A stretch of DNA of 64,000 nucleotides, from NCBI GenBank assembly GCA_963713865.1, contig OY970208.1, forward strand, positions 768,001 to 832,000, read 5' to 3'. A program made the translations under genes and the position numbers. Below, in pieces: positions 1-64,000 of the stretch. The stretch comes from an uncultured candidate division Zixibacteria bacterium (GTDB taxonomy: Bacteria; Zixibacteria; MSB-5A5; RBG-16-43-9). The notes under the pieces were generated by a model, which searched no databases, had not been told where the DNA came from, and saw only the letters and a list, made by a program, of their open reading frames with translations. Numbering within the stretch: the stretch's first letter is position 1; every line of letters starts with the position of its first letter.

Positions 1-11
1 CTGCGCCTGAA

Positions 12-593
12 GTGCTTGATTTGATCCACTCTCTGTCGCCCATCGAACGGCCAAAGGTGTTAGACTTGGGCTGTGGTCTGGGCCGCCATTCCATTGCTTT
101 TGCTTTGGCTCAGTTTTCGGTAACAGCTACGGATGCCTCCCCTACAGCGATTCAGCATTTGAACGGATGGGCCCATAGTTTACAACTTTCAATAGAGACG
201 TAAGTCTGTGAAGTGCTCACCGAGACCTTGCCCAGTGAAACCTTTGATGTGGTGTTGAGTTATAATGTGATTTATCATGGTTCGCGCGAGCAGTTTGCCA
301 AAGCAATTCGACAGGTACGAAAACTGCTAAAGCAGAACGGCATATTCTTCTTCACTTGTCCTAGTCGGCAAGATGGGAAATATGGTTTCGGGGAGAGGGT
401 AGCGCCGCACACCTATCGGTGTACAAAATCGGTCACGCCGGGAGATATTCACTATTTTGCAGATGAGGAGGACTTGGCAGAATTATTGGCTGGTTTTCGA
501 ACCCTTGCCCGCTGGAAAAGTGAAGGGTATTGGGATAATCAGGGAGAACAGCAATTTTATTCAAACTGGCATATTCGCGCCGAAAAAGTATAG
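12..593 (+). pseudogene. Class I SAM-dependent methyltransferase interrupted by in-frame TAA (201-203); 5' end may lie outside the window
   Basis: VLDLGCGLGRH motif I in 12-203; ORF 213-593 is in the same frame and continues the Rossmann fold (FDVVLSYNVIYH). Confidence 0.8.
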
Positions 594-717
594 AGGGCTT
601 GGTCCACAGATGGATTACATATTCATAACAGCGGCCCAACCGTTAGATTCATTGTACCACTCGATATAGGATCTGTCGCATGAGATGGTCATTCAAACAT
701 ACGGGGAGAAAGATAGA

Positions 718-1551
718 ATGAGTATTGGTAGTAACATTTTACAGGCTATTGGGAACACATCGTTAGTGCAACTACGCAATGTTGTTCCACCCGGCTGTGC
801 GCAGGTTTTTGCGAAACTTGAATGAGAAAATCCGACTGGCAGTATGAAAGATCGTATGGCACAGGCTATGATTTCAAGGGCTGAGGAAGAAGGCCGATTA
901 AGACCCGGGGATGTCATTGTTGAGTACACCGGGGGTAGCACGGGCATATCACTCGCGTTGATTTGTGTTGCGAAGGGGTACCGCCTTCATATCATTACTT
1001 CCGACGCTTTTAGTCAGGATAAGCTGAATCAGATGGCGGCTTTTGGTGCCGAACTCACACTGATACCGAGTGAGGGCGGCCTCACTACAAAGAAGTTGAT
1101 TTTAGATATGATCGAAGCCGCCAGAGAATTCAGTAAGAGACCTCACACATACTGGACCGACCAACTCAACAATCTTGACAGTATTGCAGGCTACTATCCG
1201 CTGGCCGAGGAAATCTGGAACCAAACGAACGGAGCAATTGATGCATTTGTTCAATGTGTTGGTACTGCGGCTTCATCACGAGGCGTAGCCACTGTGTTAA
1301 AGAGCCGCAATCCCAGGATTAAAGTGATAGTCGTCGAACCAGCCGAATCCGCAGTATTATTGGGTGGTCAACCCGGACCTCATAAAATCGAGGGGGTTGG
1401 GATTGGCTATACTCCACCACTCTGGGATCCAAGTCTCGTGGATGAAATTATTGCGGTTAAGACAGAAGACGCGAAGGTTATGGCCAGGCGTTTAGCCCGT
1501 GAGGAAGGTCTTTTTGCAGGCACGTCATCAAGTGCCTTGTCAGTTGCTTAA
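718..1551 (+). pseudogene. cysK: PLP-dependent cysteine synthase family gene, in-frame TGA at 823-825 and 3' truncation at a REP doublet
   Basis: ATG 718 with RBS GGGGAG; reads IGNTSLV...KLE*ENPTGSMKDR, GGSTG, GVGIG; family sequence stops at GLFAGTSS where the repeat 1538-1614 begins. Confidence 0.85.
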
Positions 1552-1614
1552 AAGCAACTGGAATAGATGAAATCAAGGAAATCATTTGCAGTTCACTTTA
1601 GTGAACTGATAAAA
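1538..1614 (-). repeat. REP doublet (two palindromes), near-identical to 33316-33392
   Basis: CAGTTGCTT-AAAGCAACTG and CAGTTCACT-AGTGAACTG hairpins; reverse complement matches 33316-33392 with 3 mismatches in 77 bp by manual alignment. Confidence 0.9.
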
Positions 1615-1814
1615 GGTGCCTGGTATCTTCAAAGTCCTTTTTTGGTCTGCAGTATTGATGTACAAGCTGCTCGAGCTTCTAAAAATATAGACAAATAAAA
1701 GTGCCAGGAGCGTAAAGCTACTGACCTTATGCAACTAACACCTGGACAAAAACTCATTCTTCCCCTATCAGGTACAAAGATTGGTTTGAGGTATGGGAAA
1801 AAGTTTTTATGCAA

Positions 1815-1831
1815 ATAAGAATTATTCCTAT
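1815..1831. promoter_or_regulatory. Possible Per/Fur-type operator
   Basis: Imperfect palindrome ATAAGAAT-T-ATTCCTAT just upstream of a PerR-like gene. Confidence 0.35.
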
Positions 1832-1848
1832 GTCGTAATAGCTACAAT

Positions 1849-2325
1849 ATGATGAGAAAGGATCAGAACAGCTTAATGGTTTTCTTCAAGCACAAGTGCC
1901 GGGAGCATAATCTGAAGAGTACACCTCAGCGCACGGCGATATATGAAGAGTTAATCAGGTTAAAAGACCATCCTGCTGCTGGTACCATATTTAAGAAATT
2001 AAGGAAGATCTTTCCTTCCATCTCCTTTGATACGGTGAACAGAACACTCCTCACCTTTGCTGAAACCGGAATTGTTTCCACAGTTGAGGGATATGGCGAG
2101 CCGAAACGTTTTGACCCGGACATTGAGTCGCATCACCATTTCAGGTGCCTCAAGTGTAACCGCATAATAGATTTTCACCATAAGTCTTTTGACAAAATCA
2201 AGATCCCCGAAGACATTCAAAGGCAATTTACCGTATTGAACAAAAGAGTTCTACTTGAAGGCATTTGTGATAAATGCATTAAAAAACATTCACCTCAAAA
2301 CCAACAAACAAGGAGGTTAGTATGA
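1849..2325 (+). CDS. perR: Fur-family peroxide stress regulator (PerR-like)
   Basis: [13 protein letters not shown] and CDKC zinc motifs; overlaps the catalase start. Confidence 0.8.
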
Positions 2326-3791
2326 GTAATCCAAAGAAAGACAAGCAAAAGGATGCCAATGCCCGAGCCTTGACAACTGCATCAGGCATCCCCTATGCTG
2401 ATAACCAGAACTCTATGACTGCTGGACCACGCGGACCTCTTCTGGTTCAGGACTTTCACCTGTTCGAGAAGATGGCTCATTTCAACCGGGAGCGCACCCC
2501 GGAGCGCGTGGTGCATGCCAAGGGAGCAGGCGCCCATGGCATCTTTACCGTGACCAAGGATATAACCCGCTATACCAAAGCCAGGGTCTTCTCGGAGGTG
2601 GGAAAGAAGACAGAGATGTTTGCCCGTTTCTCCACTGTGGCGGGTGAGCGGGGTTCGGCTGACACGGTGCGAGACGTTAGGGGATTCGCCTTAAAATTCT
2701 ACACCGAACAGGGGAACTGGGACCTGGTGGGGAACAATACGCCGGTGTTTTTCGTGCGTGACCCCATGAAATTTATGGATTTCATCCATACCCAGAAGCG
2801 TCTGCCGCAGAATAACCTCAGGTCGGAGATTATGTGGTGGGACTTCTGGTCTCTGGTTCCCGAGAGCCTGCACCAGGTCACCATTCTCTTTTCTGACCGC
2901 GGAATACCCAAGGGTCACCGCCATATGAACGGATACGGAAGCCATACCTACAGCTTAATCAACGCAGACCATGAGCGGTTCTGGGTGAAGTTCCACTTCA
3001 AAACCCTGCAGGGAATCGAAAACTTCATGCAGGAAGAAGCCGACAAAATTGCTGGCAAAGACCCTGACTGGACAACCCGAGACCTATTCGAAGCTATAGA
3101 GCGAGGCGATTGCCCTAAGTGGCATCTGGAGATTCAGATCATGCCGGAAATCGAGGCGGAGAAGTTCCGCTGGAATCCATTTGACTTAACCAAAGTCTGG
3201 CCGCATAAGGATTATCCGGTAATGGAAGTGGGGATTATGGAGCTGAACCGCAATCCAATGAATTACTTTGCGGAAGTCGAACAGGCAGCTTTTGAACCAT
3301 CCAATATTGTACCTGGCATATCTTTCTCGCCTGACAAGATGCTTCAAGCCCGCGTCTTCTCCTATGCAGATACCCACCGTTACCGGCTTGGGGTCAACTA
3401 CTCACTTCTGCCAATCAACCGCCCGCGCAACACAGAGACTGCGAACTATCAGCGAGACGGATTCATGCGTCTGGACGACAATGGAGGTAATTCGCCTAAT
3501 TATGAGCCCAACAGTTTTGGCGGACCAAAAGAGGATCCAACCTTCAAAGAACCGCTCTTAAAGATCTCAGGAGATGCTGACAGGTATAACCAGCCTGTTC
3601 TGGATGACGATTACGTTCAGCCCGGCAACTTATTCCGCTTGATGCCTCCTGAGGCACAGGCACGCCTCATCCAGAACCTGGTGAACAGCCTTAAGAAGGT
3701 GCCGCGTTTTATCCAGGAAAGGATGGTCGCGCACTTCCGTAAAGCTGACCCGAAATATGGTGACGGCGTTGCCAAGGGACTGGGTATCTGA
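2322..3791 (+). CDS. katA: Monofunctional heme catalase
   Basis: [33 protein letters not shown]. Confidence 0.97.
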
Positions 3792-3808
3792 TTATTGATC
3801 CAAAAGCT

Positions 3809-3846
3809 AAACCGCCAGTGCTCCTGAGGTGGACCTGGCGGTTTTA
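3809..3846 (+). terminator. Hairpin terminator after katA
   Basis: AAACCGCCAG...CTGGCGGTTTT. Confidence 0.6.
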
Positions 3847-3938
3847 CATACCTTTAAGGAAAGATTACAGAGTTCCAGGGGCGAGAAATCGTTCAGGATA
3901 TTTGATTAACCGATTCGTATAGGTTAATAAGACAGGAG

Positions 3939-5009
3939 GTGATAAAGATGATGAAGATTGTGAGACCCGTCATCCTGACAGAGTTATTATTTCTAACAGG
4001 AGGAGCAACAATGTCTGCAAAAAGTGAGGTGAACAAGAATACAGCACTCGAAAAAGCTACTTTTGCCGGTGGCTGTTTCTGGTGTATAGAAGATACTTTT
4101 CAAAAGATAGAGGGTGTGATCGAGGCTGTGTCTGGATACACTGGCGGGCATAAGGAGAATCCCACTTACGAGGAAGTAAGCTCCGGAACAACAGGTCATT
4201 ACGAAGCGGTTCAAATCACCTTTGATCCTTCTAAAATATCATATGAGGATTTGCTAAGTCTCTTCTGGAGGCAGATAGACCCCACGGATGAGAAAAGGCA
4301 GTTTGCGGATAGAGGGTCACAATACAGAACCGCTATTTTTTATCACAACCAGGAGCAGAAACTCCTGGCTGAGAAATCCAGACAAGAGCTGGAAAAATCC
4401 GGGAAATTTCAAAAACCCGTTGTTACGCAGATCATACCCTTTACCAAATTCTACCAGGCAGAGGAATACCATCAGGATTATGCCAGTAAGAAATCCCTGC
4501 AATATAAATTATACAAAAAAGGGTCGGGCAGAGAGAAATTCATTAAAGAGGAGTGGGATGAAAAATATGGAAAACTAGCTGAAGAGGAATTGAAAAATAA
4601 ACTAACGCCTCAGCAATACCAGGTTACCCAGAACTGTGGAACTGAGGAGCCATTCAAAAATGAATATTGGAATAATAAAAAAGAGGGAATATATGTGGAT
4701 GTAGTTTCCGGTGAGCCTTTATTCTCATCCAGGGACAAATTCGATTCAGGGACCGGCTGGCCAAGTTTTTTCAAACCGCTTGAACCGGGCAACATCGTGG
4801 ATAAAACAGATACCAGCCTGGGAATGATAAGGACGGAAGTAAGAAGCAAAAATGCGGATTCCCATCTGGGTCATCTGTTCGAGGATGGACCCGCACCCAC
4901 CGGATTAAGATACTGCATCAACTCTGCTTCATTAAGGTTCGTTCCCAAAGAGGATCTGGAAAAGGAGGGTTACGGGGAATACAAGAAGCTGTTCGAGAAA
5001 AAAAACTAA
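3939..5009 (+). CDS. msrAB: Bifunctional methionine sulfoxide reductase MsrA/MsrB
   Basis: GGCFWC (MsrA); GWPSF, HLGH and RYCINS (MsrB); true start may be slightly downstream. Confidence 0.95.
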
Positions 5010-5035
5010 TATCTTATCTCCGCAATTAGAAAAAA

Positions 5036-5080
5036 TAAGCCGGGAGTTACTGACTCCTGGCTTACTTGTTTTATTTTTTC
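5036..5080 (+). terminator. Intrinsic terminator after msrAB
   Basis: TAAGCCGGGAGT...ACTCCTGGCTTA followed by a T-rich tract. Confidence 0.65.
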
Positions 5081-5195
5081 TGATAATATCTTTGCTTTTA
5101 TGCCGTATATTGTTAATATTATTTGGATTTTGTGAGATAGTAGCTTTTATCAGGAAATCAAGTTTATTAAACTATAAATAAATCTGGAGGATAAA

Positions 5196-6824
5196 ATGTG
5201 TAGTTATCGTATACCCCAGCCTCTCAACGAGCCGGTTTACAGTTATGCTCCGGGCTCACCTGAGCGGGATAAACTAAAAATTGCTTTAAATGAGCTGAAG
5301 TCAAAACAGATCGAAGTACCCTTGGTAATTGATGGCAAAGAGGTTCGAACTGAGAAGAAAGTCAAAATCACTGCACCGCATGACCACAGTTTGGTTTTGG
5401 GCTATGCTTATCACGGCAGTAGAAAAGAGTTCCAGATGGCAATTGATTCTGCACTCAAAGCCCAGAAGAGCTGGGCAGCGATGCCAGTGGAGCAAAGGGT
5501 GGCTATCTTTCTAAAAGCAGCTGATTTATTAGCTGGACCTTATCGTTATATTATGAACGCTGCTACCATGCTGGCACACTCCAAAAATCCTTTCCAGGCA
5601 GAAATCGATGCAGTGTGTGAGTTAGCTGACTTCTTCCGGTTCAATGCCTATTATATGCAGATGATCTCTGACATCCAGCCAATCAACCCGGATCCTCTGA
5701 TCTGGAACAGGATCGACTACAGACCCCTGGAAGGATTTATCTTTGCGGTCACCCCCTTCAATTTTGTGTCGATCAATGGTAACCTTCCCACGGCTCCGGC
5801 ATTATGGGGGAACGTTGCAGTTTGGAAGCCGGCCAGGAGCGTGCTTTACACGTCGCATTTTATTATGAAGATATTTTTGGAAGCAGGGTTGCCGGCCGGA
5901 GTAATCAACTTTGTAACGGGCAACTCCTCGGAGATCAGCGAAGTAGTCTTAAACCACGAGAATTTGGCTGGTATCCATTTCACCGGCTCAACCTCTGTGT
6001 TTCAGAATATGTGGAAAACCATCGGAGAGAATATCGCCAGATACAAAACCTATCCGCGTATTGTGGGCGAGACCGGAGGAAAGGATTTTATCTTCGTTCA
6101 TCAGTCTGCTAATCCTGCTCAGGTAGCTACAGCGATAACCCGAGGCTCTTTTGAATATCAGGGGCAGAAATGTTCAGCCGCTTCCAGGGCGTATATACCA
6201 AAATCGCTCTGGTCCCAGATCAAAGAGATTTTGCTAAAGCAGGTAAGCGAGATCAAAATGGGTGATCCCTGTGATTTCACCAATTTTATGAATGCCATAA
6301 TCGATAAGAGCGCTTATGACAGTATCAAATCGTATATCGATTATACTAAAAGCGCCTCCGATGCCAAAATCATTGCTGGTGGTAACTGCGATGATTCCAA
6401 AGGATATTTCATCGATGCTACGGTGATCGAGACCACCAACCCGAAGTTCAAGACGATGGAGGAGGAAATCTTCGGTCCGGTGATTACTATTTACGTGTAT
6501 GAAGATGCTGATTACGAAAAGACGCTCCATTTCTGCGACCAGACCTCACCTTATGCTTTAACCGGAGCTATCTTTGCTACTGACCGGAAGGCAGTAGAAA
6601 CTGCTCAGACTATTTTGCGCAATGCGGCCGGGAACTTCTATATCAACGACAAGCCAACTGGAGCGGTGGTTGGCCAGCAGCCGTTTGGCGGAGCCAGGGC
6701 TTCAGGCACGAATGATAAAGCCGGCGCTCTGCATAATATGATCCGCTGGACCTCACCCCGGGCCATAAAAGAGAACCTTTTACCCCCGACTGATTTCAAG
6801 TATCCTTTTATGAGACAATCGTAG
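5196..6824 (+). CDS. pruA: L-glutamate gamma-semialdehyde (P5C) dehydrogenase
   Basis: FTGST, GETGGKDF, FEYQGQKCSA, EEIFGP, QQPFGGARASGTNDKAG. Confidence 0.95.
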   Translation: MCSYRIPQPLNEPVYSYAPGSPERDKLKIALNELKSKQIEVPLVIDGKEVRTEKKVKITAPHDHSLVLGYAYHGSRKEFQMAIDSALKAQKSWAAMPVEQRVAIFLKAADLLAGPYRYIMNAATMLAHSKNPFQAEIDAVCELADFFRFNAYYMQMISDIQPINPDPLIWNRIDYRPLEGFIFAVTPFNFVSINGNLPTAPALWGNVAVWKPARSVLYTSHFIMKIFLEAGLPAGVINFVTGNSSEISEVVLNHENLAGIHFTGSTSVFQNMWKTIGENIARYKTYPRIVGETGGKDFIFVHQSANPAQVATAITRGSFEYQGQKCSAASRAYIPKSLWSQIKEILLKQVSEIKMGDPCDFTNFMNAIIDKSAYDSIKSYIDYTKSASDAKIIAGGNCDDSKGYFIDATVIETTNPKFKTMEEEIFGPVITIYVYEDADYEKTLHFCDQTSPYALTGAIFATDRKAVETAQTILRNAAGNFYINDKPTGAVVGQQPFGGARASGTNDKAGALHNMIRWTSPRAIKENLLPPTDFKYPFMRQS

Positions 6825-6908
6825 AGTTGAATCATTAAATAATATGTTTATGCCCCATCTCCGCTTCTTTTGCGGGGGTGGAGCTTTAAATCAGTAAAAA
6901 TCAGTCTT

Positions 6909-6934
6909 GCAGGTCAGGAGCCCTGTGCTCCTGA
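6909..6934. repeat. GTAG-type REP palindrome (GTAGGTCAGGAGCCC...GCTCCTGACCTAC family)
   Basis: Related copies at about 8768-8794, 9666-9696, 23209-23232, 33128-33153, 34349-34379, 35555-35580 and 37616-37641. Confidence 0.85.
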
Positions 6935-7140
6935 TTTTAAATTTAATTACTTCTGCACCTGACTTTTGCCCGATATTTTCTTGTTATTATCCCTGAATTT
7001 TATTAAACTATTAACTAAAACTTGACTTTCAGCTGATGATATGATAAAATAACGGAAACTAAAGCTGATAGCTTGAAATATCAAGGAATCTAAACACAGG
7101 TATGTTTATCTGGAAAACAAGAAATTAGAAGGAGAATTCT

Positions 7141-7377
7141 ATGGTAAGGCTGTATGACAAGAATACCGGTCAGTACCTGGGCAGAATAGAGGATGAAGTA
7201 TTTCAATTCTTAATCGATAATCTGGAAGAAGAAAATCTTACAGATACAGATTATTATGTTGACCGGCTGACACTTGATTTTTTGAAAGATAAAGGAATGA
7301 GCGAGGCTCTGGCAAAATTACTTGAAGGGGCTATGGGTGAGGGAGAAGAGATAGAGATCAGATATGAGAAAGAGTAG
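7141..7377 (+). CDS. Small acidic hypothetical protein
   Basis: RBS AGGAG; first gene of a tight cluster with NfeD and SPFH genes. Confidence 0.75.
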   Translation: MVRLYDKNTGQYLGRIEDEVFQFLIDNLEEENLTDTDYYVDRLTLDFLKDKGMSEALAKLLEGAMGEGEEIEIRYEKE

Positions 7378-7409
7378 AGAAATGAAAAGCTTACAAAGGA
7401 GACTAAAAA

Positions 7410-7856
7410 ATGGTTATTAAAATATGGTGGGTTTGGATTGCTATTGCGGCTTTTTTTGTTGTAGCTGAGATATTTCATATGGGATTTTTTCTACTGTGGT
7501 TTGGAGTTGGAGCTGCTGTAGCGGGAATTCTGTCACTTCTTGGTTTTGGTATGGGGTGGCAGCTGTTGAGCTTTATTGTTGTCTCAGCAGTGCTTTTTGC
7601 TGTTTCCAGAAGGTTTGCAGAGCGGTTTACTAAAAAACAGCCACCCGGAGTTGGGGCAGACAGATTTATCGATAAAAAAGGGGTAGTGATTGAGGAGATC
7701 AATAATCTTAAAAACACCGGGCGTGTGAGGATAGGGAAAGATGAGTGGCGAGCAGACAGCGATACAGGTGAGGTTATATCTCCAGGACAAACAGTTGAAG
7801 TGATCAAAGTAGAAGGGACGCATTTGATAGTTAAAGTTTCAAAAGGAGGAGAGTAA
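7410..7856 (+). CDS. NfeD-family membrane protein (short form)
   Basis: N-terminal TM helices plus C-terminal OB-fold ([12 protein letters not shown]...VEVIKVEG); adjacent to SPFH gene. Confidence 0.9.
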
Positions 7857-7857
7857 G

Positions 7858-8748
7858 ATGGTAGTGGCATTAGTCATCATAGCTTTTGTGGTATTCATAG
7901 TTGTAGCCAGCGGCATTAAGATCGTCAGGCCCTGGGAAAGAGGGTTAATAGAGCGGTTAGGAAAGTATCAGCGAACTGCGGGCAGCGGACTTACCATCAT
8001 CGTCCCCATCCTGGAGAGGATGATAATAGTGGATATGCGGGAGCAGGTGGTGGAGGTGGCTCCCCAGGCGGTGATTACCAAAGATAACGTAGTCGTAGAG
8101 GTGGATGCAGTGATCTACTATGAGGTCACTGACCCGGTAAAGGTTACTTATAACGTTGCCAATTTCTACACCGCGGCTACTAAACTGGCGCAAACCAATT
8201 TAAGAAATCTGGTTGGCGAGTTAGCTTTGGATGAGTCCCTTACCTCAAGGGAGCTTATAAACACTAAGTTACGTCAGATCTTAGATGATGCTACGGATAA
8301 ATGGGGAACCAGGGTTACCAGGGTAGAACTGCAGAGGATAGACCCGCCCAAAGACGTTACAGATGCAATGCATCGTCAGATGAAAGCAGAGAGAGAGAGG
8401 CGGGCAATGATCTTGGAAGCGGAGGGTCACAAGCAATCAGCCATACTTAAGGCTGAAGGGCAGGCAGAGGCAATCAAGAAAGTTGCGGATGCGGACAAAT
8501 ATCAGAAATTAACCGTAGCCAAAGGAGAGGCAGAAGCGATAGAAACCGTATATAGAGCCATTCACGAAGGCAAGCCTACCAATGACCTGATCGCCATAAA
8601 ATATCTGGAAGCGCTTCAGAAGATTGCAGACGGACAGGCAACCAAAGTTTTCCTGCCCCTTGAAACTACAGGCATTCTCGGGAGCATTGCCGGTATAGGC
8701 GAACTGTTGAAAGAAAAAATCTCATCCAAGAAAAGCGGAGAAACCTAG
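7858..8748 (+). CDS. SPFH/band 7 (stomatin/QmcA-like) protein
   Basis: [33 protein letters not shown]. Confidence 0.93.
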
Positions 8749-8816
8749 GCTTAGAGAAAAAAGTTCCGTAGGTCAGGAGCCCTGAGATCCTGACATCATA
8801 TTAAAGAAGTTTCTGA

Positions 8817-9620
8817 ATGAAAAAAGATAATATCACCCGCGAGGATATTACTGCCACTCTTGTTACTGCTTTAAAACCCTTGAATTATGTTTATGCTTTG
8901 TGGGAGGGTGGTTCTGCAAGCTTTGACAGGATAGACCAGTGGTCGGATATCGATTTATATCTTGTAGTTGAAGATGAGAAAGTGGAAGATAGTCTCAGCT
9001 CAATAGAACAGAGTATCTTAAATCTTTCCGAAATCGACTTGAAATTCCGCCTACCAGAACCAACCTGGCACGGGCATTCTCAGGTCTTTTATCGTCTGAA
9101 AAAAACCAGTCCTTTTTTATTTCTGGATATCGTGGTGATAAAGAAATCAAGTAAGGACAAATTCCTTCAATTCCGGATCCATGGAAGGCCAGTCGTCTAT
9201 TTCGACAAAATCGCCGTGGTCAAAGATGATCCAGTTGATCCCGAATATTTTTTAAATAAAATTCAGTCGCGACTGGAAATGCTGAAAACGAATTTCACTC
9301 TGTTCCAGATGTTGATTCTCAAAGAATTAAATCGTGGCAATGAGATTGAAGCTCTTAGTTATTACCTGTCTTATACCTACAAGCCTCTGGTGGAGGCTCT
9401 CCGGATAAAATACTGCCCCTATCATCATAATTTTCATAACAGCTATATCTATTATGACTTACCACCTGAAGTGGTGAAGCGTCTGCATAAACTGAATTTC
9501 ATAGCTAACTCTGAAGAGCTTCGCCAATTACAGGTTGAAGCGGAAGCTTGGTTTTGGGAAGTGGTGAAGAGTATTAATACTGAGGATTTGAAGAGGAAAA
9601 TCTCAGATCAAAATTTATAA
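8817..9620 (+). CDS. Nucleotidyltransferase-domain protein (Pol-beta superfamily)
   Basis: GGS...DQWSDIDL motif followed by a helical C-terminal domain. Confidence 0.75.
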   Translation: MKKDNITREDITATLVTALKPLNYVYALWEGGSASFDRIDQWSDIDLYLVVEDEKVEDSLSSIEQSILNLSEIDLKFRLPEPTWHGHSQVFYRLKKTSPFLFLDIVVIKKSSKDKFLQFRIHGRPVVYFDKIAVVKDDPVDPEYFLNKIQSRLEMLKTNFTLFQMLILKELNRGNEIEALSYYLSYTYKPLVEALRIKYCPYHHNFHNSYIYYDLPPEVVKRLHKLNFIANSEELRQLQVEAEAWFWEVVKSINTEDLKRKISDQNL

Positions 9621-9710
9621 TTTGTAGTAAAATTTCAGAACCTGAACTGCCTTTAGCTCAGACCAGCAGGTCAGGAGCCCTGTGCTCCTGACCTACTTTT
9701 TGAAGCTGAA

Positions 9711-12089
9711 TTATTTTATCAACATCATCTTCTTAGTCTCAGCAAAATCCTCAGAAATGATCTGATAAAAATAGACTCCACTGGAGACCATAATTCCATC
9801 CCTGTTCCTGCCATCCCAGACGACTCTATGATATCCAGCCGGGTAATACCCATCTACTAAGTCACAGACTAATTCTCCTTTAAGGTTAAATATCTTTAGA
9901 GAAACCGTTCCGGGTTGAGTTAGCTGATAATTTATCTGAGTTGAAGCATTAAAAGGATTAGGATAGTTCTGATTTAATCCGAATTCCTTAGGAATCTCAG
10001 GTGTTGTGTGGTGTCCTGGATTTTCCTCTTCTTCTATTTCTAAAGGAAATCCCCGATTATCCCGCAAATCGACCAGACTAAAAGCTAAAACAGGCTCTGC
10101 TTGTTCCAGAATCTCAAAGGTTATAATAGCTATCTCTCCAGAACCAATAATGGAAGTATTTGCTCCCAGGATTGCCAGGCTGACATCCACTTCATATCCC
10201 ATATCTTTCCCGTAAAAGAAAACCGGCTGAACGCTGTCTATTAACTGATAACTTCTCTTAATATCAATGAACTTAAGCTGTAAAGAATCGTAAGGAAGTA
10301 TAAAGTGGATGCTTTTAACTGTATCCGGATTGTTGTCTAAAAACACTTTTACCTCGAACTCATTACCTAAGATCCAGTTGTCCGTGGATTTGGTCAGCGA
10401 TAGACCCAGATCACTTGAAACTGCCTTACCTGAAGACCCGGACATAACTCTCAAATTGCCTACTACCATGTAATTCATAGCGAAGACGACTAAATCCTCG
10501 AAATCTATTTTATTGTCAGTAAGAGGAATGTCTTCTGCACTATTATTATAAGTGGGACCAATATCAAATTCAGGCAGATATCCTGTATCTCCCGCCTTTG
10601 TATCGTAGATCCCGGCAAAGATCGATAAATCACTAAAATAAACTCTGCCATCCCCATCGATATCACCTAACCAGTAATTAGTGGCTCGTGCAGTATCACC
10701 AGCTGAGAGTTTGGAATAATTTCCCGCACGGTCGTAAGCAAATATGCTATAAAAATAAGCATTTCGCGGGAAGGCAGCCACATCATTAGAGTCCTGATAA
10801 CTGGTTCCACTCCCTTTATACACCAACTGTCCTGAAATATGGCTTGCAGGGTATCCTGAAGGGACAGGATAGGAATCGTCATATTCAGGGTAAGCATTAT
10901 TAGCCCAGGGATTCTTTCGGATTTCCACTCCTTTAAAGCTTCCAGCCGGATTAGTCCAGCTCAATCTGCATTTCCTGTTCCCGGGTCTGACCACAAAATT
11001 AGCCGGAGAGCCGGGTGGGGTTGTATCATAGGTAAAGCTCCAATAATATGAACAGGTATCGTTGTTCACATTCCCCAAATCATCTATCACCCTGAAGAAT
11101 ATATGGTGTGTCCCTTCGGAAATCTGAGGAACTCTCCAGCTAATCGTGGTATCTGAGGAAGCAGAATTATAAGCCCACAATTCACTCCATATTCCTGAAC
11201 AGTTATCCAGTTGATAATATCCTCTATTTAATCCTAAATTATCAGTAAACCGGATGGATAGGGTGGGGAGATAATTAATGGTATCACCAGATAGGGGTGA
11301 GTTGACCACAACTGCAGGATGGGTAGTATCCGCGATTTGAATCTGGAGCGTAGCCCCGGAATTAGAGTGTAGTATGTTTTGGTTAGCAGAATCTCGCATA
11401 ACGGAATTGTTAAAACTTAGACTGGTTGATCCAGCCTGAGTGGATGTAAAGATTAATCCCAATAATTGTCCGGTTCCGGTAAAGCTTCCATCCAAGATCG
11501 CCAGGCTCATCACTACCGAGTCGGTATAAACATTATAAGATAAAAACGAGTTATCCGGAGGAGATAATGCTGTCCCCTTAATCACACTGTTGACCGTAAT
11601 ATAATTATGATCATACCGGATATTGAAAAGTGAAGCTTCCAGTCTGTTTACAGTTTCATTTAAGGAAATCCAGAGAGTATCAATATCACCTCGATTGACT
11701 GAAAGATAATTAGGAGAAAGGAAGACTATTAATGATGGCTGTAGATTTAAGGTAAAATGAAAAGTGCTTGACCAGTCGGAAATCAATGTATCCAGAACAG
11801 ATGAAATCTGCCTGTGCCTCCCCCTCCAGAAGTAAATTGCACTGGAAAGACTTTCCGGAAAGCTGGCATTATAAGTAAATTGACTATCAGGTTCGCAACT
11901 TAGCCAGCCTGACTGGGTTAAATTTCCAATAAACAGGCTATCAGTTGAAGTCTGGATTTGGATTGAATACAAACTATCCCCTGGTATGGTGGTAGAGCTT
12001 GTCTGGAATACAAGCGGGATCTGAACTTCAGCACTGCCACCTACGGTTAATAAAATATAAATCAATAAAAATATTTTAATACATTTCAT
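9711..12089 (-). CDS. Secreted multidomain protein: cohesin-like, Ig/FN3, dockerin-like, cohesin-like and FlgD/T9SS-type C-terminal domains
   Basis: Signal peptide; GDIDGDGRVYFSDL; QNYPNPFN...VWDG...SSGVYFY...KMMLIK tail. Confidence 0.85.
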   Translation of the reverse strand: MKCIKIFLLIYILLTVGGSAEVQIPLVFQTSSTTIPGDSLYSIQIQTSTDSLFIGNLTQSGWLSCEPDSQFTYNASFPESLSSAIYFWRGRHRQISSVLDTLISDWSSTFHFTLNLQPSLIVFLSPNYLSVNRGDIDTLWISLNETVNRLEASLFNIRYDHNYITVNSVIKGTALSPPDNSFLSYNVYTDSVVMSLAILDGSFTGTGQLLGLIFTSTQAGSTSLSFNNSVMRDSANQNILHSNSGATLQIQIADTTHPAVVVNSPLSGDTINYLPTLSIRFTDNLGLNRGYYQLDNCSGIWSELWAYNSASSDTTISWRVPQISEGTHHIFFRVIDDLGNVNNDTCSYYWSFTYDTTPPGSPANFVVRPGNRKCRLSWTNPAGSFKGVEIRKNPWANNAYPEYDDSYPVPSGYPASHISGQLVYKGSGTSYQDSNDVAAFPRNAYFYSIFAYDRAGNYSKLSAGDTARATNYWLGDIDGDGRVYFSDLSIFAGIYDTKAGDTGYLPEFDIGPTYNNSAEDIPLTDNKIDFEDLVVFAMNYMVVGNLRVMSGSSGKAVSSDLGLSLTKSTDNWILGNEFEVKVFLDNNPDTVKSIHFILPYDSLQLKFIDIKRSYQLIDSVQPVFFYGKDMGYEVDVSLAILGANTSIIGSGEIAIITFEILEQAEPVLAFSLVDLRDNRGFPLEIEEEENPGHHTTPEIPKEFGLNQNYPNPFNASTQINYQLTQPGTVSLKIFNLKGELVCDLVDGYYPAGYHRVVWDGRNRDGIMVSSGVYFYQIISEDFAETKKMMLIK

Positions 12090-12585
12090 CTTCAGCCTCC
12101 CTTCATAAGGTTAGCTTTACTATAACTATTTTTAAGAGACCTGCTAATTTTTCGAAATCGTAGGATTCTCAACGGAGGAAAGATCCATAAACCATTGGCA
12201 CCGGGAAGTAAGATATAGTGTTGTTCTCAAGCCTGGTTTATTACTTATGCTTATAATGTTTTTACCCCTCCCTCACAGATCACATCACCGTTTGGACATA
12301 CAAATAATGTGCCTGAAATTAACTTGATAGTTAGTAAGCAGTTAGCTTCTAAAAGATATCAAAAAACTGCTCACTATTTGAACAGTTTTAAAGCTTTTCT
12401 GTTTGTTCCTGATGTAAGTTCATATTTTGAAATAGTTTAATGTATAATAAGACGTCTGAACCATAGCTTTACATCTTTTCCAAAATGACCTCTTCTTCTA
12501 AAAAGAGCTTGACAATATCAAAAAGGATGATTATTTAATCCAGTGGGAAGTTGAATTAGCAATTATTCATAGGAAAGGAGAAGTT

Positions 12586-13995
12586 ATGAGAAAATCGATT
12601 TTGATTTTGCTTATTATCTTTTTCGGATTATTTACTCTGCCTCTCTTTGCTCAGGATCCAGGTATTGCTGATACAGTCAGATTGGCAACTATCTCTGGAG
12701 AAATCGGAACCCAGGTCTCTTTTCCGGTGTTCTTAGATAACGATGAAGAGTTGATCTCAGTAGTCATCCCGCTTTTGGTGAACGGATATTCTGGCTGGCT
12801 AAGATTCGATTCGGTCTCTTATGAGGGGAGTCGTCTATTAGACCCTCTAGTATTGGATCACCGAAAAACATATGTCTTCGATTCCGACACTTTCACCTTT
12901 GACAATTTGCTTTTATCTTTCTCTATCTCTTCTGGAAATAGTTTACCTGCTGGAGCAGGCAAGCTCTGCAATCTCTGGTTTACCTTGCATTTTGGCGGTG
13001 GGGTTTTAGTGGATTCCTTGCCTGATTCACCCCAGGGAAAACTACTGCTCACTGATTCAAACCAGCACTCTTTTACCCCACAATTCTTTTCCGGTCTGAT
13101 TGAGATTGCCTGTAACTATATGGTCGGGGATGTTGACCAGGATGGAAAAGTATCTATCTCTGATGTTATATCCATCGATAACATCTGGGAGTATGATTAT
13201 CATCTCAATTCTTATCCTGTTTACGACCGGTATGGTCGGGCAGACCTGAAGTGTGACCGCAGGTTAGATTTGCGCGATATCACCTATCTCTGCGGTTATC
13301 TTTTTCGGGGTTTTCCGCCACCATGTACCTGTGGAACTACCAATCCATCATATTATAATGATCCGGCACTTCCGGATACGGTCTGGGTTGAAAACAAAAC
13401 CCTGAGAGCAGGGATTCCTTCTTCGATTTGCATGGGTATAATCAATGATGAGCTTTTAAGCGGTTTGGAATTGAGATTCGAGATAGACGGGAACGCTGTG
13501 CTTGAGTGGGATGCGGATAGCGGGTTGGTACCAACTAACCGTTTAAAGGCTTTTACGCGTTGGGGTGGCGGTGAGCATGCTGATAGTATCAATCCGGAAA
13601 ACTTCAATCTATTCGCCTGGGGATATTTGGTTAATTTTACACCTGGAAGAGAGGCAGTTTGTTGTCCAGTTTTCACTCCCAAATCAGCTGGAACAGCAAC
13701 TTTCCATTTAATCCGCTGGGTGAACGGCAGTGAATCTATGCTGGTCACAGAGGATAATGCGGCCATCTTGCCTGCCTTATACGGTGGAACTATCACGGTA
13801 CTACCTGATCCAAATCACGATGGGATATTCAGCATTGCGGATGTGGTCTATTTGGTTGATTACCTGTTCAAGGGTGGGCCTGGACTCGATCCCTATGAAT
13901 CAGGAGATATGAATTGTGACGGTAAAGTATCTGTCAGCGATGTGGTCTATTTAATTAATTATCTTTTCAAAGGCGGACCACCGCCAGGGTGCTGA
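12586..13995 (+). CDS. Secreted protein with cohesin-like and dockerin type I repeats
   Basis: Signal peptide; GDVDQDGKVSISD, GDMNCDGKVSVSDVVYLINYLF. Confidence 0.88.
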   Translation: MRKSILILLIIFFGLFTLPLFAQDPGIADTVRLATISGEIGTQVSFPVFLDNDEELISVVIPLLVNGYSGWLRFDSVSYEGSRLLDPLVLDHRKTYVFDSDTFTFDNLLLSFSISSGNSLPAGAGKLCNLWFTLHFGGGVLVDSLPDSPQGKLLLTDSNQHSFTPQFFSGLIEIACNYMVGDVDQDGKVSISDVISIDNIWEYDYHLNSYPVYDRYGRADLKCDRRLDLRDITYLCGYLFRGFPPPCTCGTTNPSYYNDPALPDTVWVENKTLRAGIPSSICMGIINDELLSGLELRFEIDGNAVLEWDADSGLVPTNRLKAFTRWGGGEHADSINPENFNLFAWGYLVNFTPGREAVCCPVFTPKSAGTATFHLIRWVNGSESMLVTEDNAAILPALYGGTITVLPDPNHDGIFSIADVVYLVDYLFKGGPGLDPYESGDMNCDGKVSVSDVVYLINYLFKGGPPPGC

Positions 13996-14311
13996 AATAT
14001 AGTTTGATGTTTGTTCGTTTGGCGTTTGTTAGTAGGGGTTAGTTTCAAACCAGCCCCTAACTACTTATTATTTAATGGATTAAAGGCTAAGCTATCCACC
14101 TCAGTTGAATCGCATATAGTTAATTCCCCAAATACGACTTTTTTAATCTTGTTTATAACTTGACAGAATTTAAAAACTCATTATATTAAAGTTGAAGCAG
14201 GTTGTTTAACGTTCTTTTAACACAAGTAGTTTAATAGTGCAATAGTGAGGGGATGTTCTCATCCCCGTTATTTTTACCCGGGATGATACCATTCCAAAGC
14301 GAGTAAACCTA

Positions 14312-16297
14312 ATGGGAATAATAATGACAGTAAATAATAAATTCAATTATCTTCTGAAACAGGGTGAGAATATAACCAGATTAAAGATTATAATCCTGTC
14401 AGGATTTTTGATTTTTTCAATACCTGTATCAGTCTTTTCTCAGACGATAATCAAATCCTTCCCTGCTCCAGGTGCTGAGCCCAGGGGCTTAGCCTGGGAT
14501 GGGTCCTATCTCTGGTGTGCTGAATATTTCTCTGGGAAAATATACAAACTGGACCCTTCCAACGGTGCAAAAGTTGATTCCGTTTCCTTTCAGATAATGG
14601 GCGATTATGGAGGTATTACCTGGGGTAATAATGGTCAACTCTGGGTAGCTAATGGCAGTTATGTTTATGAAATAAATCCGGTTTCAGGTGATACCATCTC
14701 TTCTTTTCATTGCCCTGGGGGATGAGGTGCTACTTCCTGTGGACTGACCCGTGTGGCCAGCAACCTTTGGGGCTCAGATCGTAACTTGCTTCTTGTCAGG
14801 AAGATGACAACTTCAGGGGCACAGCTTTTCACCTTTAGTTTAGACATGGATAACCCGAAGGATTTAGCAAATGATAGTACAGACCTATGGTTGGTCACCT
14901 CTGATGGAAAGTTATTTAAATATAATCAAAATGGTGAGGTAGTGGATTCAATTATAGGTTTATTATCCAGCGGATGGGGATTAACCTGGGAGAACAAGCA
15001 TTTATGGGTGTCAGACCCTTCTTCTGACTCCATCTATGAGGTAAAATTGCCTCAATATAAGAATATTAGTGCTGACAGTGTTAAGAACTGGATAGAGAGT
15101 GGAGCTAATCTGGTAATACTGGACGTCAGGGAACTGTATGAGTTTGAAAGTTATGGCAGAATTCCAGATGCTATAAATCTTCCCTGGAATTCAGGTGTTC
15201 TGGACACAGCCTATACCCGGTTTTCTCTGAATGATACCATAATTGTGGTCTGCCATAGTGGCAACCGAAGTGCCCAGGCAAGCAATTTCCTGGATGGAAA
15301 AGGATTCCAAAATGTCTATAATATGTTAGGAGGAATGAACGTTTGGCATTACCCTGTAGAGGTTGGAGGACACATTTCTGAGAACGTTACCTGGGGAAAA
15401 GATAAAAGTCCTTTCATTGCAGTGGCAGATATTGTTCTCGATAGTGGCAAAACCCTTACCCTTGAGCCCGGAGTAAATTTAGAATTTGATGGATTCTTCT
15501 CTTTAGATGCTTATGGTAACCTTATAGCCCAGGGGACCCTCGATAGTAATATCAACTTTACATCCTATAATTTATTTTCGTCTAGATGGGAAGGAATCAG
15601 TATTTTTAAAGGCAGTAATAGCTATTTCACCTATTGCAGAATCGATAGTATAGAAAATGGAATCTTGTGTCTTAACTCCTCTCCTATCATTGAAAATTCA
15701 TGGATTATCGGTAATCAGAACTGTTTACATCTTTCTGGTACTTTTGCCAATCCCCCGATTTACAATTGCAAATTGCAAGCAGCAGTTAACAGCTCTGCTA
15801 TATTAATCCTGTGTGATTCTTCATCAGCTCCCACCATCACTTACTGCAGTATTATGGATGGGTTAAAAGGTATGGTCTCTAAAAATGGCTCTAATCCAAA
15901 GTTGAATTACGATAATATATATAACAATAATGATTATGGTGTATTAAATGAAGATTCCTCAGTGATTGTAGATGCAAAATATAACTGGTGGGGGCACAAA
16001 AGTGGTCCCTTTGATCCTGTAGATAATCCTGATGGGCAGGGTAACCGGGTGAGCCAGCGGGTTGATTATATCCCCTGGCTCCAGATCATTTTCCTCTATG
16101 TTTGCGGAGATGCGAATTCTGATTCTTCAACTACGGTTTCGGATGTGGTTTATCTCATAAACTATCTGTTCAAGGGTGGTCCTGCTCCTGATCCGATTCA
16201 AAAGGTAGATGTAAACAGTGATGGCAAAGTAACCGTCAGCGATGTGGTCTATCTGATCAATTATCTTTTCAAAAGTGGACCAGCACCCTGTGGTTGA
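14312..16297 (+). CDS. Secreted beta-propeller + rhodanese + beta-helix + dockerin protein with in-frame TGA at 14723-14725 (Sec readthrough candidate or nonsense lesion)
   Basis: ORFs 14312-14725 and 14753-16297 share a frame; GLxW..LW propeller repeats continue across the stop; rhodanese LDVRE...CHSGNRS; tandem dockerins. Confidence 0.75.
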
Positions 16298-16527
16298 TTT
16301 AAAAATTAATCTTTTTAACTAAATAGCAAGATTTTATTCTATTTCAAAACCTATCGTAACCTTTAACCGATTTCCATCCAGAGTTATCAGTTATCATGAA
16401 TCATTAAAGGGATTATACTTAGTCCCTTAATAGAGCAGGATAAGTGAACGAAAAAAGTCCAGGTCATTCAGTTGAAAAACCTCTATCCCTAAATGAGGAA
16501 TTACTTCTTATTATTAAAGCTGGATGG

Positions 16528-17301
16528 TTAAGAGGAATCCTTTGGTTCTTCCGTTTGTGGATTTAAAGGTGGTTCATATTCCTCTAAGGTTAGAAAACCA
16601 TATTTTAACATCCGGTTCAGGATTATCTTTCTTCTTCTCTCAAATCTTTTACTGTCTGAGGTGGGAGGGTATTTTCGGGGAAAGGGGAGGGAAGTTGCCA
16701 TCCGGATAGCCTCATTTGGCGTAAGGTCTGAAGAGGATTTTCCAAAATAGGATCGGGAAGCCGCCTCACAGCCATAGATTCCATCTCCCCATTCAATTAA
16801 ATTTAAATATAGTTCAAAAATTCTTCTTTTGCTTAATGCTTTTTCCAGGCGGAAAGCGATTAAGATCTCTTTCAGTTTTCTCAAAGGGTTTTTAGAAGGT
16901 GAAAGGTAAAGATTTTTAGCTAATTGCTGAGTGATCGTAGAAGCTCCTCGTGAAAATTTCTTCTTCTTCCAGTCGATCTTCAAAGACTCTTTCATCTCCT
17001 CCAGGTCTATGCCGCTGTGGGTAAAAAAATTTATGTCTTCTCCTACTAAGATTGCTTTCTTTAAATAAGGCGAGATCTGGCTATAAGGCACCCAGAGGTG
17101 ATGTTCTCTGGTTTTTTTCCCTTTTTTAATATATTCTTTGTTCCTTATCTGGATTAAAGAGGTAGTTTTGGGATTTTCCCTTTGTAGATATTTTACATCT
17201 GGCAGTGTCAGGTATTCGATAAGAAGGATAAGAACGAAAACCAGAATTAACCCCGAGATCACGTAACGCCATTTGAATTTTTTCGGTTTTAGAAAGCTCA
17301 T
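16528..17301 (-). CDS. mtgA: Monofunctional peptidoglycan transglycosylase
   Basis: EDINFFTHSG, GASTITQQLAKNL, RKLKE, LYLNLIEWG. Confidence 0.93.
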   Translation of the reverse strand: MSFLKPKKFKWRYVISGLILVFVLILLIEYLTLPDVKYLQRENPKTTSLIQIRNKEYIKKGKKTREHHLWVPYSQISPYLKKAILVGEDINFFTHSGIDLEEMKESLKIDWKKKKFSRGASTITQQLAKNLYLSPSKNPLRKLKEILIAFRLEKALSKRRIFELYLNLIEWGDGIYGCEAASRSYFGKSSSDLTPNEAIRMATSLPFPRKYPPTSDSKRFERRRKIILNRMLKYGFLTLEEYEPPLNPQTEEPKDSS

Positions 17302-17532
17302 AACTTCTATTTGGAGTGTGAAGCTTTAGCTTTACCCTTGGTCAATCTAAAGATTGACACTCCAGAGAAAAAAACGACTTGATAAATCAAGCAACTACAA
17401 ATCTAAGGCTTTATTTTAAACTATTAAGTAGAAAACTGCAACAGGATTTTATTATCTAATTTTATGTTTTATAGGCAGGTTGTATAGGTAGTAGTTGTAG
17501 GCGCGGGTTTGGAACCCGCACCTACAAAAAAA

Positions 17533-18793
17533 TTATTTTTTGGCATTTGGTCCTCCATAAGTTCCAATATCGCTTACGCTTCCATCCGGATCGGTTAAAA
17601 AGGGATTGCCTTTGTCGATCAAGGGGGAGGTCGGTTTTAGATGAAAATCTTGCTGGTTTTCGAGAAGAGGGTCAACTGATAAATTTCCGTTCTGCTCAGT
17701 TAAGTCTGGCAGGTCTTTATAGTTCCCGGCATTATTATTCCAGAACATCATTATAGGTTATGGAGAAGTTCGGATTTATATCTGTTGCCCAGATACCCAC
17801 ACAGGGGCAGACCCACTCTTTTCTCCAGCCATTTTCAGTGATAATATTATTTGTGCAGACCCCCTTGCACTCTGCGCTCCAGACTGCAAAGCCGCAGTTT
17901 CCATTGTGAGTGATAATATTATTGGATGCATCCATATAGGATGTGCCGGTGGCGATTATCCCCCAGCCTAGGTTTTCGTGCACTAAATTATTTCGGACAA
18001 CAGCTCTGGAATCACCAAAAGTCCCTATCCCCTTCCAGTAGCCGGAAATTTGATTCCGGTAAACTGTTGCGGTTGCATCCCAGGTTATTCCTATACCTGC
18101 TCCTCTTCCATCACAGATTATATTATCTGTAATGTAGGCAGTTGCTCCCCGATACAATGCCACTCCGTCCCAGCCATTGTTCTGAATCCGGTTATTCAAA
18201 ATAAATATCTCTGAGTTTTCTCTTCCAAAGATACCTCCAACTCCAACCACCACCCCTTCTATTTTATTAGTGTTATCTGAGATTTCCACCTCTTTAACTG
18301 TAACCGTGCTGAATTTGGTAACGATACCAGCATCTGTAGCATTTCCGTCCGGGTCCCTTTTACCCCCGGTTATTTTCAAGTCCGTGATAAGTGAATTTAG
18401 GCTGTTTTCAAATAAAACTCCATATCCAGCATTTGTGATTAAAATGGTCTTCTCTTTTCCACTACCGATTAGGCTCAAGCCTTTATTTTGAATTAAAAAG
18501 CCTCTGGTAGCGTTCACTTTCGTTTTATGTTCCTGACAATTGCCGCATAATTCTTCCATATATTCTTCTGGTTTTGCCTCATACGTTCCCGGAAGAATAA
18601 AGATGGTATCTCCATCCTTTGCCTGATCAAAGGCATATTGTAAATCCCTGAAGGGCTCCTCTTTTGTCCCGTTCCCGGTTATTTTATCCTTAAGGACATC
18701 TACATACCAGGTTCTTTGAGTTTGAGCAGATAAGTTTGTCATCGATATTAAAAGAAAAACAGAGAGTATTATTAATCGAGATAAGCATCTCAT
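17533..18793 (-). pseudogene. Secreted right-handed beta-helix (pectin-lyase-like) protein, frameshifted near 17745
   Basis: Main ORF ends YNDVLE*; the overlapping frame continues WNNNAGNY...SVDP...SPLIDKG...SDIGTYGGP, a typical beta-helix C-terminus. Confidence 0.75.
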
Positions 18794-18824
18794 ACTCTGA
18801 TCCTTTTTTAAAGGTTTTTCAAAG

Positions 18825-18890
18825 CTACATGCTACTTGCTACAGGCTACTGGCTTATTTAAAAGCTACCTGCTACAAGCTACATACTATT
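18825..18890. repeat. Short tandem heptamer-like repeats (GCTACnn)
   Basis: gctacat gctactt gctacag gctact ... gctacct gctacaa gctacat. Confidence 0.7.
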
Positions 18891-18893
18891 AGC

Positions 18894-19886
18894 TTATTTC
18901 GTTATCTCCAGAATCTTTTTAATTATTTTTTCATCCTTTGGCAATAAATCTACTGAAGGAAGTCTTTTGACCAGCTCTTTCCAGATCGGTTCTTTTTCAA
19001 AAATCTCTTTAAATATGGGCAAAGATTCATCCACCAGATTGTTGTTCACTAAGGCAGTCGCCTCCCAGAATTTTAACTCTATACTCTCAGGATACAATCT
19101 CTTTGCCTCTCCATATTCTTTCAGCGCAGTTTTGAGGTCTTTCTTTTCTAAGGCCAGGTCACCCAAATCCGAATGATGGTAGGCTTCTGCTATCTTGACC
19201 AATCTTCTGAGCTCTTTTAGAGGTTCAGGATTATCCTCCACCCTTAAATCGAGAATTTTATCCTGCCAGGGCTTGCCAGATGATTTCCCTTTAACGATTA
19301 AGATTGCAGCAGACTGTTTTCCTCTTATATCCCCTCCTTCTGCCTGAGCCGCATCCAGGGCGGAAAGCATCCTCTCAGCTAAATTTCCTTTAGTATTCTC
19401 AAAGGCTTTAGCCATAGCAGGCCAGACCTTGTCATTTAACATCAGGTTTGCCTGAACCGAATAGTTTTTACCAATGATATGACCCGCAGAGGGGATACAT
19501 TTGTCTCCAGTATGAGTGGCGACATTTCCTGAGGCATCGATCATCGCTACCTGGCGAACCGCATTATTCTTATCACCTGCAAGTAAAGCTTGCAGGGCTT
19601 CAGGGGCAGTTTTGCCAGCTCTCATTAAATCCAGACCTAAAGGGCCATAAGATATATCAACTAAAGATTGAGTAGCAACTACGCCCACCCCTGCCTCAGC
19701 CCAGGGGACTACCGGTCCAACTGAGAAATAGTGGGATTGAACCGCAACTCCCATTTCACCAGTTATGGTATCCCGGGCAACGATAGAATAGGTGTGACAA
19801 GGATAGGAATTGAATTCCTGCGAAGGTGAAGAATTGTAAGATAAAAACAGAATCGAGAATCCTAAAATGATTTCTTTATAATTCAC
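18894..19886 (-). CDS. DUF1028 (Ntn-hydrolase-like) protein with C-terminal TPR
   Basis: TYSIVARD, GVAVQSH, GGDIRGKQSAA, DLRVED. Confidence 0.88.
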   Translation of the reverse strand: MNYKEIILGFSILFLSYNSSPSQEFNSYPCHTYSIVARDTITGEMGVAVQSHYFSVGPVVPWAEAGVGVVATQSLVDISYGPLGLDLMRAGKTAPEALQALLAGDKNNAVRQVAMIDASGNVATHTGDKCIPSAGHIIGKNYSVQANLMLNDKVWPAMAKAFENTKGNLAERMLSALDAAQAEGGDIRGKQSAAILIVKGKSSGKPWQDKILDLRVEDNPEPLKELRRLVKIAEAYHHSDLGDLALEKKDLKTALKEYGEAKRLYPESIELKFWEATALVNNNLVDESLPIFKEIFEKEPIWKELVKRLPSVDLLPKDEKIIKKILEITK

Positions 19887-20306
19887 CTTTACCTCCTTAG
19901 AAGAATTTTAAACATCCCACCTTGTGGGTAAGGTGGGAATACCGATTTGTGGATGGTCTGACTTAATCGGTAAACCCGGGTTGCCCACAACCTGGGTTAA
20001 GCATAACAATTTCAAAATATGGTATTATTTTGAAAAAAGAATGTCAAGATAAAGTTGAGAGGTCTCTGAAAAACTCAAATCTGCAGGGCTGGGAACCCTG
20101 CCTACGAGCCTGCTGGGTTCGATAAATCGAACACCTACATTCTGATTCGTAGGGGCTTGATTTATCAAGCCTAAGTGCTTTTTCTATTTGACAATCTGGT
20201 GATTACTCCATTTATTAAAGTTGTTGAATATTCAACTCGATAGGTCGATAAAATAATAAGACCATAGCAAAAATATTATTGGAGAAATAAACTAAAGAGA
20301 ACTAAA

Positions 20307-21260
20307 ATGTCAAAGAATTTTGCGATATCTGGTGTGGCGGGATATATTGCTCCACGCCATTTGAAAGCGATAAAGGAAACAGGTAATAGATTAATGGCAG
20401 CAGTAGACCCCCATGATTCGGTCGGTCTTCTGGATAGTTACTTCGAAGACGTTAGCTTTTTCAAGGAATTCGAAAGGTTCGACCGGCATATCGAAAAACT
20501 GCGCCGACAGGGTGAAGACCAGCACGTGCATTACGTTAGCATCTGCTCTCCTAATTACCTGCACGATGCCCACTGCCGTTTTACCCTGCGGGTGGGAGCG
20601 GATGCTATTTGTGAAAAGCCGGTGGTTCTTAACCCCTGGAATATCGATGCCCTGCAGGAATTAGAACAGGAAAGCGGTAGAAGAATATATACAGTTCTGC
20701 AGTTACGGGTACATCCTTCTTTGATTACACTAAAAGAGAAACTGCAGAAAGAGGGACAAACTTCTAAAAAAGAGATCAATCTCACCTATATTACCTCCCG
20801 CGGTCTATGGTATTTAATTTCCTGGAAAGGGCAGGTCGAACGCTCAGGTGGTCTGGCAACCAATATCGGCATTCATCTATTTGATCTTCTAATCTGGCTA
20901 TTCGGCAAGGTCGAACATTCAGAGGTTCATCTTTCTACACCAACTAAAACTGGCGGGTATATGGAACTGCAGGATGCACGAGTAAAATGGTTTCTCTCGA
21001 TTGATAAAAATGATCTGCCGGATGAGACAAAGGAGAAGGGTAAAACGACATATCGCTCAATCACCATTGACGGACAAAAAGTAGAGTTCTCCGAAGGGTT
21101 CACCGATTTGCATACCATCGTTTATAGAGAAACTTTAGCAGGTAGAGGGTTTGGTTTAGAAGATGCCCGCCCCTCAGTGATCTTAGCCCATGATATAAGG
21201 AATGCTAAGATAATTGGAATAAATGAGAATTCCCACCCGTTGGTGAAGAAGATTCTATAA
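20307..21260 (+). CDS. Gfo/Idh/MocA oxidoreductase, WbpB/WlbA-like UDP-GlcNAcA 3-dehydrogenase
   Basis: GYIAPRH, CSPNYLH, CEKP, TNIGIH, EFSEGFTDLH. Confidence 0.88.
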   Translation: MSKNFAISGVAGYIAPRHLKAIKETGNRLMAAVDPHDSVGLLDSYFEDVSFFKEFERFDRHIEKLRRQGEDQHVHYVSICSPNYLHDAHCRFTLRVGADAICEKPVVLNPWNIDALQELEQESGRRIYTVLQLRVHPSLITLKEKLQKEGQTSKKEINLTYITSRGLWYLISWKGQVERSGGLATNIGIHLFDLLIWLFGKVEHSEVHLSTPTKTGGYMELQDARVKWFLSIDKNDLPDETKEKGKTTYRSITIDGQKVEFSEGFTDLHTIVYRETLAGRGFGLEDARPSVILAHDIRNAKIIGINENSHPLVKKIL

Positions 21261-21392
21261 ATTACGATTAATCAAACTAACAAGGGTTTAATAAATCAAG
21301 CTCCTACAGAAAAATATTTGTCGGGGTTCGATTTATCGAACCCCGAATCTCTTACCAACACAAGTTTATTTATGAATAAACAAATAAAAAAC

Positions 21393-21773
21393 TGGAGGCG
21401 GTGGGAATCGAACCCACGTCCGAAGATAAGAATCAAAGGACATCTACAGGCTTAGCTTAGTCTTTTCCCCTCCCACCAGAGGCAGGAGAGAATTTGTCCC
21501 GGGGAAGACCGACAAGCAGGTTTAACCCGGAACTATCCTGGTTTTATTTCGCCCTCTTCCCCCAGGAGTAAAAAGAAGGCTATCCTGTTTTTCTCGACGC
21601 CTTAGTCCAAGCCAACAGGCAGGCTCAGGTAAGACGAGCTACCTTTTATTAGGCAGCCAGTGCGTACGAATAGTCGTTTGCACTTAGATTTGTTCCCAAT
21701 GGATTAACGAGGTTACTGGGTACCTCGGCCTGCTTTCCTTTACCCTTAGTCCCCGTCGAAACCGATCGCCCCC
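21393..21773 (-). ncRNA. ssrA: tmRNA; tag peptide ANDYSYALAA (21649-21681)
   Basis: 5' GGGGGCGATCGGTTTCGAC; 3' GTGGGTTCGATTCCCACCGCCTCCA; resume codon GCA and tag ending in LAA followed by TAA TAA. Confidence 0.97.
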
Positions 21774-22304
21774 ATAAAGGTGGCTAACTTCTAATTAAAT
21801 ATACGCTTGAGATTTAATAAAACAACAATATTTTTTAACAGAGTGCTCAGCAAATGATTTTTTAGAGTGCGAACGATGCTCCGGCTGGATGTCCATTTGG
21901 ATCCATAGGATTCTCATCCAGCAGAGAAAGGCGGAAGATAACATCTGCCTGGGAGCGGATATTTATGCCCGAGAAAATAAAAATATAACATTTTGTTTAT
22001 CGGCGGGCTTCTGTTTTCTATTAGGTTGACACTGTATATCAGACCTGCGGTTGATTTGCATGACATAGGGCAATAGCCGGTCTGCTACGTAAAACACATA
22101 TCTTTATCCCCCTTTATAAAAGGGGGGACTTAGGGGGATTTTTCAAATACACCTCTATTGGTGAATCTTAAAGTCGTAGGAAAGGTGTGACCAACACCGG
22201 GCTCCTAACTTACCGTTGCTTAGACTGGTTTTTGTTGCGTATTATCAAAGTGACAGGTTTTTCGGATTGTGCAATAATGTGCTTCGGGACCACCAGGGTA
22301 AGTT

Positions 22305-23207
22305 TTGCATCGAGGATTTCTGTTACCCGGCACTGCGAAAGGACAAAAATTGACAGCTCCTACCTCGGCCATTATACTGATAGCGCTCCTAGGATTATTC
22401 CTGTTTTTTGCTTTGAGCAAAAGGCAATTTCGTAATTACCGGCGTAACCGACTTAAAAGCAAACCATTTCCGCCTGAATGGGAGGGCATCCTGAATCGGA
22501 ACGTTGTTCTTTATGGTTACCTTCCCGGCTCGCTAAAGAAAGAACTGCAAGGTCATATTCAAATCTTTTTGGGTGAAAAGATTTTTGAGGGATGCGGAGG
22601 GCTGGAAATAACCGACGAGATAAGAGTTACTATTGCAGCACAGGCGTGTATCTTATTGTTGAACCGGAAGCCCACCTACTATCCCACTCTTTACACCATT
22701 CTGGTATATCCCGGTGCTTATGTGGCTAAAAAAACCAAAGTTGTCGGTATGCAGCACTTTGAGGAGATGACTGTTCGTGCTGGAGAATCCTGGACCAGGG
22801 GGGAGGTCGTTCTGGCCTGGGATAATGTGAGGCAAGAGGCAATAGATCTTGCCGGGGGGCATAATGTGGTACTGCATGAATTTGCTCACCAGCTGGATCA
22901 AGAGGATGGAAGAGCAGACGGAGCCCCCATACTGGGGAAGCAAACCAGCTATAAGACCTGGGCTCGGGTCTTGAGTAAGGAATATCAAGATTTAAAGCGA
23001 AAAGCCCTCTCCGGCAGGCCTGATATTATGGATGCTTATGGAGCAACAAACCCGGCTGAGTTTTTTGCAGTCGCCACCGAAACTTTCTTTGAAAGACCAA
23101 AACAAATGAAACTCTCACATCGTGAACTCTATGAAGAACTGGAAAGTTACTATGGGCTGGATCCATTGAAGTGGTTTAATAAGGAAAACCAATACGATAA
23201 AGAGTAG
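22305..23207 (+). CDS. MtfA-like zinc peptidase (M90)
   Basis: IAAQAC, GESW, HEFAHQLD, YGATNPAEFFAV; likely start near TTG 22350. Confidence 0.9.
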   Translation: MHRGFLLPGTAKGQKLTAPTSAIILIALLGLFLFFALSKRQFRNYRRNRLKSKPFPPEWEGILNRNVVLYGYLPGSLKKELQGHIQIFLGEKIFEGCGGLEITDEIRVTIAAQACILLLNRKPTYYPTLYTILVYPGAYVAKKTKVVGMQHFEEMTVRAGESWTRGEVVLAWDNVRQEAIDLAGGHNVVLHEFAHQLDQEDGRADGAPILGKQTSYKTWARVLSKEYQDLKRKALSGRPDIMDAYGATNPAEFFAVATETFFERPKQMKLSHRELYEELESYYGLDPLKWFNKENQYDKE

Positions 23208-23414
23208 CGTCAGGAGCCTGGGACTCCTGACATACCGCCTGTCCTACCAGCTGGACTTACTGGTGTTTGTTTTTAATTTTGTTTAGCCATCCTGCGGGCA
23301 TGAATTCTGTGCATGCATCATATATTCATTCCCCATAAACGGTGGAGCTATTTTTTTCACCATTAAAGTTATAGTTCGAAGCTCACCATAAATGGAATTG
23401 CCTAGATTAGTGCT

Positions 23415-23486
23415 CTGTAACGATAAAGCTCACTTGCCGCTATGGAGCGTAGCGGAATTGCCGTCCGGTGTAGCGCCTTGTTAGAT
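23415..23486 (-). mobile_element. Integron attC site (after R-M cassette)
   Basis: Minus strand ATCTAAC...imperfect palindrome...GTTACAG; ATCTAAC is complementary to GTTAGAT at this cassette's start (26180-26186). Confidence 0.88.
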
Positions 23487-23510
23487 TGAGATCTTAAATT
23501 TATACCAACT

Positions 23511-24617
23511 TTACTTAACTACAAATATTACGTCGGTCAAAGCAGTAAATGTCTGTGGCTTGTTTTTGTACTTAAAAACAATTTTTAAGTCGGAAATCTT
23601 TTTCTTGGCAAAGTTATCTAAGTAATCTTTGATGACCGGTTTTAGCAACTCCATATTTCGCTTCAACTTCCATGAACCGGTGAAGTCTTCAGTGTCAACG
23701 AGCACCAGAAAGAGCCTGTTTTCAGATCCGAAGCGCGGTTCACTCTGATTTTCATATAGCCATTTTGCGAGTATGTGGGGATTTTGTTGGGCTTGCTTTA
23801 GAATTTGCACCTTTTCATTCTTGAGTGTTTCAATCACATTCTTGCATTCCTTAGTACCCTTGTCTTTCATTTTTTCAATAATTTCATAATAGATGTCCGT
23901 TTGTTTAGCTTTTTTGTCAAAGTCAATTTCTAATTTTCTTGCCTTTGCCTTTAAATAGGTAATCTCAACTGGGAATCCAAACTTTTCTCTCTTTTTCTTG
24001 ATATATTCTGCTGGTAGGTATGTCACCTTCAAATCTATTGGGACATTACCAATAAAGAAATCAACATGCTTTATTTGGCCCACTGCAGGTAACACAGCTT
24101 TATGGGATTTGAATATATGTTCAATGAGAATACTTGACCAGTGATTGTACCAGCTGTTAAGTACATACCCCTGCACTGCTGTGCTTATTTCAGTATCAAA
24201 CTTTGATACGAGAGTATCATAAGACTGGATAACCTTAACATATCGGCTTACAAGATATTTGTCGAGAGAATTCTGATAATCACCACCCCAATCAAACGTC
24301 TTCAGTTTATAAAGTTCAGATACAAGTTTCTTCGTGTCCAACGCAGCCAAAAGGCTTTTATTCTTCTTTTTGAAGTATTTATCCAGGATGCTATGAGATT
24401 GCATGGGATACATCGAGAGATAATTATAGAGCTCAAGGAATTGCTTACTTAGTGAAGTTTCCTTAAGTCCTATTTTGTTCTCGGACACAAACTCGGAGAT
24501 TATTTTTTTTCGCACAATCGATTTTACTTTTAGCCAAAGAAGACCTTTTGTGTCTGAACTGAATTCTTCCAGTTTTTCACTTTCATGCAATTTCTTCCAG
24601 TAATTGAAGGATTTCAT
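23511..24617 (-). CDS. Putative type II restriction endonuclease
   Basis: VDFFIGNVPIDLKVT (PD-D/ExK-like); 11 bp downstream of a DNA methyltransferase in the same cassette. Confidence 0.7.
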   Translation of the reverse strand: MKSFNYWKKLHESEKLEEFSSDTKGLLWLKVKSIVRKKIISEFVSENKIGLKETSLSKQFLELYNYLSMYPMQSHSILDKYFKKKNKSLLAALDTKKLVSELYKLKTFDWGGDYQNSLDKYLVSRYVKVIQSYDTLVSKFDTEISTAVQGYVLNSWYNHWSSILIEHIFKSHKAVLPAVGQIKHVDFFIGNVPIDLKVTYLPAEYIKKKREKFGFPVEITYLKAKARKLEIDFDKKAKQTDIYYEIIEKMKDKGTKECKNVIETLKNEKVQILKQAQQNPHILAKWLYENQSEPRFGSENRLFLVLVDTEDFTGSWKLKRNMELLKPVIKDYLDNFAKKKISDLKIVFKYKNKPQTFTALTDVIFVVK

Positions 24618-24628
24618 TTTTTATACTC

Positions 24629-26140
24629 TTATTCCTTTTCCGGGAAACGAGATGACCACCCTGGGATGTTAAAAAAGGCTTTTGATAATCGATATTCACC
24701 ATTGTCTTGACGCTTCTGATATAAGATCACAAAGTCGTTTTTCATGGCACCTTTGCGATTATCTTGCACAACAGATGTGGCCGAGTAAGCCATAGGGAAA
24801 CAACCGACAAACTTGAGGGAATCGGATGTCTTTTCAATGCGTTTTAGATACTGCCAGCTTTCTTCGTCTCGCGCATTAAAATACAGAGCTATGTAACCAT
24901 TTTTCTTGAGGACTCGAGATGCTTCTGTAAAAAACTCTGTCATCTCTGCATTGTAGACACTTTTTGATTTTTGACGTTCCTTTGCATTGGATACGACAAT
25001 TTCCCTATCGAAATCGACCTTATAGCCCAACAAGGAATTCCACAATTCACTTAACTCAAGATACGGGACGCGGTCACTATGAGGGGGATCTGTACAAACG
25101 AACGAGACGCTTTCTGTTGGTATCTTCATAAGCGTTAACCTACAATCCGCATTCATAAGCCATGCGTCAAATGCAGAGGAACCAATAGATGAAGGTTCAT
25201 TCGAGATGGCGTAGATGGACTGTATCTGTTGTGGAAGAGTCTTTAGCAGTTTATTCGCCCGATTTTTGAAGCAATTCCATACATTGATTTCAAAATGCGT
25301 ATTGGGTAGCCAGAAACCAATAACCCAGCTACCAACCTCTATTTTGTTCCCATTCCCGTTTCTCTTGCCATTACTTCGGTTTTTGATGGCAAATACCATG
25401 TTTGACATTTGACCGACCGAAGATGTCAGAGTAAGAAGAAGTGCTCGTTTCAGGTGTAATGGATATTTGGAGATGGTTTCAATTAGCAAGTCAATATTAC
25501 GCATTGCTCTACCAGTGAATATATCACTGACTGACATTGACGGTTTAACATTTATGCGAGAATTCGTGAAGAAACTGAGATCCCTGAAATGTTTCGGCCT
25601 ATAATCTTGGTACGCCGAGAAAGAACTCAAGTCATTCGGAGAAGGCTCAATCTCAATCCGATTTCTACCGGTTTCTGGCTTAATCCATATTGAGACGATT
25701 TTGTCCTTTTCCCAGAGGTAATGGGATGCAATACGGTTATCAGAGGTTTTGTACGTACTATTGATTTTCTCGGCTACACTTTGTTCAATTTCAATCAATG
25801 CCTGATAATACTCTTGATCAGATGGAAGATTAAGCAAGAAAAATGTGTGCTCAATAGAGAAAGGATTGATATCAATGCCGATGAACCGCCTATTTCTTTC
25901 TAAACACTCTCGAGCAATTAATCCTGATCCAAGAAACGGATCCATCACGATATCGCTCTTGCTGGTGCAATTCTCAACAAGGTAAGACAGGCTTTCAGTG
26001 GGTTTCTTCCCCCAGTATTTATGAAAACCTGATAAACCAGTATAGGTTTCAGGGTTCACAAAATCTGCAACACTGGTTGGCGTTGTTGGTGTTGGAAAAA
26101 GGTTCATTTGTATTGTTTCTGATGGTTTGGTAAATGTCAT
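24629..26140 (-). CDS. Amino (N6-A/N4-C) DNA methyltransferase
   Basis: HKYWGKKP, motif I DPFLGSG, motif IV variant TDPPH. Confidence 0.88.
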   Translation of the reverse strand: MTFTKPSETIQMNLFPTPTTPTSVADFVNPETYTGLSGFHKYWGKKPTESLSYLVENCTSKSDIVMDPFLGSGLIARECLERNRRFIGIDINPFSIEHTFFLLNLPSDQEYYQALIEIEQSVAEKINSTYKTSDNRIASHYLWEKDKIVSIWIKPETGRNRIEIEPSPNDLSSFSAYQDYRPKHFRDLSFFTNSRINVKPSMSVSDIFTGRAMRNIDLLIETISKYPLHLKRALLLTLTSSVGQMSNMVFAIKNRSNGKRNGNGNKIEVGSWVIGFWLPNTHFEINVWNCFKNRANKLLKTLPQQIQSIYAISNEPSSIGSSAFDAWLMNADCRLTLMKIPTESVSFVCTDPPHSDRVPYLELSELWNSLLGYKVDFDREIVVSNAKERQKSKSVYNAEMTEFFTEASRVLKKNGYIALYFNARDEESWQYLKRIEKTSDSLKFVGCFPMAYSATSVVQDNRKGAMKNDFVILYQKRQDNGEYRLSKAFFNIPGWSSRFPEKE

Positions 26141-26179
26141 TGATGTTTCCTATTCATTTTTCCTGCCGTCTCTAATGTA

Positions 26180-26338
26180 ATCTAACGGATGGCAACTAAG
26201 CTGAGGCAACGATACCTTAAAATGTAACGTTGCATAAATCGACTTCCATGTTGATTACTTTCCAATTTCACAACACCTCTACACACCATGCACAAATACA
26301 CCTACGCTCATTCCGTCAGCTTGAGTTTCTGGTTAGGC
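26180..26338 (-). mobile_element. Integron attC site (after HEPN-like cassette)
   Basis: Minus strand GCCTAAC..CAAGCTGA...TCAGCTTAG..CCGTTAGAT; TCGCCGCCTAAC is complementary to GTTAGGCGGCGA at the cassette start. Confidence 0.8.
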
Positions 26339-26348
26339 GGCGAATTGA

Positions 26349-27167
26349 TTATGTTGTTAATCCTGCACATTTGAGATAACTTCGGAAGAGAGATTCGTCA
26401 AATCCGCTATAACCATTTGATGATTTTTCTTCAAGTGCGGTAAGTGTTTCTCGCAATTGATCACAGGATAATTTCGAAAGAAAAACCTTCCGTACAGTTG
26501 CCTCGGTCTTCGAAGAGGGAACGATAACTCCAAGCCACGGCTTTGCATCAAAGCGTGCAATTACACATAAAAGATCAGACCATCCGTTGAACCAGCATTT
26601 ATCTCCATCAGGACCAACTGAATAACCACCCAAGAACGACCCGAAAAATGCGGGTGCCCAATAAGAATCATACTTGGCGACACAGTTCTCTATTGTTGCG
26701 CGAATCAGATGCACCGTATCTTGTACATCACTTAAAGCAATTTGCTCATAACTATGCTCGACGCGGTTCCGACGATCTACAGCACGACCCAAAGCCTGAG
26801 CGGCTAAATCGTCGAAGATGCCGCGGCTCACCAATAATTTTGCTTTACCGTCTGCATCATGCGGTATGTCAGAACAAAAAATGAATCCATCGCGAAGTAG
26901 ATATTGATCGGCTAGGCAAGACAAACTGCGACGCGCGTTCATTAAAGCACTTACAGAAAAACGACATTTTTGATCGTTGACTAAAGTAGCAGAAGTAGCT
27001 TCGATGTCTTGAATTGCCCATTTTAGAAATGTTTCGTATCCGAGACCTAATTGTGTAATGCGAATAACAGTCTTCGGACGTAACTTCGGGATAGTTTGGA
27101 TTGCTGACGCAAGGTCTTTAGGATCCATACTTTCGATTTTACATACTGGTGTAAGTATTGTCTCCAT
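26349..27167 (-). CDS. HEPN-like domain protein (cassette gene)
   Basis: Helical N-half with RNRVEH (Rx4H) motif; bounded by integron recombination sites. Confidence 0.6.
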   Translation of the reverse strand: METILTPVCKIESMDPKDLASAIQTIPKLRPKTVIRITQLGLGYETFLKWAIQDIEATSATLVNDQKCRFSVSALMNARRSLSCLADQYLLRDGFIFCSDIPHDADGKAKLLVSRGIFDDLAAQALGRAVDRRNRVEHSYEQIALSDVQDTVHLIRATIENCVAKYDSYWAPAFFGSFLGGYSVGPDGDKCWFNGWSDLLCVIARFDAKPWLGVIVPSSKTEATVRKVFLSKLSCDQLRETLTALEEKSSNGYSGFDESLFRSYLKCAGLTT

Positions 27168-27181
27168 GTTCTTTTATCGCC

Positions 27182-27250
27182 GCCTAACAGTGATTATGCA
27201 GTCTGTATAAATCAACAAAGACGGACTGCTCGTTTCTGTATAATACATCG
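27182..27250 (-). mobile_element. Putative attI site of integron remnant 1
   Basis: GTTAGGC core at 27182-27188 preceded by direct repeats TTATACAGA; lies between the intI stop and the first cassette. Confidence 0.6.
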
Positions 27251-27372
27251 GTTAAAAACAAAGCCAAGTGTTTTAACTTGTCCACAGGATCCAAATTCGG
27301 ACCTAATATTAGTGTCTTGCATGATTCACTTGCTTTATTACTCTCCGGCTTATACAGCCCGTATAAACAGGT

Positions 27373-27607
27373 TCAGAGCCTATCAAAGAGACTCTTCACG
27401 CCATGTCCTCCTTTGTTAAGAACATGGGTATAGATCATCGTCTGAAGCGAATAAATCGTTTAATCCACAGGCAATAAGTCTGCTCGGTTCCCCCGCCGCC
27501 GGGCGGCTGTAATGGCGGGAACGTAGCACCTGCCGCAGCTGATCCATCAATTTTGGCGGCTGTAGGGCACTTAGTATAGCAACTCTCACTTGATCGTTGG
27601 TGCTCAT
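27373..27607 (-). pseudogene. intI: Integron integrase with large internal deletion
   Basis: N-term PKLMDQLRQVLRSRHYSR / TEQTYCLWIKRFIRF joined directly to C-term TMIYTHVLNKGGHGVKSLFDRL*. Confidence 0.9.
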
Positions 27608-27665
27608 TGTGTATTTCCGAGACATGTCTTTTTTCTCGCTCCCCTCCATATCGCACGCATCCTTT

Positions 27666-27822
27666 ACTCCCCAACCCGAGATACCCCAGCATATATTGCT
27701 TGCCACCGATTTCTGGGGGAACCCAGTATATTTATTTAAGGCATTATAATTATTTATTCAACCTTGTCAAGCATTTTTCTTGGGAATATCCCTGATGAGA
27801 TTTGAAATCAAGCCTACAAAAA
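27666..27822 (-). repeat. 157-bp module duplicated at 37434-37590
   Basis: Colinear high similarity by manual alignment; contains a promoter and a conserved leader. Confidence 0.9.
27743..27770 (-). promoter_or_regulatory. Sigma70 promoter TTGACA-16-TATAAT pointing to intI and the cassettes
   Basis: Perfect consensus hexamers, conserved in the second copy. Confidence 0.8.
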
Positions 27823-28153
27823 CCCACATCCTTTGAGCATCACTTTGACTGTATCTAAACATCCTTCATGTGTCTGTCGGGTCCCCCGACCCGAAAGCTA
27901 TTATTATTTCCCGCCAGGTCACAGGGGATACATCTGCACTCATACGAGCCTGGCGGTCACGGAGAATTTTTGGGATTGCTTCGTCGTCCCCGCAGGGGAC
28001 TCCTCGCAATGACATTTTTTATACTCTCTATCAAGGGGGACATAAAAACACCCTCTTGGCAAGTGGGGATAAAGGGGGGTTAGAAAACAGAACTTGTGCC
28101 AAAACAGTTAGCAAACAACTTTCAACCAAACGCCGTTTATAGTAGAGAAATGA

Positions 28154-29266
28154 TTGAAAAATTCGATTTTTAAAAACTGTAGTGAAATGATGGGGAAAAA
28201 AATAAAAATCCTAAAGTTTTGTTTATTTTTGCTGGTATTCACATACCTGTTAATTTGCGCTTGCAAAAGCGGAAAGGGTTCTCCTTCCCGGCGCGAATCC
28301 GGTAGATCAGAAGCAAGGGTGCCTGTAGATGCAATGGTGGTCCAGCCGCAGCTTCTCGACAACCGGATATTTACCACCGGAACTCTCCTGGCTAACGAGG
28401 AGGTTCAACTGCAGCCCGAGATCGCCGGAAGAGTTACTGACGTTCTCTTCACCGAAGGAGGCAGGGTAAAAAAGGGACAGGTGCTCATAAAGCTCAATGA
28501 CCTCGATCTCAAAGCCCAGCTTAAGGGGAAGGAGATCGAAGAAAAGCAAGCCTCCGATTTGGAAGCCCGCGAGCGCCAGCTTTTCGAGATCAAGGGAATA
28601 AGCCAGGAGGAATACGACAGGGTTACCAACGCCCTCAATATGATCAAAGCCCAGAAGGAAGTCATCCAGGCTCAGGTAGCCGAAATGGAGATAGTTGCGC
28701 CTTTTGACGGGATAATCGGGCTGAGATATGTCAGCCAGGGAAGTTACGTTTCCACGGATATGGTGGTGGCGACCATGCAGGACATTGACCCTATAAAAGT
28801 CGAATTTTCCGTGCCGGAAAAATACGTAAAGCAGATAAAAAAAGGAACCGGAATCACGGTTCTGATGGGCGATTCCGGAAAAGAATATAAGGGTTTGGTC
28901 TACGCGGTGGAATCAAAAATAGACTTAGCCACCCGAACCATCAAAGCGCGGGCTAAAATCCCCAATCCCAAAGGGGATCTGATTCCCGGCTCTTTTGTTA
29001 AGGTCGATATTACGCTCGAACAGTTTCCCGATGCCATAGTGATTCCTTCGGAATCGGTCATCCCGGAGATGAATGGAGAAAAGGTCTTTATCTGCGTCAA
29101 CGGAAAGGTCCGCTCGGTCCCGGTCAAAACCGGCATCCGGACCGAAACCAGCATCCAGATAGTCGAAGGATTAAATCCGCAGGATACTCTTATTCTCACC
29201 GGCTTGCTTCAGCTGTCCGACGGCAAAGCGGTTGAGATAAGAGACCTCCAAAACACTCAAAAGTAG
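28154..29266 (+). CDS. RND efflux periplasmic adaptor (MFP)
   Basis: EIAGRV...VKKGQVL, APFDG, IDLATRT; precedes an RND transporter; start probably near 28188. Confidence 0.93.
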   Translation: MKNSIFKNCSEMMGKKIKILKFCLFLLVFTYLLICACKSGKGSPSRRESGRSEARVPVDAMVVQPQLLDNRIFTTGTLLANEEVQLQPEIAGRVTDVLFTEGGRVKKGQVLIKLNDLDLKAQLKGKEIEEKQASDLEARERQLFEIKGISQEEYDRVTNALNMIKAQKEVIQAQVAEMEIVAPFDGIIGLRYVSQGSYVSTDMVVATMQDIDPIKVEFSVPEKYVKQIKKGTGITVLMGDSGKEYKGLVYAVESKIDLATRTIKARAKIPNPKGDLIPGSFVKVDITLEQFPDAIVIPSESVIPEMNGEKVFICVNGKVRSVPVKTGIRTETSIQIVEGLNPQDTLILTGLLQLSDGKAVEIRDLQNTQK

Positions 29267-29272
29267 CCCTCC

Positions 29273-32200
29273 ATGAACCTGCCGTCTATATGCATTAATC
29301 GCCCCGTTCTTTCCATAGTATTGTCTCTCTTGATAGTCCTGTTTGGGGTAATCGGTTACACTTATCTGGGAGTGCGCGAGTATCCCAATGTCGACCCTCC
29401 GGTCGTTACGGTAAGCACCAGTTATACTGGCGCTAACGCTGACGTGATCGAGTCGCAGGTTACTGAGCCGCTGGAGGAGTCGATCAACGGCATTGCGGGC
29501 ATTCGCTCGCTCACCTCCTCGAGCAGCGACGGCAGAAGCAGGATCACGGTCGAATTCGAGTTGGGCATCGATATGGAGGCGGCGGCCAACGACGTACGAG
29601 ATAAGGTCTCCAGAGCCATACACGATCTTCCGCCGGACATCGATCCTCCCACTGTATCCAAAGCGGATGCGGATGCCAGCCCGATCGTCTCGATTACCGT
29701 CCAGAGCGACAAGCGCAGCCTTCTGGAGCTATCGGCTCTGGCTAACGACTTATTCAAGGAGCGCCTGCAGACCATACCCGGGGTCAGCGAGGTCGGCATC
29801 TGGGGCGAAAAAAGATACGCCATCAAACTGCTCATTGACCCGGCACGCCTGGCTTCACAGGGTTTGACACCTTTGGACGTAAAGAATGCCCTGGACCGTG
29901 AAAATGTCGAACTGCCTTCCGGTCGCATCGAAGGGTATAACACGGAGCTGCCCATCCGGACTTTCGGCCGGCTGTCCACACCGGAAGAATTCAACCAGCT
30001 CATAATCAAGGAGGCAAACGGGTCGGTGGTCAGGCTTAGAGACGTGGGCAGAGCCGTTCTGACCGCGGAAAATGAGCGCTCCATCATGCTCGGCAACGGC
30101 AGTATTCCAATGGTAGCAGTTGTCCTGGTTCCCCAGTCCGGATCAAACCAGATTGCCATTGCCAACGCGTTCTACAGCCGTTTGGAGCAGATAAAAAAAG
30201 ACCTGCCGGAAGATATCAAAGTCACCATCGCCATGGACAGCACGAGAAACATCCGCAAAGCGATTAGCGAGGTTATCGAAACCCTCCTGATCGCATTCAT
30301 TCTGGTATTGCTGGTGATTTTCATTTTCCTGCGCCACTGGCGGACAACCATCATCCCCATGCTGGCCATTCCCATTTCGCTCATCGGTGCCTTCTTTATC
30401 ATGTACATTGCCGGCTTCTCCATCAACATCCTCACCTTGCTTGCCATCGTGCTGTCTACCGGTATCGTGGTGGACGATGCCATCGTGGTGCTGGAAAACA
30501 TCTACAAGAGAATCGAGAAGGGCATGAATCCGCTTGAAGCCGGGTTCCAGGGGTCGAAGGAGATTTACTTTGCGATCATCTCCACCACCATTACGCTGGC
30601 TTCCGTGTTCCTTCCCATCATGTTCCTGCAGGGTCTTACCGGACGCTTGTTCAGGGAATTCGGGGTGGTCGTGGCCGGTGCGGTCTTGATTTCCGCATTC
30701 GTGTCCCTTACCCTGACTCCGATGATGAGCGCCCGGATCCTGCATAAAACCAAACATGAGAACAAACTGTTTAAACTAAGCGAGAAATGGTTCAATCGGC
30801 TGATCTCGGGTTATCACCAAACGCTGCGCCGGTTCATCTCCAGGAGATGGTTAGCACTGGTGATAATGGCGGCTTCGGTGGCGATCATTTTTGGACTGGG
30901 ATCACTGCTCCGCTCGGAGCTGGCTCCCATGGAAGACAAGAGCCGCTTGATGGTCAGTTCCACTGCCCCGGAGGGAACGTCGTATGAGGCGATGTACGAC
31001 TATATGGGAAAGATCATGGCTATTGTCGATACGCTGCCGGAGAAGGACGTGATTATTTCGGTAACCGGCGGCGGAATGGGTGGAGGTTCGAACAGCGGTT
31101 TTGTCATGGTCGGTCTGGTGTCCCCAGATGCCCGAAAGCGGAGCCAGCAGGAGATTGCCGATGCGCTTACCCGGGAACTCAAGAACTATACCTTTGCCAG
31201 AACTTACGTGACCCAGGAACAGACTATCGGAGGTGGTCGGGGTAGAGGACTGCCGGTACAGTATGTCATCCAGTCACCGACGTTAGAAAAGTTAAAAGAG
31301 GTGCTGCCGCGCTTTATGGATAAGGTTCAGAACGATCCGGTGTTTCAGGTCGCGGATCTGGATCTGAAATTCAACAAGCCGGAATTAACCGTCGAAATTG
31401 ACCGGGAACGGGCCCGGGCACTGGGCGTTACGGTCAGGGATATTGCCCAGACCCTACAGCTTTATTTCAGCGGACAACAATACGGGAACTTCGTTATGAA
31501 TGGCAAACAGTATTACGTGATTGCGCAAGCGGACCGGGCGGATCGCGATGAGCCGCTGGATTTAAACTCCCTCTATGTCCGGAATAGCCGCGGAGAACTG
31601 GTCCAGCTCGACAACATAGTGAAGCTGTCCTACCGGAGCAACCCGCCGCAGCTCTATCATTTCAACCGCTACGTGGCCGCAACGGTTTTAGCGTCTACGG
31701 CCAAGGGATACACTCTGGGTGACGGGATCAAAGAGATGGACAAAATCGCCTCCAGCACGCTTGATGAGTCGTTTTCCACCAGCCTAGCCGGCACGGCCAA
31801 AGAATACGTGGAAAGCTCGAACACTCTGGTTTTCGCATTTTTGCTGGCATTGATTTTAGTATATCTTATCCTGTCAGCGCAATTCGAGAGTTTTCGTGAC
31901 CCGCTGATCATCATGTTCACCGTGCCGCTGGCCCTGGCCGGGGCAATTCTGTCGCTCTGGCTGTTCGGCCAGACACTAAACATCTTCAGCCAGATAGGAA
32001 TTATCGCTCTGGTGGGGATAGTGACCAAGAACGGTATCCTGATCGTTGAATTCGCCAATCAACGCCGAGCTAAAGGACTGTCGATCAGGGAAGCGGTGAT
32101 CGACGCCGCATCCCAGCGATTCCGGCCGATCCTGATGACCAGTCTGGCAACGGTCTTCGGCATTCTGCCGATCGCCCTGGGACTTGGTGCTGCGGCCAAA

Positions 32201-32365
32201 AGCCGGGTATCCATGGGAATCGTAATCATCGGCGGGCTTCTGTTTTCTCTTGGGTTGACACTGTTTATCATACCGGCACTTTATACCTATCTCTCGAGCC
32301 GAAAAAGACATATTGAAGTTTCGGAAGTAAAGGCGGTCGAGCCGGAAAGTGCCCAGGTAAATTAG
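29273..32365 (+). CDS. RND efflux permease (AcrB/MdtB family)
   Basis: 1030 aa; GIVVDDAIVVLENI, KNGILIVEFA, RFRPILMT. Confidence 0.97.
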   Translation: MNLPSICINRPVLSIVLSLLIVLFGVIGYTYLGVREYPNVDPPVVTVSTSYTGANADVIESQVTEPLEESINGIAGIRSLTSSSSDGRSRITVEFELGIDMEAAANDVRDKVSRAIHDLPPDIDPPTVSKADADASPIVSITVQSDKRSLLELSALANDLFKERLQTIPGVSEVGIWGEKRYAIKLLIDPARLASQGLTPLDVKNALDRENVELPSGRIEGYNTELPIRTFGRLSTPEEFNQLIIKEANGSVVRLRDVGRAVLTAENERSIMLGNGSIPMVAVVLVPQSGSNQIAIANAFYSRLEQIKKDLPEDIKVTIAMDSTRNIRKAISEVIETLLIAFILVLLVIFIFLRHWRTTIIPMLAIPISLIGAFFIMYIAGFSINILTLLAIVLSTGIVVDDAIVVLENIYKRIEKGMNPLEAGFQGSKEIYFAIISTTITLASVFLPIMFLQGLTGRLFREFGVVVAGAVLISAFVSLTLTPMMSARILHKTKHENKLFKLSEKWFNRLISGYHQTLRRFISRRWLALVIMAASVAIIFGLGSLLRSELAPMEDKSRLMVSSTAPEGTSYEAMYDYMGKIMAIVDTLPEKDVIISVTGGGMGGGSNSGFVMVGLVSPDARKRSQQEIADALTRELKNYTFARTYVTQEQTIGGGRGRGLPVQYVIQSPTLEKLKEVLPRFMDKVQNDPVFQVADLDLKFNKPELTVEIDRERARALGVTVRDIAQTLQLYFSGQQYGNFVMNGKQYYVIAQADRADRDEPLDLNSLYVRNSRGELVQLDNIVKLSYRSNPPQLYHFNRYVAATVLASTAKGYTLGDGIKEMDKIASSTLDESFSTSLAGTAKEYVESSNTLVFAFLLALILVYLILSAQFESFRDPLIIMFTVPLALAGAILSLWLFGQTLNIFSQIGIIALVGIVTKNGILIVEFANQRRAKGLSIREAVIDAASQRFRPILMTSLATVFGILPIALGLGAAAKSRVSMGIVIIGGLLFSLGLTLFIIPALYTYLSSRKRHIEVSEVKAVEPESAQVN

Positions 32366-32661
32366 ATAAGCTCATAGAAAAACGGGGTTACTCACCAAGA
32401 TCAACAGCCAATTTATTGCTGATATAATCCAGAAGCAGGAGCATTACGGAAATATTTATATGGGTCTAAGAGGTTGTTAATCAATAAATACAAATAAAAA
32501 CGTGCTGCACTTCATGCACCCGGATCAGCGCGAAGTACCATCGTCTGCATGCCATCCTCAAGCCGCGGGTATTAGTTTTTGACCTGTGCTTGCCTACAGA
32601 TTACGATTCATTGGTCGATAATTAAATAAAAGAACCAGGCAATTCATATTAGGGGGGAAGT

Positions 32662-33105
32662 ATGTTCACCAGATGGTCAGATCAGTTGCTTACAGGCAAT
32701 GAAATCATAGACAAGCAGCACAAAGAGATTTTCGAGCTCGCTGCCCAATTGATTGAATCTGAGAAAACTGTCAAAATCGAGTTGGAGTCGAATAGAATCC
32801 TCGAGTATCTTGAGGATTATTGTGATAGACATTTCTCCGCCGAAGAAGCGCTTCAAATAAAGTGCGGGTACCCGGGGTATGAGGCGCATAAAAAGATGCA
32901 CGAAAGTTTCCGCGAAGAGCTGGTGGAATTAAAGCACAGATTTATCACATTCGGTGCCAGTTATACGCTGGCAGTTGAGACTATAGTCTTCATGCTCGAA
33001 TGGCTTGCAAATCATATTAACAAATCGGACAAGGTACTTGCCGCATACATTCGAAACATTAAGTCAGACAAATCCACGTCCGTATCTCGTTCTGTAAGTT
33101 CGTAA
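32662..33105 (+). CDS. Bacteriohemerythrin
   Basis: IDKQH, HFSAEE, HKKMH, WLANHI..D iron ligands. Confidence 0.93.
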   Translation: MFTRWSDQLLTGNEIIDKQHKEIFELAAQLIESEKTVKIELESNRILEYLEDYCDRHFSAEEALQIKCGYPGYEAHKKMHESFREELVELKHRFITFGASYTLAVETIVFMLEWLANHINKSDKVLAAYIRNIKSDKSTSVSRSVSS

Positions 33106-33169
33106 TCCAGTGAGTGGTTTAATAGCTGGTAGGTCAGGAGCCTCATGCTCCTGGCACTTTTATTTGTCT

Positions 33170-33315
33170 GTATTTTTAGAAGCTCGAGCAGCTTGTACAT
33201 CAGTACTGCTGGCCAAAAAAGAGCTTTGAAAATACCAAGCACCGCAGCCCAGAACGAGGTCACATGCTGGATGTAATAGACCATCCCGCCGATGAAAGCC
33301 ATCCCATAGATACCA
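33170..33315 (-). pseudogene. 5'-truncated duplicate of the small membrane protein at 34110-34280
   Basis: GIYGMAFIGGMVYYIQH...KLLELLK nearly identical to the intact copy; begins at a REP doublet. Confidence 0.75.
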
Positions 33316-33392
33316 TTTTATCAGTTCACTAAAGTGAACTGCAAATGATTTTCTTAATTTTATCTATTCCAGTTGCTTTTAAGCAACTGACA
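33316..33392 (+). repeat. REP doublet flanking the Y1 transposase
   Basis: Two palindromes; further copies at 33921-33993, 34021-34093 and 1538-1614. Confidence 0.9.
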
Positions 33393-33427
33393 AAATCTGT
33401 TTTTCTATCTATCCGGCTTTAGCCACA

Positions 33428-33868
33428 TTATTTTTGTCTTATCAAAGTCCATCCATACTTTTCCATAAACTCATTTACCTCATCCGCAAAAGATTTCTTA
33501 ATGTGATGTTTTTCCTGCTTAAGTATGTAATCTCTCACTGACTTCAAATGGCTTTCGCTGATACTCACGGCCCAGTAATCGTCCTGCCAGATAAACTTTG
33601 TATCTGCTAATCTGGCTTGGTTTATCCAGAATGATGATTCACCTTTTATCAGTTGAGCAACTTTACTGATAGTTTGATCTTTGTTGAGGGATAATAGGCA
33701 GTGAGCATGGTCGTGATAGCCATTTATGCAATCCAGCCAAATTCCTTTTTCTTCAGCATTTTGTTTGATGTGTTGAAACACTTTTTTTCTTATTTCCGCT
33801 GTTTGAAGAAATGGCTCTTTATTCTTGGTGGAGAAGACAAGATGTACCCATACTCTTACCCAGCTCAT
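33428..33868 (-). mobile_element. tnpA: IS200/IS605-type Y1 HuH transposase (RAYT-like, REP-flanked)
   Basis: HLVFSTK, DHAH, KGESS, WQDDY, YI; GGCTTTAGCCAC/GTGGCTAAAGCC inverted ends. Confidence 0.92.
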
Positions 33869-33920
33869 AATTTTATGTTAAGTTTTATGTGGCTAAAGCC
33901 AATCAATTTGTATATCTTCC

Positions 33921-34093
33921 TATCAGTTCGCTGAAGCGAACTGCAAGTGATTTTCTTAATTTTATCTATTCCAATTACTTTCAAGCAACTGACTTTACCA
34001 ATCAGTTTATATTTTCTTCAATCAGTTCGCTGAAGCGAACTGCAATTGATCTCTCTGATCTCATATATTCCCGTTGCTTTTAAGCAACTGACA
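33921..34093 (+). repeat. Two tandem REP doublets upstream of tnpA
   Basis: ATCAGTTCGCTGAAGCGAACTGCAA...AAGCAACTGAC units about 100 bp apart. Confidence 0.88.
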
Positions 34094-34109
34094 AGACTCT
34101 TTTATTTAT

Positions 34110-34331
34110 CTACATTTTCAGGAGCTCAAGCAGTTTGTACATAAGTACTGCCGGCCAAAAAAGGGCTTTGAAGATACCAAGCACCCCAGCCAGGAATGTG
34201 GTCGCATGCTGGATGTAATAGACCACCCCGCCAATGAAAGCCATCCCATAGATGCCGCCCCAAATACCTTTGTTATCCATACGTTTACTCCTTTTATCTT
34301 CATGCGAGGTCAAATTGCGGTTATTAGTCAT
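34110..34331 (-). CDS. Small two-TM hypothetical protein (likely start at MDNKG, about 34280)
   Basis: RBS AGGAG before MDNKG; duplicated downstream. Confidence 0.75.
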   Translation of the reverse strand: MTNNRNLTSHEDKRSKRMDNKGIWGGIYGMAFIGGVVYYIQHATTFLAGVLGIFKALFWPAVLMYKLLELLKM

Positions 34332-34413
34332 TTTGTCTTCCTGAATTGGTAGGTCAAGAACCTCGTGCTCCTGACCTACGAGACTACACGAAGTTCCATA
34401 GCCCTCCAGCGCT

Positions 34414-34511
34414 GCCTAACGCAATTTTAACGGGTGCTGTGCCGCCACAAGTTATTGTCCGATTTATAAATCATTAGGCGCGGCAGCATCCCGTTCAAAA
34501 TAATGTTATAC
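34414..34511 (-). mobile_element. Integron attC site
   Basis: Minus strand GTATAAC..TTTTGAACGGGATGCTGCCGC...GCACAGCACCCGTTAAAAT..GTTAGGC; GTATAAC is complementary to GTTATAC at 35333-35339. Confidence 0.85.
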
Positions 34512-34522
34512 GTAACTTATTG

Positions 34523-34708
34523 TTACCTACCACAACACGGGCATACACTGCTTGTTGGCCCAAGACTTTTTTGAATAGATTCAACTAATGGCTTACGATC
34601 ATCATATTCTCCCTTTTCAAAATTTTCGATAAATTCACGAACTTGCTTACGCCCATCATAATCAAGTTCAGAATAACCTTTGATTACATAATAAATTTTC
34701 TTGTCCAT
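34523..34708 (-). CDS. Small protein with C-terminal CPCCGR motif (cassette gene 2)
   Basis: RBS AGGAG; ends SLGP..VCPCCGR immediately before attC. Confidence 0.75.
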   Translation of the reverse strand: MDKKIYYVIKGYSELDYDGRKQVREFIENFEKGEYDDRKPLVESIQKSLGPTSSVCPCCGR

Positions 34709-35306
34709 CTTTTTACTCCTTTTTTTAATTCGCTTTCAAATTTACCACAAACATCACAATCTGTTGATTCCATTGACAAGGGGGTCATATTACAACCAAC
34801 ACATTCTCTTTTAAATTGTCTTAAAGCATATCTCATACCTCTACGTAATTCCCATTCCTTTATTGAATGCTTAGCATCTTGTTCACTCCTTGATTGGTAT
34901 CTTGCGTCAAGTATATCAATATTTTTTTCCAAAATTTCTTTATCCTCTGGTGGAATATTACCTAATTTATTAAAAGAGTTTGAGAGATTATTATAATCTT
35001 GAGAAGCTTCATATGAATAAGCTAATTCATCATCCCATTTGAATATAACAGCCAATACTGAAAAATAAGTTGAATTAATAAAAGTGGTATAGCTATATTA
35101 ATAATAGATTTTAGTATTTCCGAATCAATACCATAGCCCATAGCAGTTGCACCGACTGAAACAGGCGTTACAATGCCAAATACTTTTAATAAATTTATAT
35201 ATTTTGAAAATTGTTCTGCTCGTTTATCAAAAATAAATCCTTTGCCAAAAGTATGAAAGGAATCTTCCCATGCTTCTTAACGAAGTTTATTAAATTTATC
35301 TTCCAT
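34684..35306 (-). pseudogene. Two-TM protein with C-terminal CxxC-x11-CxxC (mobilome CxxCx(11)CxxC / SLATT-like); nonsense codon near 35278 and frameshift near 35062
   Basis: ATG 35306 MEDKFNKLR*EAW...GIVTPVSVGATAMGYG...IQLIF then frame change to AVIFKWDD...CVGC-x11-CDVC. Confidence 0.75.
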
Positions 35307-35332
35307 AATTACCTCATTTAATGATTAATAAC

Positions 35333-35394
35333 GTATAACTTCTGTTTATATGGTTTCCAGATAAATCCGCTTGCCGGTTTTGTTTCCAGATAAA
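35333..35394 (-). mobile_element. Putative attI site of integron remnant 2
   Basis: GTTATAC core preceded by direct repeats TTTATCTGGAAAC; same layout as 27182-27250. Confidence 0.6.
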
Positions 35395-35503
35395 ACGATT
35401 TGTGTAGAGTTGCATAAGTATCCTGTAATCAACGGCTTGGGCAAATCTTGGGCTTCATTTTGCGTCTTATATGGTTTCAGCATAATATGTATCCGCTCCT
35501 TCC

Positions 35504-35551
35504 TCAGAGGCTATCCACCGGGCTTTTCACGCCCCGACCTCCACGATTCAG
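35504..35551 (-). pseudogene. intI: C-terminal tail of a second integron integrase
   Basis: Minus strand encodes LNRGGRGVKSPVDSL*, the IntI C-terminal signature; cut at a REP element. Confidence 0.75.
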
Positions 35552-35638
35552 TTGGTAGGTCAAAAGTCCCGTGCTCCAGAATAACTACTACCACACGAGC
35601 GCATCTACCATAACGAGAAATAAGTTGCAATTTGCATG

Positions 35639-37315
35639 TCAGAGCAAATCAGGTTGACTTGTATTTTTGCTTTCCCTTTTTGCTTTTTTGAAAGTTAACC
35701 CACCGCGTGATAGATCGGGGTACAATGGCGTCTCTTTACCTGACAACAAACCCTCAATCGACAATATTTGGATCTTTGGAAATGCTCCGTGTGCCGGAGA
35801 CTCATAAAAGCCTGCGCTTGTGGCTTCAACTATCATTGGTTTTGTGGGAGGAGCCAACGTCACAAACAATCCTATTTGTGCCTTTTCACGTTCAACCGTA
35901 TTTTTCAAATCTGCTATCATTGTTCGTGTGACGTTTTCACCGCTTTTGACCGATACGATAATCTTCTTCGCCTCTCCTTTGTCATCCTGAAAATATATGA
36001 TGCCGTCAATGCCAGTGTCTGCCCCTTTTTTCTTACCCTTGTAGGGTTGAGCATTAACTAAAGCACACGCCCACCACTGAAACTCATACTTGTTTCGTTC
36101 AGCCAACTCTTTTGCACCGTCGAAATCTTTTGGTGTTCCAAAGACTTCAAAGGTTATGGAAGGAAATGCACTCTTAAGTCGCTTTTCAATAAGGCTGATA
36201 GCGAGATGCGTAATGTCAATTCCAATCCAGTCACGTCCAAGCTTCTGGGCAGCATGCACTGCTGTGCCGCAACCGCAAAACGGGTCAAGCACAAGTTCAC
36301 CTGGATTGCTACTGGCACTGATGATTCGTTCCAACAAGGCGAGCGGTTTTTGAGTGGGATAACCAAGTCGCTCGGCGGCTTGGGAGTTGATAGGAGGAAT
36401 ATCAGTAATTACGTCCTGAATTGGCATTCCCTCAGACAAATAATGTTTGTACTCAGGAGTTCCCAACCTACCTCCACGCTTTTCAGGAAATCTAATGTAC
36501 CCGTGTTGATCTAATAAATCAAGTTGTTGCTGGGTAGTCATCCCTTCAGGAAGGTTATCCCCCAATATGGGGAGTAATAGTTTTTGAGGAACTGCCCAAT
36601 GTCTCCCGATTGAACCTGGATCATAGCCTCGCCAAGATTTTCCAGAATCGCCGCTAGTGGTTCCTGGTGCAGTTAGCACTACCAACCGATAACGGCCTCG
36701 GTTATCTTGGTAGCGGTATTTGCTGTCAAGGTAGGTCTCAGTATGAGCCTGCTTTGGTTTAGTCCAGATGTAACTATCTGATTTTGAATAAAAAAACAAG
36801 ATGTCATGTACATCACCCCACTTATCAGGTGAACCATGAGCAAAAGTACGTTTCCATACAATCTCGTTCCGAAAGTTTTGCGCCCCAAAAACCGTATCCA
36901 GTACAATCTTGAGGTAATGGCTGGTCGTTGGGTCACAATGTAAATAGAGACTCCCTGATGGCTTGAGAACGCGGTGCAACTCTTCCAGCCGATTAGCCAT
37001 CATAGTGAGATAGGCCATAACGTCGTTCTCACCCAAAAATCGGCGAAGTGCCTGCACTGTCTCTGCTATGTTGGTATTCGGCTGATGTAAAAGTTCCGCA
37101 AACTCTCTCTCGGCTTGGTCACCCCAGTGCCACGTATCTTCAAAAGCTGTTATCTGCGCATCAGATACATGACCCTTAGGTGTTTTGAATAACAAGTTGT
37201 AGGCACGCTTGCTGTTGAAAGGTGGGTCGAGATAAATCAAATCCACGCTTTCATCTTTGATATGTTCGCGCAAGATGTTAAGGTTATCACCAAAGTAGAG
37301 TGTACCCATATTCAC
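35639..37315 (-). CDS. Beta-class amino DNA methyltransferase fused to a C-terminal Mrr-like endonuclease domain
   Basis: YLDPPFN, YPTQKP, LDPFCGCGT; C-terminal GADTGIDG...VSVKSG. Confidence 0.88.
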   Translation of the reverse strand: MNMGTLYFGDNLNILREHIKDESVDLIYLDPPFNSKRAYNLLFKTPKGHVSDAQITAFEDTWHWGDQAEREFAELLHQPNTNIAETVQALRRFLGENDVMAYLTMMANRLEELHRVLKPSGSLYLHCDPTTSHYLKIVLDTVFGAQNFRNEIVWKRTFAHGSPDKWGDVHDILFFYSKSDSYIWTKPKQAHTETYLDSKYRYQDNRGRYRLVVLTAPGTTSGDSGKSWRGYDPGSIGRHWAVPQKLLLPILGDNLPEGMTTQQQLDLLDQHGYIRFPEKRGGRLGTPEYKHYLSEGMPIQDVITDIPPINSQAAERLGYPTQKPLALLERIISASSNPGELVLDPFCGCGTAVHAAQKLGRDWIGIDITHLAISLIEKRLKSAFPSITFEVFGTPKDFDGAKELAERNKYEFQWWACALVNAQPYKGKKKGADTGIDGIIYFQDDKGEAKKIIVSVKSGENVTRTMIADLKNTVEREKAQIGLFVTLAPPTKPMIVEATSAGFYESPAHGAFPKIQILSIEGLLSGKETPLYPDLSRGGLTFKKAKRESKNTSQPDLL

Positions 37316-37433
37316 CGTTAAATTCGCTCGTTTCGCGAGCGCATCTCACTATTGATTATATGGTTTGCGTATAAAAATCTTTATCTAGCTTGACACCAGC
37401 CAAAGACACCCAACCATATCATCCGTATCATTC

Positions 37434-37590
37434 ACTCCCCAAACCGAGACACCCCAGCATATATTTATTGCCACCGATTTCTGGGGAACTCTATTCTATT
37501 CATTTAGGGCATTATAATCATTTATGCAACCATGTCAAGTATCTTTTTGGGGAATGTCCCCAATGAGATTTGAACTCGAGTCTACAAAAA
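37434..37590 (-). repeat. Second copy of the 157-bp promoter module, including a degenerate tRNA 3'-arm-like sequence
   Basis: TTGACA-16-TATAAT at 37511-37538 (minus); GAGTTCAAATCTC T-arm-like sequence in 37556-37585. Confidence 0.88.
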
Positions 37591-37694
37591 CTAAAAACGA
37601 ATGGGTAGGACAGTATCAGGAGCGCGGGGCTCCTGACCTACAAACTATGAACTTTGAACCACAAACCCTGAACCGACTTTTAAAACAGGTCTGG

Positions 37695-38899
37695 TTATAA
37701 CTTCACCAATTCCACCCGACGGTTGTTTGCCTTTCCCTCCGGGGTATTGTTCGTATCGATCGGCTTCGATTCGCCCCAGCCCTTGGATTCGAGGCGTTCA
37801 GCAGCAATCTTGTAGTTTCCGATAAGATAGTTCCTCACCGATGCCGCTCGATTTTGCGACAAGGTCAGGTTGTATTCGTCAGCCCCGTCGCTGTCCGTAT
37901 GCCCCTCGATGGACAAACGCAGAGCGGGATTATCGGTCAAAAGCGCGCCGATATCCGCCAGCGTCTTGTATGACTCACCCTTGATCTTGTCCGAGCCCGA
38001 ATCGAAGAGGATGCCGTGAGTGACGATCCGTCCCGCCTCATCCAGCTGCTGCTTTAGCGTTTTACCTCCCTCGGCGTAGCGGAACGTGCCGATCAGCATC
38101 GGATTGTTGGGCTCGTCCAGCCAGGGATCCATATAAACCCCGAAGTCCACCGGTTTGAAACCCTCGACGGCCGGGACGTTAGCTACACGCTCGTTGTCGA
38201 TGTAACACTTCATCGTGCTCTGCGTGGCCATGATGCGCATGGTGTGGATCCCCCCGAAAGCGGCGCGCTCAGCTCTTTGGAGGCAATGTCCTTATCCAAG
38301 AGCCTGAGGTTGGTTCTGAACTTATCCTGTATGTTGAAGTTGCCGATCTCCTGACCCTCACCGTTGTACCACTTGATGAAGAACCAATGACCCCTCGTAT
38401 CCCCCCCTTTAATGTAGAATTCCATTTCGATAGTGTACTTCGGCGGGAGAGGTCCGGTTGCGATCTTGGGGCGGATGGAACCCTTGTCCGTGCACAGGAT
38501 GTAGTTCTTGCCGCCTTGCTTGGCAATCTCGAAAACCCCCTCATCCAGCCTCCACCGGGAGGGGAACTCGCCCATTTCCTCGCTGGAGAAGTCGTCGTAG
38601 AAGATGACCTTGTCCCCGGGGACGAAGTCGTACTTGGTGTAAAGCGACATATCTTCTGAAGCTCCGGGAGCAGTCGGCTGTGCTTTCACCGTATCGGAGG
38701 CGGGCTTTTCGGCTGACTCTTTGTTAGCCTTGGAAGTATCCGAAGCTGTTTCTTCCTTCCCCTTGATTGTCTCCTCAACCTTCTTTTTCGCTTTTTCTTT
38801 TGCCTGGTCCTTGAGCTTCCCAAACTGTGCCGTGGCCGGGGACGACACAGCTATGAGAGCGAAGCAGAACAAGACAATTAAAGTAAATTTTGATTTCAT
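37695..38899 (-). pseudogene. Secreted OmpA-family protein split by a frameshift in a G6 run (38250-38255)
   Basis: Signal peptide, YDFVPGDKVIFYDDF; downstream frame gives IHTMRIM...EGHTDSDG...LSQNRA...NRRVE (OmpA-C). Confidence 0.85.
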
Positions 38900-39345
38900 A
38901 AAGCTCTCCTTTCTTCATCAAACCCAATGGGAAGTTATCTCTCTACCCATTAAGATGTTTAGTTTTTCACCTGTGGCTCAAAGCGAGCAGGTGGTTAGCT
39001 TTTTTTCCCAACTTTTAGTAGCTCATTTCCCATTTCGGGGTTATATAGAAATTTATATAAAAATATACAGACTTTTAACCTTGTCAAGCTTTTTTTGGTG
39101 AAGATTAGAGAAAGATAAGGTCAATTAATTTCTTGCATTCCGATTCGAGGCGATTTATATTATGACCGAGGCGGGTCCATATTACGCGCCGAGGTAGGCT
39201 CAATGACTCGCCGCTTACCAGACCCGACTGTTTCCTGGCTATGGTAAGCCAACTGAAATGTGTCTGGAAACAGCTGAAGCTTGGTGAGATTAAGTTCGAC
39301 CGTGGACACAGAATTCGAGTTACATATCATAAGGAGAGATAACCC

Positions 39346-41498
39346 ATGAAAATAACGAAGTACATGAATTGCGTGGCTGCTGGAATGCTTGTTGGCATTC
39401 TATGCTTCCAGGTGTCGGCACAGGTGCCCCGACCCCGAAACAACCTGTTGTGGACGTTTATTTCGGCAAACAGGTGACAGATAACTATCGCTGGTTGGAA
39501 AACATCAATGATAAACAAGTTCAAGATTGGTTCAAAGCTCAACATGATTACACTGACAGCATTCTTAGCCGCATACCTGGCCGCGACAGTCTCGTTCAGA
39601 TGTTGCTATACTACAATTCGCTCAAATCGGCGTCCTACAGCGGCATCACCCGCAAAGCGGGACGGTACTTCTACAAGAAAACCTTATCCAATGAGATCGT
39701 CGGCAAATTGTATTACCGTGAAGGTGAAACGGGCAAAGAAATCCTCCTTTATGATGCCGGCCTAGACAACAAGGGTCAGCCTCAATCCATCACTTTTTTC
39801 GTTCCAAGCGAAGATGGCAAGACAATTGCCTTCGGCACCGCAACTGGTGGAGCCGAGATTTCCACCATGTACATAATGAATGTGGACTCTAAAAAGCTCT
39901 ATCCCGAAAAGATCTATCCCACTTGGGGTGATTGCTCTTGGTCTCCGGATAGCAAAAGCTTAATTTACACGCCAATGAACTCCGGGGATAATACATCTAT
40001 GGATCTCCTGCTGGATACCCGCAGCATGTATCATGTTGTTGGTACGGACACGTCCGCAGACAAAGAATTGTTCTCCAGAAAGAAATACCCGGCGCTGGGC
40101 GCGGTACCTGAAGATTTGTGCGTCGTTAATTATACTGAAGACTATAAGTACATAATTGCCTACTTATACACAGTCTCCAACGACTTGAATTGCTTCTATG
40201 CCCCCGCGACGGAGCTTCTGAATCCTACGATCAATTGGAAGCGGCTCTTCAAGAAAGAGGACCATGTCACCGGCTTCATAGCCCGAGGAGATGATATATA
40301 TCTGCTCACGTATGCCAATGCCCCGCAATATAAAATACTGAAGACAAGCTTTGGGAATGTCGACGTCTCCACAGCTACCACTGTTATACCCGAAGGTAAA
40401 GATAAGATCGACAATATATCCCGATGCAAGGATTATTTGTATTATAAGACAACCGATGGCATAAACTCTCACCTTTATCGATACAGTCTCTACTCAGGCA
40501 AAATAGATGAAATTCCTCTGCCTTTTTCCGGTTCTGCTGGAGTGAGACCCTTCGATATCAAAACAAATGACGCTCTTGTTTTCGTTACCTCCTGGACAAG
40601 ACCCAGCACCGTTTTTGATTACGTTCCAGCAAAGAATGGGATTACCAAATCAGCGTTTAATACGGCGGCAGTTTACCCTGGGGTAGAGGATATTGTGGTG
40701 GAGGAGCTGGAGGTTCCCAGCCATGATGGTATTATGGTCCCACTCTCACTTATGTATAACAAACATCTCAAGAAGGATGGGTCGGCGGTCTGTTTCATGA
40801 CAGGGTATGGAGCGTATGGTTCTTCAGCTACCCCTTATTTCAGCATTCTCTCGCTAGCCCTCTTGAATAAAGGAGTCATTGTAGCGGAAACGCATCCCAG
40901 AGGCGGCAGCGAAAAAGGAGAGAATTGGTATAAGGCGGGATATAAGCTAACTAAGCCGAACACCTGGAAAGATTTCATAGCCTGCGGAGAGTATCTCGTA
41001 AAGAATAATTATACCAGTCCCCAGCACCTAATTGGAGAAGGAACAAGTGCTGGCGGCATATTGATTGGCCGAGCCATCACCAATCGCCCTGATCTGTTCG
41101 CGGCTGCTATCAGCAATGTGAGTAGTAGCAACGCCCTGCGCTTTGAAAACACACCTAATGGTCCAGATAATGCTCCCGAATTCGGTACTGTGAAAGACTC
41201 GGCCGAGTGCATGGCGCTATATGAAATGGACGCGTTCCAGCATGTCAAGGACGGAACTGCCTACCCGGCAGTGATCTGCGTCGGCGGAATGAACGACCCC
41301 CGGGTAAGTGCATGGGAACCTGGTAAATTTGCCGCGGCATTGCAGAACGCTACCTCCTCTGGAAAGCCGGTGCTGCTTAAGGTGAACTATGACAATGGAC
41401 ACTTTACAGAAGACAAGAAAGTTACATTTGGGAACTTTGCCTCAATGTATGCATTTGCCTTGTGGCAAGCGGGACACCCCGATTTTCAGCCCAGGTGA
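39346..41498 (+). pseudogene. Prolyl oligopeptidase (S9A), frameshift just after the signal peptide (about 39428)
   Basis: RBS AGGAG + ATG 39346 encodes MKIT...VSAQ in one frame; mature enzyme (DNYRWLE, GTSAGG, DPRV, GH) in another. Confidence 0.85.
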
Positions 41499-41915
41499 TT
41501 GATACCGATCGCTAACTACTGAACAAAAGTAGCTGTGTACGGGTTGCTCTTTGTTAAAAATGATTTCAAAATCCAGTCTTGACGACTGGAGCGTATTATA
41601 GGTACCAGGCAGAGCCAGAGGCCCGGAGTCCGTGGTCAAAGTGATTGGCGGCCGACTTGCCAGGAGTATGCTGGTGACAACAATTTTAGACTCGTGGGGG
41701 ATGAAAATAGACTCAATTGGTTTATTGCGGCCCCGACCTCACTCTCGGCAAGCTTTTGTAGCCTTCGAGTTCAATTTCCGATTGCACTATGCCAGAATCA
41801 ACGGAAGCCGGTAGAAAACAATCGAATAATTAGACGAAGCTCCATAGCGGTGTGACAGCCTATGCATGATAGGGGACGATACTGCGCTATTAGGGTAGTT
41901 TGCAAGTCCGTTTGG

Positions 41916-42412
41916 TTATCCTTCATTTTTTTTATGTTCACCCTTCGCCTTAAAGACCCAGCGCGGGGCAGAATCGATGGTCTGCCGGAGAATGAGGTTC
42001 AGCTGTGCCGCATGTTGTATAGATGTAACGCCGCAATGCTGAAGTCAGCCGTTCCGAAGGTCCAGTGCTGACGAGCTTTCTCGTCCGTCAGGGCTTCAAT
42101 CGTCGCCCGGCACTTGTTGCGGCCATGCTCAAGATAGGTTTGTAGCTCGTCTTTCGTATAGGGACGTTCTGGAATAAGCCCGGCTGGGTCCAACTCTTCA
42201 AGTGTGAAAGGAGCCGGGGGAGCAAATCCCTCAGCCGAGTCGGACAGGTAAAGATCGAGCCAGAAGAGCGTGTGATAGGCCAGATACCAGAACTCCGGTT
42301 GCCGCGAGCGGTCACTCCATACCTTGTCCAGACAGGCGACCAGGGCATTTTCGAGCATGTCAATAGCAGCCCCGAACTGCTGCCACAGGATTGTTCTCCA
42401 GAAAGTATCCAT
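41916..42412 (-). pseudogene. DinB-family protein with internal deletion/frameshift at NMRH
   Basis: QFGAAIDML, YHTLFWLDLY, YNMRH then frame change to AQLNLILRQTIDSAPRWV. Confidence 0.8.
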
Positions 42413-42689
42413 TCCAAAGACTCCCGACCATACCGCTCTACCTCAGGCGGGTCGAAACGTTCTGACTAAGAGATTATTTCTTGTTATATGGCGGTGAACT
42501 GAAAGCAGCTTTGCTTTAAATCTTTTAACTATACACTATGAACCATTAACTATTAACTGTTTTAACTGCGGCCCCAATATCACTCTCCCCAAACTCTTGT
42601 GGTATTCGTCTTTGAGGTACAAAAAAGATATGCCGGGATCAATAGAATACGTTGGATAACAATCAAGTAGGGCAGAGCCAAATCAACAG

Positions 42690-42995
42690 CTATGTGAGCC
42701 AATAGACTGCGGCAATGGCGGCGACCCAGGCACCTGCTTGTAGTGCGATTATTTTCAGCGACTGCCTTGGTTGTTTCGGTAACCACTTGAATATGAAATA
42801 AGCAACTACTGGTAACTGTGCAGCCATGAGAATTTGAAAAACGTGGGCAACGGTGCCTTCATCTGCTTCATGGACAACGCCGAAAATTGTGGTGTGAACT
42901 AGAACCAAAACCAGGGCCATGAGCGACATCGCTAGCGGAATCAAGGCGCTCGGCTTCCTTATTAGTGAGATATTCATCTTAGACTTCATATGCAT
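42690..42995 (-). CDS. Small membrane hypothetical protein
   Basis: Three hydrophobic segments, DEGTVAHVFQILM; RBS AAGGA. Confidence 0.7.
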   Translation of the reverse strand: MHMKSKMNISLIRKPSALIPLAMSLMALVLVLVHTTIFGVVHEADEGTVAHVFQILMAAQLPVVAYFIFKWLPKQPRQSLKIIALQAGAWVAAIAAVYWLT

Positions 42996-43163
42996 ACAAT
43001 GATTATCCTTTCAGCCGTTAGCTAGCCGCTCCGCATTACTGTTTTTTCGATGTCGGCATTAGCTGAATTTCTAATCTGTAATATTATCTAAACTTAGCTA
43101 ATCTTGTCAAGGGTTTTGCGGAATCTCGGAGAGATTTTCCTGAGTGGCAGATTATATTCAATG

Positions 43164-43238
43164 CGGGGCCGACGAGACTCGAACTCGCGACCTTCTGCGT
43201 GACAGGCAGACGTTCTAACCAAACTGAACTACGACCCC
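43164..43238 (-). tRNA. tRNA-Asp (GTC)
   Basis: GGGGTCGTAGTTCAG...TCTGC-CTGTCAC-GCAGA...GTTCGAGTC cloverleaf. Confidence 0.97.
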
Positions 43239-43436
43239 GGGAAAAACAGTGAGAAAGTGATTACTGATGGAGTGATTAGTATTTTAATCATTCTATCACC
43301 CTGTTACTCTGTCAATCAATCTATTTTAAAAGAACTCGTGACCTTCCCGCAAAATGCAGTGACTAAATGATCAGTGATATAGTGATTAGAATTTTTAGCC
43401 ACTTTGTCACTCTTTCACTTTATCACTTTTTTTAAC

Positions 43437-43511
43437 TGGGCGGTACAGGGATCGAACCTGTGACCTTCTGCGTGTAAGGCAGACGCTCTAAACCAGCTGA
43501 GCTAACCGCCC
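43437..43511 (-). tRNA. tRNA-Val (TAC)
   Basis: GGGCGGTTAGCTCAG...TCTGC-CTTACAC-GCAGA...GGTTCGATCC cloverleaf. Confidence 0.97.
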
Positions 43512-43560
43512 GGGCATTGCCAGTTAATAGTTCATAGCGAATGGTTCATAGTAAAAACTA

Positions 43561-43833
43561 TCAACCTTTTTTAATAATAAGCTCTTCCGGTTTGGGCGTT
43601 TGTTCTACTTTCTTTTTCTTCTCACCCAAGAGGATCGCAATCGGGATAATCACGCAGTATCCCAGAACCAGAAGGATCGGGGCTAAAGTTATTGAGCCCC
43701 GGGATAAGGCGATATAACCTACGATAATGATTAAAAGCCCTATGCCCATCCAGGTCCAGTTTCTCCTGGTGAAAGGAAGGGCGCCTTTTTCTTTAGCTTT
43801 CTCTACTTTAGGTTTTCCCTTTACTTTAGCCAT
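43561..43833 (-). CDS. Small two-TM protein (DUF3098-like)
   Basis: LPFTRRNW...GY...TLAPILLVLGY pattern. Confidence 0.7.
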   Translation of the reverse strand: MAKVKGKPKVEKAKEKGALPFTRRNWTWMGIGLLIIIVGYIALSRGSITLAPILLVLGYCVIIPIAILLGEKKKKVEQTPKPEELIIKKG

Positions 43834-44160
43834 ATATTCTCCAGTTAATTAGCCAATTTAATAAAGAATTCGATAGAGTCAAGAGAAATCAACGCAAACT
43901 TTATACGTTTAAGAAAGATTCCATTGGGGAAGAATCTCAACAAAATGCTGCTCTGTAAAATAATTTCCACTAAATATCTTCGACACATGCAAATAAAGAT
44001 GTAGCTTTAAACTTTTAACTTATTAGAAGTTTTGCTCTGCAGAATCCTTAAAATCAACTTTTTTAAAACCTCCTGATTAAACCATTGACAAACAAAAACT
44101 CAAAAACTATTATGGGGAAAATATTGAACTTGGACTAAATAAGATTTTCAGGAGATAACA

Positions 44161-45894
44161 ATGCGCTCTTTAAGGGTCGGGATGGCACAGATAAACTGCA
44201 CTGTTGGGGATTTAGAAGGGAATTCTAAGAAAATAATCCAGTATGTAGATAAAGCGAAAAAGATGGGAGTGGAGCTAATCTGTTTTCCGGAACTGGCAGT
44301 TACCGGATACCCTCCTGAAGATTTACTCCTGAAACCTCAATTTATCGAGGATAACCTTAAAGCTTTGAAGAAAATAATCTCGAAAACCGAGAACTTAACT
44401 GCAATTGTTGGATTTGTGGACAAAAATGGGGAAATTTACAACTCCGCAGCCATCATTCACGATAAAAAACTTATAGATGTTTATCATAAAATCAATCTCC
44501 CCAATTATGGAGTCTTTGATGAATACCGTTATTTTCAGCCGGGTGAGAAAGTCCCTGTATATCAATTGGGCGAACTGGTCTTTGGTGTGAATATCTGTGA
44601 AGATATCTGGTATCCGGAAGGACCAGCCAAGGCCCAGGCTTTGGCTGGAGAGGTTGAGCTGATAATAAATATCAGCTCCTCCCCTTATCATCTGGGCAAA
44701 TGGAAGGAAAGGGAGAAGATGCTTTCCACCAGAGCAAATGACGGCAGGGTCTTTCTATTATATAATAATTTAGTGGGCGGACAGGATGAATTGGTTTTCG
44801 ATGGAATGGGGATGATTTTCAGTCCACAGGGTAAAACCCTGTTCCGAGGGAAACAGTTTGAGGAGGACCTGATAATAGCAGATTTGGATCTGGACGAGGT
44901 TTTCAGGACAAGATTACAAGATTCAAAGTGGAGAAAGGAAAGGGTAAGGGTCAAATCTGAAACAGTTAATAAGATCGTTATCACTGAAAAGGTCAAAAAG
45001 ACAAAAAAGCCAAAGATCAGAAGAATCGGGGTAGAGGTTCTTGACCCAATTGCGGAAGTATATAAGGCATTGGTTTTGGGGACTAAGGATTATATCAGGA
45101 AAAATGGATTTTCCAGGGTGGTCCTGGGGTTGAGCGGGGGAATAGATTCTGCCTTAGTAACCGTCATTGCTAAGGATGCCCTGGGTAAAAAGAATATCAT
45201 CTCGGTCTTTATGCCTTCTGCGTATACATCTGAACGGAGCTATACAGATGCCAGAAGATTAGCTCGGAATTCAGGGATAAGATTTATCAACCTGCCAATT
45301 GAAAAAATCTTAAAATCTTATATTTCGACCTTATCCTCCGGGTTCAAAGGTAAAAAACCGGATGTGACTGAGGAGAACCTCCAGGCACGGATCCGGGGTA
45401 ATCTCCTGATGGCACTATCGAATAAATTTGGCTGGCTGGTCTTGACTACCGGGAATAAAAGTGAACTGGCCGTTGGATATTCTACTTTATACGGGGATAT
45501 GGCTGGTGGTTTTGTGGTTTTAAAAGATATTCCCAAGACCTTAGTTTATAAATTAGCACGATACAGAAACTCTTTGGAGAAAAAAGAGATTATTCCTGAA
45601 GATATTCTGAAAAGGGAACCTACGGCTGAGCTTAAACCAGGCCAAAAGGACACGGATACATTACCTCCATATCCGATCTTGGACCCGATTTTAAAAAGTT
45701 ATGTGGAGGAGGACAAGGGCTTTAAAGAGATAAAGGATTCAGGATTCGATGAAAAAACAATTTCCAGGGTAATCAGTATGGTGGATAGAAGCGAGTATAA
45801 AAGAAGACAGTCGCCTCCAGGTATAAAAATTACCCCCCGGGCTTTTGGAAAAGACCGCAGACTGCCCATTACCAATAAGTATAGAGGTTTTTAA
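44161..45894 (+). CDS. nadE: Glutamine-dependent NAD+ synthetase
   Basis: Nitrilase domain (FPEL, CEDIW) plus SGGIDS, ENLQARIR, TGNKSE. Confidence 0.96.
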   Translation: MRSLRVGMAQINCTVGDLEGNSKKIIQYVDKAKKMGVELICFPELAVTGYPPEDLLLKPQFIEDNLKALKKIISKTENLTAIVGFVDKNGEIYNSAAIIHDKKLIDVYHKINLPNYGVFDEYRYFQPGEKVPVYQLGELVFGVNICEDIWYPEGPAKAQALAGEVELIINISSSPYHLGKWKEREKMLSTRANDGRVFLLYNNLVGGQDELVFDGMGMIFSPQGKTLFRGKQFEEDLIIADLDLDEVFRTRLQDSKWRKERVRVKSETVNKIVITEKVKKTKKPKIRRIGVEVLDPIAEVYKALVLGTKDYIRKNGFSRVVLGLSGGIDSALVTVIAKDALGKKNIISVFMPSAYTSERSYTDARRLARNSGIRFINLPIEKILKSYISTLSSGFKGKKPDVTEENLQARIRGNLLMALSNKFGWLVLTTGNKSELAVGYSTLYGDMAGGFVVLKDIPKTLVYKLARYRNSLEKKEIIPEDILKREPTAELKPGQKDTDTLPPYPILDPILKSYVEEDKGFKEIKDSGFDEKTISRVISMVDRSEYKRRQSPPGIKITPRAFGKDRRLPITNKYRGF

Positions 45895-47544
45895 ATGACT
45901 GAAAAGTTAAAACCAATTCTGGAGATCTCAGAAGAACTCGGCTTAAATGAAGATGAATTAGAGCTCTGCGGGAAATATATCGCCAAGGTATCTTTCAAGG
46001 TCTTAGAGAGATTGAAAAATAGAAAAACAGGTAAATATATTTTTGTCACCGCCATAACCCCTACCCCCTTAGGAGAAGGAAAAACTGTAACTGCTATCGG
46101 TCTTTCACAAGCTTTAAACAGAATAAATAAAAAATCTATCTGCACTTTGAGACAGCCATCTATGGGTCCATTGTTCGGTATAAAAGGTGGTGCCACCGGA
46201 GGTGGGAAGTCTCAGGTTTTGCCCAGAGAGGAGATAAATTTACATTTCACCGGTGATTTTCATGCTGTAGGTTATGCCCACAACCTGCTTTCAGCCATCC
46301 TGGATACTCATCTCCAGAAGGGTAATAAATTAGGACTGGATTTAACAGATATTTTCTGGCCTAGGGTAGTGGATATAAATGACCGGGCATTAAGACATAC
46401 GATTATAGGTTTAGGAGGGAAGGCTGATGGCATGCCCCGGGAATCTTTTTTTGATATTACACCAGCAAGTGAGGTTATGTCTGTTTTGTCTTTGTCCAAG
46501 AATTTAGAAGACCTTAAAAAAAGATTATCTAAGTTAATTGTTGGGATTGACCAAAATAAGAAGATGATATGTGCAGAGGATTTAAAATCTCCCGGCGCAA
46601 TGGCTGTGATTTTGAAAAAAGCTTTTAATCCGAACTTGGTTCAGACCTCAGAAGGAACCCCTGCTTTTATACATACAGGTCCTTTTGCCAATATCTCGCA
46701 TGGAAATTGTTCAGTCATTTCTGATCTTATAGCTTTAAAGCTTACAGATTATGTTATTACCGAGTCAGGTTTTGGTGCGGATTGCGGTGCTGAGAAATTA
46801 CTGGATATAAAATGTCGGGAAAGCGGACTTAAACCTGATTTAGCAGTTTTAGTTGCCACAGTTAGAAGCCTGATGATGCACGGTATCGGGCTCTATGATA
46901 AAAAAGCACTTGAAGAAGAAAATCTAATGACCTTAGAAAAAGGTTGTCAGAATTTGCAAAAACATATAGAAAACCTTAAGCTTTTCGGTCTCCTGGTACT
47001 GGTAGCTATAAATGTGTTTCCTGAAGATAGTGAGACAGAGATTTCATTCTTGAGAGAAAAATCTTTGCAAGCAGGAGCGGATGAGGTAGCAGTTGCGGAT
47101 ATGTTTGTCAAAGGGGGTGAAGGTGGAATAGAATTAGCTGAGAAAGCTGTTAAATTATGTGAAAGAGGAGCTTATTTCAAGTTCCTGTATGAAAGTGGAG
47201 GTATAAAGGAAAAAATTGAGAAAATCGCCATGAAAATTTACGGAGCAGGCGAGGTCCTCTATTATCCCTTAGCTGAGAAAAGGATCGATCTTTTCAAATC
47301 CTGGGGACTGGATAATCTTCCGATCTGTATTGCCAAGACTCCTTACTCTTTTTCTTCTGACCCGAAGCTCAAAGGAAAGCCGGAGAATTTTCGTTTTCCC
47401 ATAGAGGATTTAAGACCTGCGACTGGTGCCGGTTATCTGTATGCTTTAGCAGGCGATATTATGACTATGCCGGGTTTACCCACCACCCCGGCGGCATTTA
47501 ACTTCGATTTAGACAAAGATGGTAATATCAGTGGTTTAACATAG
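45895..47544 (+). CDS. fhs: Formate--tetrahydrofolate ligase
   Basis: TPLGEGKT, GIKGGATGGG, NLHFTGD, HTGPFANI, MTMPGL. Confidence 0.96.
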   Translation: MTEKLKPILEISEELGLNEDELELCGKYIAKVSFKVLERLKNRKTGKYIFVTAITPTPLGEGKTVTAIGLSQALNRINKKSICTLRQPSMGPLFGIKGGATGGGKSQVLPREEINLHFTGDFHAVGYAHNLLSAILDTHLQKGNKLGLDLTDIFWPRVVDINDRALRHTIIGLGGKADGMPRESFFDITPASEVMSVLSLSKNLEDLKKRLSKLIVGIDQNKKMICAEDLKSPGAMAVILKKAFNPNLVQTSEGTPAFIHTGPFANISHGNCSVISDLIALKLTDYVITESGFGADCGAEKLLDIKCRESGLKPDLAVLVATVRSLMMHGIGLYDKKALEEENLMTLEKGCQNLQKHIENLKLFGLLVLVAINVFPEDSETEISFLREKSLQAGADEVAVADMFVKGGEGGIELAEKAVKLCERGAYFKFLYESGGIKEKIEKIAMKIYGAGEVLYYPLAEKRIDLFKSWGLDNLPICIAKTPYSFSSDPKLKGKPENFRFPIEDLRPATGAGYLYALAGDIMTMPGLPTTPAAFNFDLDKDGNISGLT

Positions 47545-47557
47545 GAAAGGAGTCAAG

Positions 47558-48061
47558 ATGGAAAAGCTTTTAGAGATATTATCGCAGGCAATGCAGGTGG
47601 AGATAGACGGGTATCAGTTTTACAAATTAGCCTCTGAGAAAACTACAGATAAAAAGGGGAAAGAGGTCTTTTTGTCCCTGGCTGAAGATGAAAAAAACCA
47701 TTATCATATCTTAAAAGGGCAGCATGAGAAAGTAAGAAAGACCGGAGGGATTGAGTTTATAGATAAAAAAGTCGAGTTCTTCAAATCCGATAGTCCCAGT
47801 CCCATTTTCTCTGAGGATTTCAGGAAAAGGATTAAGGATATGCACTTCGAGATGTCGGCTTTAAGTATCGGGGCACTCCTGGAGAAAAATTCCATAGAAT
47901 ATTATCGAAAGTATGCGGAGCAAAGTGAGAATGAAGAGGTTAAAAAACTTTTCTCCTATCTTATAGAATGGGAACAGGAGCATCTTAAGGCATTGATTAC
48001 TCAGCAGAAATATCTGAAAGAGGCATACTGGGAGGATGCTCGCTTCTTCCCGGATATTTAG
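47558..48061 (+). CDS. Ferritin-like/rubrerythrin-family protein
   Basis: E..G..FY, EDEKNH, E...YY, EWEQEH diiron pattern. Confidence 0.88.
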   Translation: MEKLLEILSQAMQVEIDGYQFYKLASEKTTDKKGKEVFLSLAEDEKNHYHILKGQHEKVRKTGGIEFIDKKVEFFKSDSPSPIFSEDFRKRIKDMHFEMSALSIGALLEKNSIEYYRKYAEQSENEEVKKLFSYLIEWEQEHLKALITQQKYLKEAYWEDARFFPDI

Positions 48062-48094
48062 AGTCCGAGAAACGGATTCAAAGGAAAGGGAAAA

Positions 48095-48706
48095 ATGAAA
48101 ATATTAGTGGTTTATTACAGTATGACCGGGCACGTTTTCAGATTAGCCCAGGCATTAGCACAAGGAGCTAAGGAAGTAGAGGGTGCTGAGGTAAGCTTAA
48201 AAACAGTTGAGGAGTTAATCTCTCAAGATATTATCGCAAGAAGCCCTGCCATAAAAAAAGCAAAAGAGGAACAGAAGGATATCCCCATAGCTACAAACGA
48301 TGATTTAATCTGGGCTGATGCAGTTATCTTCGGCTCTCCCACCAGATATGGCAATATGTGCGCTCAGATGAGAAACTTTTTGGATAAAACCGGTTCCTTG
48401 TGGGGAAAAGGACAGTTGGTAGGAAAACCTGCCGGGGTTTTCTGCTCAACCGGAACTATGCACGGCGGACAAGAGACCACGTTGATTTCGATGATAACCA
48501 CTTTACTGCATCACGGAATGATAATCGTGGGAATTCCTTATACTGAACCACTGCTCTCCACCACCCAGAGAGGGGGTACCCCATACGGAGCCTCCTCGGT
48601 CTCAGGACCCAAAGGAGACCAACCGCCGAATGAAGATGAGCTTTATTTGGCAAAAGCGCTGGGGAAGAGAGTGGCGGAAATAACGAAAAAATTAAAAGGT
48701 GAGTAA
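48095..48706 (+). CDS. wrbA: NAD(P)H:quinone oxidoreductase type IV
   Basis: YYSMTGH, GSPTRYGNM, HGGQETT, GGTPYG. Confidence 0.95.
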   Translation: MKILVVYYSMTGHVFRLAQALAQGAKEVEGAEVSLKTVEELISQDIIARSPAIKKAKEEQKDIPIATNDDLIWADAVIFGSPTRYGNMCAQMRNFLDKTGSLWGKGQLVGKPAGVFCSTGTMHGGQETTLISMITTLLHHGMIIVGIPYTEPLLSTTQRGGTPYGASSVSGPKGDQPPNEDELYLAKALGKRVAEITKKLKGE

Positions 48707-48762
48707 AAGAGTTTTAGAAAATATATGGGGAAAAAGGATAAAGAATTATCCAGGAGGAAAAA

Positions 48763-49221
48763 ATGTCTATAAAGCCTGGGGAGAAAGCACCGGATTTTGT
48801 TTTGAAGGGGCAGGATGATAAAGATTATAAGTTATCTGATTTTCTGGGTAAGAATATAGTCTTAGCCTTTTATCCGGCTGATTTCAGCCCGGTCTGTTCC
48901 AAGGAGCATACTTGTTTTGTCAACGATATGAAAAGATTTGAGAACTTGAATGCTGTTGTTTTTGGGATAAGCGTGGACAATATCTGGTCTCATAAAGCTT
49001 TTGCGGAAAAGCTTCAGCTCAAATATCCACTTCTCTCTGATTTCCACCCTAAAGGGGCAGTTGCTTCTAAATATGGATTATACCTGTCCGATCTGGGGAT
49101 AACCAATCGGGCTACGGTGATAATCGATAAAAAGGGAGCAGTCAGATACGTTCAGGTTTATGATATCCCACAGCAGAGAGAAAATAGTGAGCTTATAAAG
49201 ATTTTGGAGGATTTAAAATAA
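48763..49221 (+). CDS. Peroxiredoxin (AhpC/TSA family)
   Basis: FYPADFSPVC, GISVD, LLSDF. Confidence 0.92.
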   Translation: MSIKPGEKAPDFVLKGQDDKDYKLSDFLGKNIVLAFYPADFSPVCSKEHTCFVNDMKRFENLNAVVFGISVDNIWSHKAFAEKLQLKYPLLSDFHPKGAVASKYGLYLSDLGITNRATVIIDKKGAVRYVQVYDIPQQRENSELIKILEDLK

Positions 49222-49234
49222 GCTGTCTAAAAAA

Positions 49235-49663
49235 TCAACTGAGCAAGCCTTTTAAAAGCTCATTGATCTGTTGAACTTTGAAGGGCTTTAAAAGAAATCC
49301 GTCTGGCTTGGGTTCTTCTTCCGGGTCATATTCAGCCTCATAACCGGTTATCAGCACTACTGGCAACTGAGGGAAATTCTGCTTCACCGCCCTTAACAGC
49401 CCATGCCCATCCATTTTAGGCATCATTAGATCAGTTATAACCAGGTCAAAGGTCTCCTTATTTAGAATCGCTAAAGCTTCTTCTCCATCTTGAGCTTTTT
49501 GGCTTTTGAGGTCAAAACACTGCAACAGGATATCCGAAAGAAGATTAGACATATTAGGGTTATCTTCTACAATAAGGACTTTTTTATTTTTTAAACTATA
49601 GCCCATATCATCCAGATCGTTTTTACTTATTAATCTTATCGGCTGGAAAAAGATTTTTATCAA
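49235..49663 (-). CDS. Single-domain response regulator (likely start near 49606)
   Basis: LIVEDN, TDLMMP, ITG, KPF. Confidence 0.88.
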   Translation of the reverse strand: MIKIFFQPIRLISKNDLDDMGYSLKNKKVLIVEDNPNMSNLLSDILLQCFDLKSQKAQDGEEALAILNKETFDLVITDLMMPKMDGHGLLRAVKQNFPQLPVVLITGYEAEYDPEEEPKPDGFLLKPFKVQQINELLKGLLS

Positions 49664-49744
49664 TAAAAAAGAAATTGTAGCTGTTGGGTTTGCTCCTGAA
49701 AAACCAGGATTTTAGAAGCAATAAAGAAATCCAACCAGAATGTT

Positions 49745-49776
49745 AAAAGGGGTGGAGATAATCTCCACCCACTTTT
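49745..49776 (-). terminator. Hairpin terminator after the NrfD gene
   Basis: AAAAGGGGTGGAGAT...ATCTCCACCCACTTTT. Confidence 0.65.
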
Positions 49777-49821
49777 CAAAGCTCTCTGTATATTTTTATA
49801 TACCAGTTTTACTTTTAAAAC

Positions 49822-51018
49822 TTACTTGGGCATTACGTCAACATTTAAAATCTCCTCCGCAAGTTCGGGCGATTCTGATTCAGACTCTTCTTCCCCGTGC
49901 TCGAAGATCGGCAAATAGCGGGTCGCCAGAGAGAAGACGAAAATTCCAGTTGCCACTATGGTTAAGGTTATGGAGAGTTCCATCCAGGAGGGGAAATAAT
50001 GCACGCCAGAAGAAGCCTCCATACCGGTGACTGTAACATTAACCCGGTTCAATAAAAATCCGGTGATGATACAGATGGCAACATAATATAAGCCGCGTTC
50101 GGAGAGCCTGATCTTTTTAATGGACAGCATTATGACCGGAACAATCACTCCCACTAATGCCTCCAGCCAGAAAAGATATGTTTCCGGACGATTCAGGAAG
50201 ATTAAGCTCCACACACCCCTTCCTGAGAAATCCTGGATTTTCAGGATGGCATATACCACTAAAGTGACCAGCATTACTCTTCCAATATCTGCCAGAAGGT
50301 CCAATTTCAAGCGATGTCCAAAGGCCCTATAGCTTAAATGTGATTCAAAGATTATCATAGCACACCCAACTGCCACTGCTGATAAGAAGAACAAAAACGG
50401 CAGGATAGAAGAATACCAGAAAGGATACAATTTCTCCGGCATTATCAGATAAAGAGAGCCCAGGGAAGACTGGTGCAGGGTAGAAAGGATGACCCCGGCT
50501 ATTACCAGAGGGATGATCAAGCTGTGAATCCATTTTTTAGGCTTATCCCAACCCAGCCACTCGAAGACTATAGGGCTGAATTCCAAGGCTAAAACCGTGG
50601 TATAGAGCATAACGCACCAGCCGACTTCGAATAAGACCGAATGAGGGTTCCAGTAGATTATCATGTGCCAGATCCTCCAGGGCTGTCCCAAGTCGAACAA
50701 AAGGGCAAAGATCACCATGATATACCCTAAAAAAGCAGTCAGGATGGTAGGTCTCAAGATCGGATAAAATCTTTTCAAATTAAAAATATAAACGATGGCT
50801 GCCAGGGTGAATCCTCCGGCAGCTAAACCTACTCCACACAGGAGATCAAAGCCGATCCATAATCCCCAGGGAAACCTGTCACTTAAATTGGTAGATGCCC
50901 CCAGCCCCTTGGAAAAACGAATGATCGTAGCTATAATACCCAGGATCCAGATTAAAACTAAAACCCCTTTCCAGAAAGTAGGCTTGAATGGTGATTGCAA
51001 CTTCGTTTCCATTTTCAT
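49822..51018 (-). CDS. NrfD/PsrC-family membrane anchor (HybB-like)
   Basis: PWGLWIGFD, DLGQPWR, SVLFEV, LHQSSLGSL. Confidence 0.92.
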   Translation of the reverse strand: MKMETKLQSPFKPTFWKGVLVLIWILGIIATIIRFSKGLGASTNLSDRFPWGLWIGFDLLCGVGLAAGGFTLAAIVYIFNLKRFYPILRPTILTAFLGYIMVIFALLFDLGQPWRIWHMIIYWNPHSVLFEVGWCVMLYTTVLALEFSPIVFEWLGWDKPKKWIHSLIIPLVIAGVILSTLHQSSLGSLYLIMPEKLYPFWYSSILPFLFFLSAVAVGCAMIIFESHLSYRAFGHRLKLDLLADIGRVMLVTLVVYAILKIQDFSGRGVWSLIFLNRPETYLFWLEALVGVIVPVIMLSIKKIRLSERGLYYVAICIITGFLLNRVNVTVTGMEASSGVHYFPSWMELSITLTIVATGIFVFSLATRYLPIFEHGEEESESESPELAEEILNVDVMPK

Positions 51019-51042
51019 CTTTCCTTTATTTTAATTTTAAGA

Positions 51043-51798
51043 TTATTCTTTATCCTTGGATTTATTTTCTAACTCTGTTACCTCCATCCGGCGATTGATA
51101 ATCCAGTATATCCCGTATAGAAAAACTCCGCTCACCACCACATAATTCGGGATTTTCGACATAATCTTCCAGGTTAGATCGGATAGAGGCTCTTCGATCA
51201 GATTAGTGGGGAACCCTAATTTTTCAAACGGAACAGAGGATAGAAACAAAACCGAAGTCCCTCCAGCCTCTTTTTCCCCATAGATGTGGTTAACATATTG
51301 ACCCGGATTCTCCTGTATCCTTTTCCGGGCTTCAGTTAGAAGCTCGTCTCTGTTGCCAAATATGGTAGCGCCAGTGGGACAGGCTTCAGCACAGGCAGTT
51401 ATCTTTCCTTCTTTCTGTCTTTCTGCGCACATAGTGCATTTCCTGACTAAAGGCTTGGTTCTTTCCCATTCATAAGTCGGGACACCAAAGGGGCAGGCTT
51501 GAATGCAATATCGACAACCCATACATCTCTTGTCATGGTAGATCACCGGACCGTTTTCGGTTTTTTCAAAAGCTTTTACCGGGCAGACCGAAGCACAGGT
51601 CGGCACATTACAGTGCATACATAACCTGCGATAATATACCCCATCCTTTTCTTTCACCACGGTGTAAGCCGTATCGGTGAGTTCCTCCTCTTCTTTCTCT
51701 TTTTGAGGAAGTTTATTGGACTCCTTGCAGGCATAGAAACAAGCCTTGCACCCAATACATTTAGTGGCATCGAAGAGAAGCGCTTTGGGATTTGACAT
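51043..51798 (-). CDS. 4Fe-4S dicluster protein (HybA/FdnH-like)
   Basis: CIGCKAC, CMHC...CASVCP, CMGCRYC...CP, KCTMC...CAEACP; C-terminal TM. Confidence 0.93.
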   Translation of the reverse strand: MSNPKALLFDATKCIGCKACFYACKESNKLPQKEKEEEELTDTAYTVVKEKDGVYYRRLCMHCNVPTCASVCPVKAFEKTENGPVIYHDKRCMGCRYCIQACPFGVPTYEWERTKPLVRKCTMCAERQKEGKITACAEACPTGATIFGNRDELLTEARKRIQENPGQYVNHIYGEKEAGGTSVLFLSSVPFEKLGFPTNLIEEPLSDLTWKIMSKIPNYVVVSGVFLYGIYWIINRRMEVTELENKSKDKE

Positions 51799-51918
51799 TT
51801 ATGACTCCTTCTTTTAAATCATTAATTCTTTCAAAACTTTTAAAATATAATAAAAATAAGTTATAAAGGCAACCTATAAAATAGGATGCCTTTTATAACC
51901 TGATGCTTTTATTTGGAC

Positions 51919-52590
51919 TTATCTATGCAAAAATTGAGCTTCAAATTCCTCGGTTGTTTTTGTATTGAAATGCTCAACCAAACCATCTATAGATGTTCCG
52001 CCATCTGCCAGTGTCTGTCCCGCTAAGGCTTCCTGGGGCACATGCCCTCTGACAAATTCTCTCAGCCGGTTTAATTCCTGTGACCACCAGGCCTTGGTTT
52101 TTTCAGCAATCTTGAAATTTTTCAAATCCTCTGATAAATTCTTTGGTCTTAACTGGTAAAACCATCCATTTTTATACGAATCCACTCCAAATCTCTGTGG
52201 AGACTTTTCCATCTCTAAATTCTTCTGAATCACCACTCCATCTATGGGAGAATACAGGGTAATTCTCTTCTCGCCCTGATATAGAACTGCTAAAGGCTCT
52301 CCTTTGCGTACTTCCTCCCCGGCATTCTTGAACTGAACTTTAGTCACTTTCCCGACCAAGCGCCCGATCATCTCATCCAGACCTACTTGCAAGTTTCCGG
52401 ATGCCCGGAGATTAAGCCAGGTATGTCCTTCAGAAAGGAAATATCCAGCCGGATAACTTGGTGCAAGTTTAACTGCCGATCTGGCAAAAGATGTTAATTC
52501 CACCGTCTCTCTTACCTCTCTACCCCGTCTAACCAGGCCATCGATTACTATGGCGGTTATGAAGGTCAGTGCTACTAATATGGCTACCAT
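51919..52590 (-). CDS. Membrane-anchored GcvH-like (lipoyl-domain fold) protein
   Basis: N-terminal TM; HTWL...VGLD...SPIDGVV..N...SYKNGW as in H-proteins. Confidence 0.8.
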   Translation of the reverse strand: MVAILVALTFITAIVIDGLVRRGREVRETVELTSFARSAVKLAPSYPAGYFLSEGHTWLNLRASGNLQVGLDEMIGRLVGKVTKVQFKNAGEEVRKGEPLAVLYQGEKRITLYSPIDGVVIQKNLEMEKSPQRFGVDSYKNGWFYQLRPKNLSEDLKNFKIAEKTKAWWSQELNRLREFVRGHVPQEALAGQTLADGGTSIDGLVEHFNTKTTEEFEAQFLHR

Positions 52591-52660
52591 TTTTACTCCT
52601 CCTCTTTTTTGTTATTTTCTTTGTTCATTCTCACTTACTTCCTTTAGCTTATTTGCCAAA

Positions 52661-53350
52661 CTATGATTTCAGAGATTTCTTACCGAAAATAGATTTAAAA
52701 ATCCCAACAATTATACTCACCAGGCCAATCGGTAAGAGAAATATAAAGAAAAGTCTGGAAAGAACTGCGCTCCATAAAAACTTTGGAACAGAAAGAATCG
52801 CTTTCCATAACCTCTTGGTCCCTGAAATAACCAACGTATCAGGAAGAAACTCTTCCTCAATTATCGTTTTTTTCTCTTCTACTTCTGGCTCGACTTCAGT
52901 CCCGGCTATAATCCTTTTTGCTTCTGCTTCAATTGCTGTCTCAACTTCTGGTTCTTCCTTTTTCACTGTCCTGGAATGTTCTATAGCTTTGACTAAAACT
53001 TCTTTAAGCTCATCCGGTGTAAATGGCTTTGAGACATAATCTGAGACTCCTAACTTCATTGCTTTTACTGCTGATTCCACAGAAGGGTAACCCGTTATCA
53101 TTACTACGATTACATCTGGATGATTCTTCTTAATAATCCTTAAAACCTCCATCCCGTCAATTTCCGGAAGTTTCCAGTCTACTAAAACCGCATCATATTT
53201 ATCTTCCTCTATTTTCTTTAATCCTTCCCTGCCATTCATTGCTCCCTTTACCTCAAAACCTTCCTGACGTAATATCTTGCGGCAGCTATCTAAGACGATC
53301 GGTTCATCATCTATCACCAGTATGTTCTTTGTATCCTTCATCTTACTCAC
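52661..53350 (-). CDS. Response regulator with acidic linker and C-terminal hydrophobic segment
   Basis: LVIDDE, DWKLP, ITGY, KPF; hydrophobic tail. Confidence 0.85.
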   Translation of the reverse strand: MSKMKDTKNILVIDDEPIVLDSCRKILRQEGFEVKGAMNGREGLKKIEEDKYDAVLVDWKLPEIDGMEVLRIIKKNHPDVIVVMITGYPSVESAVKAMKLGVSDYVSKPFTPDELKEVLVKAIEHSRTVKKEEPEVETAIEAEAKRIIAGTEVEPEVEEKKTIIEEEFLPDTLVISGTKRLWKAILSVPKFLWSAVLSRLFFIFLLPIGLVSIIVGIFKSIFGKKSLKS

Positions 53351-53395
53351 CTCCTCTGATTTTCAGTTTGTTACTTTTTTCACAAACTTTTAAAG

Positions 53396-53412
53396 AGCAA
53401 TTGGTATGCCAA
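53396..53412 (-). promoter_or_regulatory. Sigma54 (-24/-12) promoter
   Basis: TTGGCATACCAATTGCT: GG-N10-GC, about 45 bp upstream of the operon. Confidence 0.75.
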
Positions 53413-54442
53413 AAGATTATATATATTATGCTGATCTAATTAACGTTTTGTATAATAATGAGTTATAATGAAAAATTTATGAGTGTATTACTATTAATGG
53501 AGCTTGATTAATATTAATTGTATATATTTTATATACGAGCTTGAAAGTTAAATATATGCAAGACTTAAACTTATACTTTATTTTAGATGTATAAATTTAA
53601 TCTAAAAGTATAATTCTTTTATCCAAAAATTTTTGAAAAACGGCTGATAAATATATTTATTGGTTACAGGAACTATTAATTGAACATTACTATTAAAAAT
53701 AGACGTTAACATATACCTTTAACAACCCGAAGAGTTACTGCTATATCATCCTTTTAATTAGATTATAGATTTACTATAGATATAGAATGATGATTGTAAA
53801 AACACTTGATACCACTCAACTTGGTACAAATAGATATAACCTGACGATTATTAGCAAAGCGGATTGTCAATCTAAAAGTCGATCACGAAAAAAACCTCCC
53901 CTCCTGAAATTTTAATTTATGGTTTAGATGGTTTCAGAACCTAAACTAAAAAAGACCAACTAAATATCCTGGAATAACTTTACATAAACTCCCCATTTAT
54001 TTGTCCTAATATGGATCCCTTAGGAAAAGAAATGGGATTTAAATCTAGGCATAGAAACCAAAATATCTTTGATATTTTAACTCTAAAAGTATGAAATTCA
54101 GTTTCAGATCTTTTATAATCACCTAATTTTTTAAGTCTTATAGATAGTTAAAAAAACTTTCTTTTTTCCCAAAAGGACCCTATATTGTATTAAAGAGCAG
54201 GTTAAATTATTCTCCCTTTAAAAGGTGAGGAGTGTATGCTTTGTTTTAAGATTTAAGCTCTTTGAGATATTTTCTTCATAGACGCTTTTTCAAGTCCAGA
54301 ACTCGAATATCAAAGAGAGGAAACTTTTAAAAGGTAAGGTCAGAGTTACAAATCTTAAGAGTTCTTTTTAAGACGTTCAGGGAATAGAGGTCCAGCTTTG
54401 GTGGGGTCAGACCTTGCAAAATATTTAACTCGAGGTTTAAAT

Positions 54443-55795
54443 ATGAATCTAAAAGAAAAAGATAAATCGGTAAGTATCCTGGTGGTGGATGATGAGTTCA
54501 GCGTGAGGGATTCTTTGACCAAGTGGTTCAAGTCAGATGGATATTTGGCAGATTCAGCTGCGGATGCAAATGAAGCTTTGAAAAAACTTCAGGAAAAGCA
54601 CTGGGATATTGCTTTTCTGGATATCAAGATGCCGGGAATCGATGGAATGGAACTGCAGCAGAGGATCAAAAACATCGATCCTAATATAGTTGTTATAATA
54701 TTAACCGGTTATGCCTCTATTGATACCGCGGTAAAATCTCTTAAAGAGGGAGCTTATGATTATGTGACCAAACCAGTTGATCCGGATTATCTTTCTCACC
54801 TGATCGAAAAAATTGTCCAGCAAAAACTGGTTTTATCCGAGAATATTCAGCTCAAGGAAACGATTCGAGAACTTTACATAGCGGATCAGATTATAGGCGA
54901 AAGTCCGGAGATGCTAAAGGTTTTTGAATTGATGAAGGCGGTAGCCCCTGCCAACACATCTGTTTTTATCCGGGGGGAGAGTGGAACTGGAAAAGAGCTT
55001 TTAGCCCGGACAATTCATGCCAAAAGCTCCAGGCGGTTTTTCCCTTTCGTCAACCTCAATTGCGGAGGGTTGAGTGAAGATTTTCTGGAGAGTGAGCTTT
55101 TTGGACATGAGAAAGGAGCTATGGCTGGAGCTTTGTACCAGCGCAAAGGAAAACTTGAGATGGCCGATGGCGGTACCATTTTTCTGAATGAGGTTGCCAG
55201 CCTTTCACCAAAAGCCCAGACGGTCCTTCATACCGCCATAGAGACAAAACAGTTCAATCGGATTGGTGGTCAGGAAATCATTAAAGCTGATTTCCGCTTG
55301 ATCTCAGCCACCAGTCACAATCTGGAGCTTCTGGTTAAAGAAGGCATCTTCAGGGAAGATTTATATTATCAGCTGAATGTCTTTACCATTTCCATGCCTC
55401 CCTTAAGAAACAGAAAGAAAGATCTGCCGCTTTTAGCCAGTTATTTTTTAAATAGTCTGGTAAAAGCTGTGAATAAACCAATAGAAGGGCTATCGGCTGA
55501 AGCTCTGAAATCAATAGAAGAATATGATTGGCCCGGAAATGTACGAGAGCTTAAAAATGCGATTGAAAGAGCGGTGGTGGTAAGCAAAGGTCCGTTAATA
55601 ACTTTATCGGACCTTCCCATACCGGCTTTTCCTAAAACCTCGATGGAGGATCTAAGCCTGGAAGCCGCAGAAAAAAATCACCTCCGGCAAGTGCTCGAGC
55701 AGATGGGATGGGACTTAGATAAATCAACTGAAGTTTTGAAGATCGATAGAGTAATACTTGAGAGTAAAATTGAAAAATACGGGTTACGGAAGTAA
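54443..55795 (+). CDS. NtrC-family response regulator / enhancer-binding protein with degenerate motifs
   Basis: REC + GESGTGKE + WPGNVREL; GAFTGA replaced by GAMAGA; Walker B reads FLNE. Confidence 0.9.
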   Translation: MNLKEKDKSVSILVVDDEFSVRDSLTKWFKSDGYLADSAADANEALKKLQEKHWDIAFLDIKMPGIDGMELQQRIKNIDPNIVVIILTGYASIDTAVKSLKEGAYDYVTKPVDPDYLSHLIEKIVQQKLVLSENIQLKETIRELYIADQIIGESPEMLKVFELMKAVAPANTSVFIRGESGTGKELLARTIHAKSSRRFFPFVNLNCGGLSEDFLESELFGHEKGAMAGALYQRKGKLEMADGGTIFLNEVASLSPKAQTVLHTAIETKQFNRIGGQEIIKADFRLISATSHNLELLVKEGIFREDLYYQLNVFTISMPPLRNRKKDLPLLASYFLNSLVKAVNKPIEGLSAEALKSIEEYDWPGNVRELKNAIERAVVVSKGPLITLSDLPIPAFPKTSMEDLSLEAAEKNHLRQVLEQMGWDLDKSTEVLKIDRVILESKIEKYGLRK

Positions 55796-55797
55796 AA

Positions 55798-56343
55798 GTG
55801 CGCATATACGTTTTACCGCTGAGCTTTCCGGATAAAAATCTCTTTAATACTCTGTGTAACACCCTGGAGGATGCTTTTAAGATCCCGGTGAAGATATTAA
55901 ACCATCCCTTCCCTCTGGAAAAAGGAAAAGACCCCACCCGGAATCAATACAACTCCACCTGGATTTTGTCCCAGCTTTTAAAGGAAGTTCCTGAAGAATC
56001 CTGCAAAATTTTAGGGGTGACCAACCTTGATCTTTTTGTTCCAGTTTTAACTTATGTTTTTGGTGAAGCCCAGTTGGAAGGGAAGGCTGCGGTGGTTTCC
56101 AGTTTCAGGTTGAGAGATGAGTTATACGGATTACCAAAAAATCCGGATAAGCTGAAAGAGCGATTGGAAAAAGAAGCTGTTCACGAATTGGGTCACACTT
56201 TCGCTCTGATACATTGTCCAAACCCCAGATGCGTGATGTATACTTCCACCTATGCAGAGGAGATCGACTTCAAATCCAAAGATTTCTGCAATAGCTGCTC
56301 CTCTATTCTGGAGAAGAAAAAAGAACAACTATTACAGAAATAA
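55798..56343 (+). CDS. Archaemetzincin family zinc metalloprotease (M54)
   Basis: HELGHTFALIHC...CVM...FCNSC. Confidence 0.92.
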   Translation: MRIYVLPLSFPDKNLFNTLCNTLEDAFKIPVKILNHPFPLEKGKDPTRNQYNSTWILSQLLKEVPEESCKILGVTNLDLFVPVLTYVFGEAQLEGKAAVVSSFRLRDELYGLPKNPDKLKERLEKEAVHELGHTFALIHCPNPRCVMYTSTYAEEIDFKSKDFCNSCSSILEKKKEQLLQK

Positions 56344-56368
56344 AAACCAGCTCAAGACCTTAGATTAT

Positions 56369-56554
56369 TTAAGCCTTCTTGTCCCTTATCTCCATCAAGA
56401 TAAAGTTTAAAGCAAAAAAGAGACATCCAACTGCAAACCTGAAAGCGCTCTGGGAGGATGCTCCCAGGGGCATTAAATCAGCCAGCCTGAAAATTATTGC
56501 AAGGATAAAAGCAATAGCAGCCAGTACCATTAAAAGGTTAGCCAGGGTCTTCAT
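56369..56554 (-). CDS. Small two-TM hypothetical protein
   Basis: RBS GGAGG; two hydrophobic helices. Confidence 0.6.
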   Translation of the reverse strand: MKTLANLLMVLAAIAFILAIIFRLADLMPLGASSQSAFRFAVGCLFFALNFILMEIRDKKA

Positions 56555-56892
56555 AAGAAACCTCCGGTTTTTTGGTTAGGGGTTAATAATAGATAGCTTA
56601 TTGTTAAAAAAATTCCCTGTTGCTTTAAATAAATTAGAATTTTATAAAACAGTTGTCAATGAAAATGTTATGGCTTTTCTTAAAAATTAGGTTGCCTTAA
56701 CTTGAGAATATATTTAAACCTCACTCCTCTTCCCTTTCCTACTGATTCGTTTATAGGAATAAATGAGAGGAAAAGATTAATACTTGTACACTTCATGGTA
56801 ACTTCAAAAGAATTTTTTAATACAGAAAGGTTTTCCCTTGATTTCCCTCAAAAATTTGCTTAATTAGTTTCGTTTATTGAAAGGGTCTTAAA

Positions 56893-56978
56893 GCGAAAGT
56901 GGCGGAACTGGCATACGCGCTGGATTTAGGATCCAGTGCCCTCAAGGCTTGGGGGTTCAACTCCCCCCTTTCGCACCA
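56893..56978 (+). tRNA. tRNA-Leu (TAG)
   Basis: GCGAAAGTGGCGGAACTGG...CTGGA-TTTAGGA-TCCAG, long variable arm, GGTTCAACTCC, CCA end. Confidence 0.96.
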
Positions 56979-57008
56979 TTCTGGTTAATAGATAAAGAGG
57001 AGGAAATA

Positions 57009-58310
57009 TTGAAAGTTAATGTTACTGAAGAAAAAGCCTGGAAAAGAGTTTTGGAAATAGAGATACCGGTGGAGAAGGTTAATGGGGAATTCGACTCGGT
57101 TTATCTGGAGTATCAGAGAAAAGCCAAAATTCCGGGTTTCCGTCCGGGAAAAGCGCCATTAGAGCTGATCAAAAAAAGATATAAGGATAAAGTTACCAAA
57201 GACGTCCTGGAAAACCTTTTACCCGAAGCTTATCAGGAAGCAGTCAAACAAACCAGTTTAATCCCTTTGACCCTGCCTCTTTTGAAGGACATAGATTTTC
57301 AGGAAGGGTTGCCTATAAAGTTCAAAGCTCAAATCGAGATCCGGCCGGAAATAGAGCCAAAGGATTACCAGGGATTACAGCTGAAAAGAAAAATAATCGA
57401 GATCAAGGAAGAGCACGTTCATAACACCTTGAATTATCTTCAGGATAAAAATGCGGAATTACATTCTGTCGATAGAGAGGCAAAAGATGGAGATTTTTTG
57501 GTGGTGGATTTGGAGGAGATAGCAGAAAGAGAAGCTAAAGCAAAAAAGAAAGCGGAGAATCAAACCATCTGGTTGAAAAAAGAAAATCTTTTAGCCGAAT
57601 TTTACCGTGGATTTACCGGTGCAAAAGCAGGTGAGGAAAAAGAGATCGAGGCAATCTATCCCCAGGATTATTTTGAGAAAAACCTGGCGGGTAAAATCAT
57701 TAAATACAAAGCCAAAGTAAAAGAGGTAAAGGAAAAAATACTTCCGGAGATAAACGATGATTTTGCCAAAAGCCTGGGCGAATATAAAAGCTTAGAAGAG
57801 CTGAAGAGTAAGATCAAAGAAGATTTAAAAATAAAGGCAAAGCAAGATGAAGAAAAGGATTTAGCCAATCAGGTTATAAAACAGGTGGTGGAAAATAACA
57901 GCTTTGAGGTGCCTGAATCTCTTCTGGATCTTTATCTGGACTCCGTGATGGAGGATTTGAGGAAAACATACAAGAAAGTGGATGAAGAGAAAATCAGGGA
58001 GCAATACCGGGAGCTGGGCTTAGCCCGGATCAGGTGGGAGTTCATCCGGCAGGAGATAGCCAAAAAGGAGAAGATCGAGGTTACCAAAGAGGAAATAGAT
58101 AAATGGGTGGAGAATTTCGCTAAAACCAATTCCCTGGAGCTGAAACAGGCTAAGGAGTTTATAGCCCAGAACAAAAAAATCGAGAGCATAAAAGATACCA
58201 TCCTGGAAGATAAGGTGATAGATTTCATCTTGAATAATTCTAAAATAAAAGAGGAAATCATAAAAGAATCCAAACAGGAAAAAGAAGAGAAAAAAATCAT
58301 AAAACCCTGA
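57009..58310 (+). CDS. tig: Trigger factor
   Basis: IPGFRPGKAP motif; TTG start after GAGGAGG; upstream of clpP. Confidence 0.93.
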   Translation: MKVNVTEEKAWKRVLEIEIPVEKVNGEFDSVYLEYQRKAKIPGFRPGKAPLELIKKRYKDKVTKDVLENLLPEAYQEAVKQTSLIPLTLPLLKDIDFQEGLPIKFKAQIEIRPEIEPKDYQGLQLKRKIIEIKEEHVHNTLNYLQDKNAELHSVDREAKDGDFLVVDLEEIAEREAKAKKKAENQTIWLKKENLLAEFYRGFTGAKAGEEKEIEAIYPQDYFEKNLAGKIIKYKAKVKEVKEKILPEINDDFAKSLGEYKSLEELKSKIKEDLKIKAKQDEEKDLANQVIKQVVENNSFEVPESLLDLYLDSVMEDLRKTYKKVDEEKIREQYRELGLARIRWEFIRQEIAKKEKIEVTKEEIDKWVENFAKTNSLELKQAKEFIAQNKKIESIKDTILEDKVIDFILNNSKIKEEIIKESKQEKEEKKIIKP

Positions 58311-58372
58311 AGAATTGGTAGCACAGGCGTCCCCGCCTGTGGCTTGCTAAATTAGTTTAAAAAGGAGAGAAT

Positions 58373-58960
58373 ATGACCCTGGTTCCATTCGTTATCGAAC
58401 AAACTAGTAGAGGGGAGAGAGCTTATGACATTTTCTCCCGGCTTTTAAAGGACCGGATTATCTTCATCGGCTCGCCCATCGATGATAATGTTGCTAATCT
58501 GGTAATCGCCCAGCTTCTGTTCCTGGATGCAGAAGATCCGGAAAAGGATATCAACATCTATATCAATTCCCCGGGCGGGATAGTTACCTCAGGTCTTGCC
58601 ATTTACGATACTATGCAGTTTGTCAAGCCGGCCGTGGCTACAACCTGTGTGGGGTTAGCCGCTAGTATCGCCGCGCTCCTTCTGGCTGGCGGAACAAAAG
58701 GGAAAAGGTCTGCGCTTCCCCATTCCAGGATGCTGATTCACCAGCCCTGGGGAGGGGTTCAGGGACAGGTAACCGATATCGAGATCCAGACCAAAGAGAT
58801 GAGAACTGTCAGGGAAATCTTAAACGATATATTATCCAAGCATACCGGACAGCTGGTGGAAAAGATAGTTAAGGATACAGACCGGAACTTCTTTATGTCT
58901 CCAGAGGAGTCTAAGGCTTATGGTCTGATCGATGAGATTTTCCAGAAGAAGACCAAATAA
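58373..58960 (+). CDS. clpP: Clp protease proteolytic subunit
   Basis: [32 protein letters not shown]. Confidence 0.97.
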
Positions 58961-59126
58961 GAGAAGAATTTCTATAAGTTTTGAGGAAAAGTAGTTTCGC
59001 AGAATCCCCTCCCTTGATGGCCGATAAAAGTCCTACGGAGGCTTCGCTCCTCGTAGAGGAAGGGGTAAGGGGAGGGTGTCCCTCTCCCATAAAGAGAGAG
59101 GAAAATAAAGACACAAAGGAAAAGAA

Positions 59127-60401
59127 ATGCCTAAGCGGATAGTTGTGGGGATGCAGTGGGGGGATGAGGGTAAAGGTAAGATCGTTGACCTTTTGTCTGA
59201 GCAGGCGGATGTCATTGCCCGATACCAGGGCGGGGCAAATGCCGGTCATACCGTGGTAATCGATTCCAAAAAATTTATTTTGCATCTTATCCCAACCGGA
59301 ATTTTACATCCTAAAAAATTCTGTGTGATCGGAAACGGGGTGGTATTGGATTTAGAGCTTTTCTTCCTGGAGTTGGAGGAATTAAAAAGTAAAGGGATAA
59401 AGTTTGACAAAAGGATTTTCATCAGCAAAAATGCTCATCTGGTAATGCCCTATCATAAAGATATGGAGAGGATAGAGGAGGAGAAAAGGGGAAATTCCAG
59501 AATCGACACTACTCTTAAGGGGATTGGACCGGCTTACCTGGATAAAATCGGTCGGAGAGGGATACGTTTAAATGACCTTTTCGACGAGAAGCTTTTCCGG
59601 GCAAAGATCGAGGAGAATCTGAAGGATAAAAGCAGCTGTCTCAACTGTCTTCTGGAAAAAGAGCTTTCCTCATTATGGGAGCATTGTTTGAGCTTTCTTG
59701 AGTACAAAAACAGGCTCGCCCTTTTGATGATAGACACAACCTCCTTTTTGAATAAAGCGATTAAACAAAAGAAAGATATCCTTTTCGAAGGAGCTCAGGG
59801 CACACTTTTGGATATAGATTTCGGGACCTATCCTTATGTGACTTCCTCAAATACCACAGCCGGAGGAGCCTGCACCGGATTGGGAGTCAGTCCGGTTTAC
59901 ATAGATGAGGTCATCGGCGTTTCCAAAGCTTATACCACCAGAGTGGGGAATGGACCTTTTCCCACTGAATTGAAAGACAAAACCGGGGAACATATCCAGC
60001 AAATTGGGAACGAGTTCGGCGCCACAACTGGCAGACCCAGAAGATGCGGATGGTTAGACCTTTTGATCTTGAGATATGCGGTGATGATAAACGGGATCAA
60101 AAAAATCGCATTGACCAAATTAGACGTCTTAGACCAGCTCGAGACCATAAAGGTTTGCACCGGGTATAAATACAAGGGTAAGGTTTTAAAAGAATTTTCC
60201 ACTGAGCTTAATGTTCTGGAAAATTGCGAGCCATTATATAAAAATATTTCTGGTTGGAAAAAAGACACCACCGGGATAAGGGATTACAAAAAACTCCCCC
60301 AGAAAACTAAAGACTATATAAAATTCATCCAAGACCAGACCGAAACGAAAATCTTCTTAATCTCAACCGGGTGTAAAAGGGAAGAGACGATCTGGGTATG
60401 A
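59127..60401 (+). CDS. purA: Adenylosuccinate synthetase
   Basis: QWGDEGKGK, GGANAGHT, EGAQG, TTGRPRRCGW. Confidence 0.97.
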   Translation: MPKRIVVGMQWGDEGKGKIVDLLSEQADVIARYQGGANAGHTVVIDSKKFILHLIPTGILHPKKFCVIGNGVVLDLELFFLELEELKSKGIKFDKRIFISKNAHLVMPYHKDMERIEEEKRGNSRIDTTLKGIGPAYLDKIGRRGIRLNDLFDEKLFRAKIEENLKDKSSCLNCLLEKELSSLWEHCLSFLEYKNRLALLMIDTTSFLNKAIKQKKDILFEGAQGTLLDIDFGTYPYVTSSNTTAGGACTGLGVSPVYIDEVIGVSKAYTTRVGNGPFPTELKDKTGEHIQQIGNEFGATTGRPRRCGWLDLLILRYAVMINGIKKIALTKLDVLDQLETIKVCTGYKYKGKVLKEFSTELNVLENCEPLYKNISGWKKDTTGIRDYKKLPQKTKDYIKFIQDQTETKIFLISTGCKREETIWV

Positions 60402-60415
60402 GGGGGTTTTGAAAT

Positions 60416-61474
60416 TTATTGCATAGATCTGAGTTCAAAGGCTTTTTCAAAATTCTTTGCTTTCAATATTTTCTTTTTTAGACCTTCATAGGGTGGGAAT
60501 GCTCCGCCAAAACCAATAACCCTTCTTGCTTTAGCTATCATTTCTAATTGCTCAGCAGTCCAATTAGGTGATACGAATGTGTTCTTAGGCCTTGGCTCAA
60601 GCGGTTCATATCTCATTGGATAAGCAACAACCCCCCAATCCAAAAGGTCTTTTATCCGATTCAAAAAATCTTCTGATTTATCAAGATGGTTATAAAGACA
60701 ATAAACGATAATTTTTCTACCTCTAATTCCTACAGTATTCAAAATAGTTATGGCTTTTTTAAGAGATGATCTAATAGGATTACTATCATATGCTAATCTT
60801 ACTAAGGGAATTTTAAGTCTTTTAAGTCTTATTGCAACTTCTTCATCCAAAAGTCTTGCATCCAGCCCTTGATTAAAATCAACTTCAAGATTTAATTCCT
60901 CAAGTTCATCAAAGATGTTTTTCCAATATGGAGAAGCAAGAATATTGTTATCCCAGAATACAACTTTATTATGTCCTGGATATATAAGCTTTTTTATTGT
61001 TTTTTTTGCCTTAAATTTAGGCTCCAATACAGGTACTGAGCAAAAAGGACAACTCCTTATGCATCCTCTGGATGAAAAAAGAATGCTTGCTTTCCACTCA
61101 GGTACCAGAGAATAATCGGGTAAGATGTTTTCGACTTTCTTGTATAAACCTTTATGGATTTTAATTCTGTTTTTAAAATTTTCCCGAAGATGATCTTCAC
61201 ATAAAGTAGCATAAATGCCACCTACTATAATATCTGATCTTTTGTATTTTTGGGTATAATGCTGGATAACTTCATGAACTGGTTCCCAGGCATAAGTAAA
61301 AAGACTAGTAATATAGATAATATCTGGCTTAAATCCGTTGTCAGAAAACCCTTGGACAAATGTTACTTTATCCTTTTTCTGCTTGTGATAAGCAGCGAGT
61401 TTAAGAAGACCGAGGGGAGGATAAGGAGTATGATACTTCTTACTCTTTGGAGGTTCGACGAGCAAAATTTTCAT
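60416..61474 (-). CDS. Radical SAM protein with N-terminal B12-binding-like domain
   Basis: KILLVEP...PPLGLLKLAAY...IVGGIYATL; RGCIRSCPFC (CxxxCxxC); DNNIL, DFNQGLDAR. Confidence 0.88.
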   Translation of the reverse strand: MKILLVEPPKSKKYHTPYPPLGLLKLAAYHKQKKDKVTFVQGFSDNGFKPDIIYITSLFTYAWEPVHEVIQHYTQKYKRSDIIVGGIYATLCEDHLRENFKNRIKIHKGLYKKVENILPDYSLVPEWKASILFSSRGCIRSCPFCSVPVLEPKFKAKKTIKKLIYPGHNKVVFWDNNILASPYWKNIFDELEELNLEVDFNQGLDARLLDEEVAIRLKRLKIPLVRLAYDSNPIRSSLKKAITILNTVGIRGRKIIVYCLYNHLDKSEDFLNRIKDLLDWGVVAYPMRYEPLEPRPKNTFVSPNWTAEQLEMIAKARRVIGFGGAFPPYEGLKKKILKAKNFEKAFELRSMQ

Positions 61475-62982
61475 GTTAACAGAATCATAGGATATTCAAA
61501 TCTTATTCCATCACATTTCACGGAATTTATGAAATCCCTGCATTCGGCTTTTAACTTTCCCAGACGAGGGTAACTTTTAGCTATACTTTCATTTACAGTA
61601 GCTAATATCTTTCCGTTGTATTGAAAACCTTGAAGCAGCTCAGGTGTTTCCAAACAAAGAGATTTCTCACGTTTGTCTTCTTGCAGACTATCAAGGTATA
61701 TTAATAAGACTGCAAAAGGGAAGCGACTCAAACTTAGCTTCTTCAAATGCTTTTTTGAAAGTCTTTCTCGGAATTGTTTGTCATGAAGCGCGATTGAAAG
61801 CCCTGCGGGATAAATGTGGTAGACTAAAAACATCCTTTTCTCTGGCTTCTCCTCTTGACGTGCTTCAGAGAAAATATCGACTAGGAATCGAAAACAGCTA
61901 GCGACACCATGGGAATCATGAAAACTTTCCCGAAAAATTTGCTCTAATGATTCGTCTTGTGTTCCGAACACATCAGGAGGCCAATCAATTTTGTGTTTTT
62001 TTTCGGAGACCGAAAATTTAAACAGAGATATTAGTTGCTTTAAGTTCTCTTTATATACAGGGTCATCCCAGACATTTGTAATTTCTCGTTCGCTGGAAAT
62101 CGTACTAACTCCGTAGAACTCTCTTTTTAGGTCGTCGAGTTTTGCAATAAGATAACCAACATCATGAAAAACCGAGGTTAGTAGCCACATAAATTCAAGG
62201 GAAAGTCCTCGATATTTTGGGAAAATACTCTTGAAGTAAGTTTTAAAATCACTTTGATAGCGATCCAGTATGAATAAACCTAACAAGAAAATATGAAAAG
62301 AGTGAAAGTAGTGATCCCTGATATCCAAGGAGCTTTCAAACCTACTTAGGATTTCGAACGAATCGATTCCGGACGTATAGTTGTCATCAGACTTTAAGAG
62401 CTTGGCAATAGTGTCTTTAACGAGCTCTTCCTCTCTCTGCTGATCGAGTTTACTCTTGCTTTTAAGTTTCAGATATTCTTTTGAAAAGTCTTTCAACAAT
62501 GTTCTAAATTTTGAATTTCCTAAGGTAAATGTTGGGATTTTATTTATTACCCATGATGGGTAGTGTCCGACATACTGCGCGGGTGACACAAGTGGAATCA
62601 CTGGGTTTACAGCATCACGAATTAATAAGAGGCGATTTTTTTTGACCAAGATCAGACCGAATCCCTTTTCCCGACAGCTTTCCTCGAAAATGTCCAGAAG
62701 CTGTTCGTCTTGCAAGATGAAAAAGAAATCAAAATCGCAGCCGCCCATCGCCTTTTTCACTTCTTCAGCTAAGATAATTGGGAAAGATTCTGCTGAAGGC
62801 ACTTCCGTAAATGCAATGTACCTCCTAGTCCGAGTGTCTTTAAATAAATAATCTGGTTGCCACCGAACATCGGGTAATTTTCTTGAAAACCGCACTTTAT
62901 CTCTCGGTTGCATAGCACTTGAAGGGAGTTTCCGTGCTTTTGAAATATACTTCCCCAGCTTATGAACAAGATCTGTTGACAT
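61471..62982 (-). CDS. HD-domain protein with N-terminal restriction-endonuclease-like region
   Basis: RDHYFHS, FHDVGY, SHG, ALHD, LDSLQE; N-terminal WQPDYLF...FTEV. Confidence 0.75.
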   Translation of the reverse strand: MSTDLVHKLGKYISKARKLPSSAMQPRDKVRFSRKLPDVRWQPDYLFKDTRTRRYIAFTEVPSAESFPIILAEEVKKAMGGCDFDFFFILQDEQLLDIFEESCREKGFGLILVKKNRLLLIRDAVNPVIPLVSPAQYVGHYPSWVINKIPTFTLGNSKFRTLLKDFSKEYLKLKSKSKLDQQREEELVKDTIAKLLKSDDNYTSGIDSFEILSRFESSLDIRDHYFHSFHIFLLGLFILDRYQSDFKTYFKSIFPKYRGLSLEFMWLLTSVFHDVGYLIAKLDDLKREFYGVSTISSEREITNVWDDPVYKENLKQLISLFKFSVSEKKHKIDWPPDVFGTQDESLEQIFRESFHDSHGVASCFRFLVDIFSEARQEEKPEKRMFLVYHIYPAGLSIALHDKQFRERLSKKHLKKLSLSRFPFAVLLIYLDSLQEDKREKSLCLETPELLQGFQYNGKILATVNESIAKSYPRLGKLKAECRDFINSVKCDGIRFEYPMILLT

Positions 62983-64000
62983 TATTTTAGTCTCTGCGAT
63001 ATGATTTTTGCTGTTTTCACTAATGCTTTAAGCGCTTCTGCCAAATCCCTCTTTTGTTTGATTTTCAAGGCTCCTATAGTCGTCTCGGTGTAATCATTTA
63101 ATGCCCTTAATAGACTAGCAATAGTATTAATCAATTTTCGAGGGGAAAATACCGGTTTTTGCATTTCTTCTGGGAAAAGAGATATATACTGTTCTCGTGC
63201 TTCCGAAAAAGTAAACGATCTATCTTTGACAAATTCTAAAAGAAGGTTTTTTGCCTTCGCAGCTTGATTCCTGTCTCTTCTTCTCTTTGTTAAGATACCG
63301 GCATCCCTTATTTGTTCAGCGCGGTCCACAAAACCAGCCGTAACTTTTTCGAACAATGCTTTTCTAATGTCATCAGGAGAGAATTTATCTTTTAACTCAG
63401 GGAAATTGCGGAAGGCAGGCTCTACTATTTTTTCTTCTATCTCAACTGCATAGCTGTAATAGCTTCTGTTCAGTTTATCATAGATCTGGTTTCTCAGGTA
63501 TTGCGGCCATCTAAGAAATCTCACCCTACTCTCGGCGGTCTCTTGGTCCATACCAGTCCTTACAGTTAGTTGTTTTATAAGCTCTTTTTCAACGTCAGTA
63601 TCTGGCGTACATGCGACTCTAATCTGCTCCTTTATTGAGGCAACTATTTTTTCTAAAGCCCTTGCTTGTTCTAGTGTGTCCCATCCTTCTTGGTTCATGT
63701 GTATTTGAAACATTGTAGTAAGAATATCAATGTGTCCACCCGGAGGTAAAACATATGCCGGTATTTTATCTCGATTGGTAGCAATTGCTGCTTTCCATCT
63801 CCGTTCGCCATCTATGAGCTGATATTTTATTTTACCTTCTTCTGTGGGGAGCTTTTTTATGATTATTGGTACTATTACGCCATATTTCGCAACTGATTCC
63901 TTCAATCGTAGGAAGTGTTTGTCCTTAGAGAAATCCTCATTCCGTGGATTCTCGTGACTTGGCTTAATATGTACTGGCGACGGCCACTCAAGTTTGCCGA
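62982..64000 (-). CDS. ParB/Sulfiredoxin N-terminal domain protein (start lies beyond the window edge)
   Basis: VPIII...YQLIDGERRWKA; frame stays open to position 64000 (…IKPSHENPR…LKESV). Confidence 0.85.
   Translation of the reverse strand, partial: GKLEWPSPVHIKPSHENPRNEDFSKDKHFLRLKESVAKYGVIVPIIIKKLPTEEGKIKYQLIDGERRWKAAIATNRDKIPAYVLPPGGHIDILTTMFQIHMNQEGWDTLEQARALEKIVASIKEQIRVACTPDTDVEKELIKQLTVRTGMDQETAESRVRFLRWPQYLRNQIYDKLNRSYYSYAVEIEEKIVEPAFRNFPELKDKFSPDDIRKALFEKVTAGFVDRAEQIRDAGILTKRRRDRNQAAKAKNLLLEFVKDRSFTFSEAREQYISLFPEEMQKPVFSPRKLINTIASLLRALNDYTETTIGALKIKQKRDLAEALKALVKTAKIISQRLK

Follow-up and report, generated by a model that had tools for sequence, protein, structure and literature searches.

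A ParB-HD-radical SAM gene cassette beside purA as a candidate restriction-modification-like defence system

In a 64,000-nucleotide stretch of Zixibacteria DNA (the window), we found three coupled minus-strand genes coding for a ParB-type protein, a protein that joins a nuclease-like fold to an HD domain, and a radical SAM enzyme. Our tentative interpretation is that this trio may be a small, horizontally acquired and undescribed defence system resembling restriction-modification, with the self-mark supplied by the radical SAM enzyme; of the readings weighed below, one that involves a DNA mark has the best support. A first-pass annotation had treated the three genes as one coupled, previously unnamed operon acting in a single nucleotide- or DNA-modifying pathway. 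The coupling, the lack of a parA gene and the absence of the combination from PADLOC 2.0.0 and Pfam all stood, and the context proved to be a defence hotspot. The radical SAM enzyme, however, is not particular to the trio, the nuclease-like N-terminus of the middle protein has no conserved catalytic residues and the operon does not extend upstream.

Layout, spread and genomic setting of the trio

Direct reading of the sequence confirmed the arrangement of the three genes (Table 1). The ParB and middle genes overlap as TAATG (62980-62984), the middle and radical SAM genes overlap as ATGA (61471-61474), and the last gene converges on purA across a short spacer (purA stop TGA at 60399-60401; radical SAM stop, read on the plus strand as TTA, at 60416-60418). 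The purA stop is the precise point where synteny with relatives breaks, and GC content is 0.34-0.40 in segments across 60.0-64.0 kb vs. 0.42-0.46 in segments across 58.0-60.5 kb. At the other edge, where the operon had been thought possibly to continue, the upstream sequence showed that the ParB ORF starts 25 nt past the window end and that a 246-bp spacer separates it from a distinct HepT (113 aa)/MNT (96 aa) pair (Pfam 5.6e-32 and 6.5e-16), beyond which lies a conserved 877-aa gene.

Table 1. Coordinates of the cassette and its left edge (positions in the window unless stated)
Feature	Position	Strand	Details
Radical SAM gene	60416-61474	minus	352 aa; ORF
Middle gene (nuclease-fold/HD)	61471-62982	minus	503 aa; ORF
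ParB gene	62982 to past window end (64000)	minus	full ORF 347 aa, L002 2983-4026
purA/radical SAM spacer	60402-60415	no strand	14 nt; left edge of inserted island

The order ParB, HD, radical SAM was kept in all six genome loci found through the middle protein, as expected of a conserved coupled unit, and a metagenome locus (L054) also carries the trio. These loci span at least three phyla (named records: Zixibacteria, two Omnitrophota and two Planctomycetota), with the trio retained at identities down to 26-33% and its genes overlapping or nearly touching at their starts and stops across loci. The flanks vary from locus to locus and consist of housekeeping genes: enolase, DivIC and RecO at one, QRPTase and BirA at another. 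Within the phylum, the middle-protein profile was detected in 5 of 285 genomes, one of these being a weak match in an unrelated GAF protein, and in none of the two genomes of the genus or the eight of the family; in a second phylum it was detected in 1 of 401 genomes, namely the centre genome itself. Given this patchy distribution, the lower GC content and the differing flanks, the trio is an accessory, rare and horizontally moving cassette.

In relatives, the position directly after purA carries a type I hsdMSR system with MNT/HEPN (G208), two N6_N4 methylases with an AlwI endonuclease (G211), or a PLD nuclease with MNT/HEPN and a duplicated purA 3' fragment (G206), indicating that the slot is a defence hotspot, in line with the possible anti-phage role first suggested. 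Searching PADLOC-DB 2.0.0 returned no system matching the trio (the sole match, of the ParB region to MTase_II, was weak; E 0.0021), and the combination is likewise unnamed in Pfam.

The three proteins

The ParB-type protein comprises an N-terminal NTP-binding ParB domain with the GERR motif, a Noc/Spo0J-like middle and a long helical tail. Its membership of the ParB/Srx superfamily follows from a match to Pfam ParB_N (PF02195; E 5.7e-12, 46 bits vs. a cut-off of 26.3), from structural alignments (Noc 7ol9 over residues 20-185; also Spo0J and ParB structures) and from the invariance of D72-G73-E74-R75-R76 in 8/8 trio-type ParB proteins, which substantiates the GERR motif originally noticed; the NPR, DGERR and F-x-I-H boxes are all invariant in the same eight proteins. 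The early remark that parA is missing also held when the upstream sequence was added, with none directly upstream and none in 18 kb of L002 (ORF list, by eye). Since no parA adjoins it, its TIGR00180 score (39.4) lies below the cut-off (58.45) and a canonical parA-parB pair sits elsewhere (G000:C1 about 655.6-657.2 kb; ParB_N E 2.3e-31), the protein does not belong with the partition (parABS) ParBs. PADLOC gave no DndB or DpdB match for it and, by eye, the 18 kb of L002 contain no Dnd or Dpd genes; with neither DndACDE nor DpdA/C-K genes adjoining, the locus does not belong to the Dnd/Dpd DNA-modification systems. A second ParB paralogue is encoded in the same genome; the protein after it has 278 aa, and its nearest Atlas clusters carry Mrr_cat and TIR-type domains (scores 0.84-0.87, leads only).

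The 503-aa middle protein matched no Pfam and no PADLOC family, and Pfam HD gave nothing at E<=0.1; only 23 close clusters were found among 5.8 billion, and its profile recovered 1272 representatives at E<=1e-3. Structural comparison of its AF2 model (pLDDT 81) revealed a restriction-endonuclease-like fold (residues about 1-127) followed by an HD-type dimetal phosphodiesterase domain (about 140-503). In VIA-align, the C-terminal part aligned with PPX/GppA and PDE HD domains at Z about 10; over the matches to PPX/GppA, PDEs, HD-GYP and SAMHD1, Z was 6-10.6, which is moderate for helical proteins, and these are small-nucleotide phosphodiesterases and PPX/GppA, not Cas3. Residues H224, H227, H273-D274, H358, H389, H400-D401 and D431 are invariant across 14 relatives, and the same H/HD/H/H/HD/D ligand set is invariant in 10 relatives, some only 20-27% identical. 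Together with the helical fold, this places the protein in the HD phosphohydrolase superfamily and upholds the full ligand set read from the sequence initially; as all the metal ligands are invariant, the HD domain is probably active. The PD..E nuclease-like N-terminus claimed at the same time was half right: the fold does resemble restriction endonucleases (PaqCI, Z 9.3; Cdn1, 7.5; NucS-type endonuclease, 7.3), but the PD..E residues are not conserved, W41 and P43 are the sole invariant positions, D44, E60 and K77 differ from relative to relative, and without a conserved catalytic triad the domain falls outside the PD-(D/E)xK enzymes. The HD module is also found with other N-termini, e.g., CDC48_N in P0142.

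In the radical SAM enzyme, a Rossmann (B12-binding-like) domain at the N-terminus precedes the CxxxCxxC core, as was recognised at the outset. Both Pfam matches lie under their cut-offs (Radical_SAM: 1.6e-3, 19.1 bits vs. 29.5; B12-binding: 5.6e-5, 23.4 bits vs. 32.1), whereas the three cysteines (C138, C142, C145) are invariant in 15/15 radical SAM proteins and PF02310 is precomputed for many of the best 120 homologues. A PDB sequence search gave no match. Its AF2 model (pLDDT 89.9) matched MiaB, MgmA and AprD4 in Foldseek (probability 1.00, E about 1e-9) and, in VIA-align, AprD4 (Z 24.8, 332 aligned residues), MgmA (21.9), MiaB (20.3), TsrM (18.8) and OxsB (17.3, 327 aligned residues); the cysteine motif and the partial TIM-barrel core fold assign it to the radical SAM superfamily. 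Cobalamin-binding domains align with residues 1-113 at Z 9-10, which makes the protein a candidate class B (cobalamin-dependent) radical SAM enzyme; AprD4, the top match of the protein as a whole, has a domain of this kind yet does not bind cobalamin. We retrieved 5359 homologues, the best 120 of which are 69-86% identical. Members of the family are strongly basic, with a median pI of 9.3 (n = 77), which weakly supports a DNA-mark reading.

A radical SAM family with many partners

The radical SAM enzyme belongs to a large, highly conserved family with many partners besides the trio, a widespread portable module that stands at the end of many cassettes. In 21 of 81 distinct loci, the radical SAM gene has a type IIG restriction-methylase at most three genes away (PADLOC PDLC03630, E=0). 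The commonest immediate upstream neighbour (14/69 loci) is a membrane protein that often carries a fused HAD/NT5C-like nucleotidase, and ParB-HD accounts for 2 of 80 metagenome loci seeded with the enzyme; the sampled metagenome contigs possibly come from related organisms, so counts of loci are not independent. Other loci have GHKL ATPases or DndB/DpdB-like ParB-superfamily proteins, and in G212 a ParB_N gene lies directly upstream. On viral contigs, the radical SAM gene shares 4 nt with a gene for a helicase-N6_N4 methylase fusion, and its neighbours also include a fusion of ParB_N to a methylase. Start/stop overlaps of 4 nt with the upstream gene occur in the trio and in several other cassettes. 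No nucleotide kinase was present among the neighbours scanned.

One chromosomal slot (enolase ... DivIC/RecO) holds, in three loci, ParB-HD-rSAM, GHKL(521 aa)-294 aa-rSAM and GHKL(611 aa)-rSAM. The radical SAM proteins of these loci are sisters (SH-aLRT 99), implying that the radical SAM gene stays in place while the partner modules in front of it are exchanged; the trio label requires at least five changes on the tree of the radical SAM proteins. The converse replacement was seen once (n = 1): in G078 the ParB (31% identity, E 9e-51) and HD (25%) genes are followed 5 nt later not by a radical SAM gene but by a D12-class N6-adenine DNA methyltransferase of the Dam type (Pfam 2.5e-18), and no radical SAM gene was detected at E<=1e-20 in the 108 genomes of that family. 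All nine ParB-HD pairs seen (9/9) carry a third, modification-type gene directly behind them (eight radical SAM, one Dam-type methylase).

Proposed mechanism, alternative readings and known systems

We propose that the radical SAM enzyme would covalently mark the host's own DNA, its putative substrate, thereby playing the methyltransferase's part in ordinary restriction. The ParB protein would bind a nucleotide triphosphate in its GERR pocket and load onto DNA, acting there as sensor or clamp. The middle protein would be the effector, its catalytically degenerate restriction-endonuclease-fold domain docking on DNA and its dimetal HD domain, a predicted nuclease, cutting phosphodiester bonds of unmarked incoming DNA; contacts between the proteins are putative. 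The methylase found in place of the radical SAM gene supports the DNA-mark reading, as do the DNA-directed neighbours of the family (type IIG, ParB, DndB-like proteins, viral methylases); hotspot location, methylase substitution and partner swapping give contextual support to the restriction-modification class as such. A bolder and more doubtful extension is that anaerobes and phages share a portable cobalamin-type radical SAM module that marks DNA with a novel, radical-made base modification and would serve at least five restriction or sensor modules: the pair of ParB and nuclease-fold/HD, NurA/HerA-type IIG cassettes, DndB-like proteins and two kinds of GHKL partner. On that view the trio would be the first restriction-like system with a radical SAM self-mark, and a nucleotide-gated clamp of the ParB type, coupled to an HD nuclease, would be the reader of the mark.

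If the enzyme does mark DNA, it would represent a new epigenetic self-mark and a new class of DNA-modification enzyme, present in thousands of uncultured anaerobes as well as in phages, and the ParB-HD pair would put a GERR-type ParB among defence sensors. Standard defence screens use aerobic cultures of E. coli or Bacillus and would miss the trio, since oxygen-sensitive enzymes of the cobalamin type fail in such a setting. With its high conservation and short chain (352 aa), the radical SAM family offers a concrete target for biochemistry.

Several observations weigh against a DNA mark, and some of them favour a pathway to a modified nucleotide, comparable to viperin, Ophion or oxetanocin. 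Here the radical SAM enzyme would act on a free (deoxy)nucleotide and yield an antiviral or signalling analogue, whose phosphates would be trimmed by the HD domain or, in other cassettes, by the HAD/NT5C-like one, and ParB would bind or hydrolyse the NTP as a sensor or regulator. Two unrelated phosphohydrolases, the HD protein and the membrane-fused HAD/NT5C-like protein, occur directly upstream of the radical SAM gene, and both fit nucleotide chemistry more than DNA chemistry; the HD fold matches are moderate and to small-nucleotide phosphodiesterases; the closest solved fold, AprD4, is a sugar 1,2-diol dehydratase with a small-molecule substrate, and OxsB was also matched. The validated defence system Ophion has a radical SAM enzyme, a PHP phosphoesterase and a PRTase as its components (bioRxiv 10.1101/2025.09.30.679545). 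The N-terminal nuclease fold lacks a conserved triad, the methylase substitution is a single case, and type IIG enzymes own a methylase, so that a second mark there has no obvious need. Set against a nucleotide product are that same substitution by a Dam-type DNA methylase behind ParB-HD, the recurrence of DNA methylases, ParB and DndB-like proteins as neighbours (viral contigs included), the lack of a nucleotide kinase among the neighbours scanned, and a restriction-endonuclease-like domain with no obvious small-molecule role. We consider this pathway unlikely; were it correct, it would be a new antiviral-nucleotide pathway beside viperin and Ophion.

Abortive infection, with ParB sensing foreign DNA, the nuclease-fold/HD protein acting as a toxic effector (nucleotide depletion or indiscriminate nucleic-acid degradation) and the radical SAM enzyme serving as a second effector or regulator, e.g., on RNA or protein, rather than as self-marker, seems to us quite unlikely. 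The methylase substitution and methylase-rich neighbourhoods suggest discrimination through a DNA mark, and the radical SAM enzyme is conserved far above typical effectors (69-86% identity, best 120 of 5359). In its favour are the ParB-superfamily sensor and the inactive-nuclease-fold/variable-toxin effector of Menshen (PMC12065111), whose architecture is parallel, the pairing of the HD module with other N-termini, the second ParB paralogue with its neighbour of possible Mrr_cat and TIR-type affinity (leads only), and the presence of the RNA and protein modifiers MiaB and RimO among the radical SAM fold matches (Z 19-20).

It is improbable that the genes are mere neighbours, i.e., a single-gene hotspot element beside a separate two-gene ParB-HD system, even though the radical SAM gene has many unrelated partners, rarely follows ParB-HD in the seeded loci and changes label repeatedly on the tree: the 4-nt overlaps with upstream genes, the maintenance of the trio across three phyla at low identity and the constant modification-type third gene all speak against this reading. 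An ordinary chromosome or plasmid partition ParB beside unrelated genes, suggested by the ParB_N match and GERR motif, is already contradicted by the missing parA and patchy distribution (the gene was not found in the same genus), as well as by the low TIGR00180 score and the separate canonical pair, and is hardly credible.

Returning to the restriction-modification-like reading, we compared the trio with known systems. AprD4 (PDB 6fd2, 1,2-diol dehydratase) is the best fold match (rmsd 3.1), covers almost all of the radical SAM enzyme and shares its two-domain layout, but at only 15% identity; the substrate of AprD4 is an aminoglycoside, and it binds no cobalamin (PMC12931638). The match is no guide to the trio enzyme's substrate. 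In oxetanocin biosynthesis, too, an HD protein gene adjoins a Rossmann-plus-radical-SAM gene. OxsA is an HD phosphohydrolase and OxsB a cobalamin-dependent radical SAM enzyme, with roles on deoxyadenosine phosphates. OxsB differs in size (about 730 residues vs. 352) and shows no sequence-level similarity, and the trio differs in the fusion of HD to a restriction-endonuclease fold, in its ParB and in its defence-hotspot locus. Ophion, reported from Gammaproteobacteria, resembles the trio in gene content, with three genes and a radical SAM enzyme (OpnA) accompanied by a metal phosphoesterase (OpnB), but its partners are PHP and PRTase (OpnC) rather than HD and ParB.

Menshen (NsnABC) likewise combines a ParB-superfamily NTP-binding DNA sensor with an effector whose N-domain is a degenerate nuclease fold and whose C-domain is catalytic (PMC12065111). 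Its sensor is a DUF262 protein with DGxQR, unlike the ParB_N/GERR (Noc/Spo0J-like) protein of the trio, and its effector is inPIN + BECR, unlike restriction-endonuclease-fold + HD; the trio has no ABC ATPase, and it includes a radical SAM gene. Of the wider sensor group (Menshen, GmrSD, SspE, DndB, DpdB), DndB/DpdB-like proteins adjoin this radical SAM family. From types I, IIS and IIG restriction-modification the trio departs in lacking a SAM methyltransferase fold and any recognisable active PD-(D/E)xK, HNH or PLD nuclease, in including a ParB-type NTP-binding protein and in its presumed marker, which is of the radical SAM kind and carries a B12-binding-like domain. It shares with these systems the form of a small, mobile and patchy cassette, a slot that holds type I or AlwI systems in relatives, the pairing of a modification-type enzyme with an effector that is a putative phosphodiesterase, the Dam-type methylase that stands in for the radical SAM gene in G078, and the coupling of the radical SAM family to type IIG enzymes.

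A three-gene cassette in a variable slot after purA

The open reading frames and junctions agree with the first-pass annotation, which had described three coupled minus-strand genes convergent on purA with 14 bp between the stop codons; read from the sequence, the ParB-type gene meets the middle gene at TAATG, the middle gene meets the radical SAM (rSAM) gene at ATGA, and 14 nt separate the purA and rSAM stops (see table). That annotation had also supposed that the operon might extend past the window, which is not borne out by the genome sequence beyond it. There, the ParB start lies 25 nt past the window end, and further upstream come a 246-bp spacer, a separate HepT/MNT toxin-antitoxin pair recognized by Pfam, and an 877-aa gene in synteny with its counterparts in relatives, so that the operon consists of three genes and no parA lies near it, the annotation having seen none within the window. 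The spacer holds a perfect palindrome with a 14-bp stem, which could be a terminator of the HepT/MNT pair or an operator. Scanning for promoters and terminators gave counts not above those in shuffles, and among sequencing runs no RNA run was listed for this DNA and only three DNA runs (5-6% of words).

Coordinates of the cassette and of related features (L002, stretch of the same genome reaching past the window end; other L numbers, loci; G000:C1, the window's own contig; G206 and G212, relatives)
Feature	Position	Strand	Basis or remark
rSAM enzyme	60416-61474	minus	ORF, 352 aa
Middle protein	61471-62982	minus	ORF, 503 aa
ParB-type protein	62982 to beyond window end	minus	ORF, full length 347 aa
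Middle/rSAM junction	61471-61474		ATGA
ParB/middle junction	62980-62984		TAATG
HepT (113 aa) and MNT (96 aa) pair, with the palindrome next to it	L002 4193-4901, about window 64192-64900	same as trio	Pfam
Palindrome in ParB-HepT spacer	L002 4193-4223		
Low-GC stretch	53000-54500		
Second copy of purA 3' end	L110 (G206:C8), about 5166-5237		
Second ParB paralogue and the protein after it	L130 3193-5026 (G000:C1, about 1899192-1901025)		331 aa and 278 aa
Proteins with the membrane module	L024 4529-5941; L041 4598-5986; L011 195-1286; L005 10623-11231		other members exist
ParB_N protein, rSAM relative, MiaB-like methylthiotransferase and RDD membrane protein	L116 (G212:C73) 2374-6405	same for all	

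Scanning the middle protein against one genome per species returned 6 loci, and all 6 have the ParB gene upstream and the rSAM gene downstream of the middle gene, indicating that the trio is conserved across genomes, a point the first-pass annotation had left for checking. Identities drop together along the series (ParB/HD/rSAM: 63/60/73% down to 28/26/33%), by record title the loci include Zixibacteria, Omnitrophota (two) and Planctomycetota (two), and the flanks are housekeeping genes that differ between loci. The unit is thus mobile as well as conserved, and its occurrence is rare and patchy. Within the window's phylum, the middle-protein profile matched 5 of 285 genomes, one of these being a weak match in an unrelated GAF protein, but neither of the genus's 2 other genomes nor any of the 8 in the family; in a second phylum it matched 1 of 401, namely the centre genome itself.

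The island has a lower GC content than its flanks, and a repeat search around it gave no convincing flanking direct repeats. Synteny with three relatives ends exactly at the purA stop and restarts at the 877-aa gene in two of them. After purA, one relative (G208) carries a type I restriction system with MNT/HEPN, another (G211) two DNA methylases with an AlwI endonuclease, and the third (G206) a PLD-type nuclease with MNT/HEPN, plus a repeated fragment from the 3' end of purA. We conclude that the slot after purA is a defence hotspot that varies in this bacterial family (L108, L109, L110). The purA piece in G206 repeats the final 24 codons, one TAG among them, some 1.1 kb past the gene end; it resembles a scar left when an element integrated into the 3' end of purA. 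MNT/HEPN pairs occur after purA in G206 and G208 and also flank the trio at locus L003. Elsewhere in the window, one stretch has a GC content of 0.29-0.31 vs about 0.40-0.45 around it.

The radical SAM gene and its partners

The rSAM model (pLDDT 89.9) matched AprD4 best (Z 24.8 over 332 residues), followed by MgmA, MiaB, RimO, TsrM, OxsB, CysS and TokK (Foldseek E about 1e-9), and these matches indicate a Rossmann domain joined to an rSAM core. AprD4 has such a Rossmann (B12-binding-like) domain without binding cobalamin (PMC12931638). Searching PDB sequences with the rSAM profile gave no match. The protein is conserved far above its partners, with 5359 homologues, the best 120 of which are 69-86% identical.

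The rSAM gene is not specific to the trio: ParB-HD occurs in only 2 of 80 metagenome loci found with it, one of which shares coordinates with genome locus L003, and the gene is a portable module. To count neighbours, those in 81 distinct loci were clustered and representatives scanned after three duplicates had been taken out; L007 and L071 were omitted since no rSAM ORF was called at the midpoint of the tblastn match, the trio in L007 being present by tblastn and the ORF list. In 21/81 loci a type IIG restriction-methylase is encoded no more than three genes from the rSAM gene (PADLOC PDLC03630, E=0, full length), often beside a 557-aa protein, and a viral-contig BLASTP match to the cluster of the latter has a HerA domain. 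In 14/69 loci the gene directly upstream of the rSAM gene encodes a membrane module some 200 aa long, in many cases with a HAD/NT5C-like domain fused to it; no family name was found for these proteins. Less frequent neighbours are GHKL ATPases, DndB/DpdB-like proteins, DUF3800, and an ADP-ribosylglycohydrolase with a PIN protein. With or without the C-terminal HAD/NT5C-like domain (DIDGVL), members of the membrane module share an invariant R..Y-A..N..R...D..L-P motif, and one sits just downstream of an Omnitrophota trio.

Viral contigs gave no match to the window's rSAM protein as single query, and 10 relatives or loci (21-51% identical) to the rSAM alignment as query. One viral neighbour is a helicase-N6_N4 methylase fusion whose gene overlaps the rSAM gene by 4 nt, and another is a fusion of ParB_N to a methylase, accompanied by a PDDEXK protein. 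G212, which belongs to the same family as the window's genome, encodes a 479-aa ParB_N protein directly upstream of an rSAM relative (37% identical), the genes overlapping; a MiaB-like methylthiotransferase and an RDD membrane protein come next on the same strand. A DndB-like gene adjoins another rSAM relative.

On a quick maximum-likelihood tree of the rSAM proteins (IQ-TREE), the trio label requires at least 5 changes. At three loci (L003, L014, L015) the slot from enolase to DivIC/RecO holds ParB-HD-rSAM, GHKL(521 aa)-294 aa-rSAM and GHKL(611 aa)-rSAM, respectively, the 294-299-aa partner having no Pfam family. The three rSAM proteins are sisters (support 99), which points to a resident rSAM gene with partner modules swapped ahead of it.

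The rSAM gene itself can give way to a methylase. In G078, a ParB gene (31% identical, E 9e-51) overlaps one for an HD protein of the middle-protein family (25%), and 5 nt after the HD gene stands a D12-class N6-adenine DNA methyltransferase (Pfam 2.5e-18); none of the 108 genomes in the family of G078 has the rSAM gene at E<=1e-20. A modification-type gene thus stands directly behind ParB-HD in 9/9 pairs (8 rSAM, 1 Dam-type methylase), and we therefore read the rSAM enzyme as the counterpart of a methylase. This is our main argument, and it turns on one substitution.

The ParB-type and middle proteins

The ParB-type protein scores 46 bits, above the Pfam ParB_N cut-off, and falls under that of the partition-protein model TIGR00180. 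Its residues 20-185 align with structures of Noc and Spo0J, and its NPR, DGERR and F-x-I-H box are invariant in 8/8 trio-type relatives. An ordinary parA-parB pair lies about 175 kb from the trio; one of its proteins (259 aa) shows a KGGVGKT Walker motif by eye, and the ParB (290 aa) matches ParB_N at E 2.3e-31.

The middle protein has no family in Pfam or PADLOC, and only 23 close clusters among 5.8 billion, its nearest Atlas clusters all being without names; a profile search widened the family to 1272 representatives at E<=1e-3 and 148 at E<=1e-30. Plasmids and viral contigs gave no match, and phage records just one weak match of 76 residues. Its AlphaFold model (pLDDT 81) had no Foldseek match in the PDB at E<=0.001 and was split into two domains by VIA-align. 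Residues 140-503 or so resemble HD-type proteins (PPX/GppA, cyclic-nucleotide phosphodiesterases, HD-GYP, SAMHD1; Z up to 10.6), and the HD ligands (H224/H227, H273-D274, H358, H389, H400-D401, D431) are invariant, including in relatives only 20-27% identical. Residues 1-127 resemble the restriction-endonuclease fold (PaqCI, Z 9.3; Cdn1, 7.5; NucS-type endonuclease, 7.3). In this N-domain a conserved PD-(D/E)xK triad is missing and W41 and P43 are the sole invariant residues, so that, judging from sequence conservation, it is probably not a working nuclease. In two relatives (P0142, P0127) the HD module stands behind other N-termini, namely CDC48_N (5.7e-26) and a weak ubiquitin-like match, in the manner of an exchangeable effector domain. 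The predicted complex of middle protein and ParB scored 0.00, which counts neither for nor against contact.

Proposed working and comparison with known systems

Our leading reading, held tentatively, is that the trio is a restriction-like system, in which the rSAM enzyme would mark self DNA, the ParB protein would act as a nucleotide-gated DNA sensor or clamp, and the nuclease-fold/HD protein would attack DNA that lacks the mark. The main rival, a pathway for a modified nucleotide, draws on the phosphohydrolases that immediately adjoin the rSAM gene, on the AprD4 match, and on Ophion as a precedent; we regard it as unlikely. A Menshen-like sensor-effector system is more doubtful still. It finds a lead in a second, unlinked ParB paralogue of the genome, which is 32% identical to the trio ParB over the N-domain and has the F-x-I-H box in common with it. 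One base after this paralogue begins a 278-aa protein with a W-x-P-D start, whose nearest Atlas clusters have Mrr_cat and TIR, DUF4062 or deoxyribosyltransferase domains (scores 0.84-0.87, leads only). The locus is possibly a sister cassette whose effector differs and which lacks an rSAM gene. However, hhalign of the 278-aa protein to the middle-protein family was not significant (probability 1.7%), and we therefore do not claim homology of their N-terminal domains. Mere adjacency of the three genes is improbable, and that the trio ParB is an ordinary partition protein is very improbable.

The claim that this combination is not a named system stood up when PADLOC was run, as no system model matches the trio; Dnd or Dpd genes are not present with it, and it fails membership of every named family tested. 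In the main texts of open full-text papers, neither the trio nor this rSAM family is described; supplementary tables, among them those of the Menshen survey and the modularity preprint's list of 500 candidate systems, may hold something similar. The interest of the cassette rests on its rSAM module being widespread, small and testable. With Menshen the cassette shares a sensor-effector layout, and in its proposed working it is most like restriction-modification systems.
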